DNA of 64,000 nucleotides from Thermoanaerobaculia bacterium (GTDB lineage Bacteria; Acidobacteriota; Thermoanaerobaculia; UBA5066), in NCBI GenBank assembly GCA_963816185.1, contig CAWFJJ010000025.1, forward strand, positions 192,001 through 256,000, given 5' to 3'. This document shows, piece after piece, positions 1-64,000 of this stretch; the first letter of the stretch is position 1, and every line of letters starts with the position of its first letter. A model generated the notes under the pieces. That model saw only the letters and a list, made by a program, of their open reading frames with translations, was not told the DNA's origin and did no database searches. A program made the position numbers and the translations under genes.

Positions 1-929
1 TTCAGGCGCACGAGCGCAACGCGGTATCCGACCTTCTTCTTCCGGTTCCACGAGCCGTGCTCGGCGATGAAGATCTGCCCCTTGTATTCGGCAGGGAACA
101 TCTTCCCCTCATAAAAGCGCATGCCGAGCGCCGCGACGTGCGGGCCCAGCTTCAGCGCGGGCGGGACGAAGTCGCGGCAGGGGAATTCCTTCCCGAACTC
201 CGGATCGGGCACGTCGCCGCCGTGGCAATACGGGAACCCGAAGTTGAGCCCTTTGCGCGGTGCCCGGTTCAGCTCGTCGGCCGGCCTGTCGTCGCCGAGC
301 CAGTCTCGTCCGTTGTCCGTGAACCAAAGCTCCTTCGTGCCCGGATGCCAGTCGAAACCGACCGTGTTTCGCACGCCGCGCGCAACGATCTCGAAGCGGG
401 ACCCGTCGGCCCTGAGGCGGGTGATCGACGCGTAAGGATCGCTGCGCCGGCAGATGTTGCACGGAGCCCCGACCGGCACGTAGAGAAGCCCGTCGGGGCC
501 GAACGCGATGAACTTCCAGCCATGGTGCGGGTCCTTCGGGAACGCGTCCGTGACGACGACGGCCGCAGGCGGATTCTCGAGCCGCTTCTCGATTCCGTCG
601 AAGCGCAGGAGGCGCGAGATCTCCATGACGTACAGCGCGCCGTCCTTCACGGCGACGCCGTTCGGCTCGTTCAGGTTCTTCGCGACCGTGAAGACTTTCG
701 CGGCGTGCGTCCCGTCGCCGGCGTCCACGAGGGCATAGACGGCTCCCGCGTCGCGGGTTCCGACGAACAGCGTCCCCTCGGGACCCATCGTCATCGAGCG
801 CGCGCCGGGAACGGCGTCGCTGTAGACGGAGATCCTGAAGAGAGGCGGCAGCTTGATCGTGTCGAGGCGGATCTCGGCCTCCGCGTTCAACGCGAAGGCG
901 AGAAAGACGAAAAGCCCGCTCCATCTCAT
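1..929 (-). CDS. PQQ-dependent sugar/sorbosone dehydrogenase family (3' end runs off the window)
   Basis: Manual translation from ATG 929: MRWSGLFVFLAFALNAEAEIRLDTIKLPPLFRISVY...ARSMTMGPEGTLFVG...PNGVAVKDGALYV...HHGWKFIAFGPDGLLYVPVGAPCNIC...GVRNTVGFDWHP. Signal peptide plus typical GSDH beta-propeller motifs. Not in the ORF track because it has no stop in the window. Confidence 0.85.
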   Translation of the reverse strand, partial: MRWSGLFVFLAFALNAEAEIRLDTIKLPPLFRISVYSDAVPGARSMTMGPEGTLFVGTRDAGAVYALVDAGDGTHAAKVFTVAKNLNEPNGVAVKDGALYVMEISRLLRFDGIEKRLENPPAAVVVTDAFPKDPHHGWKFIAFGPDGLLYVPVGAPCNICRRSDPYASITRLRADGSRFEIVARGVRNTVGFDWHPGTKELWFTDNGRDWLGDDRPADELNRAPRKGLNFGFPYCHGGDVPDPEFGKEFPCRDFVPPALKLGPHVAALGMRFYEGKMFPAEYKGQIFIAEHGSWNRKKKVGYRVALVRL

Positions 930-943
930 CGTGGCGTGAGGCC

Positions 944-2161
944 TCAACGCGTCGGGTCCGTGACGCGCCCCAGGAAGAGGATCGCTCCTGTCGCGTCGTC
1001 ACGGATGAGGAACAGGAAGGGGTGGTCAGCCCGGAAGACGGGCTTCGACGGAGCGATCGAGGCCGGCACCATCACGACTCCCGTGGCTGCGGCGGCCTCC
1101 GTCCCTTCCTCGTTCACGTCGACGAAGGCTTTGTGGAATCCCTCGTCGATGAACAAGCCTCCCGGGGCGCTGCTCAGAGCTCCGAAGTCGGCTCGCCGCG
1201 GGTCGAACGCGTCGGTCATACCCATCGGGACGAGCACCTTCTTCAGCGTGAACCCGGCTTCCATCCGGAAGCGAGGCAGGAAGACTTCGACTGCCTGGAA
1301 AGCGCGGCCGGCCGACGAGATCCACTCCGTCAGGCGGCTTGCCGTGAGAGAGTCTTCGAGCGCGAGGAGCCCGTCGCTCTTCCTCGGCAGCAGAACGACG
1401 AGCGAAAGGTCATCTCCCTCGTACGGCAGCTCCAGAACCTGTGCTTCTTCCACCTCGAGATATCCCGCCTTCGGCGATCCGTGCATGAGAGGAACGGACG
1501 GGCGCTTGCCGTCCGCCGCGAGAAACGGGGCGTCGTGCGTCCCTTTCTTCTCGAACGGGACTTTCCATTTGCCCTTGAAATAGATCGCGTTCGCGAGGGT
1601 GAGACGGGTGCCGGAAGTCACCGAGCCCTTCGGGAGGAGGTCCTTGATCTTGTCCCGCGTCTTTCGCTCGACCCACCGGTTGATGACCCGGCGCGCCTCT
1701 TCCGGGGACTTCCGGTAGTCGACAGGCGTCGGCGCGGCGCCGTAGAAGTCCTTCAGGATCGTTTGGGCCCGCGGCAAGAGCGGCTCACCCGTCTGGGGCC
1801 AGAGCGAGTTCGCGATCGCGAGCTCGACCTTGCCTCCTGCCTGAACCACTGCGACGCGGCGGTCGAGATCGCGGAATCCCGACGGAACCTGGTCCGCCGC
1901 GGGGAAGTGAAGCGTCTTCGCCATTTGACGAGCCGTCTCCCCGCGCGCGCCGGCGTAGGCCATCGCGAACGCCTCAGAGATGCTGAACGGAGAGAAGAAG
2001 ACGTTCGGGCCTTCGCCGCGGACGCGCCGGTACAGCTCCAGCGCGAACTCGGTGCTTCCGGGAACGAGAGGGTTCCTTTCCGCCCGAGGCGGCGCGGTCC
2101 GGGCGGGTTGTGCGAGAAGAAGCGAGGTCAGGGCGAGCGCGACGCCGCGAGTCATCGCCAT
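944..2161 (-). CDS. Secreted serpin (serine protease inhibitor)
   Basis: C-terminal part of the artefactual 1759-aa ORF: [21 protein letters not shown], hinge [10 protein letters not shown] and [13 protein letters not shown]. Signal peptide present. ATG 2161 overlaps the lhr TGA (TGATG). Confidence 0.93.
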
Positions 2162-5100
2162 CACGCCACGCGCAGCTGCTGCCGCATCGCCGGGGCAACC
2201 CTCTCCTCGGGCGTGAGGATTCCCTGGAAGTTCAGGGGATCGGCCGCCGAGACGAGGACGGGCGGAAGGTCCCCGCCCTGATTCATGCGTTTTCGGACGG
2301 CTCTGAGCAGCGCGACGGCTTCGGGCAGCGCGTACTGTTCGCCGTCGAATCCGGCGACGAAGCGTCCGCCGCGCACCTCGCCGCGAGCTTCCAGCGTGCG
2401 CAGGAAACGCGCGACGTCGCGGAAGGGGACCGGCTGCTTCTCTCTCGCGAGCGTCTTGCGGAAGACGACGCCGGTGCGCTGAAGGAGGCGGCGGGCCACG
2501 AACTCGGCCGACGGGGGAGACGGCGCCTCGCGCGAGAGGAGGCTCCAGCGGCCGGTCGAAAGGACGGCGGTTTTTCTTTTCGACGCGGGGACGATCAGCC
2601 ACCTCAGGCCGCCGAACGAGTCGCACGTCGCGCGCCCGAGGGCGATCAGCTCGCTCAGGCCCTCCTCGACGAACGTCGGCGGCAGCTTCGTGGCGCGCGC
2701 GAGCTCCTGGAAGAACATCGCGCCTTTCCGGAGGAGCGCTTCCTGGACCTCCAGCGCCTTTCCGGAGGGCTCTCGCACAGGCATCTGCGCGGCGAGCGCG
2801 GACCACTCGTCCAGATCGCGCCGCTCGACGAGGCAGATCGGCGTGCGCCGCGTCGGACCCGGGGCGGCGCCCCAGAGCCGGCCCCACACGATCTCGCCCG
2901 AGAGCGTGAGCTGGTCCAGCCACTCGCGCTTGTAGGAGCGCACGCGTGCCGGAAGGACGCTGGCTTCCCATGCGGCGGCGGGGATCTCGAATCCGGCGAG
3001 CTGCGAGACGACCTGCCCGACGCCGCGCGGGCCGTCCAGGCGATGCTCGGGATCCGCGTGCTGCCAGCACGCGAGAAAGCGCAGGAACTGCGCGGCCGTG
3101 ACCGGCTCGATCTCCTTGCGCAGGCGGTCGATCGTGTAGCGGTGGATCCGGGCGAGGAGGCGCCGGTCGCACCAGCCCGCGCGTCCCGCGATGCGCGTGC
3201 GGAGGACGGCGCCCTCGGCCTCGAGCTGACGGAGCAGCGACTCGTCGGCGTCTTCGGCGAAGATCGGTCCGAGCGCTTCCAAGCGGCCCTTGAGCACCGT
3301 CTTCGGGTCGCGTGAGGCTTCCGCCGCGAACCAGCGGCCGTCCTCGAGCGTGACGCGGCCCGCCGCGGCGAGCTCGTCGAGCCATGCCTGCCACGGGCGG
3401 CCCTCCCCGGCTGTGACGTACCCGATCCAGAGGAGCGCCTCGTGAACCTCCTCCGCGTTCGAGGGCTGCGGCCACGCTTCTTCCTTGACGCGGTCGATCG
3501 CCTCGGGGTCGAGGATGCCGATCTCGTCCGCGGAGCGCGCGTCGAGGACGCGACGCGAGAAAACCGCCTGTGTGCGCCGCTCCTCGAGGGGTGCGTCGTC
3601 GAGGAACGTGTAGGGCTGCGAAGAGAGGATGCCCCGCGCAAACGCCGACGGTTCCACCGTGTCCACGGCGCGCCGCTCGATCGTCCCGTCCTTCAGGCCC
3701 CGCAGGACTTCCAGCAAGCCGTCGACGTCCATCGCCTCCGTGAGGCAATCCTCGATCGTCTGCGCCACGATCGGATGGTCCATCGGGATCTCGATCGGGC
3801 CGCCGGGCAGCGTCTCGGGACACGCGATGACCTGCGGGAACGCCGTGACGAGGAGGTCGTTCGCGCGCATCCGCTGCAGGTTCGCCGGCACCCTCTTGCC
3901 GTTCCGGGTGCGGTCGAGGAGCAGCGCGCGCTGCGCGTTCCACCGCCAGCGCGTCTCGAAGAGAGGCGACGCGAGGACGGCCTGGATGAGGACGTCGCTT
4001 CGCGGTGGCGGGATTCAGGTAGTCGAAGACCTCCGGGAGCTCGAAGCTGTGCTGCGGGCCGAGCGAAAGGACGATCGCCTCCTCGTTCGCAGCGGCCTGG
4101 AGCTCGAAGCCGAAGCCGACGCAGAAGCGCTTCCGGAGCGCAAGGCCCCACGCCTTGTTGATCTTCGAGCCGAACGGCGCATGGACGACGAGCTGCATGC
4201 CGCCGCTCTCGTCGAAGAAGCGCTCGAGGATGACGCGTTTCTGCGTCGGGACGGCTCCGAGGGCCTGCCTTCCGGCTTCGACATACTCGGCGATTTGGAC
4301 GGCGGCGCCTTCGGGCAAGGCGTCGCCGCATTCGAGACGGAGGAAGGAAGATTCTTGAGAAAGAGGAAGAAGAGATTTCTTAGAAAGGGAAGAGGGGGAG
4401 AGCGAGGGGGAGTCGGCGTGCCCCTCGACGCCGCGAGCACTGTCTGAGCGAAGCGAGTTTGCGAGCGAAGGAGAGGGGCATGCCGGCTCCTCCGAGCCCG
4501 CCTCTGTCTCTGCCTCGGCTACTCTTTCTCTAAGAATTCCGATCTCTTCCGCGAGCTCGCGTGTCCGGCCGGGCGCCTCGCCGAGCCAGAAGGGAAGCGA
4601 CGGAGGCTGGCCCTTCGCGTCCGCGACGCGGACGATGCCAGGCTCGATCCTCAGGACTCGCCACGAGGCGTTGCCGAGCTGGAAGATGTCGCCGCCGTTC
4701 GACTCGACGGCCCAGTCCTCGTTCACCGTGCCGACGAGCGTTCCCTCCGGCTCCAGCCGGACCTGGTAATCGGCCGTGTCGGGAATCGCGCCTCCGGACA
4801 TGAGCGCCGTGAGACGGGAGCGCTTCGTCCCCATGAGGCGGCCGTTCACGCCGTCGCGGTGCAGCAGCGCGCGCCGGCCTTCCGTGTGGAGGGCGACGAC
4901 GCGGTCGAACTCCTCGCGCGAGAGCTCCCGATACGGCCAGGCCTTCCTCACGAGGTCGAAGAGAGCGCGTTCCTCCCAGGCTTCGCCGGAAGAGGCCGCG
5001 ACGATCTGCTGCGCGAGGATGTCGAGCGGGCGCGGCGGCATCGGCGTCCGGTCGAGGACGGAACGGCGGATCGACGAGAGGAGGGCCGCCCCTTCGACGA

Positions 5101-6223
5101 GCTCGTCGAGCGTGAGAGGGAAGAGCCGTCCCTTCGGGATCTTCCTCAGGACGTGCCCGGCGCGGCCGACGCGCTGGAGAAACGTCGCGATCGATCGCGT
5201 CGCGCCGACCTGGATCGCAAGGTCCACGTCGCCGACGTCGATCCCGAGCTCCAGAGACGCCGTCGCGACGAGCGCGCGCAGGCTGCCCGCCTTCAGACGC
5301 TGCTCGGCGTCGAGGCGCCGCGCTTTCGAGAGGCTGCCGTGGTGGCTCGTGACGGCATCCTCGCCGAGGAGGCGAGTGAGCTGCGCCGAGATGCGCTCGG
5401 CCATCTTGCGCGTGTTCACGAAGACGAGCGTCGTCCGGTGCTCGCGCACGAGCTCTCCGATCCGCGCGTAGATCTCCTGCCACTGCTCGTGCGAGCAGAC
5501 GGTCGCGAGCGGAGACGGCGGGATCTCGATGCCGAGATCCAGCGTCCGGAACGTGCCTGAGTCGACGAGCGTGCAGGCGCGCCCTTCGCCGACGAGGAAC
5601 CGGCCGACCTCGTCGAGCGGCTTCTGTGTGGCCGAGAGGCCGACGCGCTGAAGGGGCCGGCCGGCGAGGTGCTCGAGACGTTCGAGCGAGAGCGCGAGAT
5701 GGCTGCCTCTCTTGTCGCGGATGAGCGCGTGGATCTCGTCGACGATGACCGTCGAAACCGTACGCAGCACTTTCCGGCCGCCCTCGCTCGTCAGGAGGAG
5801 ATAGAGCGACTCCGGCGTCGTCACGAGGATGTGCGGCGGCCGGCGGGTCATCGCCGTGCGTTCGGCGGAGGGCGTGTCGCCCGTCCGGACGAGAACGCGG
5901 ACTTCCGGAACAGCCGGGTCGAGCGCGCGGATCTCGGCGAGCGGCCCCTGGAGGTTCTTCTGGACGTCGTTCGAGAGCGCGCGCAGCGGCGAGACGTAGA
6001 GGATCTGCGTCTCGTCCTTCAGCGCGGACCCCTGGCGGATCAAGGCGTCGATCGCCGAGAGGAAGGCCGCGAGAGTCTTTCCCGAGCCGGTCGGAGCCGC
6101 GATGAGCGTGCTCCGGCCCTCGCGGATCGCCGGCCAGCCGTCGCGCTGCGGCGGTGTGGGCTCGCCGAGGCGGTCCTGGAACCACTTCTGGACGGCAGGA
6201 TGGAAGGGGGCGAGGAGAGACAT
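2161..6223 (-). CDS. lhr: Lhr-family ATP-dependent helicase (one apparent indel near 3997)
   Basis: [15 protein letters not shown] and QRVGRAGH motifs. After YLNPATAK the frame shifts into ORF 2161..3891, which supplies the Lhr C-terminus ([26 protein letters not shown]). Confidence 0.9.
4406..4493. repeat. Palindromic REP/RPE-like element, copy 1, in frame within lhr
   Basis: 21-bp inverted arms at 4406-4426 and 4473-4493 around core TGTCTGAGCGAAGCGAGTT (4441-4459). An inverted homolog lies at 16435-16526. Confidence 0.8.
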
Positions 6224-6308
6224 CGAGACGGGATCTTAACGAGAGTCTCGGCCATCTCATTCCCGCCTCTTGCGAGTCGCCCGCCTCTGCGGGGAAGGAG
6301 AGAAATGC

Positions 6309-6357
6309 GGGGTGGGTCGGCGGGAGGCTCGTTGGGGCTGTTCCGCCGACCCACTCC
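6309..6357 (-). terminator. GC-rich hairpin, probable intrinsic terminator of the 6410-6769 gene
   Basis: GGGTGGGTCGGCGGGA...TTCCGCCGACCCACTCC stem, followed on the minus strand by a pyrimidine run (ATTTCTCTCC). Confidence 0.5.
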
Positions 6358-6409
6358 GACGAAGAGGGTCGTGACTTCGGTTTGCTCTACCCCTGCGGGT
6401 AGGACTTTC

Positions 6410-6769
6410 TTAGTAAGACTTCCTCTTCGTCTCCTTCGTCGTCGTGATCGTGATGGTCTTGACGACCGGCGCGCCCGAGACCGTTGTGGTATTGATCGTT
6501 ACGGTCTTGCCGACCTCGATCGTCTTCGGCACGTTCGACGACTCATTGATCGTGTAGGTGACCTGATCGCCGTTGGGCTTCGTGATCGTGATGGAGCGGC
6601 CCGCCTCGAAGGACTGGACCGTTCCAGTAATCGTGATGGACTTCACGTCCCCGGACTCGTTCATCGTGACCTGCTGCCGGGAGGGCTGCTGCGAGGGCTG
6701 TTCCTGGGCAAAGGCCGCCAGCGGCAGGGCGGCGATGGCGCCAACCAGCAGAATCGACTTGACCTTCAT
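6410..6769 (-). CDS. Small secreted Thr/Val-rich beta protein (OB-fold/DUF5666-like)
   Basis: Signal peptide MKVKSILLVGAIAALPLAAFAQ, SD AAGGAG, and beta-rich ITGTVQSFEAGRSITI...GKTVTI. Confidence 0.7.
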   Translation of the reverse strand: MKVKSILLVGAIAALPLAAFAQEQPSQQPSRQQVTMNESGDVKSITITGTVQSFEAGRSITITKPNGDQVTYTINESSNVPKTIEVGKTVTINTTTVSGAPVVKTITITTTKETKRKSY

Positions 6770-6897
6770 GGCTTTGTTGTCTCCTTCCGGGTTTTACAAG
6801 AGCAACTTGTGCCCGCTCTTTCAACCCTCTCGAGAGGGTGCAATCACCGTGCCCCGGGCCCCAAAGGGTTGTTATCGTCGCCATAGGCGGAGGAGGC

Positions 6898-7440
6898 ATG
6901 AATTTCGATCTCGATTTGTCGATCGGCGTGCTCGAGCGCACCTCCGGCGCGCTGAAGGCTCTTCTCGGCGGCCTCGCCGAGCCGTGGGTGCGGGGTACGG
7001 AAGGTCCCGACACTTTCAGCGCGTTCGACGTGGTGGGGCATCTCATCGACGGAGAGGAGACGGACTGGATCGTGCGCGCCCGGATCATTCTTGCGAGGGG
7101 AGAGAATCCGCGCTTCGAACCGTTCGACCGGTTTCGCCACCGTACGCGAAACGCGGGACGGTCGCTCGCTTCGCTGCTCGATGAGCTCGAGGGGTTGAGG
7201 GCCGCGAACCTGACGCTGCTTCGATCCTGGCGGCTTTCGGCTTCGGATCTCGATCTGCCCGGCATGCACCCGAGCCTGGGTGGCGTCACTCTTCGGGAGC
7301 TGCTCGCCGCGTGGGTCGTCCACGACCTCGAGCACATCGCGCAGATCTCCCGCGTGATAGCGAAGCAATATGGAGACCAGGTCGGCCCGTGGGTGCCGTT
7401 CCTGCCTGTCCTCACGGATCACCCCGTGCCGCGGTCGTAG
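6898..7440 (+). CDS. DinB/YfiT family metal-binding protein
   Basis: SD GGAGG then ATG 6898. His triad in VVGHLIDGE and WVVHDLEH. Confidence 0.85.
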   Translation: MNFDLDLSIGVLERTSGALKALLGGLAEPWVRGTEGPDTFSAFDVVGHLIDGEETDWIVRARIILARGENPRFEPFDRFRHRTRNAGRSLASLLDELEGLRAANLTLLRSWRLSASDLDLPGMHPSLGGVTLRELLAAWVVHDLEHIAQISRVIAKQYGDQVGPWVPFLPVLTDHPVPRS

Positions 7441-7457
7441 GCCGGAATCCCTCCCGC

Positions 7458-8117
7458 ATGCTCACCGACGACATTCCTCCGGCCCGGCTCCCACGCCCGC
7501 TCGACCCGGTGGAGGTCCGCATTCTCGGGGCGCTCCTCGAGAAACAGCAGGCGACACCGGAGTACTACCCGCTCACCCTCAACGCGCTCGTCGCGGCATG
7601 CAACCAGAAGTCGAACCGCGACCCGGTCACGGAGCTTTCCGCGGGCGAGGTCGAGTCCGCGCTCGACAGCCTCCGCAAGCTCGTCTTCGTCTGGAAGGCG
7701 GGCGGGTCGCGCGTCGAGAGATGGGAGCAGAACGTCGAGCGTGCATGGCGCCTCGACGCCGCGACGAAGGCGGTGATGACGCTTCTCCTCCTGCGCGGGG
7801 CGCAGACGCCGGGCGAGCTGCGCGCGCGGAGCGAACGGCTGCACCCGTTCGCAATGCTCGGCGAGGTCGAGTCCGCGCTCGCGAAGCTCGCGGACGGCCC
7901 GGACCCGCTCGTCGGCGAGCTGCCCCGCGCCCCCGGTCAGAAGGAAGCGCGCTGGGCGCATCTCGCGGGCGGCCCCGTGAAGGACGTCGTACCCGCTTCA
8001 AGCCCGCACGTCGAAAGGTCCGACCCTCTCGCATCCCGCGTCGCTCTGCTCGAAGAACAGGTGGCGGCGCTGTCTCGCGAGCTCTCGGACCTGAAGAGAA
8101 GGCTCGGAGAACGCTGA
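7458..8117 (+). CDS. YceH/DUF480 family protein
   Basis: EVRILGALLEKQQATPEYYPLTLNALVAACNQKSNRDPV and LLLRGAQTPGELR; C-terminal coiled coil. Confidence 0.9.
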   Translation: MLTDDIPPARLPRPLDPVEVRILGALLEKQQATPEYYPLTLNALVAACNQKSNRDPVTELSAGEVESALDSLRKLVFVWKAGGSRVERWEQNVERAWRLDAATKAVMTLLLLRGAQTPGELRARSERLHPFAMLGEVESALAKLADGPDPLVGELPRAPGQKEARWAHLAGGPVKDVVPASSPHVERSDPLASRVALLEEQVAALSRELSDLKRRLGER

Positions 8118-8128
8118 CTCTGCGGGTT

Positions 8129-8518
8129 TCACCGTACGTCGGAGCCGTTCTCGACCTCGAGCTCGTTGTAGATCATGGCGACGCCCTTGACGGAGCTCAC
8201 GAGCTTGCCGGCGGCCGAACGATCGGCTTCGTTGGCCACCCGGCCCGACAGTCTGACGAGGCCCTTCGCTGGATTGACTTCCACCTTCGCAACCCTCGAA
8301 AAGCGGGCGTCCCTCTCGAGTTTCGCTTTCACCGCGATCTCCATGTCGGCGCCATCCCTCTTCGGACCGAGGGATTGCGTCGTTTCCTTCGAAAAAGAAG
8401 CCAGGAACCTGCGGTCGTGCGATGCGACGCGCGTCTTCAGCATCGGCTGCGACGAAGCACGTGGAGCGACCAGGGCGGCGAGGGTGAACATCATGGCGGC
8501 GATGGCGGCGCGTGACAC
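8129..8518 (-). CDS. Secreted BON-domain protein
   Basis: SD AAGGAGG then GTG 8518. Signal peptide; GLVRLSGRV...SVKGVAMIYNELEV. Confidence 0.8.
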   Translation of the reverse strand: MSRAAIAAMMFTLAALVAPRASSQPMLKTRVASHDRRFLASFSKETTQSLGPKRDGADMEIAVKAKLERDARFSRVAKVEVNPAKGLVRLSGRVANEADRSAAGKLVSSVKGVAMIYNELEVENGSDVR

Positions 8519-8647
8519 GGGACCCCTCCTTGCGTTTCCCGGGAAGGAAATCCTTCCCTTCGTCACACAACGCAATGCGGGTGCCAGTGGACGGCTCGAC
8601 CGGCTTGAAAGCGTTCCGTCAGCCGAGGCAGTTCGGAGGCCGCGTTG

Positions 8648-9238
8648 CTACGCGTTCTTGACCGGCTTGATCTCCCCGGTCGACATGTCGTAGACCCAGC
8701 CGTGGACGTTCAGCTTCTTCTCCCGGGTGGCCCTCTTGACGAATGGAAACTCGCGGAGGTGCTCGAGCTGGAGCCGGACGTTCTCCTCCACGATCAGCCG
8801 CATCCGCTGCTCCTTCGGCATCTCGATGTGGAGCGACCTGATCTTCTCGTCGATCCGCTCGCGCGCCTTGAAGGCGTTCATCAGCCAGATCGGAACGTAT
8901 TTGTACTCGCTCTCGTCGTCGTCGAGCGCCTCGATTCCCCCGCATTCGTAGTGACCGCAGATGACGATGTCCGGGATCTTCAGGTGGCTGATGGAGAACT
9001 CCAGGACGGCGGCCAGGTTCCAGTCGTTCGTCGCGACGACGTTTCCGACGTTCCGGTGGACGAAGACCTCCCCCGGTCGCGTCGACGTGATGCTGTTGAC
9101 GGGTGCGCGGGAATCGGAGCAGCTGATCCAGAGAACCGTCGGCTGCTGTCCCTTTGAGAGGGACATGAAGAACTCCCGTTCCTTCTCGAAGGTCTCCGCC
9201 ACGAAACGGCGGTTTCCTTCCAGGAGTGCCGAAATCAT
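8648..9238 (-). CDS. can: Beta-class carbonic anhydrase
   Basis: Zn ligands in CSDSR and GHYECGG; GEVFVHRNVGN; HGWVYD. Confidence 0.93.
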   Translation of the reverse strand: MISALLEGNRRFVAETFEKEREFFMSLSKGQQPTVLWISCSDSRAPVNSITSTRPGEVFVHRNVGNVVATNDWNLAAVLEFSISHLKIPDIVICGHYECGGIEALDDDESEYKYVPIWLMNAFKARERIDEKIRSLHIEMPKEQRMRLIVEENVRLQLEHLREFPFVKRATREKKLNVHGWVYDMSTGEIKPVKNA

Positions 9239-9265
9239 CTTGTACCTCGACCCAGGATCTTATCT

Positions 9266-9619
9266 TCAGGTCGGCGGCTCGGCTCCCCGGACGCGTTCCT
9301 CCAGCCTCGTGCGGCCGGCCCCGAGCGCCTTCGAGAGCGCCTGTACCGCGGTGCGGGCGCGCAACGGGTCGCCGCACGTGAAGAGGTCCACCGCCGCCTC
9401 GCCGCGCTCGGGCCAGGTGTGGATCGTGAGGTGCGACTCGGAGATCACGACGACGCCGCTGACGCCCTGCGGGCTGAGGCGATGGATGTGGATGCCGAGC
9501 ACCTTCGCGCCCATCTCCCGGACGGCCTCGACGAGCAGCGTCTCGACGAGGACCGGGTCGTCGAGCGTGGCGAACGGCGCGCCCGCGACGTCGAGGAGGA
9601 AGTGGAGGCCGAGACTCAT
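9266..9619 (-). CDS. speD: S-adenosylmethionine decarboxylase proenzyme (pyruvoyl, SpeD/SpeH type)
   Basis: C-terminal part of ORF 9266..10678, true start ATG 9619: GVSGVVVISESHLTIHTWPE...DLFTCG. Start overlaps the upstream stop (ATGA). Confidence 0.92.
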   Translation of the reverse strand: MSLGLHFLLDVAGAPFATLDDPVLVETLLVEAVREMGAKVLGIHIHRLSPQGVSGVVVISESHLTIHTWPERGEAAVDLFTCGDPLRARTAVQALSKALGAGRTRLEERVRGAEPPT

Positions 9620-10701
9620 CGGATTCCCAGCGCCTCGACTGTACCCCGGTTCTCGGGCCGCACCTTCCAGAGGAACGCGTCCCACACGTAATGCGTGGCC
9701 TGGGGAAGAGCGAGGAGAGGCACGATCAGGGCGAGAAGCAGTGCGCCGGGGTCGAGCGCGGGCCCCGGAAAGAGCGCGGCGTGGTCGTGCCAGACGAGAC
9801 GGTCCCAGCCCCATTCTTCGGCGAACGCGACGAGGAGAAGGGGCGCGAGGAAGAAGACGAGCTTCGGCGCCATCCGGTCCGCGAAGGACGGAGAGTCGCC
9901 CGCCTCGCGGCGCGCTTCGGCGCGCGATCTCGACGTGAACCACACGAGGCCCATGTACGGAATGCCGTGGACGAAGACGTTCGTCACCGTGAACGCGTAA
10001 TCCGAATCGAAGACGACGATGCCGAGGAACCACGTCGCGGCCGTCGAGAGGACGATCAGGACCTTCCCCCACGACACCGGCCGGCCGGCGCGCGCGCGCG
10101 CGACCTCCTTCACGATCCACGCGGCGAAGATCCCCGAATAGAGGACGAGCGCGACCGTGCTGACGGCCTCCGGCAGACCGTTCACGAAGTCTCCCCTCAG
10201 GAACCACTGGAACCGTCGCGGGAGGTGCGCGTGCCAGAAGAGGAGCGGCGTGAGCGTGGCGCCGTAGATGGCCGCGGCGTCGAGGAGACGTCCGTCCTTT
10301 CCCTCTTCGTTCTTCCGGCGGTAGAGAGCGACCCAGCCGTATTGCTGCCGCACGAAGTGGAAAACCGCGAGATACGCGAGGATCCGCCAGAAGAAGAGAG
10401 CCGAGACGGAATACGCCGCGACTCCCGCGACCCACGCCGCGATCGGGACGCCGACGTAGAGCGCGAGGCGCACCCGCGCGGCGCTCCCATCGGCGAGAAC
10501 GCGCCACCCGGTCGCCCACACGTGCGCGACGTCGACGCCCACGACCGCCACGAGGTACAGCCAGGGCGGGGCGTCGCCGTCGAGGAGGCCGGTCGCATGG
10601 CCGACGCCGAGGAAGAGCAGGGCGAGAGCCGTCGAGCCTCCGAAGAGGAGGAGGTCGGCGCGCCGGCCGAAGAGCCACGGGGAGGTCACGGGGCGTCCCA
10701 T
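9616..10701 (-). CDS. Polytopic membrane protein with four spaced His motifs, function unknown
   Basis: About 8-9 hydrophobic segments; DVAHVWAT, FHFVRQQYG, VHGIPY, THYVWD. Confidence 0.8.
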   Translation of the reverse strand: MGRPVTSPWLFGRRADLLLFGGSTALALLFLGVGHATGLLDGDAPPWLYLVAVVGVDVAHVWATGWRVLADGSAARVRLALYVGVPIAAWVAGVAAYSVSALFFWRILAYLAVFHFVRQQYGWVALYRRKNEEGKDGRLLDAAAIYGATLTPLLFWHAHLPRRFQWFLRGDFVNGLPEAVSTVALVLYSGIFAAWIVKEVARARAGRPVSWGKVLIVLSTAATWFLGIVVFDSDYAFTVTNVFVHGIPYMGLVWFTSRSRAEARREAGDSPSFADRMAPKLVFFLAPLLLVAFAEEWGWDRLVWHDHAALFPGPALDPGALLLALIVPLLALPQATHYVWDAFLWKVRPENRGTVEALGIR

Positions 10702-10702
10702 C

Positions 10703-12376
10703 TCAGCCCGCGGCCAGGGTCGCGACGCGCTCGCCGCGCGAGGCCAGAATCGCCTCGGCGGCCCGCACGCCGGCGTCCTGCGCCTCCTCGAAAAGCGGAA
10801 GCCCGCCGGAGTCGGTATTCGCGAAATGAACTCCGCCCACCGGCGCGAGATGCCGGACCTCGCTCGAAAGAAATCCCGGCGTCGGGCGCGGCATCGCGTG
10901 GCCCCAGCGGACGACGTCGAGGCGCGTGACGAGATTCGGCAGGTCGCGGTGCGCGATCGAAAGGTCCGCGAGAGCGGCCGACGCGAGGTCGTCCCACGAC
11001 GCGGCGAGAAGCTTTGCGCGCGCGGCGGCCGGGGGCTCGTCCGTGAAAGGCAGGTAATACGTGAAGACGGTCGGCCCGTACTCCGGGCCGGTCTGATGCG
11101 TCGCGACGACGTAGCCGAGCGAGCGCGAGTCGTGGAGCACGTTGTCCCACGCGAGGGGAAAACCCGTCTCCTTCGGCCGCGACCGGAGCGTGAGGTTCGC
11201 GACGAGCCACGGCGCCCAGGACATCTCCTCGAGAAAGGCAGGCGGGGCCGCGCGCCACGGGGCGAGGACCCGCGCGGCCACGAATTTCGGCAGCGCGAGG
11301 ATCGCGTGCGCGGCCTCGACCGCGACGACTTCGTCGCGGGCCGCGTCCAGGACGCGCAACCGGACCGGCGAGCCCGGCTTCGGCGCCGGCACGACGTCGA
11401 ACACGAGGGAGGAGGCCGCGAGGCGTCCCGCGACGCTCTTCGCGAGGAGAGCGACGAGGCGGCCGTTCCCTTCCGGCCACGTCAGGAAGTCGGACGGGTC
11501 CTCGTCGTCGCCCTCTCCGGGGAGGCGCGCCGCGTTGTAGTGGACGCCCGCCCACGCAGAGGTGTGGTCGAGGTTCGAGCCGAAGTCGTCGCGGCACCCG
11601 TATTCCGTGAGCCAGAGAAGGCGCGGCGACGTGTAGCCGTGCGCGCGCATCCAGTCGGCCATCGTGATGCGGTCGAGCCCCGTGAACTCGGGGTCGTCCG
11701 ACGAGAGGCGCGTCGGGATCGCGAAGGCGCGCCGGCCTTTCGAGTCCTTTCGGGCGGCGAGGGCGTTCATCTCGAGGTTGAACCGCGCGAGCTGCACGAG
11801 GTCTTCCGGCGAAGCGCCGTCGCGCGGATAAAGGCCCGGACGCCACGCGTATCCGAAGAACAGCCGTTCCTCGGGCTCGCGGCACAGCATCTCCTCGGCC
11901 CACTCGGGCGCGCCGTTCGCGTCCCGTGAGACGAGCGCGCCGGCCTCCTCGAGGATGGCCTCGAGCGCGCGGTTCGGCGAGGCGGGAACGGGCACGTAAT
12001 GGGCGCCCCATGGAAACGCGGACACGTCGTTCGAACCCGAGAGGGCGGTGCCTCCGGCCGCGTCCTCGAGATCGAAGACGCGGAAATCCGTGTCGCCGGC
12101 ACGGGCGAGCCGCCATGCGGCGGAGAGACCCGACACGCCCGCGCCCACGATCGCCGTGCCGACGCGCTCCGTGCGGACGGCGGGGCGGGACAGGAGATCC
12201 CCCGCGCGAAGGAGGTGCCCCCGCGCGACCTCCGGGCCCACGATCCTCCCGCCGAAGGGAAGGCCCCGGGCGTTCTTCTTCCCGCACGCCGTCAGGGCGG
12301 CGGCGAATGCCGAAAGCGCGGGAAGGCCCACGAGCGACGCGATCGCGTCGCGCCGGCTCAGTCGAAGCGCTTCCAT
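10703..12376 (-). CDS. FAD-dependent amine-oxidase-like oxidoreductase with Tat/lipoprotein signal
   Basis: ATG 12376. SRRDAI twin-arginine, hydrophobic stretch, LTAC lipobox; IVGAGVSGL dinucleotide motif; FPWGAHY; RWGHAM; LPLFEEA. Confidence 0.87.
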   Translation of the reverse strand: MEALRLSRRDAIASLVGLPALSAFAAALTACGKKNARGLPFGGRIVGPEVARGHLLRAGDLLSRPAVRTERVGTAIVGAGVSGLSAAWRLARAGDTDFRVFDLEDAAGGTALSGSNDVSAFPWGAHYVPVPASPNRALEAILEEAGALVSRDANGAPEWAEEMLCREPEERLFFGYAWRPGLYPRDGASPEDLVQLARFNLEMNALAARKDSKGRRAFAIPTRLSSDDPEFTGLDRITMADWMRAHGYTSPRLLWLTEYGCRDDFGSNLDHTSAWAGVHYNAARLPGEGDDEDPSDFLTWPEGNGRLVALLAKSVAGRLAASSLVFDVVPAPKPGSPVRLRVLDAARDEVVAVEAAHAILALPKFVAARVLAPWRAAPPAFLEEMSWAPWLVANLTLRSRPKETGFPLAWDNVLHDSRSLGYVVATHQTGPEYGPTVFTYYLPFTDEPPAAARAKLLAASWDDLASAALADLSIAHRDLPNLVTRLDVVRWGHAMPRPTPGFLSSEVRHLAPVGGVHFANTDSGGLPLFEEAQDAGVRAAEAILASRGERVATLAAG

Positions 12377-13902
12377 TCTCCCTCGTAGGTCCTCACGAGG
12401 ACCTGGTCGTTTAGCCGGTTCACGGGGACGTCGTCGATACGCGCCACGTCGGGCCCGAAGACGAAGAGCGACGGGAGAGTCTCTTTCGAAAGCGCTCGCA
12501 GGCCTTCGGGCAGGCGCGTCCCGAGATTCACGGTCGTCGCGGACGCGAGGACGAATCCCCACTCCCCGAACGACGGCACGGCGATGTGATACGGCCGCGT
12601 CGAAAAGCCGGCGGCCCTGAGCGTCGCGTCCACGATCCAGAAGCTGCGGCGCGCGAAGAGGGGAGACGTGGACTGCACGACGACGACCCCGTCGGGATCG
12701 AGCTTCTTCTTCACGAGCGAATAGAACCGCGAGGTATAGAGCTTGCCTACGGCATAGCTGTTGGGGTCGGGAAAATCGACCACGATGATGTCGAAGAGAT
12801 CGGGCTCCTTCTCGATCCAGATCATCGCGTCCTCGTTCACGATCCTGACCTTCGGCGATCTCAGAGAGCCGCCGTTCAGGGCGAGGAAGAGAGGATGCGT
12901 CGTCGCGAGAAGCGTCATCGCGGGGTCGAGCTCCACGAGCGTGACGCTCTCGACCTCGGGGTGCTTCAGGATCTCGCGGACGGCGAGGCCGTCCCCGCCC
13001 CCGAGCACGGCGATGCGCCGGGCACGCGGCGCGGCCGCGAATGCGGGGTGTACGAGCGCCTCGTGGTACCGGTACTCGTCCACGGACGAGAACTGGAGGT
13101 GCCCGTTCAGGAAGAGCTGGAAGCCGGCGCGGTTTCGCGTCACGACGATGCGCTGGTACGGAGTCGTCCGGGCCACGACGACTTCGTCGGCGTACTGGTT
13201 CTCCTCGGCGACGGCCGTGAGGCGATCCGCGACGACGAAGGCGGCGAGGAGGATCGCCGTGACGAGTCCCGCCTTTGCGAGAAGGCCGCCCGGCGGCCCG
13301 ATCCGGTCCCGGAAGAGCCGGATCGACCAGAACGCGACGGCCGCGTTGAGAAGGCCGAAGAGAACCGACGTGCGCGTGAGCCCGAGATGCGGAAGGAAGA
13401 CGAGCGGAAAGAGGATCGAAGCCGCGAGCGCGCCGAGGTAATCGAACGTGAGGACCTGCGCCACGAGGTCGCGGAAGACGACCGTGTCCTTGAGGAGGCG
13501 CATGAGGAGCGGAATCTCGAGGCCGACGAGCGTCCCGATCCCGACGACGACGCCGTAGAAGACGGGCGGGAACCAGCGCGGCGACGAGAAGGCGAAGAAG
13601 AGCATCGGCGCGGAGAGGCCGCCGAGGAGCGCGACGCCGATCTCGGTCTCCACGAATCGCCGCGCGACCCCGCGCACGACGAAGCGGGAGAGAAACGCGC
13701 CGAGGCCGAGAGCCGTGAGGTAGATCCCGATGACGAGGGAGAACTGCGTGACCGAGTCGCCGAGGAGATAGCTCGCGAGAGCTCCGGCGACGAGCTCGTA
13801 GACGAGACCGCACGACGCGATCGCGAGGACCGTGAGGTAGACGGGTCCCGGCCGGAGGGCGGGCACCGCCTCAGGGGCGGCGCTTCCCTCTCGGTCGCCC
13901 AT
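12358..13902 (-). CDS. Membrane-fused polyamine aminopropyltransferase (spermidine synthase-like)
   Basis: Seven N-terminal hydrophobic segments, then LQFSSVDEYRYHEALVHP, LGGGDG, VELDP and DFPDP. Confidence 0.92.
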   Translation of the reverse strand: MGDREGSAAPEAVPALRPGPVYLTVLAIASCGLVYELVAGALASYLLGDSVTQFSLVIGIYLTALGLGAFLSRFVVRGVARRFVETEIGVALLGGLSAPMLFFAFSSPRWFPPVFYGVVVGIGTLVGLEIPLLMRLLKDTVVFRDLVAQVLTFDYLGALAASILFPLVFLPHLGLTRTSVLFGLLNAAVAFWSIRLFRDRIGPPGGLLAKAGLVTAILLAAFVVADRLTAVAEENQYADEVVVARTTPYQRIVVTRNRAGFQLFLNGHLQFSSVDEYRYHEALVHPAFAAAPRARRIAVLGGGDGLAVREILKHPEVESVTLVELDPAMTLLATTHPLFLALNGGSLRSPKVRIVNEDAMIWIEKEPDLFDIIVVDFPDPNSYAVGKLYTSRFYSLVKKKLDPDGVVVVQSTSPLFARRSFWIVDATLRAAGFSTRPYHIAVPSFGEWGFVLASATTVNLGTRLPEGLRALSKETLPSLFVFGPDVARIDDVPVNRLNDQVLVRTYEGEWKRFD

Positions 13903-13906
13903 ACCG

Positions 13907-14131
13907 TCAGCCTCCCGAGACGGAGGCCGCGATGATGATCGCCATCGCGATCACGATCGACCCGATCACGATCCCGAGCGCCGTGTTCTGGTCCTCCTCC
14001 ATCTCCTTCTTCAGCGAGAAGGGCAGGAGCTTCGGCAGGATCGCGAAGAAGATGCCGAACAGGACCATCCCCAGAACCGAGAAGATCACGGTCGACTCCA
14101 CTTGATGCCCGTGCTGCGCCCACCATTCCAT
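13907..14131 (-). CDS. DUF350 small membrane protein
   Basis: ATG 14131 overlaps the upstream TAA. Two TM segments; KKEMEEDQNTALGIVIGSIVIAMAIIIAAS. Confidence 0.87.
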   Translation of the reverse strand: MEWWAQHGHQVESTVIFSVLGMVLFGIFFAILPKLLPFSLKKEMEEDQNTALGIVIGSIVIAMAIIIAASVSGG

Positions 14132-14298
14132 TACTTGCCTCCGCTCCAGAAGTGCCACGTCCGGTAGCCGCCCGCGTTGCGGGCTCCCGAAGGCAGCGTG
14201 TTGCGTTTCGTATTTCCCGCCATCTCCCAGCCCGAGAACGCCGCGAGAGAGTACGCGAGGAGAAGCGCGCCGCCGAAGACCTGGAAGATGCGTCTCAT
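14131..14298 (-). CDS. 55-aa membrane-anchored or secreted peptide ending in GGK (absent from the ORF track)
   Basis: SD AAGGAGG, ATG 14298, MRRIFQVFGGALLLAYSLAAFSGWEMAGNTKRNTLPSGARNAGGYRTWHFWSGGK*. The TAA overlaps the DUF350 ATG and the ORF fills the operon gap exactly. Confidence 0.85.
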   Translation of the reverse strand: MRRIFQVFGGALLLAYSLAAFSGWEMAGNTKRNTLPSGARNAGGYRTWHFWSGGK

Positions 14299-14308
14299 CG
14301 GGCCTCCT

Positions 14309-16396
14309 TCATTCGTCGTCCGAGTCCCGTTCCCCGCCGGCGCTCGTGAAGTCGCTGTCGGCCCAGCGCCGGCCCTCGAACGCGATCCTCCTGAACGCGA
14401 GCAGCGCCGGAACCAGAAAGAGCAGGAGGATCACAAAAACGAGATGCGAGACGTGCGGGACGCCGCTCGTGAGCTTCACGCGGAACGAGGGCGGCGCCTT
14501 CCCGGCGTCGGACTCGGGCTCGAGGCGCAGGACCCAGCGCCCGGCGGGAATGCGCGGTACGTAGATGCGGCGGCTCTGGCTGCCTTCGCTCCAGCTCTCG
14601 CCGCCGTCGACACCCGAATACTTGTCCGAGATCAGGTCGAACGAGAGGACCTCGCCGGTGGCCTCGGAGATGAGGTCGAACCCGACCTGGACCCAGGTGT
14701 TGTTCGTGGGCGCCCAGAGGTCCACGGCGAGATTCGCGCCTCGCTTCGTCTCGAACGGCTCCGAGAGGAGGACGCGAGTGGCCGAGAGCGCGGCTTCCGC
14801 GGCCGCACGCGCCGCGATAGGGTTCGCCGGGGCCTGGCTCGGGGTCGGGGCCGCGCCGCCCTGCGACCAGTCGGCCGAGGCCGGGCTCGGGCTGCTGTCG
14901 CGCGCGACGTAGATCACGCGCTGCGGGTCCGTGAGGTCGAACGTCCGGTCGTAGACGACGGCGTGCGGCGTGAGCAGCTTCGCGAGGAAGAAGACGACGA
15001 TCGAGGCAAGTGAAAGGAGCCAGGCGGTTTTCCACCAGAGATGGCTCGTCTCGGCGTGCGGCCACGGCTGGCAGGCACCGACGCCCTGGGGCGGCGGAAG
15101 CGGCACCTTCAGCGCGAAGCCCGCGGCGGTCTCCTCGGGAGGGACGTACGCGCCCTCGGTCCACGCGATCTCTTTCTTCGCCTTCTCCTTCGAGAGCATG
15201 CGCGGCGGCTTGACGTAGTCCGTGGCCTCGGTGGTCTCGCCGGTCTTGACGGCCCAGTAGAACTCGCCGAGGACGCCGGCGACGCGCGCCTTGCTGCGCG
15301 AGAAAATGCGATACGAGTTGCCTCGGAAGACCGCCACACGAGTTCCGTCCTTGACCTCGCCCGCGGGCACGGGCTCGAGGAGCGTGTAATGGCCGTTCGA
15401 TTCCGCGAGCCAGTGGTAAGCCTCGGACTTTTCCTCCTTCAGGAGGTACTCCGTCCAGAAGTAGTCCTCGCCGCCCGAGGAGGTCGTCTTCTGGAGGGCG
15501 CCGAGGATCGCGTACTTGTGGTCACGGAGCGTGCCCTCGGCCCCGAGCGGGAGCGCCGCCTTGAACGGCACGGCCGCGAGCTTCTCGAGGACCGTGAACT
15601 TGGAGGGCGGGCCTTGCTCCTTCCGGTCTGCCGAGCCGAGCAGCGAGCCGCAGAACGGGCAGGCGATGCGCACCGTGTTCGCGGGGTCCCTGAGCTGGAG
15701 GGCGCCGCCGCAGCTCGGGCAGTTCAGGGCGAGAGCCTTGACGGAGACCGTGCGGTCGGACCATGCGACGAGCTCCGCGATGCCGAGGCTCGCGAGCGCG
15801 ACCGGCTTGCCCACGTAGAAGCCGTCGAGGCCGGGCCCGTCGCCGTAGTCGAGCGTCGCGAGGCTGCCGTCCGTTCCGGAAAGGTCGGCATACCTGAAGA
15901 TGGAGCCCGGCGGGGCCGCGAACGGCAGCTCGCCTTCGGCGGAGGCGTATGTCGCCTCCCGGGCCTCGACGATGGCGAAGCTTCCGTAGGCTCCCAGGTC
16001 GAGCGTTTCACCGGGCTGGAGCTGCTCGAACGCCGGCACCTGCGGAGGCTTGACCGGCGTCATGAGCCAGAATCCACCCTGCGCTTCGGCGAGCCATCCC
16101 CAGGTTCCGTCGCCATATCCGACGTACCACTCGTCCCACGTCCCCTCGCCGGTCGAGAGCTGGAGACGCCCGGCGATGTGGAACGGGCGCGTGCCCTTTT
16201 GCGGGCGCGCGTCCATCCCCAGCTTGAACGGGGAGGACGTCGGGACGAGCTCGGCGACCGTTCCGATGGCCTCGAGGTCCGCGCCCTTGCGCGCGACGGC
16301 GGACTTGCATTGCGGACAGATCGAGACGAGCGAAGCCCCTGTCTGAAACCGAACGGGACCCCCGCAGTTCGGACATTGGGCCGCGCGCGCGCTCAA
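14309..16396 (-). CDS. DUF4178-like membrane protein with two Zn-ribbons
   Basis: CPNCG..CPQC and CPSCG..CPFC, each followed by a DUF4178-like unit (WDEWY..WLAE..GELPF; WTEYL..WLAE..GEFYW). Two TM segments flank a soluble domain; tail FEGRRWADSDF. TTG start. Confidence 0.82.
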   Translation of the reverse strand: MSARAAQCPNCGGPVRFQTGASLVSICPQCKSAVARKGADLEAIGTVAELVPTSSPFKLGMDARPQKGTRPFHIAGRLQLSTGEGTWDEWYVGYGDGTWGWLAEAQGGFWLMTPVKPPQVPAFEQLQPGETLDLGAYGSFAIVEAREATYASAEGELPFAAPPGSIFRYADLSGTDGSLATLDYGDGPGLDGFYVGKPVALASLGIAELVAWSDRTVSVKALALNCPSCGGALQLRDPANTVRIACPFCGSLLGSADRKEQGPPSKFTVLEKLAAVPFKAALPLGAEGTLRDHKYAILGALQKTTSSGGEDYFWTEYLLKEEKSEAYHWLAESNGHYTLLEPVPAGEVKDGTRVAVFRGNSYRIFSRSKARVAGVLGEFYWAVKTGETTEATDYVKPPRMLSKEKAKKEIAWTEGAYVPPEETAAGFALKVPLPPPQGVGACQPWPHAETSHLWWKTAWLLSLASIVVFFLAKLLTPHAVVYDRTFDLTDPQRVIYVARDSSPSPASADWSQGGAAPTPSQAPANPIAARAAAEAALSATRVLLSEPFETKRGANLAVDLWAPTNNTWVQVGFDLISEATGEVLSFDLISDKYSGVDGGESWSEGSQSRRIYVPRIPAGRWVLRLEPESDAGKAPPSFRVKLTSGVPHVSHLVFVILLLFLVPALLAFRRIAFEGRRWADSDFTSAGGERDSDDE

Positions 16397-16434
16397 GGTG
16401 GGCGGATCTTACCGTTGATCATGAGACGCACTAA

Positions 16435-16526
16435 AGGGTCGGCCCGTATGCCCTCCTCCTTCGCGCGCGAACTCGCTTCGCTCAGACAGCGCGTCGCGTG
16501 CGTCGGAGGGCACACGAGCCGGCCCT
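16435..16526. repeat. Palindromic REP/RPE-like element, copy 2 (intergenic)
   Basis: 22-bp arms at 16435-16456 and 16505-16526. Core AACTCGCTTCGCTCAGACA (16470-16488) is the exact reverse complement of 4441-4459. Confidence 0.8.
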
Positions 16527-16539
16527 CACAAGAGCCCGA

Positions 16540-18783
16540 TCAGGCTCCGGCCCGGTGCTCGGGGTAGAGGCGCTCGAACTCGGGGTCGCCGTGCAGGAAG
16601 GCGAGATCGGGGTCGCGGCGGGCCCAGTCCGGGTCCTTGAAGCCGGCGTTCCAGGCCTTCCGGAGCGCTTCCAGAGCCTCGGGTTTGTTCTCGAGGCCGC
16701 AAAACACACATGCGACGTTGTAAAGAACAGTCGCGTCGTTCGGGCGCAAGGCGATTGCGAGGTTCGCCTCCCGCGTCGCATCGTCACGCCGATCCAGGGA
16801 GGCGTAGTTGGCTGCGAGGAGAACGCGCGCGCGTGCATCCTCGGGAACCGATTTCAGGTGATTCTCCAGCGCCAGGACTGTGCGCTGGCGGACGTTGCGG
16901 AGCGTTTCATCCTTCCCGAGCGCGCCGAGGGCGTTCAGGATCGGGACGTAGACGTTGTAGTCCTGTCCGCTCGCCTCCATGGCCGCGTCCGCGGCGTTTG
17001 CAAGATCCTGATAACGCCCTGAGGCGAAGAGCACGCGGCCGAGGACGTAGTACGCCCCCTCGCAGTCGCTCTTGCGCTCGATGGCCTGGCGCACGCAGCT
17101 CGCCGCCGCGTCGTACTGGCTTTCGGCGTACAGGATCCAGGCCTGGGCGACGAGAGCCTCGGGAAGCTGCGGGCTCAGCGCGACCGCTTTCCGGGAGGCT
17201 GCCAGCGCCCGTTCCAGCCAGACGGGATCGCGTCCGTAGTGATAATGGGTCTGCGCGCAGACGTTCGCGATGGCGGCGTGGGCCAGCGCGAAATCCGGGT
17301 CCAAGGCCGTCGCGTTCTCGAACATCTGGAGGGCGAACTCGAAGTCCTGCCGCGTGAGACGCCGCGCGTAGCTCTTGCCGCGGAGAAAAAGGTCGTACGC
17401 CTGGAGGTTCTCGGTCGGCTTGGCGGCGAGGGCCGCCTCCTCCTGCGGCGAGAGCGTGATCCGGAGGGCTTCGGCGATCTTGCGCGCGATCTCGTCCTGC
17501 ACCTCGAATACGTCCTGCATCTCGCGGTCGTACCGCTCGGACCAGAGAGGGAAGTCGGTGTGCGTGTCGACGAGCTGCGCGTTGATCCGCAGCCGGTTTC
17601 CGGACCGGCGCAGGCTCCCCGCGAGGACGAATGCCGCGTTGAGCTGCTGTCCGATCTGCGCGGGCGTCACCTGCTTGTCGCGATAGGCGAGGACCGTGGG
17701 TCGCGAAAAGATGTTCAAGCCCTTGATTTTCGAGAGCTCCGTGATGATGTCCTCGGTGATGCCGTCGCGGAAATACTCGTCCTCCTTCACGCCGGAGAGG
17801 TTCTCGAAGTAGAGGACGGCGATGGACTTCTCGGCTTGCCGGGTTCCGCCCCCGCGCGAGTCGCTCTTCTCGGCCGCGCGCTTCTTGCCCGAATCCATGT
17901 CGCGCTTCAGGCGCGTGAGATCCGTCTTCAGGTCCGTGGCGGTCTGGTAGCGCAGGTTGCGGTCCTTCTCGAGCGCCTTGTCGAGGATGCGCCCGAGCTC
18001 GGGTGGAAGAGCGGAGTTCAGCTGAGCGACCGGGAGCGGATCCCGGTTCAGGATCGCGTCGAAGATGACCGCGGAGGTCTCGCCCGGGAAGGGCAGCGTG
18101 CCCGTCGCCATCTGGTAAAGGACCGTCCCGAGCGAGAAGAGGTCCGTGCGGGCGTCGGCGAGCTGCCCGCGCGCCTGCTCGGGAGACATGTAAGACACGG
18201 TGCCCATCGACGTTCCGGGCGTCGTGAGGTCGTGCTGTGCGCCGACGGTCTCCAGGAGGGAGACGGCGCCGTCCGCTCCCCGGCGCGCTCCCTCGATCCG
18301 GGCGAGGCCGAAGTCCAGGATCTTCACCTGCCCCCGCGCGTTCACGAAGATGTTCGCCGGCTTGACGTCCCGGTGCACGATGCCGCGGGCGTGCGCCGAC
18401 TCGAGGGCGTCGGCGATCTGGATGCCCAGGGCGAGCAGGTTCTCCGGGTCGAATGGCGGATGCCCCGTCATCATCTGTGCGAGCGTCTGGCCTTCGAGGA
18501 GCTCCATGACGATGAAGTGCTGCCTCTCGTGCTCCTCGATGGCGAAGACCGTGCAGATCCCCGGATGGTTCAAAGCCGAGGCGGCACGCGCCTCGCGCTG
18601 GAAGCGCTCGAGCGACGGCGTGTCCTGGGCGAGCTCGGGAGGCAGGAACTTGAGCGCGACGCGGCGGCCGAGGCGTGAGTCCTCCGCTTCGTACACGACG
18701 CCCATCCCGCCGCTTCCGAGACGGCGCACGACCGTGTAATGGGAAATACTCTTCCCGATCAGGGGATCCGTGGGACTGGACAC
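16540..18783 (-). CDS. Hanks-type Ser/Thr kinase with TolB-N-like and TPR domains
   Basis: LGSGGMGVVY, VALK, HRDVKPAN, DFG, YMSPE; SIAVLYFEN..DGITEDI; TPR helices; no TM segment. Confidence 0.93.
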   Translation of the reverse strand: MSSPTDPLIGKSISHYTVVRRLGSGGMGVVYEAEDSRLGRRVALKFLPPELAQDTPSLERFQREARAASALNHPGICTVFAIEEHERQHFIVMELLEGQTLAQMMTGHPPFDPENLLALGIQIADALESAHARGIVHRDVKPANIFVNARGQVKILDFGLARIEGARRGADGAVSLLETVGAQHDLTTPGTSMGTVSYMSPEQARGQLADARTDLFSLGTVLYQMATGTLPFPGETSAVIFDAILNRDPLPVAQLNSALPPELGRILDKALEKDRNLRYQTATDLKTDLTRLKRDMDSGKKRAAEKSDSRGGGTRQAEKSIAVLYFENLSGVKEDEYFRDGITEDIITELSKIKGLNIFSRPTVLAYRDKQVTPAQIGQQLNAAFVLAGSLRRSGNRLRINAQLVDTHTDFPLWSERYDREMQDVFEVQDEIARKIAEALRITLSPQEEAALAAKPTENLQAYDLFLRGKSYARRLTRQDFEFALQMFENATALDPDFALAHAAIANVCAQTHYHYGRDPVWLERALAASRKAVALSPQLPEALVAQAWILYAESQYDAAASCVRQAIERKSDCEGAYYVLGRVLFASGRYQDLANAADAAMEASGQDYNVYVPILNALGALGKDETLRNVRQRTVLALENHLKSVPEDARARVLLAANYASLDRRDDATREANLAIALRPNDATVLYNVACVFCGLENKPEALEALRKAWNAGFKDPDWARRDPDLAFLHGDPEFERLYPEHRAGA

Positions 18784-18902
18784 GTCACGGCGGAGAGTAC
18801 CTCAGGCTCGGAAGGTCCCGTCGCGGGACCGCTCGTGCCAGCCGCGCAGCGGACTCGCTGCGAACGGAGCTTGATATCTTCGGGCGCCGGAGAGGATTCA
18901 AT

Positions 18903-19955
18903 ATGGTTTCCAGCATCGCTCACCCACGGAGCTGCGCCTTTTTCCCGATCCTCGTTTGGGCGTCACTCGTCGCGATCAGGAGCGCCCAGGGCGCCGAGGC
19001 CCCTTACACGGTTCACATGCAGCCGTTGCCCGGGGCGACCGCGGCCGGTGTCACCATGGACTACATCGCCTTCGATCCGACGACCGGATTCCTCTGGGCG
19101 CCGGCCGGGAACACCGGGTTGGTGGCCGTCATCGATACGTCGAGCGGGGCCGTGAAGCAGATCTCGGGTTTCCCGACGGCGGAGATGGGGGGCAGCAGGC
19201 ACAAGTTCGTGGTCGGGCCCAGCTCGGTCACCATAGGGGACGGGGTGGTCTACGTCGGCAATCGCGGCGACAGGTCGGTGTGTGCGTTCGACGCGCGGTC
19301 TCTCGCCAAGGGACCGTGCCGTCGGCTCGACTCCATGCCGGACGGGCTCGCCAGCGTCACGGGTCGGAAGGAAGTCTGGGTGACGACGCCGCGCGACAAG
19401 TCAATCCGGGTCCTCGACGGCAAGACGCTCGAGCAGAAGGCCAAGCTCACGTTCGACGGCAACCCCGAGGGGTTCGCTGTCGACGCCAAGCGCGGTCGGT
19501 TCTATACGAACCTGGAGGACAAGGATCTAACGCTCGCGATCGATCTCGCGACACACAAGACCGTCGCGACGTGGAAGCCGGCTTGTGGCGAGGGCGGCCC
19601 GCACGGCCTGCGCGCCGACGCTGACTCGGGACTCCTCTTCGTCGCCTGCGGCGCGCGCGTGGAAGCGCTCGACGCGGCCCACGACGGCGCGGTGCTGTCC
19701 TCGATCGACACGGGCGACGGGGTGGACGACATCGACTACTCGGCGGCGACGCACCTTCTATACGTTGGCGCGGCCAAGGCGGGTCAGCTCACGATCGCGC
19801 GGGTCGACTCTCACGGCAAGCTGACTGCCGAGGCGAAGGTCCCCACTCATATCGGGGCGCGCAACCCGGCCGTGACGAACAAGGGCGAGGTGTACCTCGC
19901 ACATTCGAATCTCGGCGGTCTCACCGACCTCGTCGTCGTCACGCCGCAGAAGTAA
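18903..19955 (+). CDS. Secreted YncE/YVTN-like beta-propeller protein
   Basis: Signal peptide; MDYIAFDP, PDGLA, PEGFAVD and PHGL blade repeats. Start uncertain. Confidence 0.75.
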   Translation: MVSSIAHPRSCAFFPILVWASLVAIRSAQGAEAPYTVHMQPLPGATAAGVTMDYIAFDPTTGFLWAPAGNTGLVAVIDTSSGAVKQISGFPTAEMGGSRHKFVVGPSSVTIGDGVVYVGNRGDRSVCAFDARSLAKGPCRRLDSMPDGLASVTGRKEVWVTTPRDKSIRVLDGKTLEQKAKLTFDGNPEGFAVDAKRGRFYTNLEDKDLTLAIDLATHKTVATWKPACGEGGPHGLRADADSGLLFVACGARVEALDAAHDGAVLSSIDTGDGVDDIDYSAATHLLYVGAAKAGQLTIARVDSHGKLTAEAKVPTHIGARNPAVTNKGEVYLAHSNLGGLTDLVVVTPQK

Positions 19956-19990
19956 GGATTCGACGCGTTCTCCATCGCTCGGAGTCTCGA

Positions 19991-20575
19991 ATGAAGCGTC
20001 AACGCTCTCTTCTCGTTCTTCTCGCCGGCGTGATCCGCCTTCTCGCCGGCTCACCGGCTTTCGGAGACGCCGTCGGCTACAACAAGGTCGTCGACCTCCG
20101 GGCGGAGAGTTCCGTCGTAGTGGCCGAGCACCATCATGACTGGAGCCGCGCGACCCAGGACGCGCGATGGAAGATGATCTCCACGACGAAGGATCCCTTC
20201 ACCGCGGAGAACACCTACGCGTTTCTGCGCCTCGTCGGCAAAGCATCGGGCCGGGAGCTTTTCAGGAAGCCCGTTCCGGCGCTCACCCATCTTTGGATTT
20301 CGCCCGATTCCCGGTACGTGGTCGGCCTGTCGGACATCAAGCTCGACAACCCGTACCAGCTCGTCGTCTTTAGCCGATCCGGACGTCGCGTGTTCGAAAA
20401 GAGCATCAATGCAGCCACTTGGCCGAGCGTCCAGGAGAGTGTCACGAACGCAGTGCTCTGGTACAAGGAACCTACGCCGACGATTCGTCTCGAGGAGATC
20501 CGGGGTGAGGTGACCTTGTGGATCGAGGATCGCCAGGGCACTCCTCGCGAGTTTCGCTTCCGCGCGTCAGACTGA
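19991..20575 (+). CDS. Hypothetical secreted protein
   Basis: Signal-like N-terminus and globular composition (LTHLWISPDSRYVVGLS). Confidence 0.65.
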   Translation: MKRQRSLLVLLAGVIRLLAGSPAFGDAVGYNKVVDLRAESSVVVAEHHHDWSRATQDARWKMISTTKDPFTAENTYAFLRLVGKASGRELFRKPVPALTHLWISPDSRYVVGLSDIKLDNPYQLVVFSRSGRRVFEKSINAATWPSVQESVTNAVLWYKEPTPTIRLEEIRGEVTLWIEDRQGTPREFRFRASD

Positions 20576-20588
20576 CGCGACCCAACCG

Positions 20589-21077
20589 ATGAGCGCCACA
20601 CGGCCCGCGCCTTTTTCCATTCGACAGGCAACGTCACCCGCGGACGTGGAGACGGCGCGCGCTCTCTTCGTCGAATATCAGAAGTCGCTTGGGATTTCGC
20701 TCTGCTTCCAGAGCTTCGACGCGGAGGTCGCGTCTCTGCCGGGCGCGTACGCGGCGCCCGAGGGCCGGCTGCTCCTGGCCTTCGTGGGCGACGAGCCGGC
20801 AGGATGCATCGCGCTCCGAAAGCTGGAGAACGGAATCTGCGAGATGAAGAGGCTCTGGGTGCGCCCCGCGTTCCGCGGCATGCGTCTCGGACGGCGCCTG
20901 GCGGAAGCCGTCCTCTCGGAAGCCCGGACGGCCGGGTACCGGGCCATCCGGCTCGACACGCTGCCCTCGATGCGCGAAGCGCAGGCCCTCTACGTCTCGC
21001 TCGGTTTCGTCGACATTCCGCCCTACAACGACCATCCGATCGAGGGCACGCGCTTCATGGAGGCGCGGCTCGACTAG
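20589..21077 (+). CDS. GNAT family N-acetyltransferase
   Basis: CEMKRLWVRPAFRGMRLGRRL; LDTLPSMREAQALYVSLGF. Confidence 0.9.
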   Translation: MSATRPAPFSIRQATSPADVETARALFVEYQKSLGISLCFQSFDAEVASLPGAYAAPEGRLLLAFVGDEPAGCIALRKLENGICEMKRLWVRPAFRGMRLGRRLAEAVLSEARTAGYRAIRLDTLPSMREAQALYVSLGFVDIPPYNDHPIEGTRFMEARLD

Positions 21078-21091
21078 GCCGTCATGGCGCC

Positions 21092-23836
21092 TCAGGCAGC
21101 CGCGAGCTGCCTCAGGACATACGTCAAGATGCCGCCATGGCGGTAGTAGTCGACTTCGTTCGGCGTGTCGAGGCGCACGGTGACCGTGAACGTCTTCTTC
21201 TTCCCGTCCTCGGAGGTCGCCGTTACCGTGGCCTTCTTGCGGGGCTTGAGGCCCTCGGCGATGCCGGTGACGTCGAACGTCTCGCGGCCGGTGAGGCCGA
21301 GGGTCTTCGCGTCCTCGCCCGCCTCGAACTGCAGCGGGAGCACGCCCATGCCCGCGAGGTTCGCGCGGTGGATGCGCTCGAAGCTCTTCGCGATGACGGC
21401 CTTGATGCCGAGGAGCATCGTGCCTTTCGCGGCCCAGTCGCGTGATGAGCCCGTGCCGTATTCGGCGCCCGCGACGACGACGAGCGGCGTCTTCTCGGCC
21501 TGGTACTTCATGGACGCGTCGTAGATCGACATCTGCTGCCCGCTTCCGAGATGCACGGTCACGTTCCCCTCGGTCCCGGGGACGAGCAGGTTTTTCAGGC
21601 GGATGTTCCCGAACGTGCCCCGCATCATCACTTCGTGGTTCCCGCGCCGGGCCCCGTAGGAGTTGAAGTCCTTCGGATCGACCTTGTGGTCCGTGAGGTA
21701 TTTCGCGGCGGGCGAGGCTTTCGCGATCGAGCCCGCGGGGGAGATGTGGTCCGTCGTGACGGAGTCGCCGAGGACGACGAGAGAGCGCGCGCCGCGGATG
21801 TCCTGGAGCGCGCCTGGCGACTTCGGGATGGCTTCGAAGAACGGGGGCTTCCTCACGTACGTCGACGCCGCGTCCCATCGATACGTCCGGCCCTTGGGCA
21901 CCTCGAGGCCGCGCCAGCGCGCGTCTCCGTCGAAGACCTCGCCGTACGCCTTCTTGAACTGCTCGCTCTTCACGGCTTTTTTCATCGTGGTGCGGACTTC
22001 CTCGGGCGACGGCCAGATGTCGGAAAGGAAGACGGGCTTGCCGTCCTTGCCGGTGCCGAGCGGCTCGCGCGTGAGATCGATGTCCATCTTTCCCGCGAGC
22101 GCGTAAGCGACGACGAGGGGCGGCGACGCGAGGTAGTTCATCTTGACCTGCGGGCTGATGCGCCCTTCGAAGTTCCGGTTTCCCGAGAGCACGGCCGCTG
22201 CGACGATGTCACCCGAACGCACGGCCTCCGAGACGGCTTCCAAAAGCGGGCCCGAGTTTCCGATACACGTCGTGCAGCCGTACCCGACAAGGTTGAAGCC
22301 CAGGGTGTCGAGCGCCGGGGTCAGCCCGGCTTCCTTCAGATACTCCGTGACGACCTTCGACCCGGGCGCGAGCGATGTCTTCACCCACGGCTTCACGTTG
22401 AGGCCCTTCGCGACGGCCTTCTGCGCGAGAAGGCCCGCGCCGATCATGACCGACGGATTCGACGTGTTCGTGCAGGACGTGATCGCCGCGATGACGACGG
22501 CGCCGTGCGGGAGCTCGTACGAGCCCTCGCCATGCTTCACGGGCGCGGTTCGAGAGAGGGCGCCAAGAGATTCTCGCTCGCCGTCGCCCCCTTCCGCGAG
22601 CCACCGTCCAATCACCGCCGGACTGACGTTGGCGCACTCTTTTTCCAAGAACACTTTCAAATTCTCTCGAAAGACTCGCTTCGAATCCTTGAGCGGGATC
22701 CGGTCCTGCGGCCTTCGCGGGCCCGCGAGCGAAGGCTCGACCGTCGCGAGATCGAGCTCGATCGTGCTCGTGAACTCCGGCTCCGGCGTCGCGTCGGTAC
22801 GGAAGAGGCCCTGCTCTTTCGTGTACGCCTCGACGAGGGCCACGAGGTCGGGCGGCCGGCCCGTGAAACGCAGATACGAGAGCGTCTCCTCGTCGACGGG
22901 GAAGAAGCCCATCGTCGCGCCGTATTCGGGCGCCATGTTCGCGATCGTGGCGCGGTCCGTCAGCGCGAGCGCGGAGATGCCGGGGCCGTAGAACTCGACG
23001 AACTTTCCGACGACGCCTTTCTTGCGGAGCATCTGCGTGACGGTGAGGACGAGGTCGGTCGCCGTTGCGCCCGCAGGGAGCCGGCCGTGAAGGCGGAAGC
23101 CGATGACGTCGGGGATGAGCATCGACTGCGGCTGGCCGAGCAGCGCGGCCTCGGCCTCGATGCCGCCTACGCCCCATCCGAGGACGCCGAGCCCGTTGAT
23201 CATCGTGGTGTGGCTGTCCGTCCCGACGAGCGTGTCGGGATACGCGAGGCCGTTCTCGGAGCGGAAGACCACGCTCGCGAGGTACTCGAGATTCACCTGG
23301 TGGCAGATTCCGGTGTCGGGCGGCACGACGCGGAAGTTGCGGAACGCGCCCTGACCCCAGCGGAGGAACGCATAGCGCTCTTCGTTGCGCTGGAACTCCA
23401 GCCCCGCGTTCGTCGCGAACGCGCCGGGGCTCGCGAACTCGTCCACCTGCACGGAATGATCGATGACGAGGTCGGCCGGGGCGAGCGGGTTGATCTTTTC
23501 CGCGTTTCCGCCGAGCGACACGAGCGCTTCGCGCATCGCAGCGAGGTCCACGACTGCGGGCACGCCCGTGAAGTCCTGCAGGAGGACGCGCGCGGGGGTG
23601 AAGGCGATCTCCTTCTCGGACGTGACCTTCGCGTCGCGGTTCGCGAGTGCGAGGACGTCTTCCTTCGTGACCGTGCGCCCGTCCTCGTTGCGGAGCAGGT
23701 TCTCGAGAAGGATCCGGAGAGAGAAGGGGAGGCGCGCGGCGTTCGGCGCCGTCTTCTCGAAGGCTTTCAGGCTGAAGACGTCGTAGGTTTTTCCGCCGGC
23801 TGTGAGGCGGGTTTTGGTCTTGAAACTGTCGCTCAT
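21092..23836 (-). CDS. acnA: Aconitate hydratase A
   Basis: [54 protein letters not shown] 23836 has an SD. Confidence 0.96.
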
Positions 23837-23977
23837 GAGCCCTCCGAAAGGCAGCCCGCGATTGTAGACGGAAGAAAGAAGGACCCGCGACGGTGCGGAT
23901 GCTTCATGAAACATCCACTGCGCCCGCTGGAGGAGCCGCCGCGGGCGCCGATGAGAGGGTCCTCGGAGAGCGGTGTC

Positions 23978-25150
23978 CTACGCCTTCACGGCCGGCGGGA
24001 GCTCGACCTCCTCGAGGTGTCGGGCGGCCGCCGAGATCGCCGCGCCGCGAACCGACGCCAGGCCGAGCTTGCGCAGGCTGTCCTCGATCGTCGCGAGCAC
24101 GGCCGCCGCCTCGCCGACGCCGATGTTTCCCATGTGGCCGAGGCGAAATGCCTTGCCGGCGATCGGTCCGAGCCCGCCGGCCAGCACCACGCCTCGCGAC
24201 GCCGTCTCCTTTCGGAAGTCGGCGTCCGCCACCCCCTTCGGGAGAAGGACGACCGATAAGGTGTCGGCGCGGCAGGCCGGGTGCGTGAAGAGCTCGAGTC
24301 CCAGGGCCTGAAGACCCGCCCGCATCGCCGAGGCGATACGGTGATGGCGGGCGAAACGGGCCGGAAGCCCTTCTTCATGCACGATTCGCAGGGCTTCGCC
24401 GAGGGCGACGATCTCGTTGACGCAGGGCGTCGAGTAGTAGCGGCCGGGGTCCTCCATGACAGGGAGCCAGCGGTTGATGTCCGCGTAGTAGGCCGGAACC
24501 GAGGTGCGTGACAGACGACGCTCGATCGCGCGCTTGGAGAAGAGACAGAGAGCGAGCCCCGGAGGCGCGCCGATGGCTTTCTGCGGAGCCGTGAGGAGAA
24601 CGTCGATTCCCCAGCGGTCGAACGGCTCGTCGATGCCGCCCGTCGCGCAGACGCCGTCCAGGATGACGAGCTCGTCTCGTCCCCGAAGAAGCCGCACGTA
24701 ATCCTCGACGGGCGACGCGGTGCCCGTGGACGTGTCGACGTGGGTGATCGTCACCGCGGTGTAAGAACCGGCGGCGAGTTTCTTGGCCACCTCCTCGGGT
24801 GGGACGGCCCGGCCCCACTCGGAGCGGAGCACGTCGCACGAGATCCCGAAGGCGCCCGCCAGGTCCGCGTAACGATCTCCGAAGTAGCCGTGAGAGATGA
24901 CGAGAACCCTCTCGCCGGGGGCGACCACGTTGACGAGCGCCATCTCCATCGACAGCGTGCCGCCTCCGGAAACGACGAACGGCTGGCCGGACGCGCTCTG
25001 ACAGAGCCCGCGAAACGCGTCGAGAGCTTCCTGGAACTGTTTGACGAACGTCGGCGCCACATGGGAGACGGTCGGCCGCGCGAGCGCCGCCAGGATCCGG
25101 GGGTGAACGGGCGTCGGGCCCGGAATCATCGTCAGGGTTTCGTCGATCAA
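23978..25150 (-). CDS. Class V PLP aminotransferase (alanine-glyoxylate/serine-pyruvate type)
   Basis: SD GGAGGA then TTG 25150; MIPGPT, HVDTSTG, TAPQKAIGAPPG, FRLGHMG. Confidence 0.9.
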   Translation of the reverse strand: MIDETLTMIPGPTPVHPRILAALARPTVSHVAPTFVKQFQEALDAFRGLCQSASGQPFVVSGGGTLSMEMALVNVVAPGERVLVISHGYFGDRYADLAGAFGISCDVLRSEWGRAVPPEEVAKKLAAGSYTAVTITHVDTSTGTASPVEDYVRLLRGRDELVILDGVCATGGIDEPFDRWGIDVLLTAPQKAIGAPPGLALCLFSKRAIERRLSRTSVPAYYADINRWLPVMEDPGRYYSTPCVNEIVALGEALRIVHEEGLPARFARHHRIASAMRAGLQALGLELFTHPACRADTLSVVLLPKGVADADFRKETASRGVVLAGGLGPIAGKAFRLGHMGNIGVGEAAAVLATIEDSLRKLGLASVRGAAISAAARHLEEVELPPAVKA

Positions 25151-25302
25151 AACATCCTCCTCGCAGCCCGTGAGGGCCTTTCGCCGACGATAGGCGCCCC
25201 GATCGCGGCCGTCATGATTCGAATGGCTCATTATTGCCGGGTCCTGCCCGTGGGGGGCCTCGCCCGCGGCCCGCAACTCATTGCGAACCCAGGACTCCGC
25301 GT

Positions 25303-25995
25303 TCAGCCGTGCGCCGCCAGGAAGGCCCTGACCTCGTCCGCCGAGGCCGACGGGATGCGGTGCCCCCCATCGTAGAGACTGTGCGTGACGCTCCGGAAGC
25401 GCGCCGCGAGGCGCTCGCGGTAGGGCGCGATCTTGTCGAGGGTGTAGATGTCGTCCTCGCGCGTCGAGACGTGGAGGACGTCCGTTTCGCGCGAAGCCGA
25501 GGTGCCGGGGTCGTTCGATTTCCACTCACCGGGAATGCCGCCGCAAATCGCCGCGATTGCGCGAAAGGGAACGCCGTCTGGCGGGCTGAGCGCGAGGCGG
25601 TAATTGAAAGAGCAGGGCTGGCTGAAGCCGAAGAGAAGGACGCGCTCCGGATCGCCGCCGTGTGCGCGAGCCCAACCGATCGCTTCGGCGACACAGGAGC
25701 GGTGGACCGCGCGATTGTCGTCCGCGCGCGTCGAGACGCCCCAGTGAAAGCCGCGCTTCGGAACGGAAGTGTTCGTGCCCTCGAGATAAGCCGACTCGGG
25801 TCCCTCGAGGGAAAGAACGAGAGCTCCTTTCGGAGCGACGCCGAGGAGGACGGGCAGGAGCGAGTCGGCGTCCTGTCCGTAGCCGTGCATGCCGATCAGG
25901 ATCGGGGCGGACCCTTGCCCTTCGATCGTCCCGACCGTGAGAAGGCGCAGAGGGACGCGAACGGAGAGTGTCGTTTCGACTACCTTTGGGTCCAT
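25303..25995 (-). CDS. Alpha/beta hydrolase (phospholipase/carboxylesterase-like)
   Basis: ATG 25995; MHGYGQ, GFSQP, Asp in REDDIY, His in DGGH. Confidence 0.8.
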   Translation of the reverse strand: MDPKVVETTLSVRVPLRLLTVGTIEGQGSAPILIGMHGYGQDADSLLPVLLGVAPKGALVLSLEGPESAYLEGTNTSVPKRGFHWGVSTRADDNRAVHRSCVAEAIGWARAHGGDPERVLLFGFSQPCSFNYRLALSPPDGVPFRAIAAICGGIPGEWKSNDPGTSASRETDVLHVSTREDDIYTLDKIAPYRERLAARFRSVTHSLYDGGHRIPSASADEVRAFLAAHG

Positions 25996-26057
25996 GGCTC
26001 TCCTGGTCGGGAACCTTGAGACGGTTCCTCTCGTAAGTCGAGTGTGAGGATGTTGGC

Positions 26058-27062
26058 ATGAGCGCCGCGATCGAGGTCCGAGGGCTCCGGAAGGATTACC
26101 GCTCAGGTTTGGGCGGCCGCGAGGTGAACGCCCTCTCGGGCATCGACCTCGCGGTTCAGCCGGGGGAGCTGTTCGGCCTCCTCGGACCGAACGGCGCCGG
26201 CAAGACGACGGCCGTGAAGATCCTGCTCGGCCTGACGCACGCCACGGCCGGAAGCGCTTCGCTTCTCGGAAAACCTGTCGCCGATCCGGAAAGTCGCCGC
26301 CGCGTGGGTTACCTTCCCGAGGGCCACCGCTTTCCCGGCTACCTCTCGGCACGCCAGACGCTGTCCATCTTCGGGCGAATGTCGGGCGTTAAGCCGCGCG
26401 ATCTCGCGCCGAGAATCGAGGACCTGCTCTCGCGCCTGAAGCTGTCGGACTGGATCGACGTGAAGGTGAAGAAGTTCTCGAAGGGCATGACGCAGCGCCT
26501 CGGCCTCGCGGCCGCGCTCGTGCACGAGCCCGAGGTTCTGCTGCTCGACGAGCCGACGGACGGCGTCGACCCCGTGGGCCGGCGCGAGATCCGCGATCTC
26601 CTCAAGGCGGAGGCGTCGAAGGGACGCGCGATCCTCCTGAATTCCCACCTCCTCTCCGAGATCGAGCTCACGTGCGACCGCGTCGCGGTCCTGCGCAACG
26701 GCAAGGTCGCGGCGATGGGGACGATCGAGGAATTGACAAAGAGGGGAGAAGGGACCGGGGATTCTTCGAAGGGTTACAGGCTGGTGGCCTCGCCTCTTTC
26801 CGAGGAGCTGCTTTCGGATTTCTTCGAAAGGGGAGCGGGCCCCGAGCGCGTGAATGGGCACGTGCGCGTCCTGGCGCGCGACGCACAGCATCTGAATTCG
26901 CTCATCGACGCCGCCCGCGCGCGCGGCGCGCTGCTGACGGAGCTCACCCCGGAGAAATCCAGCCTCGAGGACGTGTTCGTCGACCTCGTGCGCGCGGGCG
27001 ACGCGGCAAGCGCCGACCCCTCTTCACGTTCTAAGAAATCCGAATACGACCCGGAAAGCTGA
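26058..27062 (+). CDS. ABC-2 type transporter ATP-binding protein
   Basis: GPNGAGKTT, FSKGM, LLLDEPT, NSH. Confidence 0.93.
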   Translation: MSAAIEVRGLRKDYRSGLGGREVNALSGIDLAVQPGELFGLLGPNGAGKTTAVKILLGLTHATAGSASLLGKPVADPESRRRVGYLPEGHRFPGYLSARQTLSIFGRMSGVKPRDLAPRIEDLLSRLKLSDWIDVKVKKFSKGMTQRLGLAAALVHEPEVLLLDEPTDGVDPVGRREIRDLLKAEASKGRAILLNSHLLSEIELTCDRVAVLRNGKVAAMGTIEELTKRGEGTGDSSKGYRLVASPLSEELLSDFFERGAGPERVNGHVRVLARDAQHLNSLIDAARARGALLTELTPEKSSLEDVFVDLVRAGDAASADPSSRSKKSEYDPES

Positions 27063-27073
27063 GACAAGTCGAC

Positions 27074-27928
27074 ATGAGAGCCCTCGCCGCCAACATCGAA
27101 GAGGTCTTCCGCGAAGCCGCGGCGCGCTGGACGCTCGTCGCGTACTTCGCGCTGTCGTCTCTCTTCATCCTGCTCTTCGCGATGGCCGTGAACCTCGACG
27201 TCGTGAACGGAGCGCTCGCCGGCGCGAAGATCTTCGGCCAGAACGTCCACATGGGACGCCAGAGCGTGGATCTCGACAAGCTCGTTCTCGGCTTCGAGTC
27301 GGGCTTCGCGGGCTTCCTCTACGTGGTCGGGACGTTCCTCGCGATCTTCGCGACGGCGCATCTCGTGCCGCGCCTCCAGGAGAAGGGCACGGTCGACCTC
27401 TACCTTTCGCGCCCCGTCGGCCGCGTGCCTCTCCTCCTTTCGCGCTACGTCGGGGGGATGCTGCTTTCGGCCTCGAACGTCGTCTACCTCCTCGGGGCGA
27501 TGTGGCTTCTCGTCATCTGGAAGACGCATCTCGTGCATCCGCGTTTCTTCTTCGCGGCCGGAATCATCCTGTTCGGGATCGCGGCGCTCATGGCGTTCGC
27601 GTTCCTCGTCGGGACACTGACGTCCTCGACGGCCGTCTCGATCATGGCGACGTTCGCGGTGTTCTTCCTCTCCGCGATCCTCGCGAACCACGACCGCATC
27701 GCGGCGGCGCTGTCCGCCGAATGGGCGGCCGCGCTCGTCCAGGGTCTCTACTGGGTCTTCCCGAAGACCGCGCAGCTCGGTGCCGCCGTCGTCGGCCTCG
27801 TCATGGGCGACGAGGGGCCGCGGCGCATGCGCGACGCCCTCACGCTCCAGCCTTTCGTCACGACGGGCCTCTTCGGCGCCGTCTGCCTCGCCCTCGCGTG
27901 CCTGAGATTCCGGAGAAAGGACTTCTGA
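27074..27928 (+). CDS. ABC-2 type permease
   Basis: About 6 TM segments; EKGTVDLYLSRPVGR; C-terminal FRRKDF. Confidence 0.87.
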   Translation: MRALAANIEEVFREAAARWTLVAYFALSSLFILLFAMAVNLDVVNGALAGAKIFGQNVHMGRQSVDLDKLVLGFESGFAGFLYVVGTFLAIFATAHLVPRLQEKGTVDLYLSRPVGRVPLLLSRYVGGMLLSASNVVYLLGAMWLLVIWKTHLVHPRFFFAAGIILFGIAALMAFAFLVGTLTSSTAVSIMATFAVFFLSAILANHDRIAAALSAEWAAALVQGLYWVFPKTAQLGAAVVGLVMGDEGPRRMRDALTLQPFVTTGLFGAVCLALACLRFRRKDF

Positions 27929-27930
27929 CC

Positions 27931-28942
27931 ATGAAGAGACTCGCCGTTCTTCCGACCGCCCTCGCGTTCGCCGCAACTCTCGCGCTCCCTGCCGCCGCCA
28001 AAGGCGGCGACGACGCGCTTTCCCTCGTCCCGGCCGACGCGGCCTCGGTGGGCGTCATTCACGTCGCGGACCTCAGGTCGAGCCCGCTCGCCGCACGCCT
28101 CTTCTCGGACACGGACCACGTCTGCGTCGGCGGCGACGCGCAGCACTTCCTCGACGAGGCGCGCCTCAACCCGAAGGAGGACGTGGACCTCGTCGTGGCA
28201 GCCGGCTCGCCGAAGGGCGCGGGCGGAAGCGACGGCTGGGGCCTCGTGCTGTTCGAAGGCCGATTCGACCCCGCGCGGCTCTCGGCGGCTCTCGTCGAGA
28301 GGGGAGCGACGAAGAAGTCCACGCCCGCGGGCGACTATTTCCTCGTCCCCGACCGCCATGCGGATGCGTCCGGCCACGGTGGCGGCCCGGCGGCGATCGC
28401 CTTCGCGAGCAAGCACCTCGTGATCGCGGGCTCCGAATCGGCGGTCGTCAACGGCGCTCGCGCAGCGAAGCGCCGGAGGCACCGGCTTCGCCTCGGGCGC
28501 CGGCCTCGGCCGTCACCTCTCGCGCATCGACGCGGGCGCTTCGGCCTGGGCTCTCGTGGACGTCTCGCGCATTCCGGCGAAGGAGTCCGCAGCGCGGCAC
28601 ACGGAAGCTCACGCCTCGGGTGACGGCGCCGCGGCCGCGCTCGTGTCATCCATGAAATCCGTCCAGTTCCTCGCGCTCCAGGCCACGGCGAAAGGCGACG
28701 CCCTGAAGATCGCCGCGACCGGCGTCGCGAGCGACGCCGAGACGGCCGGCCTCATGGAGGACGCGCTCCGCGGCGTGCTCGCGGCCTGGCGCCTCGCGGC
28801 GCAGGAGAAATCGCCGGAGACGGTGTCCGTGCTCCGCAAGTTCACGGTCTCGCGCGACAAGGAAACGGTCTCGATCAGCGGGACTCTCCCGGGCGCGACC
28901 GTGCGCGCGCTCGCGGAGAAGAAGCACGCTCACGTCGACTGA
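27931..28942 (+). CDS. Hypothetical secreted protein (one apparent indel near 28454)
   Basis: Starts MKRLAVLPTALAFAATLALPAAA. Removing one base near 28454 gives ALAQRSAGGTGFASGAGLGRHLSRIDAGASAWALVDV, continuous with ORF 28556..28942. Confidence 0.7.
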
Positions 28943-28966
28943 GACCCAACTCCAATTGTCAAATCG

Positions 28967-28996
28967 AGAACGGGCGCTCCGGCGCCCGTTCTTCTT
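28967..28996 (+). terminator. Intrinsic terminator of the ABC operon
   Basis: AGAACGGGCGC-TCCG-GCGCCCGTTCT stem followed by TCTT. Confidence 0.6.
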
Positions 28997-29037
28997 GCGT
29001 TAGGCGCCGCGGGTTGGAGGACACTCCCAAGAGGAAG

Positions 29038-31587
29038 ATGCATCCGTACCTCCGGTTTGTCGCCTCACTTGGCTTCCTCTGGGCCACCGCGGTCGCCGCG
29101 CAGGACTTGTCCGTCGTCGCCGAGCTCCCGGGCGCCATCGCGGACTCGAGCCTGCCGCGCGTCTTCGTCCTCAGCCTCGCGAAGAACGGGCCGAAGTTCG
29201 TCGTGAACCTGGCGACGCCCGCCGGTTCGATTCGGGTATGGCCGGTCGGGCGGGTTTCGGAGCCGATCATCTCCAAACTGCCTGACGATGCGGGAATCAA
29301 CGTGGTTGCCGCGTTCGCCGACTTCGACGGCGACGGATTCCTGGACGTCGCGATCCCGGGCACGAACCGGATCGAGTTTCTGAAGGGCGATGGGGCGGGA
29401 CGCTTCGCTCTCGCGGCGACGCTCGCGACGGACTTCCAGCCTATCTGGCTTGCTGCCGGCGACTTCGACGGCGACGGGCGCCCGGTCTCGTTGCCGTGCA
29501 GGAGAACCAGGTATCCCTCGGCGGTTCTCTCCTGCTTTCTCTCCACGGGCGGCTTCACCTTCGCTCCCGCCCGCATGACTGCCGTGACGCCGATCGGCGG
29601 CGTTAGCTACATGACGGCCGGCGACATCGACGGCGACGGTCGCGCGGACCTCGTCGTCGCACCGGGCATGGGGTTGGTATCGGTCTGGCGAGGAGCTGGG
29701 GACGGCAGCTTCACGCTCTTGATCGACAACCTCGTGAGTTACTACCCGCAAGAGCCGATTCTCGCGGATCTCGACGGTGACGGCCTTCCCGAGATCATCT
29801 TTCGCACGGAGTACCCGTTCCCGCCCTTTCTCATCTCGATCTACAAGAACGACGGCGGGGGGCATTTCCATCTGCTCGGCAATATCGGAACGAGCTATAG
29901 GGCGGACGCCCCGTTTCTCTTCGACGTCGACGGCGACGGTCGGCCCGAGATCGTGTTCAGGGAGCAGTCGGACGCGGGAAGCTGGTACGTTTCGATCTGG
30001 AAGCTCGTGGGAGGCGCGTTCACCGAAAGCAGGCTGACTCTTCCGAATACGCACATGGCGCTCTTTGGCGCCGTTGACTGGGACGGCGACGGCCGGCCCG
30101 AGTTCGTCGGCGCGGGCGCCGACCGGATCCAGATCTTCGGGAGCTCCGGCGTGCGGACCGATGTCGCCGTCGTGCCGGTCCTCCTGTCGACGACCGGGCT
30201 CCTTGGCTCGCGCTTCGATTCCGACCTCCTCCTGACGAACTCGGGGACGACGCCAGCCCATGCGACTCTTCATTACACGTCGTCGACGGGAGGCGGGACC
30301 GGAAGCGTCGAGACAGACCTCGCTCCGGGCCGGCAGCTCTTCGCTCCGTCGGCCGTCGGCTTCCTCCGCGACGCAGGTCTTCCCATCGCGGCCGAGGGAA
30401 ACGTCATCGGCACGCTGCGCATCGACGTGACCGGAGCCTCTTCGCCGGGCGCCGTGAGCGCGTCCGTCAGGACGACGACGCCGTCGGGCGCGGGCGTCGC
30501 GTATGGAGGGTCGCCGCTCGTCTCGCTTCTCAGGGGCCCGTCCATCGTCCCGTGGCTCGCCGAGACCGCGAAGGACCGGACGAACCTCGCTCTCGTGAAC
30601 GCGGGCGCGCAAAGCGACGGCTCCCTCACGCTCCGCCTGGAGGTCCATCCCGGCGACGGCACCTCGGCCCTCGTCGTCCTTCCGGACGTTGTTCTCGAGC
30701 CCGGCGCGTTCTCGCAGGTCGGCCGTGTCCTCGCCGCGGCGGGCCTGTCGACCAATTTCGGCTGGGCGCGCGTCACGCGCGTCTCTGGCAACGCTCCCTA
30801 TCTCGCTTGGGCGGCCGTGAACGACGCGGTGAGCAGTGATGGGTCGTTCGTTCCGGCGGTGCCCGAGTCGGCCGCGTTCGAAACCGATTGGGTCGTGCCG
30901 AGCGCCGTCCAGACTGCGCGATATGCGACGGAATTCGTCGCGACGAATCCGGGAGTCGATCCGGTGACCCTGCAGGTGACGCTCGTGACGACCGGAACGG
31001 TCCTCCATGAGACGCTCGGCCCGGGCGCGACGTTCTACGTGCGGGACTTCTTCGCGGAGCTCAGAAGCCGAGGCCTTCCCGGCGCTCCGGCGGCGGGCGC
31101 CGCCGTCGTGAGCCCGCTCTATTTGCGCGCTTCGGGATTCCCACAAGTCTTCGCGGGAATCAGGGTCTCGAGCGGCGTTGCCGGAGGGGCATCGTATGGG
31201 GTCTTCGAGCCGGCGACTCCGCAGGATCCCCTCAACGCCTTCTCTGCGGTCGTGCCCGATCTCAGGCAAGACGGGTCGACGCGTACGAACCTCGGGATTC
31301 TGAATCTCAGCTCGGCTCCCCCTGCTTTCCGCGTCGAGATCTTCGACGGCATGACTGGAGGTCTCGTCGCCTCTCGGGACAATCTCGTTCTGAAGGGCAA
31401 CGAGCTGCGGCAGCTCAACTCCGTCCTCCTCGATCTCGCCCCGGGCACGACGCGGGCGTGGGCCCGCGTGACTCCGCTTGCCCCGTATGCGCCCGTGCCA
31501 TTCGCCGCGTACGCGGTCGTGAACGACGGCGCCGAGCCCGGGCGGGGAACGGACGACGGCTCGTTCGTGCCGGCGATCCCCGAGTAG
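29038..31587 (+). CDS. Secreted FG-GAP/VCBS repeat protein with duplicated C-terminal beta domains
   Basis: Six DxDGDG repeats; two C-terminal halves that each end in VND...DGSFVPA. Confidence 0.83.
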   Translation: MHPYLRFVASLGFLWATAVAAQDLSVVAELPGAIADSSLPRVFVLSLAKNGPKFVVNLATPAGSIRVWPVGRVSEPIISKLPDDAGINVVAAFADFDGDGFLDVAIPGTNRIEFLKGDGAGRFALAATLATDFQPIWLAAGDFDGDGRPVSLPCRRTRYPSAVLSCFLSTGGFTFAPARMTAVTPIGGVSYMTAGDIDGDGRADLVVAPGMGLVSVWRGAGDGSFTLLIDNLVSYYPQEPILADLDGDGLPEIIFRTEYPFPPFLISIYKNDGGGHFHLLGNIGTSYRADAPFLFDVDGDGRPEIVFREQSDAGSWYVSIWKLVGGAFTESRLTLPNTHMALFGAVDWDGDGRPEFVGAGADRIQIFGSSGVRTDVAVVPVLLSTTGLLGSRFDSDLLLTNSGTTPAHATLHYTSSTGGGTGSVETDLAPGRQLFAPSAVGFLRDAGLPIAAEGNVIGTLRIDVTGASSPGAVSASVRTTTPSGAGVAYGGSPLVSLLRGPSIVPWLAETAKDRTNLALVNAGAQSDGSLTLRLEVHPGDGTSALVVLPDVVLEPGAFSQVGRVLAAAGLSTNFGWARVTRVSGNAPYLAWAAVNDAVSSDGSFVPAVPESAAFETDWVVPSAVQTARYATEFVATNPGVDPVTLQVTLVTTGTVLHETLGPGATFYVRDFFAELRSRGLPGAPAAGAAVVSPLYLRASGFPQVFAGIRVSSGVAGGASYGVFEPATPQDPLNAFSAVVPDLRQDGSTRTNLGILNLSSAPPAFRVEIFDGMTGGLVASRDNLVLKGNELRQLNSVLLDLAPGTTRAWARVTPLAPYAPVPFAAYAVVNDGAEPGRGTDDGSFVPAIPE

Positions 31588-31655
31588 GTCGCGCGCCGGC
31601 GGCCTTACACTGGGCGCGAGATCTTCCCGGCCCTCGGGGGAATCAAGGAGTCGAG

Positions 31656-32528
31656 ATGACTGAAAGGTTCACCGCTCGCCCTTTCGCGTGGCTCGTCGCC
31701 GCCGCCGCTTCCCTCTCCTTCGCCGGCGTCGCCGCCGCGCAGAGCGGATCCAGCTACGTCTACAAGCACCAGCGCGGCATGGACGAGACGTTCCGCCTGA
31801 ACCTCGGCGGGCTGTATCCGACCTTCGATACGACCGTGCAGTACGGAACCATCACGTTGCCGGGAACGGAGATCGCGCTCGAAAGCGACCTCGGGCTCCC
31901 GGAGAAGAAGTTCGCGTTACAGGCGGACGGTTATCTTCGACTCGGGCGCCACGCGCGGCTCGACTTCGCGTACCAGCAGTGGAACCGCTCGGCCACGAAA
32001 ACGATCTCCCGGCAGATCGTGTTCAACGGGGTGACGTATTCCGTGGGAGCCGACGTGGACTCGGCGCTGGACGTGAGCGTCGCCGAGCTCTACTACGGAT
32101 ACTCGTTCGTGAACAACGGCGACATCGAGGCCGGCCTCGGCCTCGGCGCGAGCGTCTTCTTCAACCGGGCCTCGCTCGACGCGGTCGGGACGTACGTCGG
32201 ACCGACCGGAACTGTGGTCACCGCCGCCGTCAGCGAAAGAAAGAGCCTCACCGCGCCGATTCCGGCCCTCGAGGGCTACTTCACGTTCACCCTCATGCCC
32301 CAGCTCTTCCTCAACGCCCGTGCGCGCGGCCTGAAGGCGAACATCAGCGGCTCGTCGGGCAGCATGCTCGAGGCGACCGGCACGCTGGATCTCTTCATCA
32401 CGCCTGGATTCGGCATCGGCGGCGGCTACAACTACACCCGCATCGACTACACGCGCGATTCCGACACGATCACCCAGGTCCGCTACCACTACAAGGGACC
32501 GGTTTTCTACGTCGCGATCGCGTTCTGA
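31656..32528 (+). CDS. Outer-membrane beta-barrel protein
   Basis: SD AAGGAG, ATG 31656, signal peptide, alternating beta pattern, terminal Phe (YVAIAF). Confidence 0.78.
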   Translation: MTERFTARPFAWLVAAAASLSFAGVAAAQSGSSYVYKHQRGMDETFRLNLGGLYPTFDTTVQYGTITLPGTEIALESDLGLPEKKFALQADGYLRLGRHARLDFAYQQWNRSATKTISRQIVFNGVTYSVGADVDSALDVSVAELYYGYSFVNNGDIEAGLGLGASVFFNRASLDAVGTYVGPTGTVVTAAVSERKSLTAPIPALEGYFTFTLMPQLFLNARARGLKANISGSSGSMLEATGTLDLFITPGFGIGGGYNYTRIDYTRDSDTITQVRYHYKGPVFYVAIAF

Positions 32529-32546
32529 AGGCCGCGCTTTCGCGCG

Positions 32547-33077
32547 TCAGTCGAATTCGCGGCGCGGCGCGGCCTGATCCAAACCCACGCGCCCGATCTC
32601 GATGTCGGATCGGAAGTAGCTCTCGCCGCGGACAGGGGAGCCCGCGAGACGGCGCAGCATTCCGATCTGGCCCGTGTGCGTGAGGGCGTCGGCCACGGGG
32701 CCCTGGAAGAGCTTGTCTTCCGTGAAGCCCTCCGGCAGAGGCGCGCCAGACGCGAGATGCCGGTCGAACGCCTCGAGCGCGGCGAAGAAGCGCGCGACCC
32801 CCTGGTCCCACGGAAGCGGCGTCGCGTCGTTCCAGACCGAGGCGCCCTTCGCGAGCTGAAGAGCCCAGTCGAAGAGATCGCCCATGTGCGAGAGGATCTG
32901 CCCGGGCGTACGAGAACCGGGGGCGACCGAGAAGCTCTCGAAGCCCGCGGGCGCGCCGCGGAGCGCCTTGCCCGCGCGGTAAGCGAGCGTCGCGAGAGCG
33001 TGGCGGAGAAGGTCGCGGGCGGAGGCTGGCGGCGTCACGAGGACGGAGTATGCCAAAGGCGCTTCAGCGGACGTCAC
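32547..33077 (-). CDS. DinB-like protein
   Basis: LRHALATLAYR, LSHMGDL, ALTHTGQIGMLRRLAG. Start uncertain. Confidence 0.75.
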   Translation of the reverse strand: MTSAEAPLAYSVLVTPPASARDLLRHALATLAYRAGKALRGAPAGFESFSVAPGSRTPGQILSHMGDLFDWALQLAKGASVWNDATPLPWDQGVARFFAALEAFDRHLASGAPLPEGFTEDKLFQGPVADALTHTGQIGMLRRLAGSPVRGESYFRSDIEIGRVGLDQAAPRREFD

Positions 33078-33116
33078 GCTCGGGCGTGTCCGCGATCGCG
33101 CGCAGCCACGTGACGC

Positions 33117-33524
33117 TCACTGCCCGCGAAGCGCTTCGATGAACTCTCGGGGCGAGACGACGGTGACGCCTTGCCGGAGGGACGCAGGGAAGTGCCTCAG
33201 GTTCCCCGTGACCAGAAAGCTCGTCGCGGACTCGAGCGCAGCGTCCAGGAACGGCTCGTCGGCGGGGTCGGGAAGGCGAGCTTTCCCCGGCGAAGCCAGC
33301 ACGAGAAGCCCGACGGTTTCCATGTCTTCAAGAAGAAGGGTCGCGGCGGCCGGCGGGATTCCGAGGTGAGGCCGAAACAGCACATCATGGTACTCGGCCA
33401 GAATCGCGTCCGAGAAACACGGCACGAGAAGGTCCGACTCCAGCAGTCTTAGGATCTCCGCCGGGGGACCCTTTGGCGAGACGAGTCCCGACACGAGCAC
33501 GTTCGTGTCGAGGACGACCTTCAA
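33117..33524 (-). CDS. PIN-domain (VapC-like) toxin
   Basis: VVLDTNVLVS, ILAEY, PDPADEPFL, LVTGNLRHF. Confidence 0.9.
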   Translation of the reverse strand: MKVVLDTNVLVSGLVSPKGPPAEILRLLESDLLVPCFSDAILAEYHDVLFRPHLGIPPAAATLLLEDMETVGLLVLASPGKARLPDPADEPFLDAALESATSFLVTGNLRHFPASLRQGVTVVSPREFIEALRGQ

Positions 33525-33808
33525 CGCTTGCGGCTCTTTCGCACGTCCGCGATGACGGCGTTGATCTCGCGCAAACTCATCCCTTTCGGATTTCGCTCGA
33601 GCGACGCGCGCTGGATCTCACGAACCGTCTCGCCGAGCCTGGCGCGGCGTAGAGCGAGGAGCCGGCGCTCGAACGAGCCCTCATCCACGCTCGTCAGAAT
33701 CGCCATCGGCCTTCCGTTCGATGTCAGGACGAGGTCCCTTTCCGTCTTGAGATCCTTCCAGACCTTCGTCGGCCGGCCCCTGAGATCGCGGACTGTGACG
33801 AACTTCAT
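33521..33808 (-). CDS. Phd/YefM-type antitoxin
   Basis: MKFVTVRDLR...VLTSNGRPMAIL; overlaps the toxin start by 4 nt. Confidence 0.85.
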   Translation of the reverse strand: MKFVTVRDLRGRPTKVWKDLKTERDLVLTSNGRPMAILTSVDEGSFERRLLALRRARLGETVREIQRASLERNPKGMSLREINAVIADVRKSRKR

Positions 33809-33904
33809 GGTCTCACCATCACTCAATAGTGTACACGATCGTCACCCGCCTGAGTCGACTCCATTACAAGAATAAAGGCGAGACGGTCTTCCCGAAGCGG
33901 GTGG

Positions 33905-36010
33905 TTAGTACGCCAGCGTCTTCTTCGCCGCCTCGAGAACTTTCTCGGTGTTCGGCAGGATCGCCCGCTCGAGGATGCGGTTGAAGCCGACGGGCGTGAA
34001 CGTCGAGCCGACCCGGTCGACCGGGGCGTCGAGAAATTGGAACAGCTCCGACGCGATGCGGGCGACGAGCTCGCCGCCGAAGCCGCCGTGGACCTTGTCC
34101 TCGTGGACGACGAGGACGCGGGACGTCTTTTTCACCGAGGCGGCGATGGCCTCGAAATCGAGCGGCACGAGCGAGCGCAGGTCGAGCACCTCGACGTTCT
34201 TGCCGTCTTTTGCGAGCGCCTCGGCCGCCTCCAGCGCGAAGTGCACGGGCGTGCCGTAGGCGAGGATCGTGAGATCGCTGCCTTCCCGTCGGCGCCGGGC
34301 GACCCCGAACGGCACCGCGAACCCCGTAGGAACGCGTGCCTTCGCCTGCGCGGAGTTGTAGAGGAACTTGGGCTCGAGGTAGAGCGTGACGCCGCGCGAG
34401 CGCATCGCCGTCCGGAGGAGGCCCGCGGCGTCGTCCGCGAACGCGGGGACCACGATGCGGATGCCGGGAAGCGTCGCGAGCCAGCCCTCGATGTTCTGGG
34501 AATGGTAGAGGCCGCCGCCGATGTAGCCGCCCGAGGCGATGCGCACGGTGACGTTCGGAACGAACTTCCCGTTCGTGCGCCAGAACTCGTGCGACATCTC
34601 GACCATCTGCTCGGCCGCGGGCCAGAAGTAATCGGCAAATTCGGCGCCTTCGACGACGACGCGGATCTTTTCGTCGAGGCGCGAGAAGCCGTCCGCCGTG
34701 CCGAGGATGTAGTCCTCCGCGAGGGGGCCGTTGAAGACGCGCTTCGCCCCGAACTCCTGCTGCATGCCCTTCGTGACGTTGAAGATGCCGCCCTTCTCCT
34801 TGTAGGCCACGTCCTGCCCCCAGAGATACGTGTCCGGGTTCTCGCGGAACATCTCCTTGAGCGTGCCGTTCAGGGCCTGGATGAGCGACATCTCGGTCGT
34901 CGGCTTCCCGTCGACGGTCTCGGGAGTGAGCGGCATGTGCGCGAGGCCGTCGCCCTCGGGCGCCCACGGCTCGGGCACGACGTGCTCGAGGATGGAGGCG
35001 GGGTCGGGGTCCGGCGCGCGGCGGGCGCGGTCTGCGGATTCCTCGTACGTCTTCCGGTTCGCGTCCTCGATCGCGGCGATCTCCTCCTCCGAGAACGCGC
35101 CGCCCTCGACCAGGATGCGGCGAAGGCGCAAGAGCGGATCCTGTGCCTTCGCGGCGGCGATCTCCTCGGGCGAGCGGTACAGCTCGTGACGGTCGGAGTT
35201 GGAGTGCGAGTGGATGCGCACGCACTCGGCGTGGACCAGGACGCAGCCCGCGCCCGACTTCACGAACGCCACGGCCTCGCGCATGGCGCGCAGCGAGTCG
35301 AAGAGATCCTTGCCGTCGCAATGGACGATCTTCAAGTTCTGGAAGCCCGAGAAGTTGTCCGACGCGAAGAGGTTCGCCGTCTGGTCGCTCTTCGGCACGG
35401 CGATGCCGTAGCCGTTGTCCTGCACCACGAAGACGACGGGCAGCTTCTCGCGCGAGGAGCCGTTGACGGCCTCGTAGAAGTAGCCCTCGGACGTGGACGA
35501 CTCGCCGACGGAACAGAAGACGATCGCGTCCGACCCGTAGGTCCGGAGCGCGCGGCCGAGTCCCGCGGCGTGCTGCGCGTGGTTCGAGACGCATGACGAG
35601 ACGTTCTGGATGTGGATCTCGGGCTTCGCGAAGTGGTTCGACATGTGGCGGCCGCCGGAGGCGACGTCGTCGCGCTTGGACATCCCGTTCAGCAGGATCT
35701 CCTCGGCCGAGAGGCCGGCGGCGAGGCAGGTCGAGAGGTCGCGGTAGTACGGGAAGAGGTAGTCGTGTCCGGGCCGGAACGTGACGCCGAGGGCGACCTG
35801 GATGCCGTCGTGCCCCGCGCACGGCGCGTGATACGACCAGCCGAGGCCCTGCTTGAGGTAATTCGGGGCCTTGTCGTCGAGGAGCCGGCCGAGGTGCATC
35901 AGCGCGTACCAGCGCCTCAGCTCGTCGCGGCTCGGGGCGAGCTGCGCGATCGTGGCGGCGGCTTCGGACGGCGAAGCGCCCGCGGCGGTCAGGACACCCG
36001 GTTCGGCCAT
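33905..36010 (-). CDS. 2-oxoacid dehydrogenase E1, fused alpha/beta subunits
   Basis: YYRD, TPP motif GESSTSEG..DNGYGI, HSHS, GGLYHSQ, EVLDLRSLVPLD. Confidence 0.92.
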   Translation of the reverse strand: MAEPGVLTAAGASPSEAAATIAQLAPSRDELRRWYALMHLGRLLDDKAPNYLKQGLGWSYHAPCAGHDGIQVALGVTFRPGHDYLFPYYRDLSTCLAAGLSAEEILLNGMSKRDDVASGGRHMSNHFAKPEIHIQNVSSCVSNHAQHAAGLGRALRTYGSDAIVFCSVGESSTSEGYFYEAVNGSSREKLPVVFVVQDNGYGIAVPKSDQTANLFASDNFSGFQNLKIVHCDGKDLFDSLRAMREAVAFVKSGAGCVLVHAECVRIHSHSNSDRHELYRSPEEIAAAKAQDPLLRLRRILVEGGAFSEEEIAAIEDANRKTYEESADRARRAPDPDPASILEHVVPEPWAPEGDGLAHMPLTPETVDGKPTTEMSLIQALNGTLKEMFRENPDTYLWGQDVAYKEKGGIFNVTKGMQQEFGAKRVFNGPLAEDYILGTADGFSRLDEKIRVVVEGAEFADYFWPAAEQMVEMSHEFWRTNGKFVPNVTVRIASGGYIGGGLYHSQNIEGWLATLPGIRIVVPAFADDAAGLLRTAMRSRGVTLYLEPKFLYNSAQAKARVPTGFAVPFGVARRRREGSDLTILAYGTPVHFALEAAEALAKDGKNVEVLDLRSLVPLDFEAIAASVKKTSRVLVVHEDKVHGGFGGELVARIASELFQFLDAPVDRVGSTFTPVGFNRILERAILPNTEKVLEAAKKTLAY

Positions 36011-36166
36011 TCCATCGCTCCTCCAAGAAGGGGTTTCTCCGGGGCTGGGGGCGCGCCTGGCGGAGACGGGTTCTCATCTTACCGCTTCGGATAGAATCCG
36101 CGGTCCCGCAGCCTTCGGATGCTTTTCACCGGGGGAATCTCGCTTGGCGGGCCAGGAGAACGATCC

Positions 36167-37654
36167 GTGCCCCAGACCCTCATCGCCCGGTCCGTCGAAA
36201 CCGCCGAATCCGCCGACCGCAAGACCTTCGAGGCCGCCCTCGCGGCCGACGCGGCCACCCCGAGGAAGAAGCTTCTGGAAGGGCAGGTCGTGAACGGCAT
36301 CATCGCGGGGATCACACCCGATGTCGTGCTCGTCTCGATCGGCGGCAAGTCCGAAGCTCTCATGGACCTCAAGGAGCTCGAGGGCGAGAAGGTGGGCGAC
36401 CGGATCGAAGCGGTGGTCGTGAAGGCGGGCCCGGACGTGCGCCTCTCGCGCAAGCTCGCGGTGGGACACCGCACGAAGGCCGAGCTTCGCGCCGCATCCG
36501 AGGCGAAGATCCCCGTCGCGGGGAAAGTCATGGCGCGGAACAAGGGCGGCTTCGAGGTCATGATCGGAGGCGCCCACGGCCTCCGCGCGTTCTGCCCGGT
36601 CTCGCAGATCGACCTCGGCCGTCACGAAGAGGCCGCGCTCGCGGCCTACGTCGGGCAGACATACGACTTCCGCGTCCTCGAATACTCCGAGGACGGGCGC
36701 CGCGTGGTCGTCTCGCGCGTCGCGCTCCTCAGAGTCGAGCAGGACGAGAAGGCCGCCCTGACGCGCGAGAAGATCGCCGTCGGCGCGGTCCTGCCCGGAC
36801 GCGTCCGCTCCCTCACGGACTTCGGGGCGTTCGTGGACCTCGGCGGCGTGGACGGCCTCGTGCACGTCACGGAAATCTCGCGGCGAAGGGTCGCGCACCC
36901 GAAGGATGTCCTCACGGTCGGCCAGGACGTCACGGTCAAGGTCACCAAGCTGGCCGGCGAGGGCAAGCGCATCTCGCTTTCCATGAAGGAGCTCGAGGCC
37001 GATCCGTGGCAAACGCTGCCGGACCGCTTCGCTCCCGGCGCGTCGTTCACGGGCACGGTCGCCCGCCACGCGGACTTCGGCCTCTTCGTCGAGGTCGAAC
37101 CGGGCGTGGACGGCCTCGTGCACGTCTCGGCGCTGCCGGCCGGCGTCACGCTCAAGGATCCGACCGTCGCCGACGGTCAGACCGTGCAAGGCTGGGTGAA
37201 GGAAGTCGACCCGAAGCAGCGCAGGCTGTCGCTCTCGCTGCGCGAGGTCGCGACGTCGAATCCGTGGGAGGGCATCCTCGAGCGCCATCCGGAAGGCTCC
37301 GTCGCTTCGGGCGAGGTGGAGAGCGTGGCGACGTTCGGCGTCTTCGTGCGTCTCGAACCCGGCCTCACGGGCCTGATCCCGAACTCCGAGTCCGGCGTGC
37401 CGCCCGGCACGGTCAACCGCCACTTCGTTCCGGGAAAAACGGTCGAGGTGAAGGTGATCGGAGTCGACACGGCCAGGAAACGCATCTCGCTCTCGGCGTC
37501 GGGCGCGAAGGCGGAGGCGGACCGCGGCGAGCTCAGGAGTTACCGTGAGGAGACCGCGAAGCGCGAGAAGGCCGCGGTGCCGTCCGTCTCCGGCTTCGGC
37601 ACCTCTCTTCTCCAGGCTCTGAACAACCCGAAGAGCAAGCAGAAGAGGGGCTGA
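36167..37654 (+). CDS. Multi-S1-domain protein (30S ribosomal protein S1-like)
   Basis: SD AGGAG then GTG 36167; IGGKSEA, NKGGFEV..FCPVSQID, and three FG(A/L/V)FV..G..GL S1 repeats. Confidence 0.88.
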   Translation: MPQTLIARSVETAESADRKTFEAALAADAATPRKKLLEGQVVNGIIAGITPDVVLVSIGGKSEALMDLKELEGEKVGDRIEAVVVKAGPDVRLSRKLAVGHRTKAELRAASEAKIPVAGKVMARNKGGFEVMIGGAHGLRAFCPVSQIDLGRHEEAALAAYVGQTYDFRVLEYSEDGRRVVVSRVALLRVEQDEKAALTREKIAVGAVLPGRVRSLTDFGAFVDLGGVDGLVHVTEISRRRVAHPKDVLTVGQDVTVKVTKLAGEGKRISLSMKELEADPWQTLPDRFAPGASFTGTVARHADFGLFVEVEPGVDGLVHVSALPAGVTLKDPTVADGQTVQGWVKEVDPKQRRLSLSLREVATSNPWEGILERHPEGSVASGEVESVATFGVFVRLEPGLTGLIPNSESGVPPGTVNRHFVPGKTVEVKVIGVDTARKRISLSASGAKAEADRGELRSYREETAKREKAAVPSVSGFGTSLLQALNNPKSKQKRG

Positions 37655-37706
37655 TCGCCGCCGCAGGGCCGTTCGCGCCGGGCATAGACTCCCCGCCGGC
37701 CTGAAC

Positions 37707-40205
37707 GTGACCTTTTCCCTCAGATTCCCCCGGTGGGCCGCCGCCCATTCTCGGAAGGCGGCGGAGGACCGGATCCGCAGCCTCAACCGTCTGCTCAAGA
37801 CGATCTCCGAGGTGGACCAGCTCCTCATCAAGGTGGCGGACGAAGAGGCGCTCCTCGGGAAAGTCTGCCGGATCCTCGTCGAGTCGGGAGGCTACTTGCT
37901 CGCCTGGATCGGAAAGGCGGACCCCGGGGCGACGCAGGCCGTACCGGTGGCGCGCGCCGGCGCCGACGCGCACCTTCTGGACTCCATCGCCGTGCGCTGG
38001 GACGACTCACCGGAGGGGCACGGGCCTTTCGGCACCGCGATCCGAACGGGTCGGCACGTCGTCGTGCAGGACACGGACGCCGACTCCTCCGTCGGCCCGT
38101 GGCGGGCGTTCAGGTCCCAGATCGGCGCCCGATCTATGGCGGTGCTTCCTCTTCGTCGCGGCGGCGCCGTGACCGCCGCCCTCCTCGCGTACGCCGCCGT
38201 TCCCTCTTTCATCGACGAGGAGGAGATCGCGCTCCTCGATGGGCTCGCGGAAGACGTCTCCTTCGCCCTCGACGTGCTCGACGACCGTGAGCGGGCCCGC
38301 AAGAGCGAGCAGGAGCTGCGCAGGCTGTCGCGGGCCGTCGAGCAGACCCCCACGTCGATCGTGATGACGGACCTGGAGGGGCGGATCGAATACGTCAACC
38401 CGCACTTCACGGAGGTGACGGGCTACACGGCCGAGGAGGCACGGGCACAGAATCCCCGCATCCTGAAATCCGACCGCACGCCGCCCGAAGTGATCCGGCA
38501 GCTCTGGGAGACGATCACGGCGGGGAAGGTCTGGCACGGCGAGCTGTGCAACCGGCGCAAGGACGGAACCCTCTTCTGGGAGCAGGCTTCGATCTCCCCG
38601 GTGCGGGACGACAAGGGGACGGTCACGCACTACGTCTCCGTGGGGGAGGACATCACCGAGCGCAAGCGGTCCGAAGCGAACGTCGTCAGGCTCAACGCCG
38701 AGCTGGAAGAAGCGCTCGCATGGCAGCGGCAGATCTTCGAGGGCTCGCGGGACGCGGTGTTCGTCAGCGACGAGCAGGGGCGGTTCGTCGCCGTCAACGG
38801 CGCCGCGACGGATCTGACGGGTTACTCCCACGAAGATCTGCTGGGGATGGGGATCCCCGACCTCCACGACGAGCCCGATCTCGCGGCGTACCGCGCTTTT
38901 CATCAGCGCATTTTGGGAGGCGAGCAGATCCTGTCGGAGGCGCCGATCCGGAGGAAGGACGGCCGCAAGGTCGCCGTCGAGTTCAACAACAGACTCGTCA
39001 CCCTCGGCGGCAGACGTTTCATGCACACCGCGGGTCGGGACCTCACGGAACGCGGGCAGCTCGAGGCGCAGCTCGCCCAGGCGCAGAAGATGGAGGCCGT
39101 CGGACGCCTCGCGGGCGGCGTCGCGCACGACTTCAACAACCTCCTGACGGTCATTCAGGGCTACGGCGAGCTGGTGCGCGACTCACTTTCGTCAGACCCG
39201 CGGCGCGAGAGCATGGACGAGCTCCTGAAGGCCGCCGGGCGTGCGACCTCGCTCACGCGGCAGCTCCTCGCCTTCAGCCGCAAACAGGTGCTCGAGCCGA
39301 AGGTCGTGCACCTGGCCGAGATCGTGCGCGAGACGGGCCGCATGCTCGAACGGCTCATCGGTGAGCACATCGCGCTGTCGCTCGCGGCACCCGAGGAGCG
39401 CGCGACCGTGAAGGCCGATCCCGGCCAGATCGAGCAGGTCATTCTCAATCTCGCCGTGAACGCGCGGGACGCGATGCCGAACGGAGGCCATTTGACGGTT
39501 TCCGCGGGCAGCTTGACGACGGCGACCCCGCTCGACGGATTCCCCGATCAGCTTCCGGCCGGCCGATGGGTCCTCATGACCATGGAAGACACGGGCTGCG
39601 GAATGGACGCGGAGACGCTCTCGCACGCGTTCGAGCCGTTCTTCACGACCAAAGAGCGCGGCAAGGGAACGGGCCTCGGGCTGTCCACCGTGTACGGAAT
39701 CGTGAGGCAGAGCGACGGCCGCGTTCAGGTGACGAGCGTTCCCGGGAAGGGGACGACCATCCAGGTCTATCTTCCGCGCTCCGACGAGAAGACGACCTCG
39801 GGCGTTCGCCCGAGCGTGGGCTCGAGCCGCGGAACGGAGACCGTGCTCGTCGTCGAGGACGAGGCGGCGGTCCGGAATCTCGTGCGGGCGGTTCTCGAGC
39901 GCAAGGGGTACGTCGTGCTCGCCGCCGAGGACGGCGCCGCCGCGCTCGATCTCGTCGACGCGTACGCGGGCGTCATCCATGTGCTCCTGACCGACCTCGT
40001 GATGCCGGGAATGAACGGGCGCGATCTGGCCGCGCGCGTGAGGGCGAAACGGCCTGCGATCAAAGTGGTGTTCATGTCGGGGTACACCGCCGACGTTCCG
40101 ACGGAGCTCGGAGTGGAAGGCGGACCGGGCTTTCTCTCCAAGCCATTCAACGAGCGCGCCCTCACGGCGAAGCTCCGCGAGGTTCTCGACGCCCAGCCGG
40201 CCTGA
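37707..40205 (+). CDS. Hybrid sensor histidine kinase (GAF-PAS-PAS-HisKA-HATPase-REC)
   Basis: AGGVAHDFNN, NARDAM, DTGCG, GKGTGLGL; REC motifs VVEDE..TDLVMP..KPF. Confidence 0.93.
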   Translation: MTFSLRFPRWAAAHSRKAAEDRIRSLNRLLKTISEVDQLLIKVADEEALLGKVCRILVESGGYLLAWIGKADPGATQAVPVARAGADAHLLDSIAVRWDDSPEGHGPFGTAIRTGRHVVVQDTDADSSVGPWRAFRSQIGARSMAVLPLRRGGAVTAALLAYAAVPSFIDEEEIALLDGLAEDVSFALDVLDDRERARKSEQELRRLSRAVEQTPTSIVMTDLEGRIEYVNPHFTEVTGYTAEEARAQNPRILKSDRTPPEVIRQLWETITAGKVWHGELCNRRKDGTLFWEQASISPVRDDKGTVTHYVSVGEDITERKRSEANVVRLNAELEEALAWQRQIFEGSRDAVFVSDEQGRFVAVNGAATDLTGYSHEDLLGMGIPDLHDEPDLAAYRAFHQRILGGEQILSEAPIRRKDGRKVAVEFNNRLVTLGGRRFMHTAGRDLTERGQLEAQLAQAQKMEAVGRLAGGVAHDFNNLLTVIQGYGELVRDSLSSDPRRESMDELLKAAGRATSLTRQLLAFSRKQVLEPKVVHLAEIVRETGRMLERLIGEHIALSLAAPEERATVKADPGQIEQVILNLAVNARDAMPNGGHLTVSAGSLTTATPLDGFPDQLPAGRWVLMTMEDTGCGMDAETLSHAFEPFFTTKERGKGTGLGLSTVYGIVRQSDGRVQVTSVPGKGTTIQVYLPRSDEKTTSGVRPSVGSSRGTETVLVVEDEAAVRNLVRAVLERKGYVVLAAEDGAAALDLVDAYAGVIHVLLTDLVMPGMNGRDLAARVRAKRPAIKVVFMSGYTADVPTELGVEGGPGFLSKPFNERALTAKLREVLDAQPA

Positions 40206-40299
40206 ACGTCACGGCGCTCGCGTCGAGCCCGTGGTAACGTCCGCGCGGCTCTTTTCATCGTCCTCGAGTCCCCTGAAAGTTTGCGACCTCCGGGGGGCG

Positions 40300-40490
40300 A
40301 ACGTGAGGCGCCCGTGCGCGCGTCACGCGAAGAGGGAAGCGGGTGAGATTCCCGCGCGGCCCCCGCCACTGTGACCGGGGACGCGCCCGGCGAGATCCAC
40401 TGGCGGCGAGAGATCGGTCCCGAGAGGCCGGTCGCGCTGCCGGGAAGGGGCCGGGCGCGGACGATCCGGGAGCCAGGAGACCTGCTCGAG
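40300..40490 (+). ncRNA. Cobalamin riboswitch
   Basis: AAGAGGGAAGCGGGTGAGATTCCCGCGCGGCCCCCGCCACTGT...CCACTG...GGGAAG...GAGCCAGGAGACCTGC, including the B12 box, upstream of a TonB receptor. Confidence 0.92.
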
Positions 40491-40609
40491 GAACATCGTT
40501 CTCGCTACGCCTTCTCCGGGGCTCGGGAAGTCGCGGCTGTTCCGGCGTCCGGCCGGAAACGCCGCCGCCTTCCGATGGGAAGGTGGAGCCAGCGGAACGG
40601 AGGTGTTCC

Positions 40610-42469
40610 ATGGTGTCCCGTCTCTTTCTCTTGCGGTCGTCGTGCGCCCTGCTCCTCTCCCTCGCGTCCCCTCTGTTTGGCCAGCCCGCGCCGCCGCCTT
40701 CCGCCGCGAAGCTCGCCGCCGACGTCGTCGTCTCGGCCGAGGCCGAGCCTGAATCCGCCGACTCCCTCGGCGTCGCCGCGACCGTGATCGACGCCGCCGA
40801 GATCGCGGCATCGAAAGCGACGACGGTTCTCGATCTCCTGCGTACGGTGCCCGGTCTCGACATCGTTCAATCCGGCGGCCCCGGCACGGTGACGTCCCTC
40901 TTCTTGCGCGGAACGAGCTCCACGCAGACGCTCGTTCTCGTGGACGGCGTCCCGCTGAACAGTCCCTATTTCGGAGGCACCGACCTCTCGGCGCTGTCCG
41001 TCGCGAACGTCGAGCGCGTGGAGGTCGTGCGCGGGCCTTTCTCGGCGCTCTACGGCTCGGAGGCGATCGGCGGCGTCGTGCGGGTCTTCACGAAGAGGTC
41101 CGCGGACCCGGGATTCAGCGGGAACGCCCGATTCGCTTTGGGGAATGCCGGCGCGAAGGAAGGCCTCGGAGAAATCCGTTTCTCCGAAGGCGCCTTCACG
41201 GGGACTTTCGGCTTTCGAAGGACTCTTTCCTGGGGCGACCAGTTCAATGAATTCTTCTCCGGAACGACCCTTTCTGGTGCGCTGACGGCGGCGCTCGGCG
41301 AGGGAGCGTCGCTCGGCGTCTCGGTCCGCCGTGAGAGCGGCCGGACCGGCGTCCCCACGGACGGCGCCACGCCGACGCCGCGGCGCTGGACGAAGAACGA
41401 CACGATGACCGTCGAGGTTCCTCTCTCTCTTCCACTTTCAAAGAATCTCTCTCTCGAGGCTTCGGTGCGCTACGCGCGCGACCGGCCCGGCTACGCGGAT
41501 CCCGACGACCAGTTCCTCACGTCGTCCTCCACGGATGCGCGCCGGGCCGGGGCGCGCCTCGCCTTCACGTCGACTCTCGGCGCGCAGCGGCTCTCCGCGG
41601 GCGCGGACTGGGAGCGCACGCTCGTCTCGAACGAGAGCAACTTCGGCGTGGCTCTCGAGGACGCGTCGACGCGCACGTTCGCGCTCTTTGCCGAGGACCG
41701 CATCGCCCTCGCAGGCGAGCGGCTCGTCGCGACCGCGGGCGTCCGCTGGGACGACCACAGCGCGTTCGGCAGCGCCGTGAGCCCGCGCGTGACGGTCGCG
41801 TGGCGCGTCACGCCGTCGTTGAAGCTGCGCGCGGCGGCAGGATCCGCGTTTCGAGCGCCCTCGACGGGCGAGCTGTACTACCCGTTCTCCGGCAACCCGT
41901 CGCTCCGCCCCGAGAAGTCGAACGGCTACGAGGTGGGACTGGAGAAGACGCTCGCGGGAGGAGTCATCGCGGAGGTCTCGGGTTTCTGGAACGACCTGAG
42001 GGACCTCATCGACTTCGACCCCGCGACGTTTACGGACCGGAACGTGGGGAGAGCGCGGACGCGAGGAGTCGAGGTGGCTCTCCGGACGCCCATCGGGGCG
42101 CACTCTTTCGTGCGCGCGTCGTATACGTACCTCGACGCGAAGGATCTCGACACGGACACGTTCCTCGTCCGGCGCCCGCGGCACCGCGCCTCGGCGACGT
42201 ACGCGACGACGTTTGCCTCGGGAGGCTCCGTGAGCCTGACGGCGATGTGGGTGGGAGCGCGCCCTGACCTCGACGCGACGGACTTCACGACGCTCGTCGA
42301 GAATCCTTCGTACCTGAGGGTTGACGCCGCGCTCACGCTACCGCCGCTCGCGCTTTCGCTCGCCCCTTTCGTCCGCGTGACGAATATCCTCGGGCGCGAC
42401 TACGTCGAGGCAAGCGGCTTCCCGGCGCCAAAACGCCGCTTCCTGGCGGGGCTGGAAACGGCGTTCTGA
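40610..42469 (+). CDS. btuB: TonB-dependent receptor, probable cobalamin transporter
   Basis: SD GGAGGT, ATG 40610; plug LRTVPG..LRG..LVLVDG..ERVEVVRGPFSALYGSEAIGGVV; terminal Phe; B12 riboswitch upstream. Confidence 0.88.
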   Translation: MVSRLFLLRSSCALLLSLASPLFGQPAPPPSAAKLAADVVVSAEAEPESADSLGVAATVIDAAEIAASKATTVLDLLRTVPGLDIVQSGGPGTVTSLFLRGTSSTQTLVLVDGVPLNSPYFGGTDLSALSVANVERVEVVRGPFSALYGSEAIGGVVRVFTKRSADPGFSGNARFALGNAGAKEGLGEIRFSEGAFTGTFGFRRTLSWGDQFNEFFSGTTLSGALTAALGEGASLGVSVRRESGRTGVPTDGATPTPRRWTKNDTMTVEVPLSLPLSKNLSLEASVRYARDRPGYADPDDQFLTSSSTDARRAGARLAFTSTLGAQRLSAGADWERTLVSNESNFGVALEDASTRTFALFAEDRIALAGERLVATAGVRWDDHSAFGSAVSPRVTVAWRVTPSLKLRAAAGSAFRAPSTGELYYPFSGNPSLRPEKSNGYEVGLEKTLAGGVIAEVSGFWNDLRDLIDFDPATFTDRNVGRARTRGVEVALRTPIGAHSFVRASYTYLDAKDLDTDTFLVRRPRHRASATYATTFASGGSVSLTAMWVGARPDLDATDFTTLVENPSYLRVDAALTLPPLALSLAPFVRVTNILGRDYVEASGFPAPKRRFLAGLETAF

Positions 42470-42475
42470 GCGGGC

Positions 42476-43003
42476 TCAGGGTCTCGGGGGGAACCCTTCG
42501 AAGATCTTGTCGACGGCTTGCTGAACTTTCTCCTCACGCGTCTGGGGCGACTCGTCGGGATCCACGACCCGCGACGCGCTGCCGCGAAACACGAGCTCCT
42601 TGGCCTTCGTGTCGACGAGGTCTACGACGAGCGTGCCGACCGGAATCTGCTCGACTCGGGCCGACGTCCAGTACGGACCGCGCCAGCGCCAGCCCCAGCC
42701 CCAACCGGAGCTCCAGGTCGTCACCTGCGTCTGACTGTGCGTGCGCGTGTGCAGGACGACCCACAGATCGGGCGTCCCGCCGGGAACCTCGGAGTATCCG
42801 CGCGAGGACAGGGTTCTCACGACGGCCGCTCGCACCCTCTTCATTGCGATCGGGCTCCGAAACTCCCGCACGTCCTTGAAAGCGAACGTGTGGTACGAGG
42901 AGAAGTTGGCGCCTCGGTCGAAATCGACGTGCGTCTCGATGCTCGAGCAGCCCGCGAGAAACAGGACGGCGAGAACGGGAACGAGAAGGGGTGCCTTCTT
43001 CAC
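42476..43003 (-). CDS. DUF4136 lipoprotein
   Basis: GTG 43003 with SD; LAGC lipobox; FSSYHTFAF; GTLVVDLVD..LVFRG; IFEGFPP. Confidence 0.85.
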   Translation of the reverse strand: MKKAPLLVPVLAVLFLAGCSSIETHVDFDRGANFSSYHTFAFKDVREFRSPIAMKRVRAAVVRTLSSRGYSEVPGGTPDLWVVLHTRTHSQTQVTTWSSGWGWGWRWRGPYWTSARVEQIPVGTLVVDLVDTKAKELVFRGSASRVVDPDESPQTREEKVQQAVDKIFEGFPPRP

Positions 43004-43118
43004 GTGACCACCTCCATAGGGGGAGACGTGCAAGACGCTTGCCGGGTTTACGTGCTTCCCCTGGGAGACGACCCCTCTCGTGCTCCGCATCACACGGTCG
43101 CCGGCCCGGTCGAGGAGA

Positions 43119-44282
43119 TCAAGTCTCGAGCCGCAAGAGGAACGCCGCGAAGATCACGAGAAGGATCAGGAGAGCGCAGGAGACTCCGAGAAAGAAGAGC
43201 CAGAACGATCGGCGCTCGCCTCCCTGTGCGACATAGAGCTGGGCGCCGATCAGGTTCGCGATCGAGCCGATGGGGCTCCCGCACGCTCCGGCCGTGACCC
43301 CGTAGAGCAGCCCGCGGAAACCGAGCGGGCTCGTTGCTGCGGGCGTGAGGAGAAGGGCCGCCGGAACGTTGGAGACGACCTGCGACAGCAGCGCGCCGGA
43401 GAGGAGGAGCCCGACGGCGCGGTGGCCGAAGATGCTCGCGGGATCGAGCCGATGGTAGAGCCGACCCCGCTCGAGGCCGGGAATCCCGATGAAAAGAAGT
43501 GCGAAAACCAGCACGATCGAGAAGTCCACGTCCCGGAGCCGGCGCCCGAGGAGCAGCGCGGCAGGGAGAGCCAGCAGGAGGGGGACCTGATGCGGCAGCC
43601 GGCCGAAAAGGCTCCCGAGCTCGGCGGCGAGCAGGAGAAAGAAACCGGCGGAGAGCGTCGGGTCGACGTCGAACGCGGCGGTTGCGGGCGGCACGATGCC
43701 GCGCTGCGGAACGAAGACGAAAACCACGGCCGCGAGCAGGACGAACGAGGCTCCGATCAGCGGAATTTGCGCCTGAACGAAGGAGCCGAAGGTGAAACCT
43801 CCGCGCGCGTACAGGAACAGGTTCTGCGGGTTCCCGATCGGGGTCAAAGCCCCGAGGAGGTTCGCCGCGAGGACCTCGAGCACGACGAGCTTGTGCAGCT
43901 CGACCCCCTCGACGTCACGAAACAACATCGTGAACGGTACGACGAGGAACAGGGTGACGTCGTTCGTCAGGATGGACGACAGAAAGGCGGTGACGGCGAT
44001 CATGGCGAAGGCGAGGCCGCGCAAGGAGCGGACGTGCCGGATGACGGCGACGACGAGCCGGTCGAAGAGATCGGAGGCCTTTCCGAGCTCCACCGCGACC
44101 GTCAGAACGAGGAAGAGCGTCAGGATCCGCAGGTCCATCAGGCCGGGGATCTCGGAGAGCCGGACGTGGCCCATCGCGAGCGCCGAGAACGCAAGGGTCG
44201 CCGAACCGGTGATCAGGAAGCGCTCGAAGAGGAGGGCCCGGATGGCCGGGTGTTCGAGAAGCGCGCGGATCCGCCGTCTCAT
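43119..44282 (-). CDS. ArsB/NhaD/SLC13-type anion permease
   Basis: LTNDV, ANLLGALTPIGNPQNL, SNVPA, GSPIGSIANL. Confidence 0.85.
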   Translation of the reverse strand: MRRRIRALLEHPAIRALLFERFLITGSATLAFSALAMGHVRLSEIPGLMDLRILTLFLVLTVAVELGKASDLFDRLVVAVIRHVRSLRGLAFAMIAVTAFLSSILTNDVTLFLVVPFTMLFRDVEGVELHKLVVLEVLAANLLGALTPIGNPQNLFLYARGGFTFGSFVQAQIPLIGASFVLLAAVVFVFVPQRGIVPPATAAFDVDPTLSAGFFLLLAAELGSLFGRLPHQVPLLLALPAALLLGRRLRDVDFSIVLVFALLFIGIPGLERGRLYHRLDPASIFGHRAVGLLLSGALLSQVVSNVPAALLLTPAATSPLGFRGLLYGVTAGACGSPIGSIANLIGAQLYVAQGGERRSFWLFFLGVSCALLILLVIFAAFLLRLET

Positions 44283-44383
44283 CGGGAGCGTTTCATCGAG
44301 GGCTCGGAGAGATTCTACGGTTCTCCGCCGGTTGACCACCCCGGCTCTTCCCGTTAATCTCCCCGTTCTCTCCGTTCCCGGGT

Positions 44384-44447
<64 letters not shown>

Positions 44448-44459
<12 letters not shown>

Positions 44460-44590
44460 TTCTCCAGTTCTGGCCCCTCGGGCCAGCACATCAAACGGCG
44501 ATCTCAAAGCGACTGAAACACTTCCGTCGGTGATCGTGTCGTTCGACACCATCGTCTTCAGCAGTCGAGCCTTTTCTGAGGGTTCCCTTC
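44448..44590 (-). pseudogene. Probable C-terminal remnant of a large serine recombinase, ending inside the tRNA 3' end
   Basis: Minus-strand frame REPSEKARLLKTMVSNDTITDGSVSVALRSPFDVLARGARTGEWWS*. Family assignment is by recalled resemblance only. Confidence 0.55.
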
Positions 44591-44819
44591 GCTCCGATCT
44601 GGTTGCCGGCGTCTCCGTCAACTCCCGGTGGTTTGCATAACGATATCAATCCGGACAGAATGACCGTTTACCGGCGGGGATCGAGAAAGAAACCGAGGGC
44701 GTGAATCCGGTGTCTACGCGCGACAGCCCCGAAAATTCCCATTGCCGCCTACAGCGGCCCCCCACATGAGCCGGTCCCGATATGCTTCTGCGATGACCGC
44801 AGGAAAACGGGTAGGACAA

Positions 44820-46897
44820 ATGGAGGCATTCACGAGAGGGTTCGTGGCGCTCGCGCTCGCCCTCGCGGGATCGGTGGCGGCCCAGAGCGGCGACGATCCC
44901 TTCCAGTGGCTCGAGGACGTCCATGGCGAGAAGGCCCTGAGCTGGGCCCGCCAGCACAACGCGAAGACGACGGCGGTTCTCGAGGCGCGCCCGGAGTACG
45001 GGCCGATCTACACGCGCACGCTCGAGATCCTGGACTCCAAGGAGAAGATCCCGACGCCCGAGCTCCTCGGCGACACCGTCTACAACTTCTGGCGGGACGA
45101 CGCGCACGAGCGGGGCATCTGGCGGCGCACCTCCCTCGCCTCGTACCGCTCGGCTTCCCCGCAGTGGGAGACGGTGCTCGACGTCGACGCGCTCGCGAAG
45201 GCGGACGGCAAAGCCTGGGTCTTCCACGGTGCAGACTGCCTTCGGCCGGCCAACGTGCGCTGCATGATCAGCCTCTCTCCCGGCGGCTCGGATGCTGCCG
45301 TGGTGCGCGAGTTCGACACGACCTCGAAGCAATTTGTCGCCGGCGGCTTCTCGCTGCCGGAAGCCAAGTCCCAGGTGGCCTGGCGGGACGAGGACACGGT
45401 CTGGGTCGGGACGGACTTCGGGGCCGGGTCGCTCACGGCCTCGGGATACCCGCGGATCGTGAAGCTCTGGAAACGGGGCACGCCTCTCGCTGAGGCCAGA
45501 ACCGTGTTCGAGGGCAAGCCGGAGGACGTCGCCTCCAGCGGCAGCAGCGAGATCCTGAGCGACGGGCGGTACGACGTCGTCACGCGAGTTCCGGCGCTCT
45601 ACCGGCACGAGTCATTCCTTTTGCTAGGTGACCGACTCGTCAGGCTCGACGTGCCCGAGGATTCACAGCTGCGGGGGTTCTTCCGGGACCGGCTCCTCTT
45701 TTCCCTGCGGAGCGACTGGACCGCTGGTGGCCGGACCTACAGTGCGGGCTCGCTTCTCGCCTCTTGCGTCGACGACCTCCTTCGAGGCGTCCGCCACCTC
45801 GACATCCTCTTCGAGCCGGGCGAGCGCGTCTCCCTGGCCAGTGTGGATCGCACGCGCGACCGCGTGCTGATCCAGACGCTCGACAACGTCCGAAGCCGCA
45901 TCACGGCGCTCACCCTCGAAAACGGCACCTGGAAGCGGTCCGACGTGCCGCTGCCCGGGCTGGGCACGGCGTGGTTCTCGGCCACGAGCGACCTCACGAA
46001 CACGTACTTCTTCACGTATCAGGATTTCACGACCCCGACCTCGCTTTGGCTCGCCGAGACCGGACCGGAGCCCACGAAGATCAAATCGATGCCGGCTTTC
46101 TTCGAGGCGACGGGGATCAAGACCGAGCAGCTCGAGGCGGTGTCGAAGGACGGCACGAAGATCCCGTACTTCGTCGTGACGCCGAAGGGCTTCCGGGCCG
46201 ACGGGACGGCCCCGACGCTTCTCTACGCCTACGGCGGCTTCGAGCAGTCCCTCGTGCCGCGGTACAGCGGCGTCACCGGGACCGCGTGGCTCGCGCGTGG
46301 CGGCGTGTACGTCAACGCGAACATTCGCGGCGGCGGGGAGTTCGGCCCCGCCTGGCACAAGGCGGCCGTGAAGGAACAGCACGTCCACAACTTCGAGGAT
46401 TTCTCGGCGGTGGCCCGGGACCTGATCGTCCGGAAGATCACCTCGGCGCGCCGCCTCGGGATCATGGGCGGCTCCCAAGGAGGCCTCCTCGTGGGCGGGA
46501 CCTTCACACTCTATCCGGATCTCTTTTGCGCCGTGGTGGCCCAGGTGCCGCTCGCCGACATGCGCCGCTTCAACAAGCTGCTGGCCGGCGCGAGCTGGAT
46601 GGCGGAGTATGGGGACCCTGACAAGCCCGAAGACTGGGCGTACATCCGGACCTGGTCACCCTACCAGCTCCTAAAGGCGGACGCGAAGTACCCGACGCCG
46701 TTCTACTGGACGAACACGCCGACGACCGCGTTCACCCGGCCCACGCGCGAAAGATGGTTGCGAAGATGGAGTCCCAAGGGCACCCCGTCTACTACTTCGA
46801 AAACACCGAAGGCGGGCACGGGTCCGGCGCCGTCAACAAGCAGACGGCCACGGTCACGGCGCTCCAGTTCGCGTATCTCTGGATGATGCTCCGCTGA
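44820..46897 (+). CDS. Secreted prolyl oligopeptidase, S9A (one apparent indel near 46718)
   Basis: DDPFQWLE, YAYGGF, NIRGGGEFG, GGSQGG. The shifted frame restores DDRVHPAHARK and EGGHG, ending at TGA 46897. Confidence 0.9.
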
Positions 46898-47091
46898 GTG
46901 CCGCCGTCAACTATCCGGCCGGCGGCAGCCGCGGCGGGCCCTTACAACCTCCGGCAATTCCCATTGCACCCCCTACAGGCCCGACAAAGTCTGTCCGCCT
47001 AGCGATGGGGCGCGGGATCGGTTGAAGCATCTGCATCAGCGCGTCCGACATAGGTTTGCCCTACTATGCTAAACAGGAAGTCTTTGTCTAA

Positions 47092-50037
47092 ATGCGACGC
47101 GACGACGGCCGTCGAACGCCGGGCCGGGGGCCTTTGTCCGCGCTCGACTCCCCCGAACGCTGGGCGCGCGTCCAGACCGTTTTCTGCGAAGCGGTCGAGC
47201 GCACGAGTCCGGACCGCGAGCGCTTCGTGGCAGTCGCCTGCGAAGGGGACGCGGAACTCAGGCGGGAGGTCGAGTCCCTCCTCAAGAGTGACGAAGAGGC
47301 CGGCAGCTTCATCGAAACGCCTGCGGTCGCGCCACAGACCTTGACTGCCGACTCCTCGCCAGACGGCAGGGCGCGCGATCACCATCAACCTCGACTGGAC
47401 GAAGGCGCGCGGCTCGGACCATACGAGATCGCCTCGTTCGTAGGCGCCGGCGGTATGAGCGAGGTTTATCGTGCCCGGGACGTCCGTCTCGGACGGACGG
47501 TTGCGATCAAGATCCTGCACGGCGGCGCTGGCGACGCGGCGGCGCAGGCACGGCTCGTGCGCGAAGCCCGGCACGCCTCCACGCTCAGCCATCCGAACGT
47601 GTGCACGGTCCACGACGTGCATGACGCCGGCGGCGTGCCCTTCATCGTGATGGAGTACGTCGAGGGCCCCACGCTGGGCGATCTCACCCCACCGGCCGGG
47701 CTGCCGATCGCGGAGTTGCTGGGCTACGGACTCCAGGTCGTGCAGGCGCTTGAGCACGCACACTCCCGCGGGATCGTGCACCGCGACCTCAAGGCCGCCA
47801 ACGTCGTGGTCGATGCGGATGGGCGCGCCAAGCTCCTCGACTTCGGCCTTGCGCGGCGCCTGCCCGGCGCGCTCGCGATCGCCTCCGGCTCGACGATCGA
47901 CCACGGGGCCCTGGCCGGCACGCTCTCTCACATGGCGCCCGAGGTGCTGCTCGGGCGCGACGCGGACGCGCGCGCCGACATTTGGGCGCTGGGCGTGCTC
48001 CTCTTCCAGATGGCGGCCGGCCGCCTGCCCTTCAAGGGCGAGACGCCGTTTGCGACCAGCCAGGCGATCCTGCTGGACCCGGCGCCGCGGCTGCCGGGAC
48101 ACGTGCCGCTCGCGCTGCGAATGATCATCGACGCGTGCCTCGCTAAGGATCCCGCCGAGCGATACCAGAGCGCCGCGGACGTGCGGGGCGCTCTCGAGAC
48201 GATCCACGCCGGCGGCGCCCGACGTCTCACCGTGCGGTTTCTCGCCGCGCGCGGCCTGCACGCGATCAAGAAGGGTGCCTCCGTCGCGGCCGTGCTTACG
48301 CTCCTGGCAGCCTCGGCCGCGTCGACATGGACGCATTCCGGCGACCGGAACGGACCGCATGGAGGGCCACTTCGGATCGTCGTCTTGCCCTTCGAGAACC
48401 TCGGATCCCCCGAAGACGCCTACTTCGCGAGCGGGATGACCGAAGACATCACGAGCCGCCTCGCAAACGTCCGGACCCTGGCGGTCATCTCCCGCAACAC
48501 CGCCACCCAGTACGACCGCAAGGGAAAGACGGTCGAACAGATCGGCAAGGATCTGGGCGTCGGCTTCATCCTCGAGGGCTCGGTCCGATGGGACAGGAGC
48601 GGCGGCGGTCCGGGACGCGTGCGGATCACGCCTCAGCTCATCCGGGTTTCAGACGACACGCACCTCTGGTCGGAACGCTATGACCGGCAACTCGCGGACA
48701 TCTTCGCCATCCAGGGTGCTGCGGCGGACGGCGTCGTTCGCGCGCTCAATCTCGCTCTTGCGCCGGCCGAGTCGATGGCCCTGCGTCGGCTGCCAACGCA
48801 CGACCTCGAGGCCTACGATCTTTACCTGCAGGCTCTCGAGCTGGCTAGGGGGAACTCGACCCCGTCGTCGATCGCCCGGCAGATCAAGCTGGCCGGCGCG
48901 GCCCTCGACCGGGATCCCCGGTTCGCCGAGGCGCTCGCCCAGCTGGCGCAGACGCGAATCTACAATTACTGGCTCTACTTCGACCGGAGAGAATCCGAGC
49001 TCGGGCGAGCCAGGGTCGAGGCGGAGCGCGCGGTCGCCCTGCGTCCCGATTCGGCGGAAACCCATCTGGCTCTCGGCTTCTACCACTACGGTGTTCGGCT
49101 CGACTACGAGGCTGCCCTCACGGAGTTCAACAAGGCCCTCGCATTTCAGCCGAACAACGCCCTCGTCCAAGCCTGGATCGGCTTCGTTTGGCGGCGTCAG
49201 GGGAAGATGGAGGAGGCGGAAGCGGAGCTTCAAAGGGCCGCTGACATCGACCGCGGAAACGGCGACGTAAATAACAACCTCGCGGAAACACAGACTCTGA
49301 TTCGCAAGTATTCAAACGCCTCTCGAACCTTCGAGCTGGCGACATCGCTCGACCCGCACAACGTCGTCTGGCAAGGCCGGCGGGCCTGGGTAAACGTGCA
49401 ATGGCATGGCGATGTGGCCGCCGCCGAGCAGGTTCTGAAGAAGGCGGCGGAAGTACCCAATCCGGAAGACCCGTATGGCTCCGTGACCTACTTCTCGGTG
49501 CGTACGGCACTTGTCGCTCGGGACTGGGAGGAAGCTCTTCGCCGCCTGAACGCACAGCGCCGAGAGCCCCTGGGAAGCGACCTGCAGTTAGAGTACCTTC
49601 CTATCTCGCTGCTGCGCGCCGAGGTCCTGTCGTACATGGGCCGGCAGGATCTGGCGCAGGAGTCGTTCGAAGAAGCCCGCCGCACTCTGGTGGAGAAGAT
49701 CAAGGAAGCGCCGGACGACGCGCGTTTCCATTCCTCGCTCGGGATCACGCTGGCCGGCCTCAGTCGGAGCGGCGAGGCCGTTCGAGAAGGCGAGCGCGGC
49801 CTCGCGCTGATGCCGCCGACGCGCGACGCCTTTCGGGGAGTGTTCCGAGTAGAAGATCTCGCCCGGATTTGCGCGATGGTGGGGAACCAGGAGGCCGCCA
49901 TCGAGCAACTCGACTACCTGCTGTCGCACCCCTCCTGGATTTCGGTCCCGCTGCTCAGGCTCGACCCGCGCTGGGACCCGCTCCGCAAGAACCCGAAGTT
50001 CGAGGCTCTGCTGGCGAAGTACGAGGTTAAGCTATGA
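47092..50037 (+). CDS. Ser/Thr kinase with TolB-N-like and TPR domains
   Basis: N-terminal ERWARV..ACEGDAELRREVESLL extension; GAGGMSEVY, HRDLKAAN, DFG; one hydrophobic segment; VVLPFEN; TPRs; LDPRWDPLR. Confidence 0.92.
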   Translation: MRRDDGRRTPGRGPLSALDSPERWARVQTVFCEAVERTSPDRERFVAVACEGDAELRREVESLLKSDEEAGSFIETPAVAPQTLTADSSPDGRARDHHQPRLDEGARLGPYEIASFVGAGGMSEVYRARDVRLGRTVAIKILHGGAGDAAAQARLVREARHASTLSHPNVCTVHDVHDAGGVPFIVMEYVEGPTLGDLTPPAGLPIAELLGYGLQVVQALEHAHSRGIVHRDLKAANVVVDADGRAKLLDFGLARRLPGALAIASGSTIDHGALAGTLSHMAPEVLLGRDADARADIWALGVLLFQMAAGRLPFKGETPFATSQAILLDPAPRLPGHVPLALRMIIDACLAKDPAERYQSAADVRGALETIHAGGARRLTVRFLAARGLHAIKKGASVAAVLTLLAASAASTWTHSGDRNGPHGGPLRIVVLPFENLGSPEDAYFASGMTEDITSRLANVRTLAVISRNTATQYDRKGKTVEQIGKDLGVGFILEGSVRWDRSGGGPGRVRITPQLIRVSDDTHLWSERYDRQLADIFAIQGAAADGVVRALNLALAPAESMALRRLPTHDLEAYDLYLQALELARGNSTPSSIARQIKLAGAALDRDPRFAEALAQLAQTRIYNYWLYFDRRESELGRARVEAERAVALRPDSAETHLALGFYHYGVRLDYEAALTEFNKALAFQPNNALVQAWIGFVWRRQGKMEEAEAELQRAADIDRGNGDVNNNLAETQTLIRKYSNASRTFELATSLDPHNVVWQGRRAWVNVQWHGDVAAAEQVLKKAAEVPNPEDPYGSVTYFSVRTALVARDWEEALRRLNAQRREPLGSDLQLEYLPISLLRAEVLSYMGRQDLAQESFEEARRTLVEKIKEAPDDARFHSSLGITLAGLSRSGEAVREGERGLALMPPTRDAFRGVFRVEDLARICAMVGNQEAAIEQLDYLLSHPSWISVPLLRLDPRWDPLRKNPKFEALLAKYEVKL

Positions 50038-50215
50038 GCCTCGCCGCCGGCGCCCGCGAGTCCTTCATCCCCATTGGCTCGAACCGGCCGGGGTCGCGAA
50101 GGACGCCCACGCACTCTCCCGCTTCGAGCACGGAGCGAAGGCCGTCGCCCTCTCACACCCAAACATCCTCGCCCTTTTCGGCGTCGGCGAGACGGGTGGC
50201 GTTCACTACGCGGTC
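50034..50215 (+). pseudogene. Degenerate N-terminal fragment of another Ser/Thr kinase
   Basis: MSLAAGAR start, then in another frame KDAHALSRFEHGAKAVALSHPNILALFGVGETGGVHYAV (subdomains III-V). Nothing kinase-like follows. Confidence 0.65.
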
Positions 50216-50381
50216 CCGGCGGTCTACGAGGCCCTCGGCGAGGCTGATGCTCATTTTGCTTGGACGGAGAAGGCCTTCGCCGAGCGGGTCGACAGGCTTG
50301 CGACGCGCGCCTCGGCGCTGCTGGATCGCCGTTCCGGAGCGATCCGTGACAACGCGACCTCCTCAAAAGAGTGAGCGGGCG

Positions 50382-50986
50382 ATGACGCACGCGGCCGCGG
50401 GCGATCCGGACATCACGGGCTTGCTCCTCGCGTGGAATGCCGGGGACCCGGAGGCTCTCAACCGGCTCCTCCCTGCCGTCTACGCGGAGCTGCATCGGCT
50501 GGCGCAACGCGAGCTCCTGCGCGAGCGCGCGAACCACAGCATGGAGCCGACCGCGCTCATCCACGAGCTGTACCTCGGGCTCGTCGATCAAACGGCGCGC
50601 GAAATGGGAAAACCGCGCGCAGTTCTTCGGGGTCGCGGCGCAGCTCATGCGACGGATCCTCGTCGATCACGCCCGGGCGCGGAACGCGCTCAAGCGCGGC
50701 GGCGGTGTCGCGGCCCTCCAGATCGACGCGGCCGACGACGCACCGCGGCCCGGGGGCACGTCGATCTTCTCGATCTCGACGAAGCGCTCGAGCGGTTGTC
50801 CGCCCGCAGCCCGGAACAGGGCCGCATCGTCGAGATGCGTTTCTTCGCGGGCCTCACAGTCGAAGAGACCGCCCATGTGATCGGGCGGTCTCCCCGTACG
50901 GTCAAACGCGAATGGCGGCTCGCAAGGGCGTGGCTCTTCCGGGAACTCCAGACCGATCCTCAGGGCACGCCCGGCGACGAGACTAG
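50382..50986 (+). CDS. ECF sigma factor, kinase-associated TIGR02999-like (two compensating indels; 3' end uncertain)
   Basis: ITGLLLAWNAGD..VYAELHRLA..PTALIHE / WENRAQFFGVAAQLMRRILVDHAR / LDEALERL..RFFAGLTVEE..TVKREWRLARAWL. Confidence 0.85.
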
Positions 50987-51016
50987 TCATCGTCGTCCTT
51001 GTCATCGTCATCGCTG

Positions 51017-51803
51017 TCAGTCGAGACGAAATCCAGTCCGTGCGGATAGCTCAGGCTCCACCGGGAACCGCGGTGACCGTCCCGCTACCGGGTTCACACG
51101 CCAGAGCGGCGAATTGGGAACGATTTCGGAGACATAGAAATTTCCGTCGTCGTCAATCGCCAGTCCCATGACCATGTTCGCCGTCAGCCCCTGAAGCTTG
51201 GTGACCAACTTAGCTTGGCCGGTTTTGCGGTTGATGCGGTAGAGCGAGTCCCAGGCGGCCCCATACATCGTGCCGTCGGGATGCCAGGCCAGGTCCATGA
51301 CGTCGCCGCAGCCGCCCGTGACGCCCACCTTCTTGGCCTCGCCGGTCTTCAAATCAAACCGGTAGAGGCTGTTCTGGTTCGTTGTACCGCTGTCCGCATT
51401 CACTCCGTAGAGTTTGCCCTGGCGGGAGAAGCCGATCCCCATGAAACTCTCCGGATTGAGGTTGACCCCGAAAGGTGTGGCCAGACCCGTCGCAGGGTTC
51501 ACGCTGGCCAGTTGCGGATTAGGACCGCCGGCGGGAAAGCCCTGCGTCACGGTGTAGAACGTGCCTTTATGCTTGCCTTTATGACTGATCGCAATGGCGA
51601 ATGCCTCGGACGTCAAAGTTTCCGATCTCCGTCACGGTGCCGGCACCGACATCGATTCTGACCAACGTGGACCCGCCATTTGTCGTGGCATAGAGAATTG
51701 GCTCGTGTCCACGAGGCCGAGGGCATCGGTCGGCGTCCAGGACTGTCGTGAAGGCCAACAGGGCGACAGCCGCGAGAGTTGCGATGAAGTGAAGTTTTTT
51801 CAT
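51017..51803 (-). CDS. Secreted beta-propeller-like protein (indel near 51610)
   Basis: Signal MKKLHFIATLAAVALLAF; blades MGIGFSRQGKLYG, MDLAWHPDGTMYG, MGLAIDDDGNFY. Visibly lower GC. Confidence 0.7.
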
Positions 51804-52667
51804 GGGTTCGGTCCTCTTTCTTCTGTGGTTGAGTGAAGGCGGCGATCGAACAACAACTCCGGAGCTGACCTCTGTGTAGATACGCGGAAACGCGTGCCGA
51901 TCGGGGCCAGCCCGTTTGCGGCCCCGCGTCACGTCCGAGAGGGGCTCCCGAGAATCAGGAAGGAGAAACGTCCGTCCGCGGCGTGATTCCGAGCCACAGG
52001 AGCCCGCCCACCGCCGAGAGGAACGACGCCACGTGGAGCGCGTTCTCCCAGCCCATCGACGCCGCGAGGACCAGCGTGAGCGCCGGCGAGAAACGCACCG
52101 GCTGAGGTCGCTTCCCGTTGCGCTCGCTCTCGCCTGCGGGCTCGGGCTCTTCTACGCATCATCTCCGGCCCGGCGGGCCTGGGTCGCCTGCCTCCCGGCC
52201 GTCGACGCCAACCCGTCGCGGTGCTGCTCGGCTTATGGTCGGACTGGATGCTCCACCCGCTTCGGGGTCCGTTTGCAGGCGCGCTGCTAATGATGCCGGT
52301 CACCGATCGCGATCGTCCTCGCGGCTGTGGAGACGGCGGCGCTTGAGGGCCAGCCCGCCTCCCGCCGGCGATTTGAAGACGAAGGTCTTCATGCGCCGTC
52401 GGTCTAACATGTCTTCCACCACCGGCAGTTCGATAATCGAGCAGGATGCTCCACCACTGATTTCAAAGAGAGTTAACGCCACTTCGTAAGTCCCGCCCAG
52501 ACCTTTCCGCGTCACCCGCTGACGATCACTCGAGTGATCCCTCCTCAAGGGAGGAGCGGAAGGATCTCTTCTCGAGGGAGGAGCGGAGGCCGAAGGGTGA
52601 ATTTCCAGACGTTTAGTGGACGGGCTACCTGAGTACGCTCCGCTATAGCCTTGAAGTCACTTTCTCA

Positions 52668-52748
52668 TCACCCTGCATCGCCGCGGCCGGCCGCCTCTCC
52701 GTCGAGCACCTCGCGCACCTTGCACGCGAGCGCGAGCGTTGAGTAAGG
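52668..52748 (-). pseudogene. Truncated tail of a receiver (REC) domain abutting IS3
   Basis: PYSTLALACKVREVLDGEAAGRGDAG*; compare KPFNERALTAKLREVLD at the end of the 37707-40205 kinase. Confidence 0.65.
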
Positions 52749-52778
52749 TGAATCGCCCCGGGTTTCCCGGAGGCCGGT

Positions 52779-53688
52779 TTACTTGAGTCCGGCCACCATG
52801 GCCTGGGCTTGCTGACTTCGATAGTACGCCTCCTCGTACTCCGCAGGCGGCACGTAGCCGATCGGTTCGAGCAGCCGCCGGTTGTTGAACCAGTCGACCC
52901 ATTCGAGGGTCGCGAACTCGACGGCGTCGATGTTCCGCCACGGCCCTCGACGTCGGATGACCTCAGTCTTGTACAGGCCGATGACTCGTCTCAGCGAGCG
53001 CGTTGTCGTACGAGTCGCCGACGCTGCCGACCGAGCGCTCGATGCCCGCCTCTGCGAGTCGCTCGGTGTAGCGAATGGAGAGGTACTGCATGCCGCGATC
53101 GCTGTGATGCACGAGCCGTTCGCGCCGCGCCTGACGTGAAGCGCCTGCTCGAGCGCGTCGAGAGCGAGATCGCTGCGCAGCGAGCTCGAGACCCGCCAGC
53201 CGACGATGCTGCGCGAGAAGACGTCGATGACGAACGCGACGTAGACGAAGCCTGCCCACGTCGCGACGTAGGTGATGTCGGCGACCCAGAGCTGGTTCGG
53301 TCGCGTCGCCGAGAAGTCGCGCTTCACGAGGTCCGGCGGGCGTGCGGCCGAGCTCGTCGACCACGGTCGTGATGGTGAACGCCCGACCACGCACCGCGCC
53401 TCGAGGCCCATCCCGCGCATCAGCCGCTCGACCGTGCAGCGGGCGACGTCGCTGGCCTTCCCTGCGCAGCTGCTTCCAGACCTTCTCGGCGCCGTAGACC
53501 TCGAGGTTCTCGTCCAGACGCGCTGAATCTCCGGCTGCAGCTGCTCATCGCGCTTGGCTCGCGCCGGCCGCAGTCCGGGATCGCCTGCGAGCCCGGTGCT
53601 CGTAGTAGGTCGACGGGGCGATCGGCAGCACGCGCAGATCGGCTCGACCCCGTACTCGCTCGCGATGCTCATCGATGAACGCCACCAT
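52779..53688 (-). CDS. IS3 OrfB DDE transposase (several indels)
   Basis: YGVEPIC, NQLWVADITYV, HHSDRGMQY, GDSYDNALAE, WVDWFNNRRL. Confidence 0.85.
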
Positions 53689-54009
53689 CACTTCGGTCGG
53701 CGGTCGAGCTCCGCCTGTGCGAAATACGCGGACGCCTTGCGAAGAATCTCGTTCGCCCGCTTCAGCTCGCGGATTCTCCCGCTCGAGATCCTTGAGCCGC
53801 TCGCGGTCGGTCGTCGTCAGCCCGGGTCGCCCGCCGCCGTCACGCTCGGCCTGCCGCACCCACTTCCGCAGCGTCTCCGCCGTGCAGCCCATCTTGTCGG
53901 CGATCGACTCGATCGCCGCCCACTGCGACTCGTGCGCTGGCCGCTGCTCGAACACCAGCCGCACCGCCCGCTCACGCACCTCTGCGGGGTACTTGCTTCG
54001 TCTTCCCAT
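53688..54009 (-). CDS. IS3 OrfA (one indel)
   Basis: [58 protein letters not shown]. Confidence 0.85.
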
Positions 54010-54619
54010 GGCTCCATCCTCTCAACTGTCGGAGCCTCCGGGAAACCCGGGGCGATTCACTCAAACCGTAGTTCGATAAACGAGCAGGATATTTTACCGC
54101 TTCTTTAGAAGGTCGCCCAGCCTCACTTAAGATCGTGCCTCCGCCCCGAACCAGCGGTACACCAGGCGGCATCGTAGAGGACGGCGCAGCCGAGGATCGA
54201 TTGGGCGGGAGGTGACTCGTGGGACTTCGTCGCCGGCCAACGTGACAGGAAGAGAGTCTTCTCGTCATGTGCACGGTGAGGACGAGAGATTTGTAGCCCG
54301 GCGCGGAAATGTGAAGAGCGTACGAGCGGTCCCCGGACTCGACCGGCTCGTAAGGCGAAGGAGCGGCGAGGGTCCAACGAAGAATCGCCGTGATCTTTCC
54401 GGTCTCCAGTCGGTCAGCGTGAGCGTCGTGTCGGCGACGGGGTTTCCGTCGGAGTCTTGATGATGCCGTGGGCGGACACGCCGCGCAGGCCTGCACGATC
54501 ATCTGGATAGGATCACGGCCAGGCACGCGCGGAAGCGGGAAAAGCCCATGGCGACACCGCTCGCGGATTCTATCCAATCCGTCCCTCGCTGGTGAAGATC
54601 CACACAACGGCGTTGCGCA

Positions 54620-55470
54620 ATGCGGTATCGTGTACCGCTAACGAAGAATGACCAGCCCTCCAGCAGCATCGGTCCGCGCACGCAAGGCCGGGCGTCCCGC
54701 GCGGACAAGGCGGCCGCCGTCGATCGGAAGTACGTGACCGCGCTCGGGCGCGGCTTGCAGGTCCTGCGCTGCTTCGGCTCGCGGGACCGCTGGCTGGCGA
54801 ACCAGGAGATCGCGCTTCGAACCGGCCTCGCGAAGCCGACCGTCACCCGGCTCGCGTACACGCTCGTCCGCGCCGGCTACCTCCGCACCCGGAGCGCACG
54901 GGAGCTACGCGCTCTCGAGCGCGGCGCGCAGGCTCGGCTTCGTCGCCATGGCCCAGATGGACGTCCGCCGCGTGGCGCGGGAGCCGATGCAGAGGCTCGC
55001 GGAATACGTCCAGGGCGCGATCCACCTCTCCGTGAGGGAGGGCCTGTCGATGGTCCTCGTCGATACCTACCGGAATCCGAGCGCGTTCTTCGTCGAGATC
55101 GGAGCTCGCGTTCCCATCGCCTCCACGTCGATCGGGCGCGCCTTCTTCTGCGGGCTGCCCGAGAAGGAGCAACGGAAGCTCCTCGACGAGCTCCGCGAAG
55201 AGCATGCGGATCAGTGGCCGCAGCTCCGGAAGGCGTTCGACCGCGCCGTTCGCGACCATCGGCAGCACGGGTTCTGCGTGGCCCTCGGCGAGTGGCGGCG
55301 GGAGGTGAACGGAGTGTCGGTTCCGCTCGCCCTTGCGGAGGAGACCAGCCGTCGTCTTCAGCTGCAGCGGCGCCTCGTTCCAGCTGGACGCCGGCCTCCT
55401 GGAAAAGGAGATCGGCCCGCGCCTGCTCACGCTCGTGGGCAACGTCCGCTCCGCGCTCGCAGGCACCTAG
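54620..55470 (+). CDS. IclR family transcriptional regulator (indels)
   Basis: YVTALGRGLQVLRCF..IALRTGLAKPTVTRLAYTL HTH; GARVPIASTSIGRA; GEWRREVNGVSVP; ends EIGPRLLTLVGNVRSALAGT*. Confidence 0.82.
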
Positions 55471-55479
55471 GAGGCGCCT

Positions 55480-55530
55480 TGTCGCAATTTGTGAAACTAT
55501 ATTCCGCCTGATGAAATGACTTGCCGCAAG
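55480..55530. promoter_or_regulatory. AT-rich promoter region with candidate IclR operator
   Basis: Imperfect palindrome ATTCCGCCTGATGAAAT at 55501-55517 between the IclR gene and the first acyl-CoA dehydrogenase. Confidence 0.35.
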
Positions 55531-55595
55531 TGGCTCGGATCTCATAGACTCCGTCGCGTCGAGTCTGAACGGGCCGTGCTTCGAAGGAGGACGCC

Positions 55596-56736
55596 GTGGA
55601 CTTCACGCTTCCGGAAGAAGCGCTCGCGCTACGCGACACGATCAGGAGGTTCGTCGAGCGCGAGCTCGATCCGATCTCCGAGCAGGTCGAGGAAGAGGAC
55701 CGGATTCCCGACGGCGTCGTCACGAAGATGGCCGAGATGGGCCTCTTCGGCCTCGCCATCCCGGAGGAGTACGGCGGGCAGGGGCTGCCCGTCGATCGCG
55801 CAATGCGCCGTCAACGAGGAGCTTTCCCGCACGAACGCCTGCTTTCGGACGCGCATCGGGACGAACAACGGCATCGGCTCGATGGGCATCCTCATCGGCG
55901 GGAGCGAGGAGCTGAAGAGGAAGTACCTGCCGGAGATGGCCGCCGGCCGGCTCATCGGCTCTTTCGCCCTCACCGAGCCCGACGCGGGCTCGGACGCCTC
56001 GCGCCTGAAGACCACGGCGGAGCTCAAAGGCGACACGTACGTCGTCAACGGCGTCAAGCACTTCATCACGAACGGCGACATCGCCGGCGTCCACACGGTC
56101 ATGGCCGTCACCGACAAGTCGAAGGGCTCGAAAGGCATCTCCGCGTTCGCGATCGAGAAGGGATTCCCCGGCGTGTCGGTGGGCACGATCGAGAAGAAGA
56201 TGGGTCTGCGCGGCTCGCACACGGTCGAGCTGGTGTTCGAAGACTGCGAGGTCCCCCGGAAAAACCTGCTCGGGCGCGAGGGCGAGGGGTTCAAGCTCGC
56301 GATGAAGGTGCTCGACAAGGGGCGCCTCACCATGGCGGCCTGCGCGCTCGGCGCCCTCGAGAAGCTCATCGCGCTCTCGACCGAGCAGGCCAAGACTCGG
56401 GTGACCTTCGGCGAGCCCATCGCGAACCGCCAGGCGATCCAGTGGATGCTCGTGGACATGGCCATCTCGGCCTACGCGGTCCGGCACGCCACCTATCACG
56501 CGGCCTGGAAGCTCGACCGCGGCGAGCGCGTCACCAAGGAAGCCGCAATGGTGAAGGTCTTCGCGACCGAGGCGGCGAACAAGGCCGCGGACAGCGCCGT
56601 CCAGATCTTCGGAGGGATGGGCTACATGAAGGGCACGGCCGTGGAGCGGTTCTACCGCGATCTGAGGCTCATGCGGATCTACGAAGGGACGTCGGAGATC
56701 CTGCGGATGATCGTCGCCCGCGAGATGACCGCGTGA
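55596..56736 (+). CDS. Acyl-CoA dehydrogenase (indel near 55790)
   Basis: SD AAGGAGG then GTG; PEEYGG, FALTEPDAGSD, GVKHFITNG, QIFGGMGY, IYEGTSEI. Confidence 0.9.
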
Positions 56737-56791
56737 AGCTCGATCCGCGGCTTCGAAACGACGCCGAATCCGGAGAAGGGGAGCGGGCGAC

Positions 56792-58599
56792 ATGACCGAC
56801 AAGCTCGTCAACTTGCGCGACATTCGTTTCGTCCTGTACGAGGTGCTGAAGGTCGAAGGCCTGCTCGACTCGGAGCGGTACTCCGGGCACTCGCGCGAGA
56901 CCTTCGACATGGCGATCGACGCCGCGTACAAGCTGGCGCGCGAGGTCTTCTGGCCGGCCTACGCGTACATGGACCGGAACGGTGTGACGTACGACGCCAA
57001 GACCCAGAAGACGCGCGTGCCGGAGTCCATGCACACGGTCTGGGCCGCCTACGAAGGAAGGCGGCTGGTACGGCAGCACCGACCGGCCGAGCAGGGCGGG
57101 CAGCAGTTCCCGGGCACCGTGGGCGCGCGCCACGCGTTGATCTTCAACGCCGCGAACACCGCCGCCCACATGTACATCGGCGGGGCCGTACGGCGCCGCC
57201 GGACCTGATCGGCAGTCGTTCGGCAGACGAGAAGCTGAAGGACGACCTACGTCGAGAAGCTGTACGGCGGCGAATGGGGCGGGACCATGTGCCTCACCGA
57301 GCCCCAGGCCGGCAGCTCGCTCAGCGACGTCAAGACGACCGCCGTCAAGGCGAGGGACGGCGACTACTACCTGCTGACCGGGACGAAGTGCTTCATCTCC
57401 AGCGGCGATCACGACCTCACGGAGAACATCGTCCATCCCGTGCTCGCGAAGCTCGCCGGGCGCACCGCCCGGGGTCAAGGGCATCAGCTTGTTCATCGTT
57501 CCGAAGTACCGCATCAAGCCGGACGGCTCGGTCGGCGAGTTCAACGACGTGGTGACCGCCGGCATCGAGCACAAGCTGGGCCTGCGCGGCAACGCGACGG
57601 CCACGCTGAGCTTCGGCGAGAACGGCGACTGCCACGGCTGGCTGATGGGCGAGCCGAACAACGGCCTCGCGTACATGTTCCAGCTGATGAACAGCGCGCG
57701 CATCGCCACGGGCGTGCAGGCGACCGCGGTCGCGTCGAACGCCTACCAGCACGCACTCCAGTACGCGAAGGAACGGCTGCAGGGGCGCGCCATCACCGAG
57801 AAGGATCCGACCAAGCCTCAGATCTCCGATCATCAAGCATGCCGACGTCCGGCGGATGCTGCTCGCGCAGAAGGCTACACCGAGGGCATGTTCGCCCTGC
57901 TCGCGTACGCCGCGAACCTGATGGACAGGAACCGCGTCTCGGCGAGCGCGGAGGAGCGTGGCGCGCCGCGGACATCCTGGAGTCCTGACCCCGGTCTGCA
58001 AAGCCTACGGCTCGGACATCTCCTTCCAGTCGACGGTCCTCGCCATCCAGGTGCTACGGCGGCTACGGCTTCTCGAGGAGTTCCCGCTCGCGCAGATGCT
58101 CCGCGACCAGAAGGTCTTCTCGATCTACGAGGGACGAACAACATCCAGGCGATGGATCTGCTCGGCCGCAAGGTCGTCATGAAGGACGGCGCCTCGTTCA
58201 GGGCGCTGGCGGGCGAGATCGCGAAGACCATCGAGGAAGCGCGCGGCCTCGCGCCGCTGAAGGACATGACCGACAAGGTGGAGGCGGCCCTGCGGACGGT
58301 CGTCGAGCCACCCAGCATCTCGCGCACGCTGCGTCGGCGAGATCGATCTCTATATGAGCTACGCGAGCCCGTATCTGCAGATGTTCTCGCAGCTCGTCGT
58401 CTCGTGGCAGCTCCTCTGGGAGTCCGTCGTCGCGCAGAAGGCGCTGGACGGCGGGTCGTCCGAGCGGGACTTCTACCTGGGCAAGCTGGCGACGGCGCAG
58501 TTCTACGTCAACAACGACCTGGCATACGCCCACACGACGGCCAGGATCATCAAGACCGGCGACCGCACGGCGCTCGATTGCCGGGCGGAATGGCTCTGA
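56792..58599 (+). CDS. Long-form acyl-CoA dehydrogenase (multiple indels)
   Basis: GTMCLTEPQAGS, FISSGDHDLTENIVHPVLA, IEHKLG, MFQLMNSAR, IYEG.NNIQAMDLLGRK across frames. Confidence 0.83.
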
Positions 58600-58627
58600 C
58601 ACCCAGCGGGCTCCACATGGAGGACCC

Positions 58628-60719
58628 ATGAGCTCGGCGGACTACTCGACGCACGGCGCGGTGGCGGTTTTGACCCTGAACAATCCTCCGGTGAACGGCC
58701 TCGGCCACGAGCTGCGCGGGGCGATCGTGGCCGGGCTCGACCGGGCTCTCGCGGATCCCGCCGTGAAAGCCATCGTCCTCATCGGCGCCGGCAAGGCCTT
58801 CTCCGGCGGCGCGGACATCGCGAGTTCAACTCTTCCAAGGCGCTGCGCCGAGCCGAACCTGGGCTCGGTCATCCGCGCCGTGGAGCGGAGCCCGAAGCCC
58901 GTGGTCGCGGCGATCCACGACGGTGGCATGGGCGGCGGTCTGGAGCTGGCGCTGGGGTGCCACTACCGGGTGGCGACGCCGGGCGCGCAGATCGCGTTTC
59001 CCGAGGTGAAGCTCGGCCTCCTGCCGGGCGCCGGCGGAACGCAGCGCCTTCCGCGCGTCGTGGGTCTCGAGACGGCGCTCAGCATGATCGTCTCCGGGAC
59101 CCGGTGCCGTCGGAGAAGCGCTGAAGACACGACCTGTTCGACGCGATCATCGAAGGCGACCTGCTGGAGGGCGCGATCGCGTTCGCCGACGAGGTGGCCG
59201 ACGTGCGGCCTCTGCAGCTCGTGCGCGAACGTCCCGATCACCGACCCGAACGCACAGGCCTTCTTCGCCTTGGCGCGCACCACGGTGAAGGCGGTGCGCG
59301 AAGGGGTACCCGGCGCCGGCAAAGTGCGTGGAGGCGGTGGAGGCGCGGCCACGAAGCCGTTCGAGGAGGGGCTCGGCCTGGGAGCGCGAGTCTTCCTGGA
59401 GCTGGTCCAGACGACCGAGTCGAAGGCGCTCCGCCACGTCTTCTTCGCCGAGCGCGCCGCCGCCAAGATCCCCGACGTCCCGGAGGGCACGCCCACGCGG
59501 CCGATCGAGTCGGCGGCCATCATCGGCGCCGGGACCATGGGCGGCGGCATCGCCATGACCTTCGCCAACGCCGGCATCCCGGTGACGGTGCTCGAGGTGA
59601 AGCAGGAGGCGCTCGACAAGGGGCTCGCGGTCATCCGCAAGAACTACGAGGGCTCGGTCGAAGAAGGGGAAGCTGACGCCGGCCGCAGGTCGAGGAGCGC
59701 ATGGCGCTGCTCCAGCCCCACGCTCGACTACGCGGCGCTCGGGCAGGCCGACCTCGTCATCGAGGCGGTGTTCGAGGACATGGGCGTCAAGAAGAAGGTC
59801 TTCCGCAAGCTCGACGAGGTGATGAAGCCGGGCGCCATCCTCGCCACCAACACCTCGACGCTCGACATCGACCGGATCGCCTCGTTCACCCGGCGGCCCG
59901 CAGGACGTGATCGGGACTGCACTTCTTCAGCCCGGCGAACATGATGAGGCTGCTGGAGATCGTGCGCGGGCGCGAGACGGCGCGGACGTGCTGGCGACGG
60001 CGATGGCGCCTCGGCGAAGAAGCTCAAGAAGACCGGCGTGGTGTCCGGCGTCTGCGACGGCTTCATCGGGAACCGGATGCTCGACGGCTACTGCGCAGGC
60101 GGAGTTCCTGCTCGAGGAGGGGGCGCTGCCCCAGCAGGTGGACGGGGCGCTCGAGAAGTTCGGCATGGCCATGGGGCCGTTCCGCGTGGCCGACCTGGCC
60201 GGCGTCGACATCGGCTGGGCCATCCGCAAGCGCCACTACGCCGAGCACCCCGACGAGCCGCGCCAGGTCATCGCCGACGACGTCTGCGAGCTGGGCCGCT
60301 TCGGCCAGAAGACCGGCGCGGGCTGGTACCGGTACGAGGCCGGCAAGCGCGACGCCATCCCCGATCCGGAGGTCGAGGCGATCGTCTGGCCGGCTCGAAG
60401 GAGCGCGGCATCGCCCGGCGCAAGATCCCGAGCGAGGAGATCGTCGAGCGCTGCATCTACGCGCTCGTGAACGAGGGCGCGCGGATCCTCGAGGAGGGCA
60501 TCGCCCTGCGCGCCTCCGACATCGACGTGGTCTACATCACCGGCTACGGCTTCCCGGCCTTCCGCGGCGGCCCGATGCGCTATGCCGACAAGGTGGGCCT
60601 CTTCGACGTGGTCCGCTCCATGGACCGGTTCGCGCGCGCTCCCGCACGGCGACCGCGCGTTCTGGAAGCCGGCCGCGCTGCTCGCGCGGCTCGCCGCCGA
60701 GGGCAAGTCCTTCACCTGA
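58628..60719 (+). CDS. Bifunctional enoyl-CoA hydratase/3-hydroxyacyl-CoA dehydrogenase (multiple indels)
   Basis: NPPVNGL, GGGLELAL, PEVKLGLLPGAGGTQRLPR, GAGTMGGGI, IEAVFE, ATNTS, DGFIGNRML, GRFGQKTGAG. Confidence 0.88.
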
Positions 60720-60734
60720 GCCACGGAGAACGCC

Positions 60735-61904
60735 ATGGCCGACACCGTCATCGTCTCGACCGCCCGCACCGGCCTCGCCAAGTCCTAGCGCGGCGCCTTC
60801 AACATGACCCATGGCGCGACGCTGGGCGGCCATGTGGTCAAGGCGGCGGTCGAGCGCGCCGGCGTCGACCCGGCCGAGGTCGAGGACGTGATCCTCGGCT
60901 GCGCCATGCCCGAGGGCGCGACGGGCTGCAACATCGCGCGCCAGATCGCGCTGCGCGCCGGGCTGCCGGTGACCACCAGCGGCGACCACCGTCGACCGGT
61001 ACTGCTCCTCGGGGCTCCAGGCCATCGCGATCGCCGCGCATCGGGTCATCGTCGGACAAGGTGCCGGTGCTGGTGGCCGGCGGGGTCGAGTCGATCTCCT
61101 GCGTGCAGAACGAGCTGAACGGCACATGTTCCAGAGACTGGCTGACCGAGCACAAGCCCGCGATCTAGATGAGCATGCTCGAGACGGCCGAGACCGTGGC
61201 CAAGCGCTACGGCATCGCGCGCGAGCGGCAGGACGAGTACGGGGCCGGAGCCAGCAGCGCGCCGCCGCGGCCCGGCCGCCGGCAAGTTCGACGAGGAGAT
61301 CGTGCCGATGCGACGGTCGAAGGGCGTCGCCGACAAGGCCCGGGCGCCAAGTCACGAAGGAGGTGACCCTCACCGGCGACGAAGGCATCCGCGCCGACAC
61401 CACCTCGAGGGCTCGCGAGCTCAAGCCGGTGATGGGCGGCATCATCACCGCCGGCAACGCCAGCCAGTTCTCCGACGGCGCCTCGGCCTGCGTGGTGATG
61501 GACGCGCAAGCTGGCCGAGAAGCGCGGCCTGAAGCCGCTCGGCATCTTCCGCGGCTTCGCCGTGGCCGGCTGCGAGCCGGACGAGATGGGCATCGGCCCG
61601 GTCTTCGCCGTGCCCAAGCTCCTCGAGCGCGACCGGCTCAAGGTCGAGGACATCGGGCTGTGGGAGCTGAACGAGGCCTTCGCCGTGCAGGTGCATCTAT
61701 TGCCGCGACAGGCTGGGCATCCCGGACGAGCGGCTCAACGTCAACGGCGGCGCGATCGCCGTCGGCCATCCCTATGGCATGACGGGCTCGCGCCTCGTCG
61801 GCCACGCCCTGATCGAGGGCAAGCGCCGCGGCGCGAAGTACGTCGTCGTCACCATGTGCATCGGCGGCGGCATGGGGGCCGCGGGGCTGTTCGAGGTGGC
61901 GTGA
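60735..61904 (+). CDS. Acetyl-CoA C-acyltransferase (thiolase); indels and two TAGs, likely errors
   Basis: [55 protein letters not shown]. Confidence 0.83.
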
Positions 61905-61934
61905 CGACGCCGGGCCGACTTGGCCTAGATCGCG

Positions 61935-63138
61935 GTGCTCGACGCCTATATCTACGACGGCCTCCGTTCCCCTTTCGGGCGCCACGCCGGCTCTCTCGCC
62001 GCCGTTCGCCCCGACGATCTCGCGGCCGAGGTGATGCGGGCTCTGATCGCACGCTCGCCCTGGAAAGCGGCGGACGTGGAAGACATCTATCTGGGCTGCG
62101 CCAACCAGGCGGGGGAGGACTCGCGCAACGTGGCACGGCACGCGGGCCTGCGGCGGGCTTTCCGGCGGCGGTCCCGGCGCAGACCGTGAACCGGCTCTGT
62201 GCGAGCGGCCTTGCCGCGGTGATCGACGCCGCCCGCGCGATCACCTGCGGCGAGGGAGAGCTGTACATCGCGGGCGGCGTGGAAAGCATGAGCCGGGCGC
62301 CCTTCGCCGTGGCGAAGGCCGAGGCGCCCTACTCCCGCGAGCTGCGCGTCTATGACACGGCGCTGGGCGCCCGGTTCCCCAATCCGAGGATCATGAAGTC
62401 CTATGGCTCGGATTCCATGGCCCAGACGGGCGACAACGTCGCCAGGGACCACGGCATCTCGAGAAGCCAGGCCGACGAGTTCGCCGCGCAGTCGCAGGAG
62501 AAGTACGAGAAGGCGCGCGCCGCGGGGTTCTTCGCGGGCGAGATCCACCCATCGACGTTCCGACGGGCAAGAAAACGCCGCCCAAAACCGTGAGCGGCGG
62601 ACGAGCATCCCCGGCCCGGGTCGACGGTGGAAGCTCTCTCGAAGCTCCGGCCTCTGTTCGAAGGCGGCGTGGTCACGGCCGGCAACGCCTCCGGCATCAA
62701 CGACGGCGCCGCGGCGCTGCTCGTCGGGAGCCGGGCCGCAGGCGAGCGCGTCGGAGCGAGACCGTTGGCGCAGATTGTGGCCGCGGGCGCCGCGGGCGTG
62801 GAGCCTCGCGTCATGGGCCTCGGCCCCGTGTACGCGATCCCGAAGGCGCTCGCCCGCGCGGGGCTCACGCTCGACGAGATGGACTTGATCGAGATCAACG
62901 AGGCCTTCGCCAGCCAGGTGCTGGGCTGCCTCAAGCTCCTCGGGATCAGCTTCGACGATTCTCGTGTCAATCCCAACGGAGGAGCCATCGCGGTGGGCCA
63001 TCCCGCTGGGGGCCTCCGGCGCCCGGCTGGCCCTCACGGCCGCCCGCGAGCTCCAGCGCAGGAACGGCCGCCACGCCGTCGTCAGCCTGTGCATCGGCGT
63101 GGGCCAGGGACTCGCGATGATCATCGAGCGCACCGTAG
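61935..63138 (+). CDS. Second thiolase, PcaF/PaaJ-like (indels; 3' end uncertain)
   Basis: [61 protein letters not shown]. Confidence 0.83.
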
Positions 63139-63297
63139 GGGCTGAGGTAGACCGGGTCTTAGTGAAGCGGGCAACGCCAACGCCGCTTCGTGCGACAGAC
63201 AGACGGCTCTGACGCCTGCCTCGCTGCTCCTTGATCTGATGCACCTTGCTCACAGGAGGAAATCCGTGAAAGCCCCATGCTTCAGCGGGAGGGGTGC

Positions 63298-64000
63298 ATG
63301 CCTCAATACCGGATCGCGTGGCTTCCCGGCGACGGGGTCGGGCGGGAAGTCATGGATGCGACGCGCCTGGTCCTCGATGCCGTCCGTCTCGACGCCGTCT
63401 ACGAGCCGGGCGACATCGGCTGGGAGTTCTGGCGACGCGAAGGGGACGCGTTCCCGCCCCGGACGGTCGATCTCCTGAAACACGTCCACGCGGCTCTCTT
63501 CGGCGCGGTCACGTCGAAGCCGACAGCCGCCGCGGAAAGAGAGCTCGTCCCGGAGCTGCAGGGCCGGGGTCTCTCCTACCGCTCGCCGGTCGTGCGCATG
63601 CGGCAGCTCTTCGACCTGTACGTCTGTCTGAGGCCCTGCAAGGCGTATCCCGGAAACCCGCTCAATTTCAGGGAAGGGCTCGACCTCGTCATCTTCCGCG
63701 AGAACACGGAGGATCTTTATTCGGGAGTCGAGTTCTCGCCGGTTCCGGCCGCGCTCTCGGCGATCCTCGCGAAGCTCACTCCCGCCTTCTCCCCGTTCCA
63801 GCTCCTGCCCGCGGACGCATTCGCCGTCTCCTGCAAGATCAACACGCGCAAGGGCTCCGCGCGGATCGCGCGCGCGGCCTTCGAGTTCGCGAAGGCGAAC
63901 GGGCGGAAGAAGGTGACGATCGTCCACAAGGCGAACGTCGTCCGGGCATCGGACGGGCTCTTCCTCGAAGAGGCTCGCAAGGTCGCCGCGGACTACCCCG
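63298..64000 (+). CDS. Isocitrate/isopropylmalate/homoisocitrate dehydrogenase family (partial; indel near 63342)
   Basis: MPQYRIAWLPGDGVG..ALFGAVTSKP..MRQLFDLYVCLRP..FRENTEDLY..VHKANVVRASDGLF. Confidence 0.85.
   Translation, partial: MPQYRIAWLPGDGVGREVMDATRLVLDAVRLDAVYEPGDIGWEFWRREGDAFPPRTVDLLKHVHAALFGAVTSKPTAAAERELVPELQGRGLSYRSPVVRMRQLFDLYVCLRPCKAYPGNPLNFREGLDLVIFRENTEDLYSGVEFSPVPAALSAILAKLTPAFSPFQLLPADAFAVSCKINTRKGSARIARAAFEFAKANGRKKVTIVHKANVVRASDGLFLEEARKVAADYP

Follow-up and report, generated by a model that had tools for sequence, protein, structure and literature searches.

Why would a bacterium place a SAM decarboxylase and an aminopropyltransferase, the enzymes of ordinary spermidine synthesis, in an operon whose other products are predicted to sit in or beyond the membrane? 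The question arises from positions 9,266–16,396 of the window analysed here, a 64,000-nucleotide stretch of a Thermoanaerobaculia genome (GCA_963816185.1, CAWFJJ010000025.1:192001-256000), where open reading frames define seven tightly packed genes, all on the minus strand. The locus is close to certain to belong to the DUF4178/DUF350/7TM-aminopropyltransferase kind of operon, and it preserves intact a widespread operon type already published from comparative genomics. What we add is a Lys-ended micro-ORF that tracks DUF4178, a SpeE topology derived from charge bias, and a family of His-rich membrane proteins. We propose, at a probability of about 0.5, that the operon encodes an envelope module that would aminopropylate an envelope acceptor other than putrescine and then oxidise the product in the periplasm.

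Gene arrangement and its recurrence across phyla

Transcription would run from the DUF4178 gene through those for a microprotein, a DUF350 protein, a membrane-fused SpeE, an FAD oxidoreductase and a His-rich membrane protein to speD. A 10-nt gap separates the DUF4178 and microprotein genes, the microprotein stop and DUF350 start overlap by 1 nt in TAATG, and 4 nt lie between DUF350 and the 7TM-SpeE gene. The latter overlaps the oxidoreductase gene by 19 nt, the largest overlap in the operon; a 1-nt gap leads to the His-rich protein gene, which overlaps speD by 4 nt (ATGA, with the speD start on the preceding stop). No terminator-like site was found on the minus strand inside the operon, which is flanked by genes for a Ser/Thr kinase-TPR protein and a beta-carbonic anhydrase. 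The earlier note described seven co-oriented genes with gaps or overlaps of at most 10 nt; the orientation and the gaps hold, but one overlap reaches 19 nt. Its count of six membrane-bound or exported products among the seven agrees with our sequence-based predictions, SpeD alone having no signal.

The arrangement recurs widely. Among 80 speE loci searched by tblastn (E<=1e-3; many contigs end early), the oxidase is found in 66, DUF4178 in 63, SpeD in 48 and DUF350 in 41. Core genes lie beside speE in Acidobacteriota, Myxococcota, Gemmatimonadota, Planctomycetota, Betaproteobacteria and others, and the order of the adjacent, co-oriented DUF350 and DUF4178 genes is repeated in other phyla. Judged by this recurrence the arrangement is far from chance, and the co-occurrence that the earlier note had made a check on membrane-fused SpeE is that of a conserved unit in several phyla. 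The Ser/Thr kinase neighbour is adjacent in just 9 of the 80 loci, at varying positions. As a separate observation, a Band-7-like gene, recognised from N-terminal sequences alone, heads the Bryobacterales and betaproteobacterial versions of the operon.

The transferase, the oxidase and their partners

The 7TM-SpeE protein (12,358–13,902; 514 aa) joins a seven-helix membrane domain (residues ~18–223) to a Spermine_synth catalytic domain (~240–460; 123.8 bits in Pfam). It scores 650 bits against the NCBIfam family PRK03612 (cut-off 472) and merely 43 bits against the NCBIfam 'fused MFS/spermidine synthase', and we therefore assign it to the seven-helix branch. Its AlphaFold2 model (pLDDT 91.6) has seven helices ahead of the catalytic domain, and seven hydrophobic segments are likewise present across 72 SpeE sequences. 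Since DSSP reads residues 143–196 of the model as a single unbroken helix, helices 5 and 6 are counted from hydropathy, no hairpin being seen there. Invariant in the 72 sequences are, in the catalytic domain, G301–G305 (GGGDG), D326, D358 and D376-F-P-D379-P (P380), and in the membrane domain E36, D49, E129, R135, D154 and N186. We take GGGDG, the acidic residue after strand 2 (D326) and DxxDP to be the motifs for decarboxylated SAM (dcSAM) binding and catalysis. Among solved structures, the protein's closest relatives are polyamine, thermospermine and spermidine synthases, and we know of no biochemical test of the seven-helix branch.

The loops of the membrane domain differ strongly in charge. 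Across the 72 sequences, Lys/Arg counts per loop are 3.1, 3.7 and 2.9 on one side and 0, 0.8 and 1.6 on the other, giving 10.3 for the N-terminal side (N-terminus and loops 2–3, 4–5 and 6–7) against 2.4 opposite, and the flank following helix 7 is net acidic. The positive-inside rule, the sole basis used here, predicts that the catalytic domain lies outside the cytoplasm. Because dcSAM is made in the cytoplasm, a transferase facing outwards needs an export step. To our knowledge nobody has shown such a step and no dcSAM exporter has been described, nor do we know of any SAM-dependent enzyme with a demonstrated periplasmic activity.

The presumed source of dcSAM is SpeD (9,266–9,619; 117 aa), a soluble class 1b protein matching PF02675 (AdoMet_dc) at 116.9 bits and TIGR03330 at 120.6 bits (cut-off 75.65). 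By position, its S62, H67 and C82 match S63, H68 and C83 of the T. maritima enzyme as given in the relevant part of PMC10407285. According to the same part of that source, neofunctionalised decarboxylases also keep the processing and catalytic Ser, His and Cys (PMC10407285), so their presence is no proof of the substrate; the link with a SpeE-type partner speaks for SAM.

The FAD oxidoreductase (10,703–12,376; 557 aa) belongs to the flavin amine-oxidase family. Its N-terminus, MEALRLSRRDAIASLVGLPALSAFAAALTAC, combines a twin-arginine motif (SRRDAI) with a lipobox (LTAC), making it a Tat-signal lipoprotein that is predicted to be exported. Among its relatives, loose patterns find a twin-arginine signal in 51 of 57 and a lipobox-like one in 11 of 57; on visual inspection, most have [ST]RRxF followed by a hydrophobic stretch, and do so across phyla. 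The protein matches Amino_oxidase (PF01593) at 36.4 bits (cut-off 19.8; residues 81–544) and NAD_binding_8 (PF13450) at 44.3 bits, and its best PDB sequence match (E 0.003) covers the FAD-binding motif only, at residues ~59–150. Given this modest Pfam match, and a likeness to solved oxidases confined to the FAD-binding motif, the assignment as an amine oxidase is weak.

In 39 of 67 loci, as here, the gene that immediately follows the oxidase encodes a His-rich membrane protein (9,616–10,701; 361 aa). Its model (pLDDT 95.6) comprises 10 long helices. An 89-sequence alignment of the family gives D57, H60, H115, Q119, H157, H245, Y249, Q334, H337 and D341 as invariant and E295 and E296 as nearly so; the protein had been labelled a 4-His protein, a label that the five invariant His of the family replace. 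It falls in no Pfam or NCBIfam family, and a Foldseek search of its model against the PDB found no fold match (best E 0.39, TM<=0.26). Nonetheless the unnamed family that it represents is large: 4221 of 8000 scored candidates are relatives, and the cluster representatives number 1019.

At the other end of the operon, the DUF4178 protein (14,309–16,396; 695 aa, TTG start) matches Pfam DUF4178 in two stretches (97.8 bits), with zinc-ribbon families below their Pfam cut-off at residues 3–36 and 225–256; no match was found among PDB sequences. Two units of Cys4 zinc ribbon and DUF4178, predicted to be cytoplasmic, are followed by a transmembrane segment, a domain of ~170 aa and a second transmembrane segment, the two hydrophobic segments lying near the C-terminus. 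The protein ends in an FEGRRWADSD motif and an acidic tail, and at other loci the C-terminal transmembrane segment, an FExxRWxESD motif and the acidic tail recur. The DUF350 (YjfL-type) protein (13,907–14,131; 74 aa) matches PF03994 at 48.3 bits and has two hydrophobic segments.

A microprotein ending in lysine

Between the DUF4178 and DUF350 genes lies an overlooked reading frame for a 55-residue microprotein (14,131–14,298), preceded by GAAGGAGG. It consists of a basic N-terminus, a hydrophobic segment of ~17 residues and a basic tail whose last residues are GGK, and has no match in Pfam or NCBIfam. A microprotein occurs in 62 of the 74 eligible speE loci, exactly the 62 that have DUF4178; the remaining 12 have neither, so the SpeE family can work without them. 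At the 62 loci the chain ends in -GK (54) or -HK (8), the terminal Lys persisting even when the residue before it is H in place of G. Copies found by tblastn end in GK in 33 of 33 cases. A wider search gave 2145 protein clusters, all unnamed, with a GGK end in each of the best 120. In a phylum sample of 201 genomes, a 7TM-SpeE scores over the cut-off in 31, of which 23 have an adjacent microprotein, and among the other 170 it occurs in 3, one of which has speE split over two contigs; the non-carriers counted include G145, an unpublished genome. The earlier note's co-encoded peptide is thus real, co-occurring perfectly with DUF4178 and carrying a terminal Lys in every copy.

The tail is probably outside the cytoplasm: compared with the 15 residues that follow the hydrophobic segment, the N-terminal flank carries more positive charge in 30 of 54 microproteins, as much in 22 and less in 2. 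Its whole length is strongly basic (mean net +3.8), a property that would fit equally with a tail lying in the cytoplasm and pairing there with the acidic tail of the DUF4178 protein. Among the SpeE alignment columns, none was found to track the GK/HK difference. We regard the microprotein as a testable candidate for what the transferase modifies.

What the operon may do, and how it compares with known systems

In the mechanism that we favour, cytoplasmic SpeD would, from its family membership, make decarboxylated SAM, and the 7TM-fused transferase would hand the aminopropyl group on to an acceptor that is not free putrescine. The enzyme's catalytic domain would face the periplasm, as the charge bias suggests, and the invariant acidic residues of the membrane domain could pass the cationic donor or acceptor. 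The best single candidate for that acceptor would be the epsilon-amine of the microprotein's invariant C-terminal Lys, a choice that, taken alone, is possible but rather doubtful. The Tat-exported flavoprotein would then oxidise the amine so formed, whether secondary or primary, in the periplasm; the five-His protein, where present, might be its metal- or haem-bearing partner (a guess from adjacency), and DUF4178 and DUF350 may scaffold or regulate the complex. This reading draws on the tight packing, the cross-phylum core, the invariant motifs, the charge bias, the oxidase Tat signals and the Lys-ended microprotein. The earlier note, which had also proposed envelope aminopropylation and oxidation, is upheld as to the conserved unit, the twin-arginine signals, a catalytic domain placed outside by charge bias and the Lys-ended microprotein. 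Its further argument, that a putrescine or agmatine supply gene is missing, is true of the operon but fails at the genome level, where speA (851 bits), an agmatine-deiminase-family gene (aguA) and an arginase-fold gene lie elsewhere.

These supply genes matter because SpeD is the genome's only AdoMet_dc match and SpeE its only strong Spermine_synth gene: the operon could simply be the cell's spermidine route, and ordinary synthesis is a real rival. A membrane-anchored SpeE facing the cytoplasm would then use putrescine or agmatine to make spermidine or a polyamine that is longer or branched, its membrane domain would export or localise the product, and the periplasmic flavoprotein would degrade or back-convert the exported polyamine. 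The canonical dcSAM and catalytic motifs, the identity of the closest solved relatives, the NCBIfam name 'polyamine aminopropyltransferase' for a family whose cut-off SpeE exceeds, and the supply genes themselves are all consistent with this, and nspC was not found in the genome, which is 94.9% complete. Against it, the Lys/Arg bias sets the catalytic domain outside, and plain synthesis does not account for the obligate link to an exported oxidase, to DUF4178 and DUF350, and to a microprotein with a Lys tail. Moreover, related membrane-fused SpdSyn-like proteins studied by Li et al. in 2019 reportedly failed to complement an E. coli speE mutant and came from hosts without spermidine. We consider this alternative unlikely.

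Other readings keep the reaction at the membrane and change its target or purpose. The acceptor could be a lipid amine, for instance phosphatidylethanolamine, an ornithine lipid or an aminohopanoid, which the 7TM domain would bind and the oxidase turn over, with the microprotein just a structural subunit. Conservation of the membrane domain indeed equals that of the catalytic one, and its helices contain invariant polar and acidic residues; the Band-7-like gene comes first in the Bryobacterales and betaproteobacterial versions, and the wider operon family is tied to PspA and Band-7 membrane-stress proteins in the part of Ravi et al. (2024, PMC11237479) that deals with it. Yet the operon holds no lipid-synthesis or lipid-binding gene and the invariant terminal Lys would go unexplained, which makes a lipid target improbable. 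Still less probable is a sensing or regulatory module that tracks polyamines or envelope charge and remodels the membrane, transferase and oxidase setting a local signal rather than a bulk product. PspA-linked systems have been proposed, in the same part of that paper, to monitor polyamine concentration or aminopropylation (Ravi et al. 2024, PMC11237479), and the DUF4178 protein crosses the membrane, its zinc-ribbon part being cytoplasmic and a further domain lying outside; however, the operon contains no output domain or regulator, PspA is encoded on another contig, and the kinase neighbour is inconstant.

Envelope aminopropylation of a microprotein would have partial analogies elsewhere. In deoxyhypusine synthesis an aminoalkyl group is attached to a lysine side chain of eIF5A, and in the LysW amino-group carrier the terminal residue of a small protein carries the growing metabolite; the carrier logic may be alike, although the enzymes are unrelated and both systems are cytoplasmic. 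Closer are the clusters that Li, Kurihara, Kim, Liang and Michael are said to have described in Biochem J in 2019, in which an AdoMetDC, a membrane-protein/SpdSyn-like fusion and DUF350 are joined. They reportedly share with the present operon the link of a class 1b SpeD to a membrane-fused SpdSyn-like protein and DUF350, as well as the idea that the acceptor is not putrescine, but their fusions are reported to be of the MFS type, whereas ours is of the seven-helix branch. A mycobacterial operon, presumably Rv2597–Rv2601 in gene numbering, is also related. It is named by protein accessions, in the portion of Ravi et al. (2024, PMC11237479) that describes it, as DUF4178/DUF2617/DUF4247/DUF350/membrane SpeE; by that description DUF4178, DUF350 and the membrane-fused SpeE keep their order, and DUF2617 and DUF4247 replace SpeD and the oxidase.

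The closest match is the published operon type itself. The relevant passages of Ravi et al. (2024, mSystems, PMC11237479) describe DUF4178/DUF350 (YjfL)/7TM-spermine-synthase operons whose PspA-less variants carry an AdoMet decarboxylase together with a polyamine oxidase, bearing out the neighbourhoods, sometimes with PspA, that the earlier note had mentioned. They raise 'aminopropylation of other substrates' for the same gene sets and name no specific substrate (PMC11237479). Against that description, our operon is alike in the Spermine_synth-7TM fusion, the adjacent co-oriented DUF350 and DUF4178 genes, SpeD and the oxidase; it differs in lacking, within the operon and its flanking genes, the PspA-CesT/Tir pair and a Band-7/SHOCT gene (the genome's sole PspA match being the one on the other contig), and in having the five-His membrane protein in addition. 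In Pseudomonas aeruginosa, SpeE2 of the SpeD2/SpeE2 pair (PA4773/PA4774) is a 349-aa protein identified as a thermospermine synthase acting on free polyamines, and the part of PMC11107197 that covers the pair speaks of neither a membrane domain nor an oxidase, a DUF4178 or DUF350 protein, or a microprotein. The two systems nevertheless share a class 1b AdoMetDC beside an atypical aminopropyltransferase, and the same account ties SpeD2/SpeE2 to surface-associated polyamine (PMC11107197).

Organization and distribution of the operon

The seven co-oriented genes described in the earlier note form a tight operon at positions 9266–16396 on the minus strand, and their coordinates, junctions and five of the seven family assignments bear out that description. 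From upstream to downstream, the operon encodes a DUF4178 protein (14309–16396; 695 aa), a 55-aa microprotein that ends in GGK and has GAAGGAGG just before it (14131–14298), a DUF350 protein (13907–14131; 74 aa), the 7TM-fused aminopropyltransferase SpeE (12358–13902; 514 aa), an FAD oxidoreductase (10703–12376; 557 aa), a membrane protein with five invariant His residues (9616–10701; 361 aa), and SpeD (9266–9619; 117 aa). Successive genes are separated by gaps of 10, 4 and 1 nt or overlap by 1, 19 and 4 nt, and no terminator-like site was found on the minus strand within 9266–16396. Pfam and NCBIfam bear out the assignments of five products, all with scores above the curated cut-offs, and the microprotein and the five-His protein match no family in either collection. 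In two soil metatranscriptome runs from a single study, contigs 92–99% alike span 27 of 30 bins, but because they come from relatives and RNA libraries may hold DNA, they do not establish transcription of this operon.

We fetched 80 loci by their SpeE protein (54–94% identical), which span Acidobacteriota, Myxococcota, Gemmatimonadota, Planctomycetota, Betaproteobacteria, Verrucomicrobiota, Elusimicrobiota and others. When the window proteins were compared with these loci by tblastn (E ≤ 1e-3), matches were found to the FAD oxidase in 66, DUF4178 in 63, SpeD in 48, DUF350 in 41, the microprotein in 13 and the five-His protein in 9, counts to be read with the fact that many contigs end early and that short membrane proteins are hard to detect by tblastn. 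Gene order and strand are nearly always kept among the matches. A 7TM-SpeE above the PRK03612 cut-off is present in 31 of 201 genomes sampled from the phylum, with one unpublished genome (G145) counted as a non-carrier. In operons of Bryobacterales and Betaproteobacteria (L027:6319–7326, L082:6521–7555 and L076:6725–7756), the first gene encodes a protein of about 340 aa with the N-terminus MxxxxKQFIDVIxW, which, judged from this N-terminus, resembles the SPFH/Band-7-type partner reported in Ravi et al. 2024.

A β-carbonic anhydrase gene lies 27 nt downstream, and was left out of the module because only 2 of the 80 related loci match it by tblastn. A Ser/Thr protein kinase gene with C-terminal TPR repeats (16540–18783, minus strand) lies 143 nt upstream; it is probably unrelated to the operon, since it matches in only 9 of the 80 loci and at varying places. 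Farther downstream, a single 1759-aa frame (944–6223, minus strand) reads as a DEAD/DEAH helicase at the start and as a serpin at the end with an Arg-rich stretch between, and probably represents two or more genes that a wrong but open frame joins in GC-rich DNA.

The GGK microprotein

The microprotein is a real gene. With permissive tblastn, 33 loci yielded a copy upstream of speE, in every case an open frame with GK as its last two residues. At least 1000 nt of sequence precede speE in 74 loci, and in 54 of these there is an open frame of 35 codons or more with a GK end; across all 607 frames in these upstream stretches GK is the commonest ending (56), followed by RR (22). Eight more loci carry the same kind of small protein with an HK end. 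The 62 loci that carry the microprotein coincide one for one with those that match DUF4178, and the remaining 12 lack both. A profile search returned 2145 microprotein-like clusters, all unnamed, with a GGK end in each of the best 120. The invariant G-K in our microprotein alignment is a consequence of row choice, and independent support for the terminal Lys comes from the 33 tblastn copies, the eight HK loci and those best 120 of the 2145 clusters. At the genome level, the microprotein lies a few hundred bases from speE in 23 of the 31 SpeE-positive genomes and occurs in only 3 of the 170 others, one of which has speE split over two contigs; we give no P-value because related genomes are not independent.

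Family members share one or two N-terminal Lys/Arg residues, about 17 hydrophobic residues, often GW, a PxSxRxNPGxYR-like middle and the terminal Lys. In 30 of 54 sequences, positive charge is greater on the N-flank than in the 15 residues that follow the hydrophobic segment, and in 2 it is smaller, a charge bias that modestly favours a tail outside the membrane; the strongly basic character of the entire tail (+3.8) would, however, also suit the opposite orientation. GK and HK tails gave no covariation signal against SpeE columns in what is a weak test, and only one variable SpeE column (436) separates the 8 HK from 57 GK loci. A micro-ORF filter (hydrophobic N-terminus, polar tail) caught mostly the part of the DUF4178 gene that encodes its C-terminus and was dropped as a count. 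In the closest relative (L008:9607–9771; SpeE 94% identical), the C-terminal half up to GGK is kept and the N-terminal half is out of frame, owing to an indel in the assembly or because the copy is broken.

The C-terminus of the DUF4178 protein (14309–14420) has a transmembrane segment, a conserved F-E-x-x-R-W-x-E-S-D motif and an Asp/Glu run, found at the same position in loci L003–L082. A cytoplasmic location is predicted for this acidic tail, which is accompanied by the basic-tailed microprotein in 62 of 62 loci; the two may pair if the tail of the microprotein lies inside.

Predicted membrane topology, the oxidase and the five-His protein

Across 72 SpeE sequences, the mean number of Lys and Arg residues is 0.6 at the N-terminus and 0, 3.1, 0.8, 3.7, 1.6 and 2.9 in loops 1-2, 2-3, 3-4, 4-5, 5-6 and 6-7, and helix 7 is followed by a net acidic stretch. 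The SpeE model has seven helices, the number also given for the SpeE-like protein by Ravi et al. 2024 (PMC11237479). This loop bias and the helix count together predict that the N-terminus is inside and the catalytic domain outside. DSSP assigns residues 143–196 to a single helix; we infer the 5/6 hairpin from hydropathy and a conserved P-x-x-G-L-x-R turn. SpeD carries no signal, and if the transferase is outside, decarboxylated SAM (dcSAM) has to cross the membrane. The only clue to its route is a hint from four invariant acidic residues in the membrane domain (E36, D49, E129 and D154). A search for SpeE fusions gave five proteins of about 1000 aa joining SpeE to the oxidase, in which SpeE similarity is lost and Arg-rich stretches precede the oxidase frame; we read them as frameshift artefacts of overlapping genes, and hence as silent on topology.

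At the N-terminus of the oxidase, SRRDAI is followed by a hydrophobic stretch and LTAC, and relatives in several phyla have similar [ST]RRxF signals ahead of the FAD motif. For the five-His protein, 4221 relatives among 8000 scored candidates, and 1019 cluster representatives, include none with a Pfam domain or a name. Twelve residues are invariant in an 89-sequence alignment (D57, H60, W105, Y110, H115, Q119, H157, H245, Y249, Q334, H337 and D341), and charge bias, with both termini inside, places most of them in the outer half or middle of the bilayer. The predicted model (pLDDT 95.6) has 10 long helices; Foldseek gave no PDB match (best E 0.39), a profile search of PDB sequences gave none, and the ESM Atlas yielded unnamed clusters only. 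We considered a CPBP/Rce1-like protease and a di-haem cytochrome b as assignments and dropped both, since neither Pfam nor the fold search gave a match and none of the helices carries two invariant His residues. Among 67 five-His loci with enough upstream sequence, the oxidase gene ends within 400 nt upstream in 39, lies anywhere in the flank in 50, and was not found in 17; we take the five-His protein as a frequent but optional oxidase partner. Three acidobacterial loci (L096, L097 and L122) have the five-His gene directly followed by speD, with no match to speE, the oxidase or DUF4178 in the flanking sequence covered, a hint that the two may cooperate outside the complete operon. Two long relatives (P0148 and P0161) have an M1 peptidase (aminopeptidase) or LptD domain after the five-His part, and may be real fusions or merged gene calls.

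Possible functions and relation to known operons

We favour aminopropyl transfer to an envelope acceptor other than putrescine followed by periplasmic oxidation, with a probability of about 0.5. Within this reading, the microprotein Lys is a tentative choice of acceptor, less likely than not. A separate reading, with a lipid acceptor, is distinctly unlikely. As a joint proposal, which we hold to be improbable as a whole, a dcSAM-dependent enzyme would act at the outer face of the cytoplasmic membrane: its conserved acidic seven-helix domain would pass cytoplasmic dcSAM, or the aminopropyl group, to the periplasmic catalytic domain, which would grow an aminopropyl (polyamine-like) chain on the C-terminal Lys of an exported microprotein dedicated to this role. 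Oxidation of the chain by the Tat-exported flavoprotein together with the five-His protein would then yield a released product or a reactive aldehyde for cross-linking. If so, polyamine chemistry would take place on a carrier peptide, outside the cytoplasm; with the terminal Lys as acceptor, the protein modification would be new, and might be the first case of SAM-derived chemistry at the membrane's outer face.

Ordinary polyamine synthesis is a rather doubtful explanation but a serious rival. The earlier note had argued against it from missing precursor genes, an argument that fails at the genome level: genes for a biosynthetic arginine decarboxylase (851 bits), an agmatine-deiminase-family protein and an arginase-fold protein are present in the 5.09-Mb host genome (94.9% complete), so plain spermidine synthesis has to be taken seriously. 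The genome's sole AdoMet_dc gene and sole strong Spermine_synth gene both lie inside the operon; a second SpdSyn-like gene is weak, and nspC was not found in this assembly. If the enzyme makes free spermidine, the operon would simply be how this organism produces its polyamines, by an unusually arranged route. The least probable of the readings is a role in sensing or regulation.

What thousands of SpeD genes do in their pairing with membrane-fused spermidine-synthase-like proteins has reportedly been an open question since the 2019 work of Li and colleagues. The literature searched contained no functional study of DUF4178, DUF350 or the mycobacterial genes Rv2597/Rv2600/Rv2601. The earlier interpretation, although unproven, stands as a reasonable hypothesis on an operon of a known, still unsolved kind. 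The comparative genomics study of Ravi et al. 2024 (PMC11237479) describes operons of a 7TM-fused spermine/spermidine-synthase-like protein, DUF350, DUF4178 and a lipoprotein ('Ctha_1186'), with variants that carry AdoMet decarboxylase as well as polyamine oxidase, and suggests polyamine monitoring or 'aminopropylation of other substrates', citing Li et al. 2019. Set beside these, the window holds no new kind of system; it provides a clean, complete copy of the operon with an accessory five-His membrane protein.

Follow-up and report, generated by a model that had tools for sequence, protein, structure and literature searches.

Gene clusters that combine an AdoMet decarboxylase (AdoMetDC) with a membrane-fused spermidine-synthase-like protein and DUF350 were reportedly described by Li, Kurihara, Kim, Liang and Michael in 2019, in Biochem J 476:2579. 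The membrane-fused enzyme is said to make no spermidine, and reportedly it is paired with an active AdoMetDC in thousands of genomes. What, then, does it modify? Its acceptor has been an open question since Li et al. (2019). The same question is raised by an operon in the window, by which we mean the whole 64,000-nucleotide stretch of Thermoanaerobaculia DNA analysed here. The operon resembles those clusters in its PRK03612-like 7TM fusion, its SpeH-type AdoMetDC, its DUF350 protein and the problem of a non-putrescine acceptor. The 2019 study is said to name neither a small protein nor a terminal-lysine rule. The operon in the window encodes a microprotein in which only a membrane anchor and a lone Lys at the very C-terminus are strictly conserved, and this makes the question of the acceptor directly testable.

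The operon type has been described before. In the main text of the relevant study, operons with DUF4178, DUF350 and the 7TM enzyme are presented, together with variants that carry AdoMet decarboxylase and polyamine oxidase (Ravi et al., 2024, mSystems, PMC11237479); Li et al. (2019) is cited there for the "aminopropylation of other substrates" by this enzyme class. As far as that description goes, the core genes are the same as in the window, and a small envelope-anchored protein fills a slot in those operons too (the lipoprotein Ctha_1186). In contrast to the published operon, the one in the window has no PspA/CesT dyad, and its anchor is a TM helix that lacks the Cys of a lipobox, whereas Ctha_1186 is a lipoprotein, the two being compared by description only. 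The word "lysine" is absent from the main text of PMC11237479. In the papers searched, neither a Lys-terminated microprotein nor protein aminopropylation is described for this operon. The family studied here, still uncurated, is a variant occupant of one slot of an operon type that is known but unsolved.

The operon and its microprotein gene

Seven tightly packed genes on the minus strand form the operon, and the microprotein gene is the second of them, after the gene for a zinc-ribbon DUF4178 protein. From 5' to 3', genes and signals are as follows:

14309..16396, minus strand: 695-aa protein with a zinc ribbon, DUF4178 twice, a TM segment, a segment of about 175 aa and another TM segment (PF13785, E 7.7e-28, two stretches)
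14303..14309, minus strand: Shine-Dalgarno sequence AAGGAGG, 4 nt 5' of the microprotein ATG
14131..14298, minus strand: 55-aa microprotein ORF, ATG at 14298-14296 and TAA at 14133-14131, encoding MRRIFQVFGGALLLAYSLAAFSGWEMAGNTKRNTLPSGARNAGGYRTWHFWSGGK
14129..14133, minus strand: TAATG stop/start overlap of the microprotein and DUF350 genes, one A being shared by the TAA and the DUF350 ATG (14131-14129)
13907..14131, minus strand: 74-aa DUF350 protein (YjfL family) with two TM segments (PF03994, E 1.5e-12)
12358..13902, minus strand: 514-aa polyamine aminopropyltransferase fused to a 7TM domain, PRK03612 type (NF002956, above cut-off, E 2.1e-195)
10703..12376, minus strand: FAD amine oxidase (PF01593, PF13450), its start overlapping the 3' end of the SpeE gene
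9616..10701, minus strand: 361-aa polytopic membrane protein, no Pfam or NCBIfam family over cut-off
9266..9619, minus strand: AdoMet decarboxylase (SpeH type), the last gene of the operon (PF02675, E 8.4e-34)

In the 695-aa protein the zinc-ribbon matches were below cut-off and the TM segments were judged by eye. The loop of the DUF350 protein, KE-x-E-x-DQNTA, is conserved in the alignment. The N-terminus of the oxidase, judged by eye, has a Tat-like motif (SRRDAI) and a lipobox (LTAC). The 361-aa membrane protein is conserved in sister operons, with tblastn matches of 42-58% at 18/80 loci.

The signals around the microprotein gene are shared with its neighbors. The AAGGAGG begins on the final base of the stop codon of DUF4178 (TGA, 14311-14309), and GGAG-type sites occur at the same place in relatives from the genus. 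At 20/20 genus loci a stop/start overlap with DUF350 is retained, as TGATG or as TAATG. The encoded protein is made up of MRR, a TM helix (residues 2-21) and a flexible Gly/aromatic/Arg tail that ends in GGK. AlphaFold2, run with a 26-row alignment (A2, described below), predicted the helix (residues 2-21) with a pLDDT of about 90 and left the tail unstructured (pLDDT 55-63). An earlier note, made from the letters of this DNA, had pointed to a strong Shine-Dalgarno sequence, to TAATG coupling with DUF350, and to MRR plus a hydrophobic stretch of about 20 residues followed by a Gly/aromatic tail up to GGK; each of these is present, the first at 4 nt before the ATG and the second with its shared A at 14131. 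It had also called the peptide unannotated, which is true of the ORF track used there only: NCBI and ENA collections contain the exact protein, and close relatives bear the title "hypothetical protein [Thermoanaerobaculia bacterium]". The microprotein has already been called by gene finders, but it is nameless.

Coding was assessed on 20 distinct coding sequences from the genus. Variable sites at codon positions 1, 2 and 3 numbered 16, 17 and 44 of 55 codons, and the mean pN/pS over 190 pairs was 0.31. It is confirmed that the microprotein gene is real, is under purifying selection and is no chance frame.

Soil RNA-seq data contained one 889-nt contig, about 91% identical, which spans window positions 13660-14539 and runs unbroken from the 5' end of the enzyme gene through DUF350 and the microprotein gene into the 3' end of DUF4178. 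The contig is a weak hint at co-transcription; it comes from a relative, and carry-over of DNA is possible. A small share of sampled words (0.08-0.12) was found in every RNA run, and the uncovered parts carry no meaning.

Distribution of the family and its terminal lysine

The window microprotein matched no Pfam family at E up to 10 and no NCBIfam family at E up to 1. A search with the 26 members of A2 gave scattered single matches only, the best having E 0.0095 in Pfam and 0.00043 in NCBIfam (GatA bacteriocin, two members), and the clusters found in the ESM Atlas all bear the title "hypothetical protein". We found 19 close homologues (53-91% identity) and, in a 1.84-billion library, 31 cluster representatives with E of 0.001 or lower; the 25 small ones were taken, and six long repetitive proteins were set aside as low-complexity matches. 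Three sequences (P0024, P0028 and P0048) were excluded from A2 as truncated or frameshifted. Across the 26 rows only the final G and K form invariant columns, and 25 of the 26 rows end in GGK. Outside the terminus the body of the protein diverges among homologues to 35-58% identity. Divergent and, beyond the anchor, without predicted structure, the body looks like a tether with a terminal group, not like a folded domain. Two apparent fusions turned out not to be true ones: the first was a frameshifted DUF4178-microprotein read-through, the second a chimera with a MutL-like N-terminus.

Profile searches detected 109 small ORFs, which represent 108 distinct loci and 104 distinct sequences from at least five phyla; ORFs with a terminal Lys were found in Acidobacteriota, Myxococcota, Gemmatimonadota, Planctomycetota and Proteobacteria. 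The last residue is Lys in 109/109 and Arg in 0/109, and nine extra cases found by hand likewise end in Lys. As background, the window has 629 stop-to-stop frames that reach 50 aa or more, and 17 of these end in Lys. The C-terminal tripeptide is GGK in 98/109 ORFs, YHK in 4/109, SGK and FGK in 2/109 each, and RGK, LGK and HGK in 1/109 each. Among 99 distinct sequences no longer than 70 aa, position -2 is Gly in 95 and His in 4, position -3 is Gly in 89/99, and position -5 is aromatic in 86/99. The low-complexity tail that follows the single N-terminal anchor in these 99 sequences has a minimum of 26, a median of 35 and a maximum of 43 residues. Its final part is free of other amines of this kind: the 11 residues before the terminal Lys contain 0 other Lys in the sequences of 70 aa or less, and Arg makes up 7.7%. 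A Lys-free, Arg-permitting tail fits selection for one single amine, as far as sequence patterns can tell. The earlier note had asked if the terminal Lys is kept while the rest diverges, and this is how the family behaves; homologous loci without the ORF, which it had named as a refutation, did not appear, the ORF always lying between DUF4178 and DUF350.

The microprotein was detected by profile search in 35/401 sampled genomes of the phylum, which marks the system as accessory. Within the genus it was found in 22/24 relatives, and the two genomes that missed it are 74% and 91% complete. At 47/47 fetched phylum loci (46 distinct) the match lies between the DUF4178 gene and the 7TM enzyme, and in 45/47 a DUF350 tblastn match is also located between these two. 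Two weak matches in the window's own genome (E 0.36 and 1.2) were dropped as lying inside long frames, and a match in another family of the order (E 0.0088, positions 2-30 of a 335-aa frame) was dropped as weak.

An unbiased set of loci was collected with the N-terminal 423 residues of the enzyme as seed, and the best 80 loci from named genomes were kept; seeding on the enzyme alone was chosen because it avoids picking loci by the feature that is counted. The set includes Acidobacteriota, Gemmatimonadota, Planctomycetota, Myxococcota (Corallococcus, Archangium, Pyxidicoccus, Haliangium) and Beta- and Gammaproteobacteria (Accumulibacter, Dechloromonas, Propionivibrio, Gallionella, Competibacteraceae). 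DUF4178 is encoded at 64/80 loci, and at 64/64 of these a TM-anchored small ORF ending in Lys lies directly 3' of it; the stop of the small ORF falls between DUF4178 and DUF350 at 51/51 scorable loci. One truncated locus (1/80) has the small ORF alone, and 15/80 have neither DUF4178 nor the small ORF in the flank. Five genomes from this last group were searched whole with PF13785, and 5/5 encode a double-DUF4178 protein elsewhere. The TM-containing ORF directly after it ends in YHK, FHK, YHK, GGK and GGK, respectively. In these split clusters DUF350 is near the DUF4178/microprotein pair in 3/5 (Gallionella, Dechloromonas, Accumulibacter), and no DUF350 was found among the ORFs tested at the two Myxococcota loci. 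Since the microprotein stays with DUF4178 and not with the enzyme, the split clusters fit a role as structural partner at least as well as the acceptor role proposed below.

A gammaproteobacterial genome (locus L170) has a different arrangement, in which a 212-aa lipoprotein that ends in SRGK is encoded directly upstream of the 7TM enzyme (n=1), with no DUF4178 or DUF350 nearby. This pair points to a direct link with the enzyme, as an anecdote of one case. It suggests the same logic as the lipoprotein slot described in the main text of PMC11237479.

Membrane topology and a candidate acceptor

Column-averaged hydropathy of 38 enzymes revealed seven TM segments. The mean number of K+R is 0, 0.84 and 1.0 in loops 1, 3 and 5, and 3.0, 3.76 and 1.82 in loops 2, 4 and 6. 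TM7 is followed by an acidic stretch, its first 25 residues containing 1.45 K+R vs 4.97 D+E. By the positive-inside rule we infer that the enzyme N-terminus is cytoplasmic and that the catalytic domain is probably outside. For the microprotein the charge data are ambiguous. The mean net charge is +1.65 on the N-side and +0.31 in the first 15 residues after the anchor, and the N-side is more positive than the near C-side flank in 71/109; if the tail is taken as a whole, it exceeds the N-terminus in positive charge in 87/109. An N-in/C-out orientation is favored by the near flanks, and the whole-tail charge counts against it. The earlier proposal that the terminal amine is presented on the same side as the active sites of the transferase and the oxidase is consistent with the positive-inside counts and with the export signal of the oxidase, and is opposed by the charge of the whole tail. 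A location of tail, transferase domain and oxidase on one side of the membrane is plausible.

The closest relatives of the PRK03612-type enzyme are records from Holophagales and other Acidobacteriota. Its motifs DEYRYHE, GGGDG and DFPDP are invariant alignment columns, and residues 239-455, its catalytic domain, can be aligned with 1uir, the enzyme of Thermus thermophilus; for the TM domain there is no solved structure.

We propose, with a probability of about 0.4, that the microprotein is a candidate membrane-tethered acceptor, the amine of its terminal Lys being aminopropylated on the outer face of the membrane. The N-terminal helix would anchor it in the inner membrane beside DUF4178 and DUF350, and the flexible tail of 26-43 residues would display the single C-terminal Lys on the outer face. 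There the extracytoplasmic domain of the 7TM enzyme would move one or more aminopropyl groups from decarboxylated AdoMet, supplied by the SpeH of the operon, to the Lys epsilon-amine, and the product would be a protein-bound, membrane-tethered polyamine. The FAD amine oxidase, presumably a Tat-exported lipoprotein, may act on the Lys modification and perhaps remove it. The invariance of the terminal Lys, its position as a lone amine, the divergent body, the co-occurrence with the enzyme (in split clusters too, at the level of the genome), the K-tailed lipoprotein of L170 (n=1), the intact enzyme motifs, the charge counts that put tail and catalytic domain outside and the export signal of the oxidase count for this model. 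Against it stand the ambiguous topology of the microprotein, its staying with DUF4178 in split clusters, the lack of catalytic-domain columns that follow the GK or HK type of tail (at low power) and the accessory distribution within the phylum. Both topologies, the Lys as nucleophile, the role of the oxidase and the route of AdoMet are inferred parts of it. Because decarboxylated AdoMet is made in the cytoplasm, a domain on the outside needs a supply route, and the delivery of decarboxylated AdoMet to the outer face is the weakest step of the model. Complex prediction for the enzyme, DUF350 and the microprotein, run without controls, gave ipSAE values of 0.02 and 0.02 (mark 0.32), which speak neither for binding nor against it.

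There is precedent for the proposed chemistry. In hypusine of eIF5A and in the lysines of diatom silaffins, which bear long-chain polyamines, the Lys epsilon-amine accepts aminobutyl or aminopropyl units. These proteins are eukaryotic or archaeal, the lysines are internal, and the enzymes are deoxyhypusine synthase or unidentified ones. The microprotein differs in that its Lys is terminal, whereas those of eIF5A and the silaffins are internal to folded or repetitive proteins. We know of no bacterial protein substrate for an enzyme of the spermidine-synthase family. If the acceptor model is true, the microprotein would be the first bacterial case of a ribosomal protein that serves this enzyme family as substrate, and the "polyamine" operons associated with DUF350, DUF4178 and PspA would gain a chemical meaning; if the Lys is unmodified, it still represents a widespread microprotein family missing from gene-family databases. 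A further step, that the terminal Lys is the physiological acceptor of the enzyme and that the oxidase erases the mark, in a writer/eraser system for envelope charge or stress signalling, is speculative and on balance unlikely. In such a system the enzyme, acting at the periplasmic face, would make a membrane-tethered (poly)aminopropyl-lysine that is genetically encoded. The extension of such a system to at least five phyla, with lipoprotein-anchored versions in PspA-linked operons, is offered just as tentatively.

Alternative readings and related systems

In the main rival reading the terminal Lys would have a function that leaves it unmodified. It is possible, if doubtful, that DUF4178/DUF350 have in the microprotein a stoichiometric membrane partner, bound non-covalently as a subunit or as a tethered ligand; the possibility is equally doubtful that its Lys, with amine and free carboxylate, docks reversibly in a pocket of the inter-TM domain of DUF4178, of DUF350, of the enzyme or of the oxidase, and acts as a plug, pseudo-substrate or sensor. 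Translational coupling to DUF350 (TAATG/TGATG in 20/20 genus loci), the place directly 3' of DUF4178 in split clusters whose enzyme is elsewhere, and the aromatic/Gly pattern conserved in the sub-terminal part of the tail all speak for a subunit of this kind. However, a docking residue should sometimes be Arg, which is terminal in 0/109, and the barring of Lys from the last 12 residues, where Arg is allowed, is more typical of amine chemistry than of electrostatics; the K-tailed lipoprotein of L170, moreover, pairs with the enzyme alone (n=1). An improbable alternative is that the enzyme in truth modifies a lipid head group, some component of the wall or a free amine and that the microprotein is only an assembly or stability factor. 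The terminal Lys would then serve membrane insertion or proteolytic stability, which we find just as improbable: signals for insertion or stability rarely demand one exact terminal residue, free of Arg, over five phyla. A 7TM domain could nevertheless bind lipid, and the operon also has the uncharacterised 361-aa membrane protein.

Attachment to the cell wall by a C-terminal Lys is known from Braun's lipoprotein (Lpp) of E. coli, a small envelope protein whose attachment residue is the strictly C-terminal Lys. Lpp, a coiled-coil trimer with a lipid anchor in the outer membrane, is attached by transpeptidases of the YkuD type. The microprotein is similar to Lpp as a small envelope protein with a function apparently tied to the epsilon-amine of a strictly C-terminal Lys, and the Y-H-K ends of the proteobacterial tails resemble the terminal Y-R-K of Lpp. 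With its tail predicted to be periplasmic, it might be joined through this amine to peptidoglycan and so tie the inner membrane to the wall, an arrangement that we regard as very unlikely, as we do the other envelope role that the polyamine enzymes would then have. The L,D-transpeptidase family YkuD (PF03734) had 0 matches in the window's genome (94.9% complete), whereas the control was positive in E. coli and six other control genomes, and 16/23 of the microprotein-carrying genus genomes, 8 of them at least 96% complete, are without a YkuD match. In contrast to Lpp, the microprotein has a TM anchor and an unstructured tail; it has no Cys, hence no lipobox, and its only helix is the TM segment, without a coiled coil. 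A tether would also leave the strict linkage to the aminopropyltransferase unexplained. That the microprotein is a RiPP precursor, which is cleaved, modified at the C-terminus and exported as a natural product, is scarcely credible. Its small size, its Gly/aromatic-rich C-terminus and the neighboring transferase and oxidase would agree with a RiPP, but no protease, cyclase, maturase, ABC exporter or RiPP recognition element was found by Pfam in 10 neighboring proteins, and the N-terminus is a conserved TM helix and no leader. The operon is, furthermore, kept across phyla in envelope-stress contexts (PspA, Band-7), as described in the main text of PMC11237479; a Band-7/SHOCT neighbor was met at a split-cluster locus. 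A ubiquitin-like or Pup-type tag, which calls for Gly-Gly (or GGQ/GGE) at the extreme C-terminus and for a cognate ligase, was rejected, as Gly-Gly is never terminal (Lys follows in 98/109) and the operon encodes no ligase family. Among the analogies proposed in the earlier note, that of a carrier or acceptor is plausible, a RiPP precursor is unlikely and a tag is left without its ligase.

For a carrier, the amino-group carrier protein LysW provides a comparison. It is a small soluble zinc-ribbon protein that ends in Glu and uses the carboxylate of its extreme C-terminal residue. LysW carries biosynthetic intermediates on this residue, and the acceptor model for the microprotein would resemble it in relying on the extreme C-terminal residue of a small protein. 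The sole LysW-type match in the window was a sub-threshold zinc ribbon in the DUF4178 protein (17.8 bits vs a cut-off of 27).

Several minor observations concern the enzyme. A divergent gammaproteobacterial group of 7TM enzymes (nine loci, L160-L168) has about 30% identity; these nine loci are without DUF4178, DUF350 or a K-tailed neighbor, and the group appears to be a different system. A comparison of GK-tailed (57) with HK-tailed (8) genomes, which has low power, identified no separating column in the catalytic domain. Three columns of the enzyme do separate the two sets, at positions 85, 107 and 161 of the enzyme encoded in the window, all of them in the TM domain or loops. In the first enzyme motif an invariant Arg (R278) is found where 1uir has Ile, which we note as a lead only.

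Acceptor site of the aminopropyltransferase and the adjoining oxidase

12358-13902, minus strand: membrane-fused, SpeE-like polyamine aminopropyltransferase (7TM enzyme)
10703-12376, minus strand: FAD amine oxidase, N-terminus MEALRLSRRDAIASL...LTAC

The acceptor-site motif of the 7TM enzyme is DEYRYHE, with Arg at residue 278. This Arg is invariant across 38 7TM enzymes, and Ile stands at the same place in the solved Thermus enzyme (1uir). Arg278 is a candidate that might bind the carboxylate of a C-terminal Lys. The first 19 nt of the oxidase gene lie within the 3' end of the SpeE-like gene. Read by eye, the oxidase N-terminus resembles a twin-arginine signal followed by a lipobox; given this predicted signal and lipobox, the protein would be an exported lipoprotein flavoenzyme.

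Related arrangements in other genomes

L140:2038-5636, plus strand: Gallionella MAG module, Band-7/SHOCT, DUF4178, K-tailed ORF (...TYHK) and DUF350, in that order
L170:8641-9279, minus strand: 212-aa lipoprotein of a gammaproteobacterial genome, lipobox LIAGC, C-terminus SRGK
L170:7007-8563, minus strand: 7TM aminopropyltransferase, lipoprotein gene directly upstream

In the Gallionella MAG the 7TM enzyme is located on a different contig from the module containing the K-tailed ORF (the small membrane-anchored protein with terminal Lys), and the membrane module is therefore separable from the enzyme genes. Neither DUF4178 nor DUF350 was found near the L170 pair, whose lipoprotein is possibly a "Ctha_1186-type" lipoprotein form of the lysine tail, named for a small lipoprotein domain of PspA-linked operons (Ravi et al., 2024; PMC11237479). 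Gammaproteobacteria also hold a second group of spermidine-synthase-like proteins fused to a membrane domain (L160-L168), which are divergent at about 30% identity and measure 564-607 aa. None of them has DUF4178, DUF350 or a K-tailed ORF as a neighbour; SpeH adjoins the spermidine-synthase-like gene in one of these loci.

Other operon members and the operon edge

9616-10701, minus strand: polytopic membrane protein, 361 aa, several His-containing motifs
16540-18783, minus strand: Ser/Thr protein kinase, 747 aa, C-terminal TPR repeats

The 361-aa protein matched no family above cut-off in Pfam or NCBIfam. Of the 80 sister loci, 18 encode a relative with 42-58% identity, and this conservation makes it a further, unexplained operon member. 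The kinase gene has the same orientation as the operon and is its immediate upstream neighbour. A relative's contig in soil RNA-seq library X3 carries an in-frame 9-nt insertion at window position 14314, in the part of the DUF4178 gene that encodes the acidic C-terminal tail.
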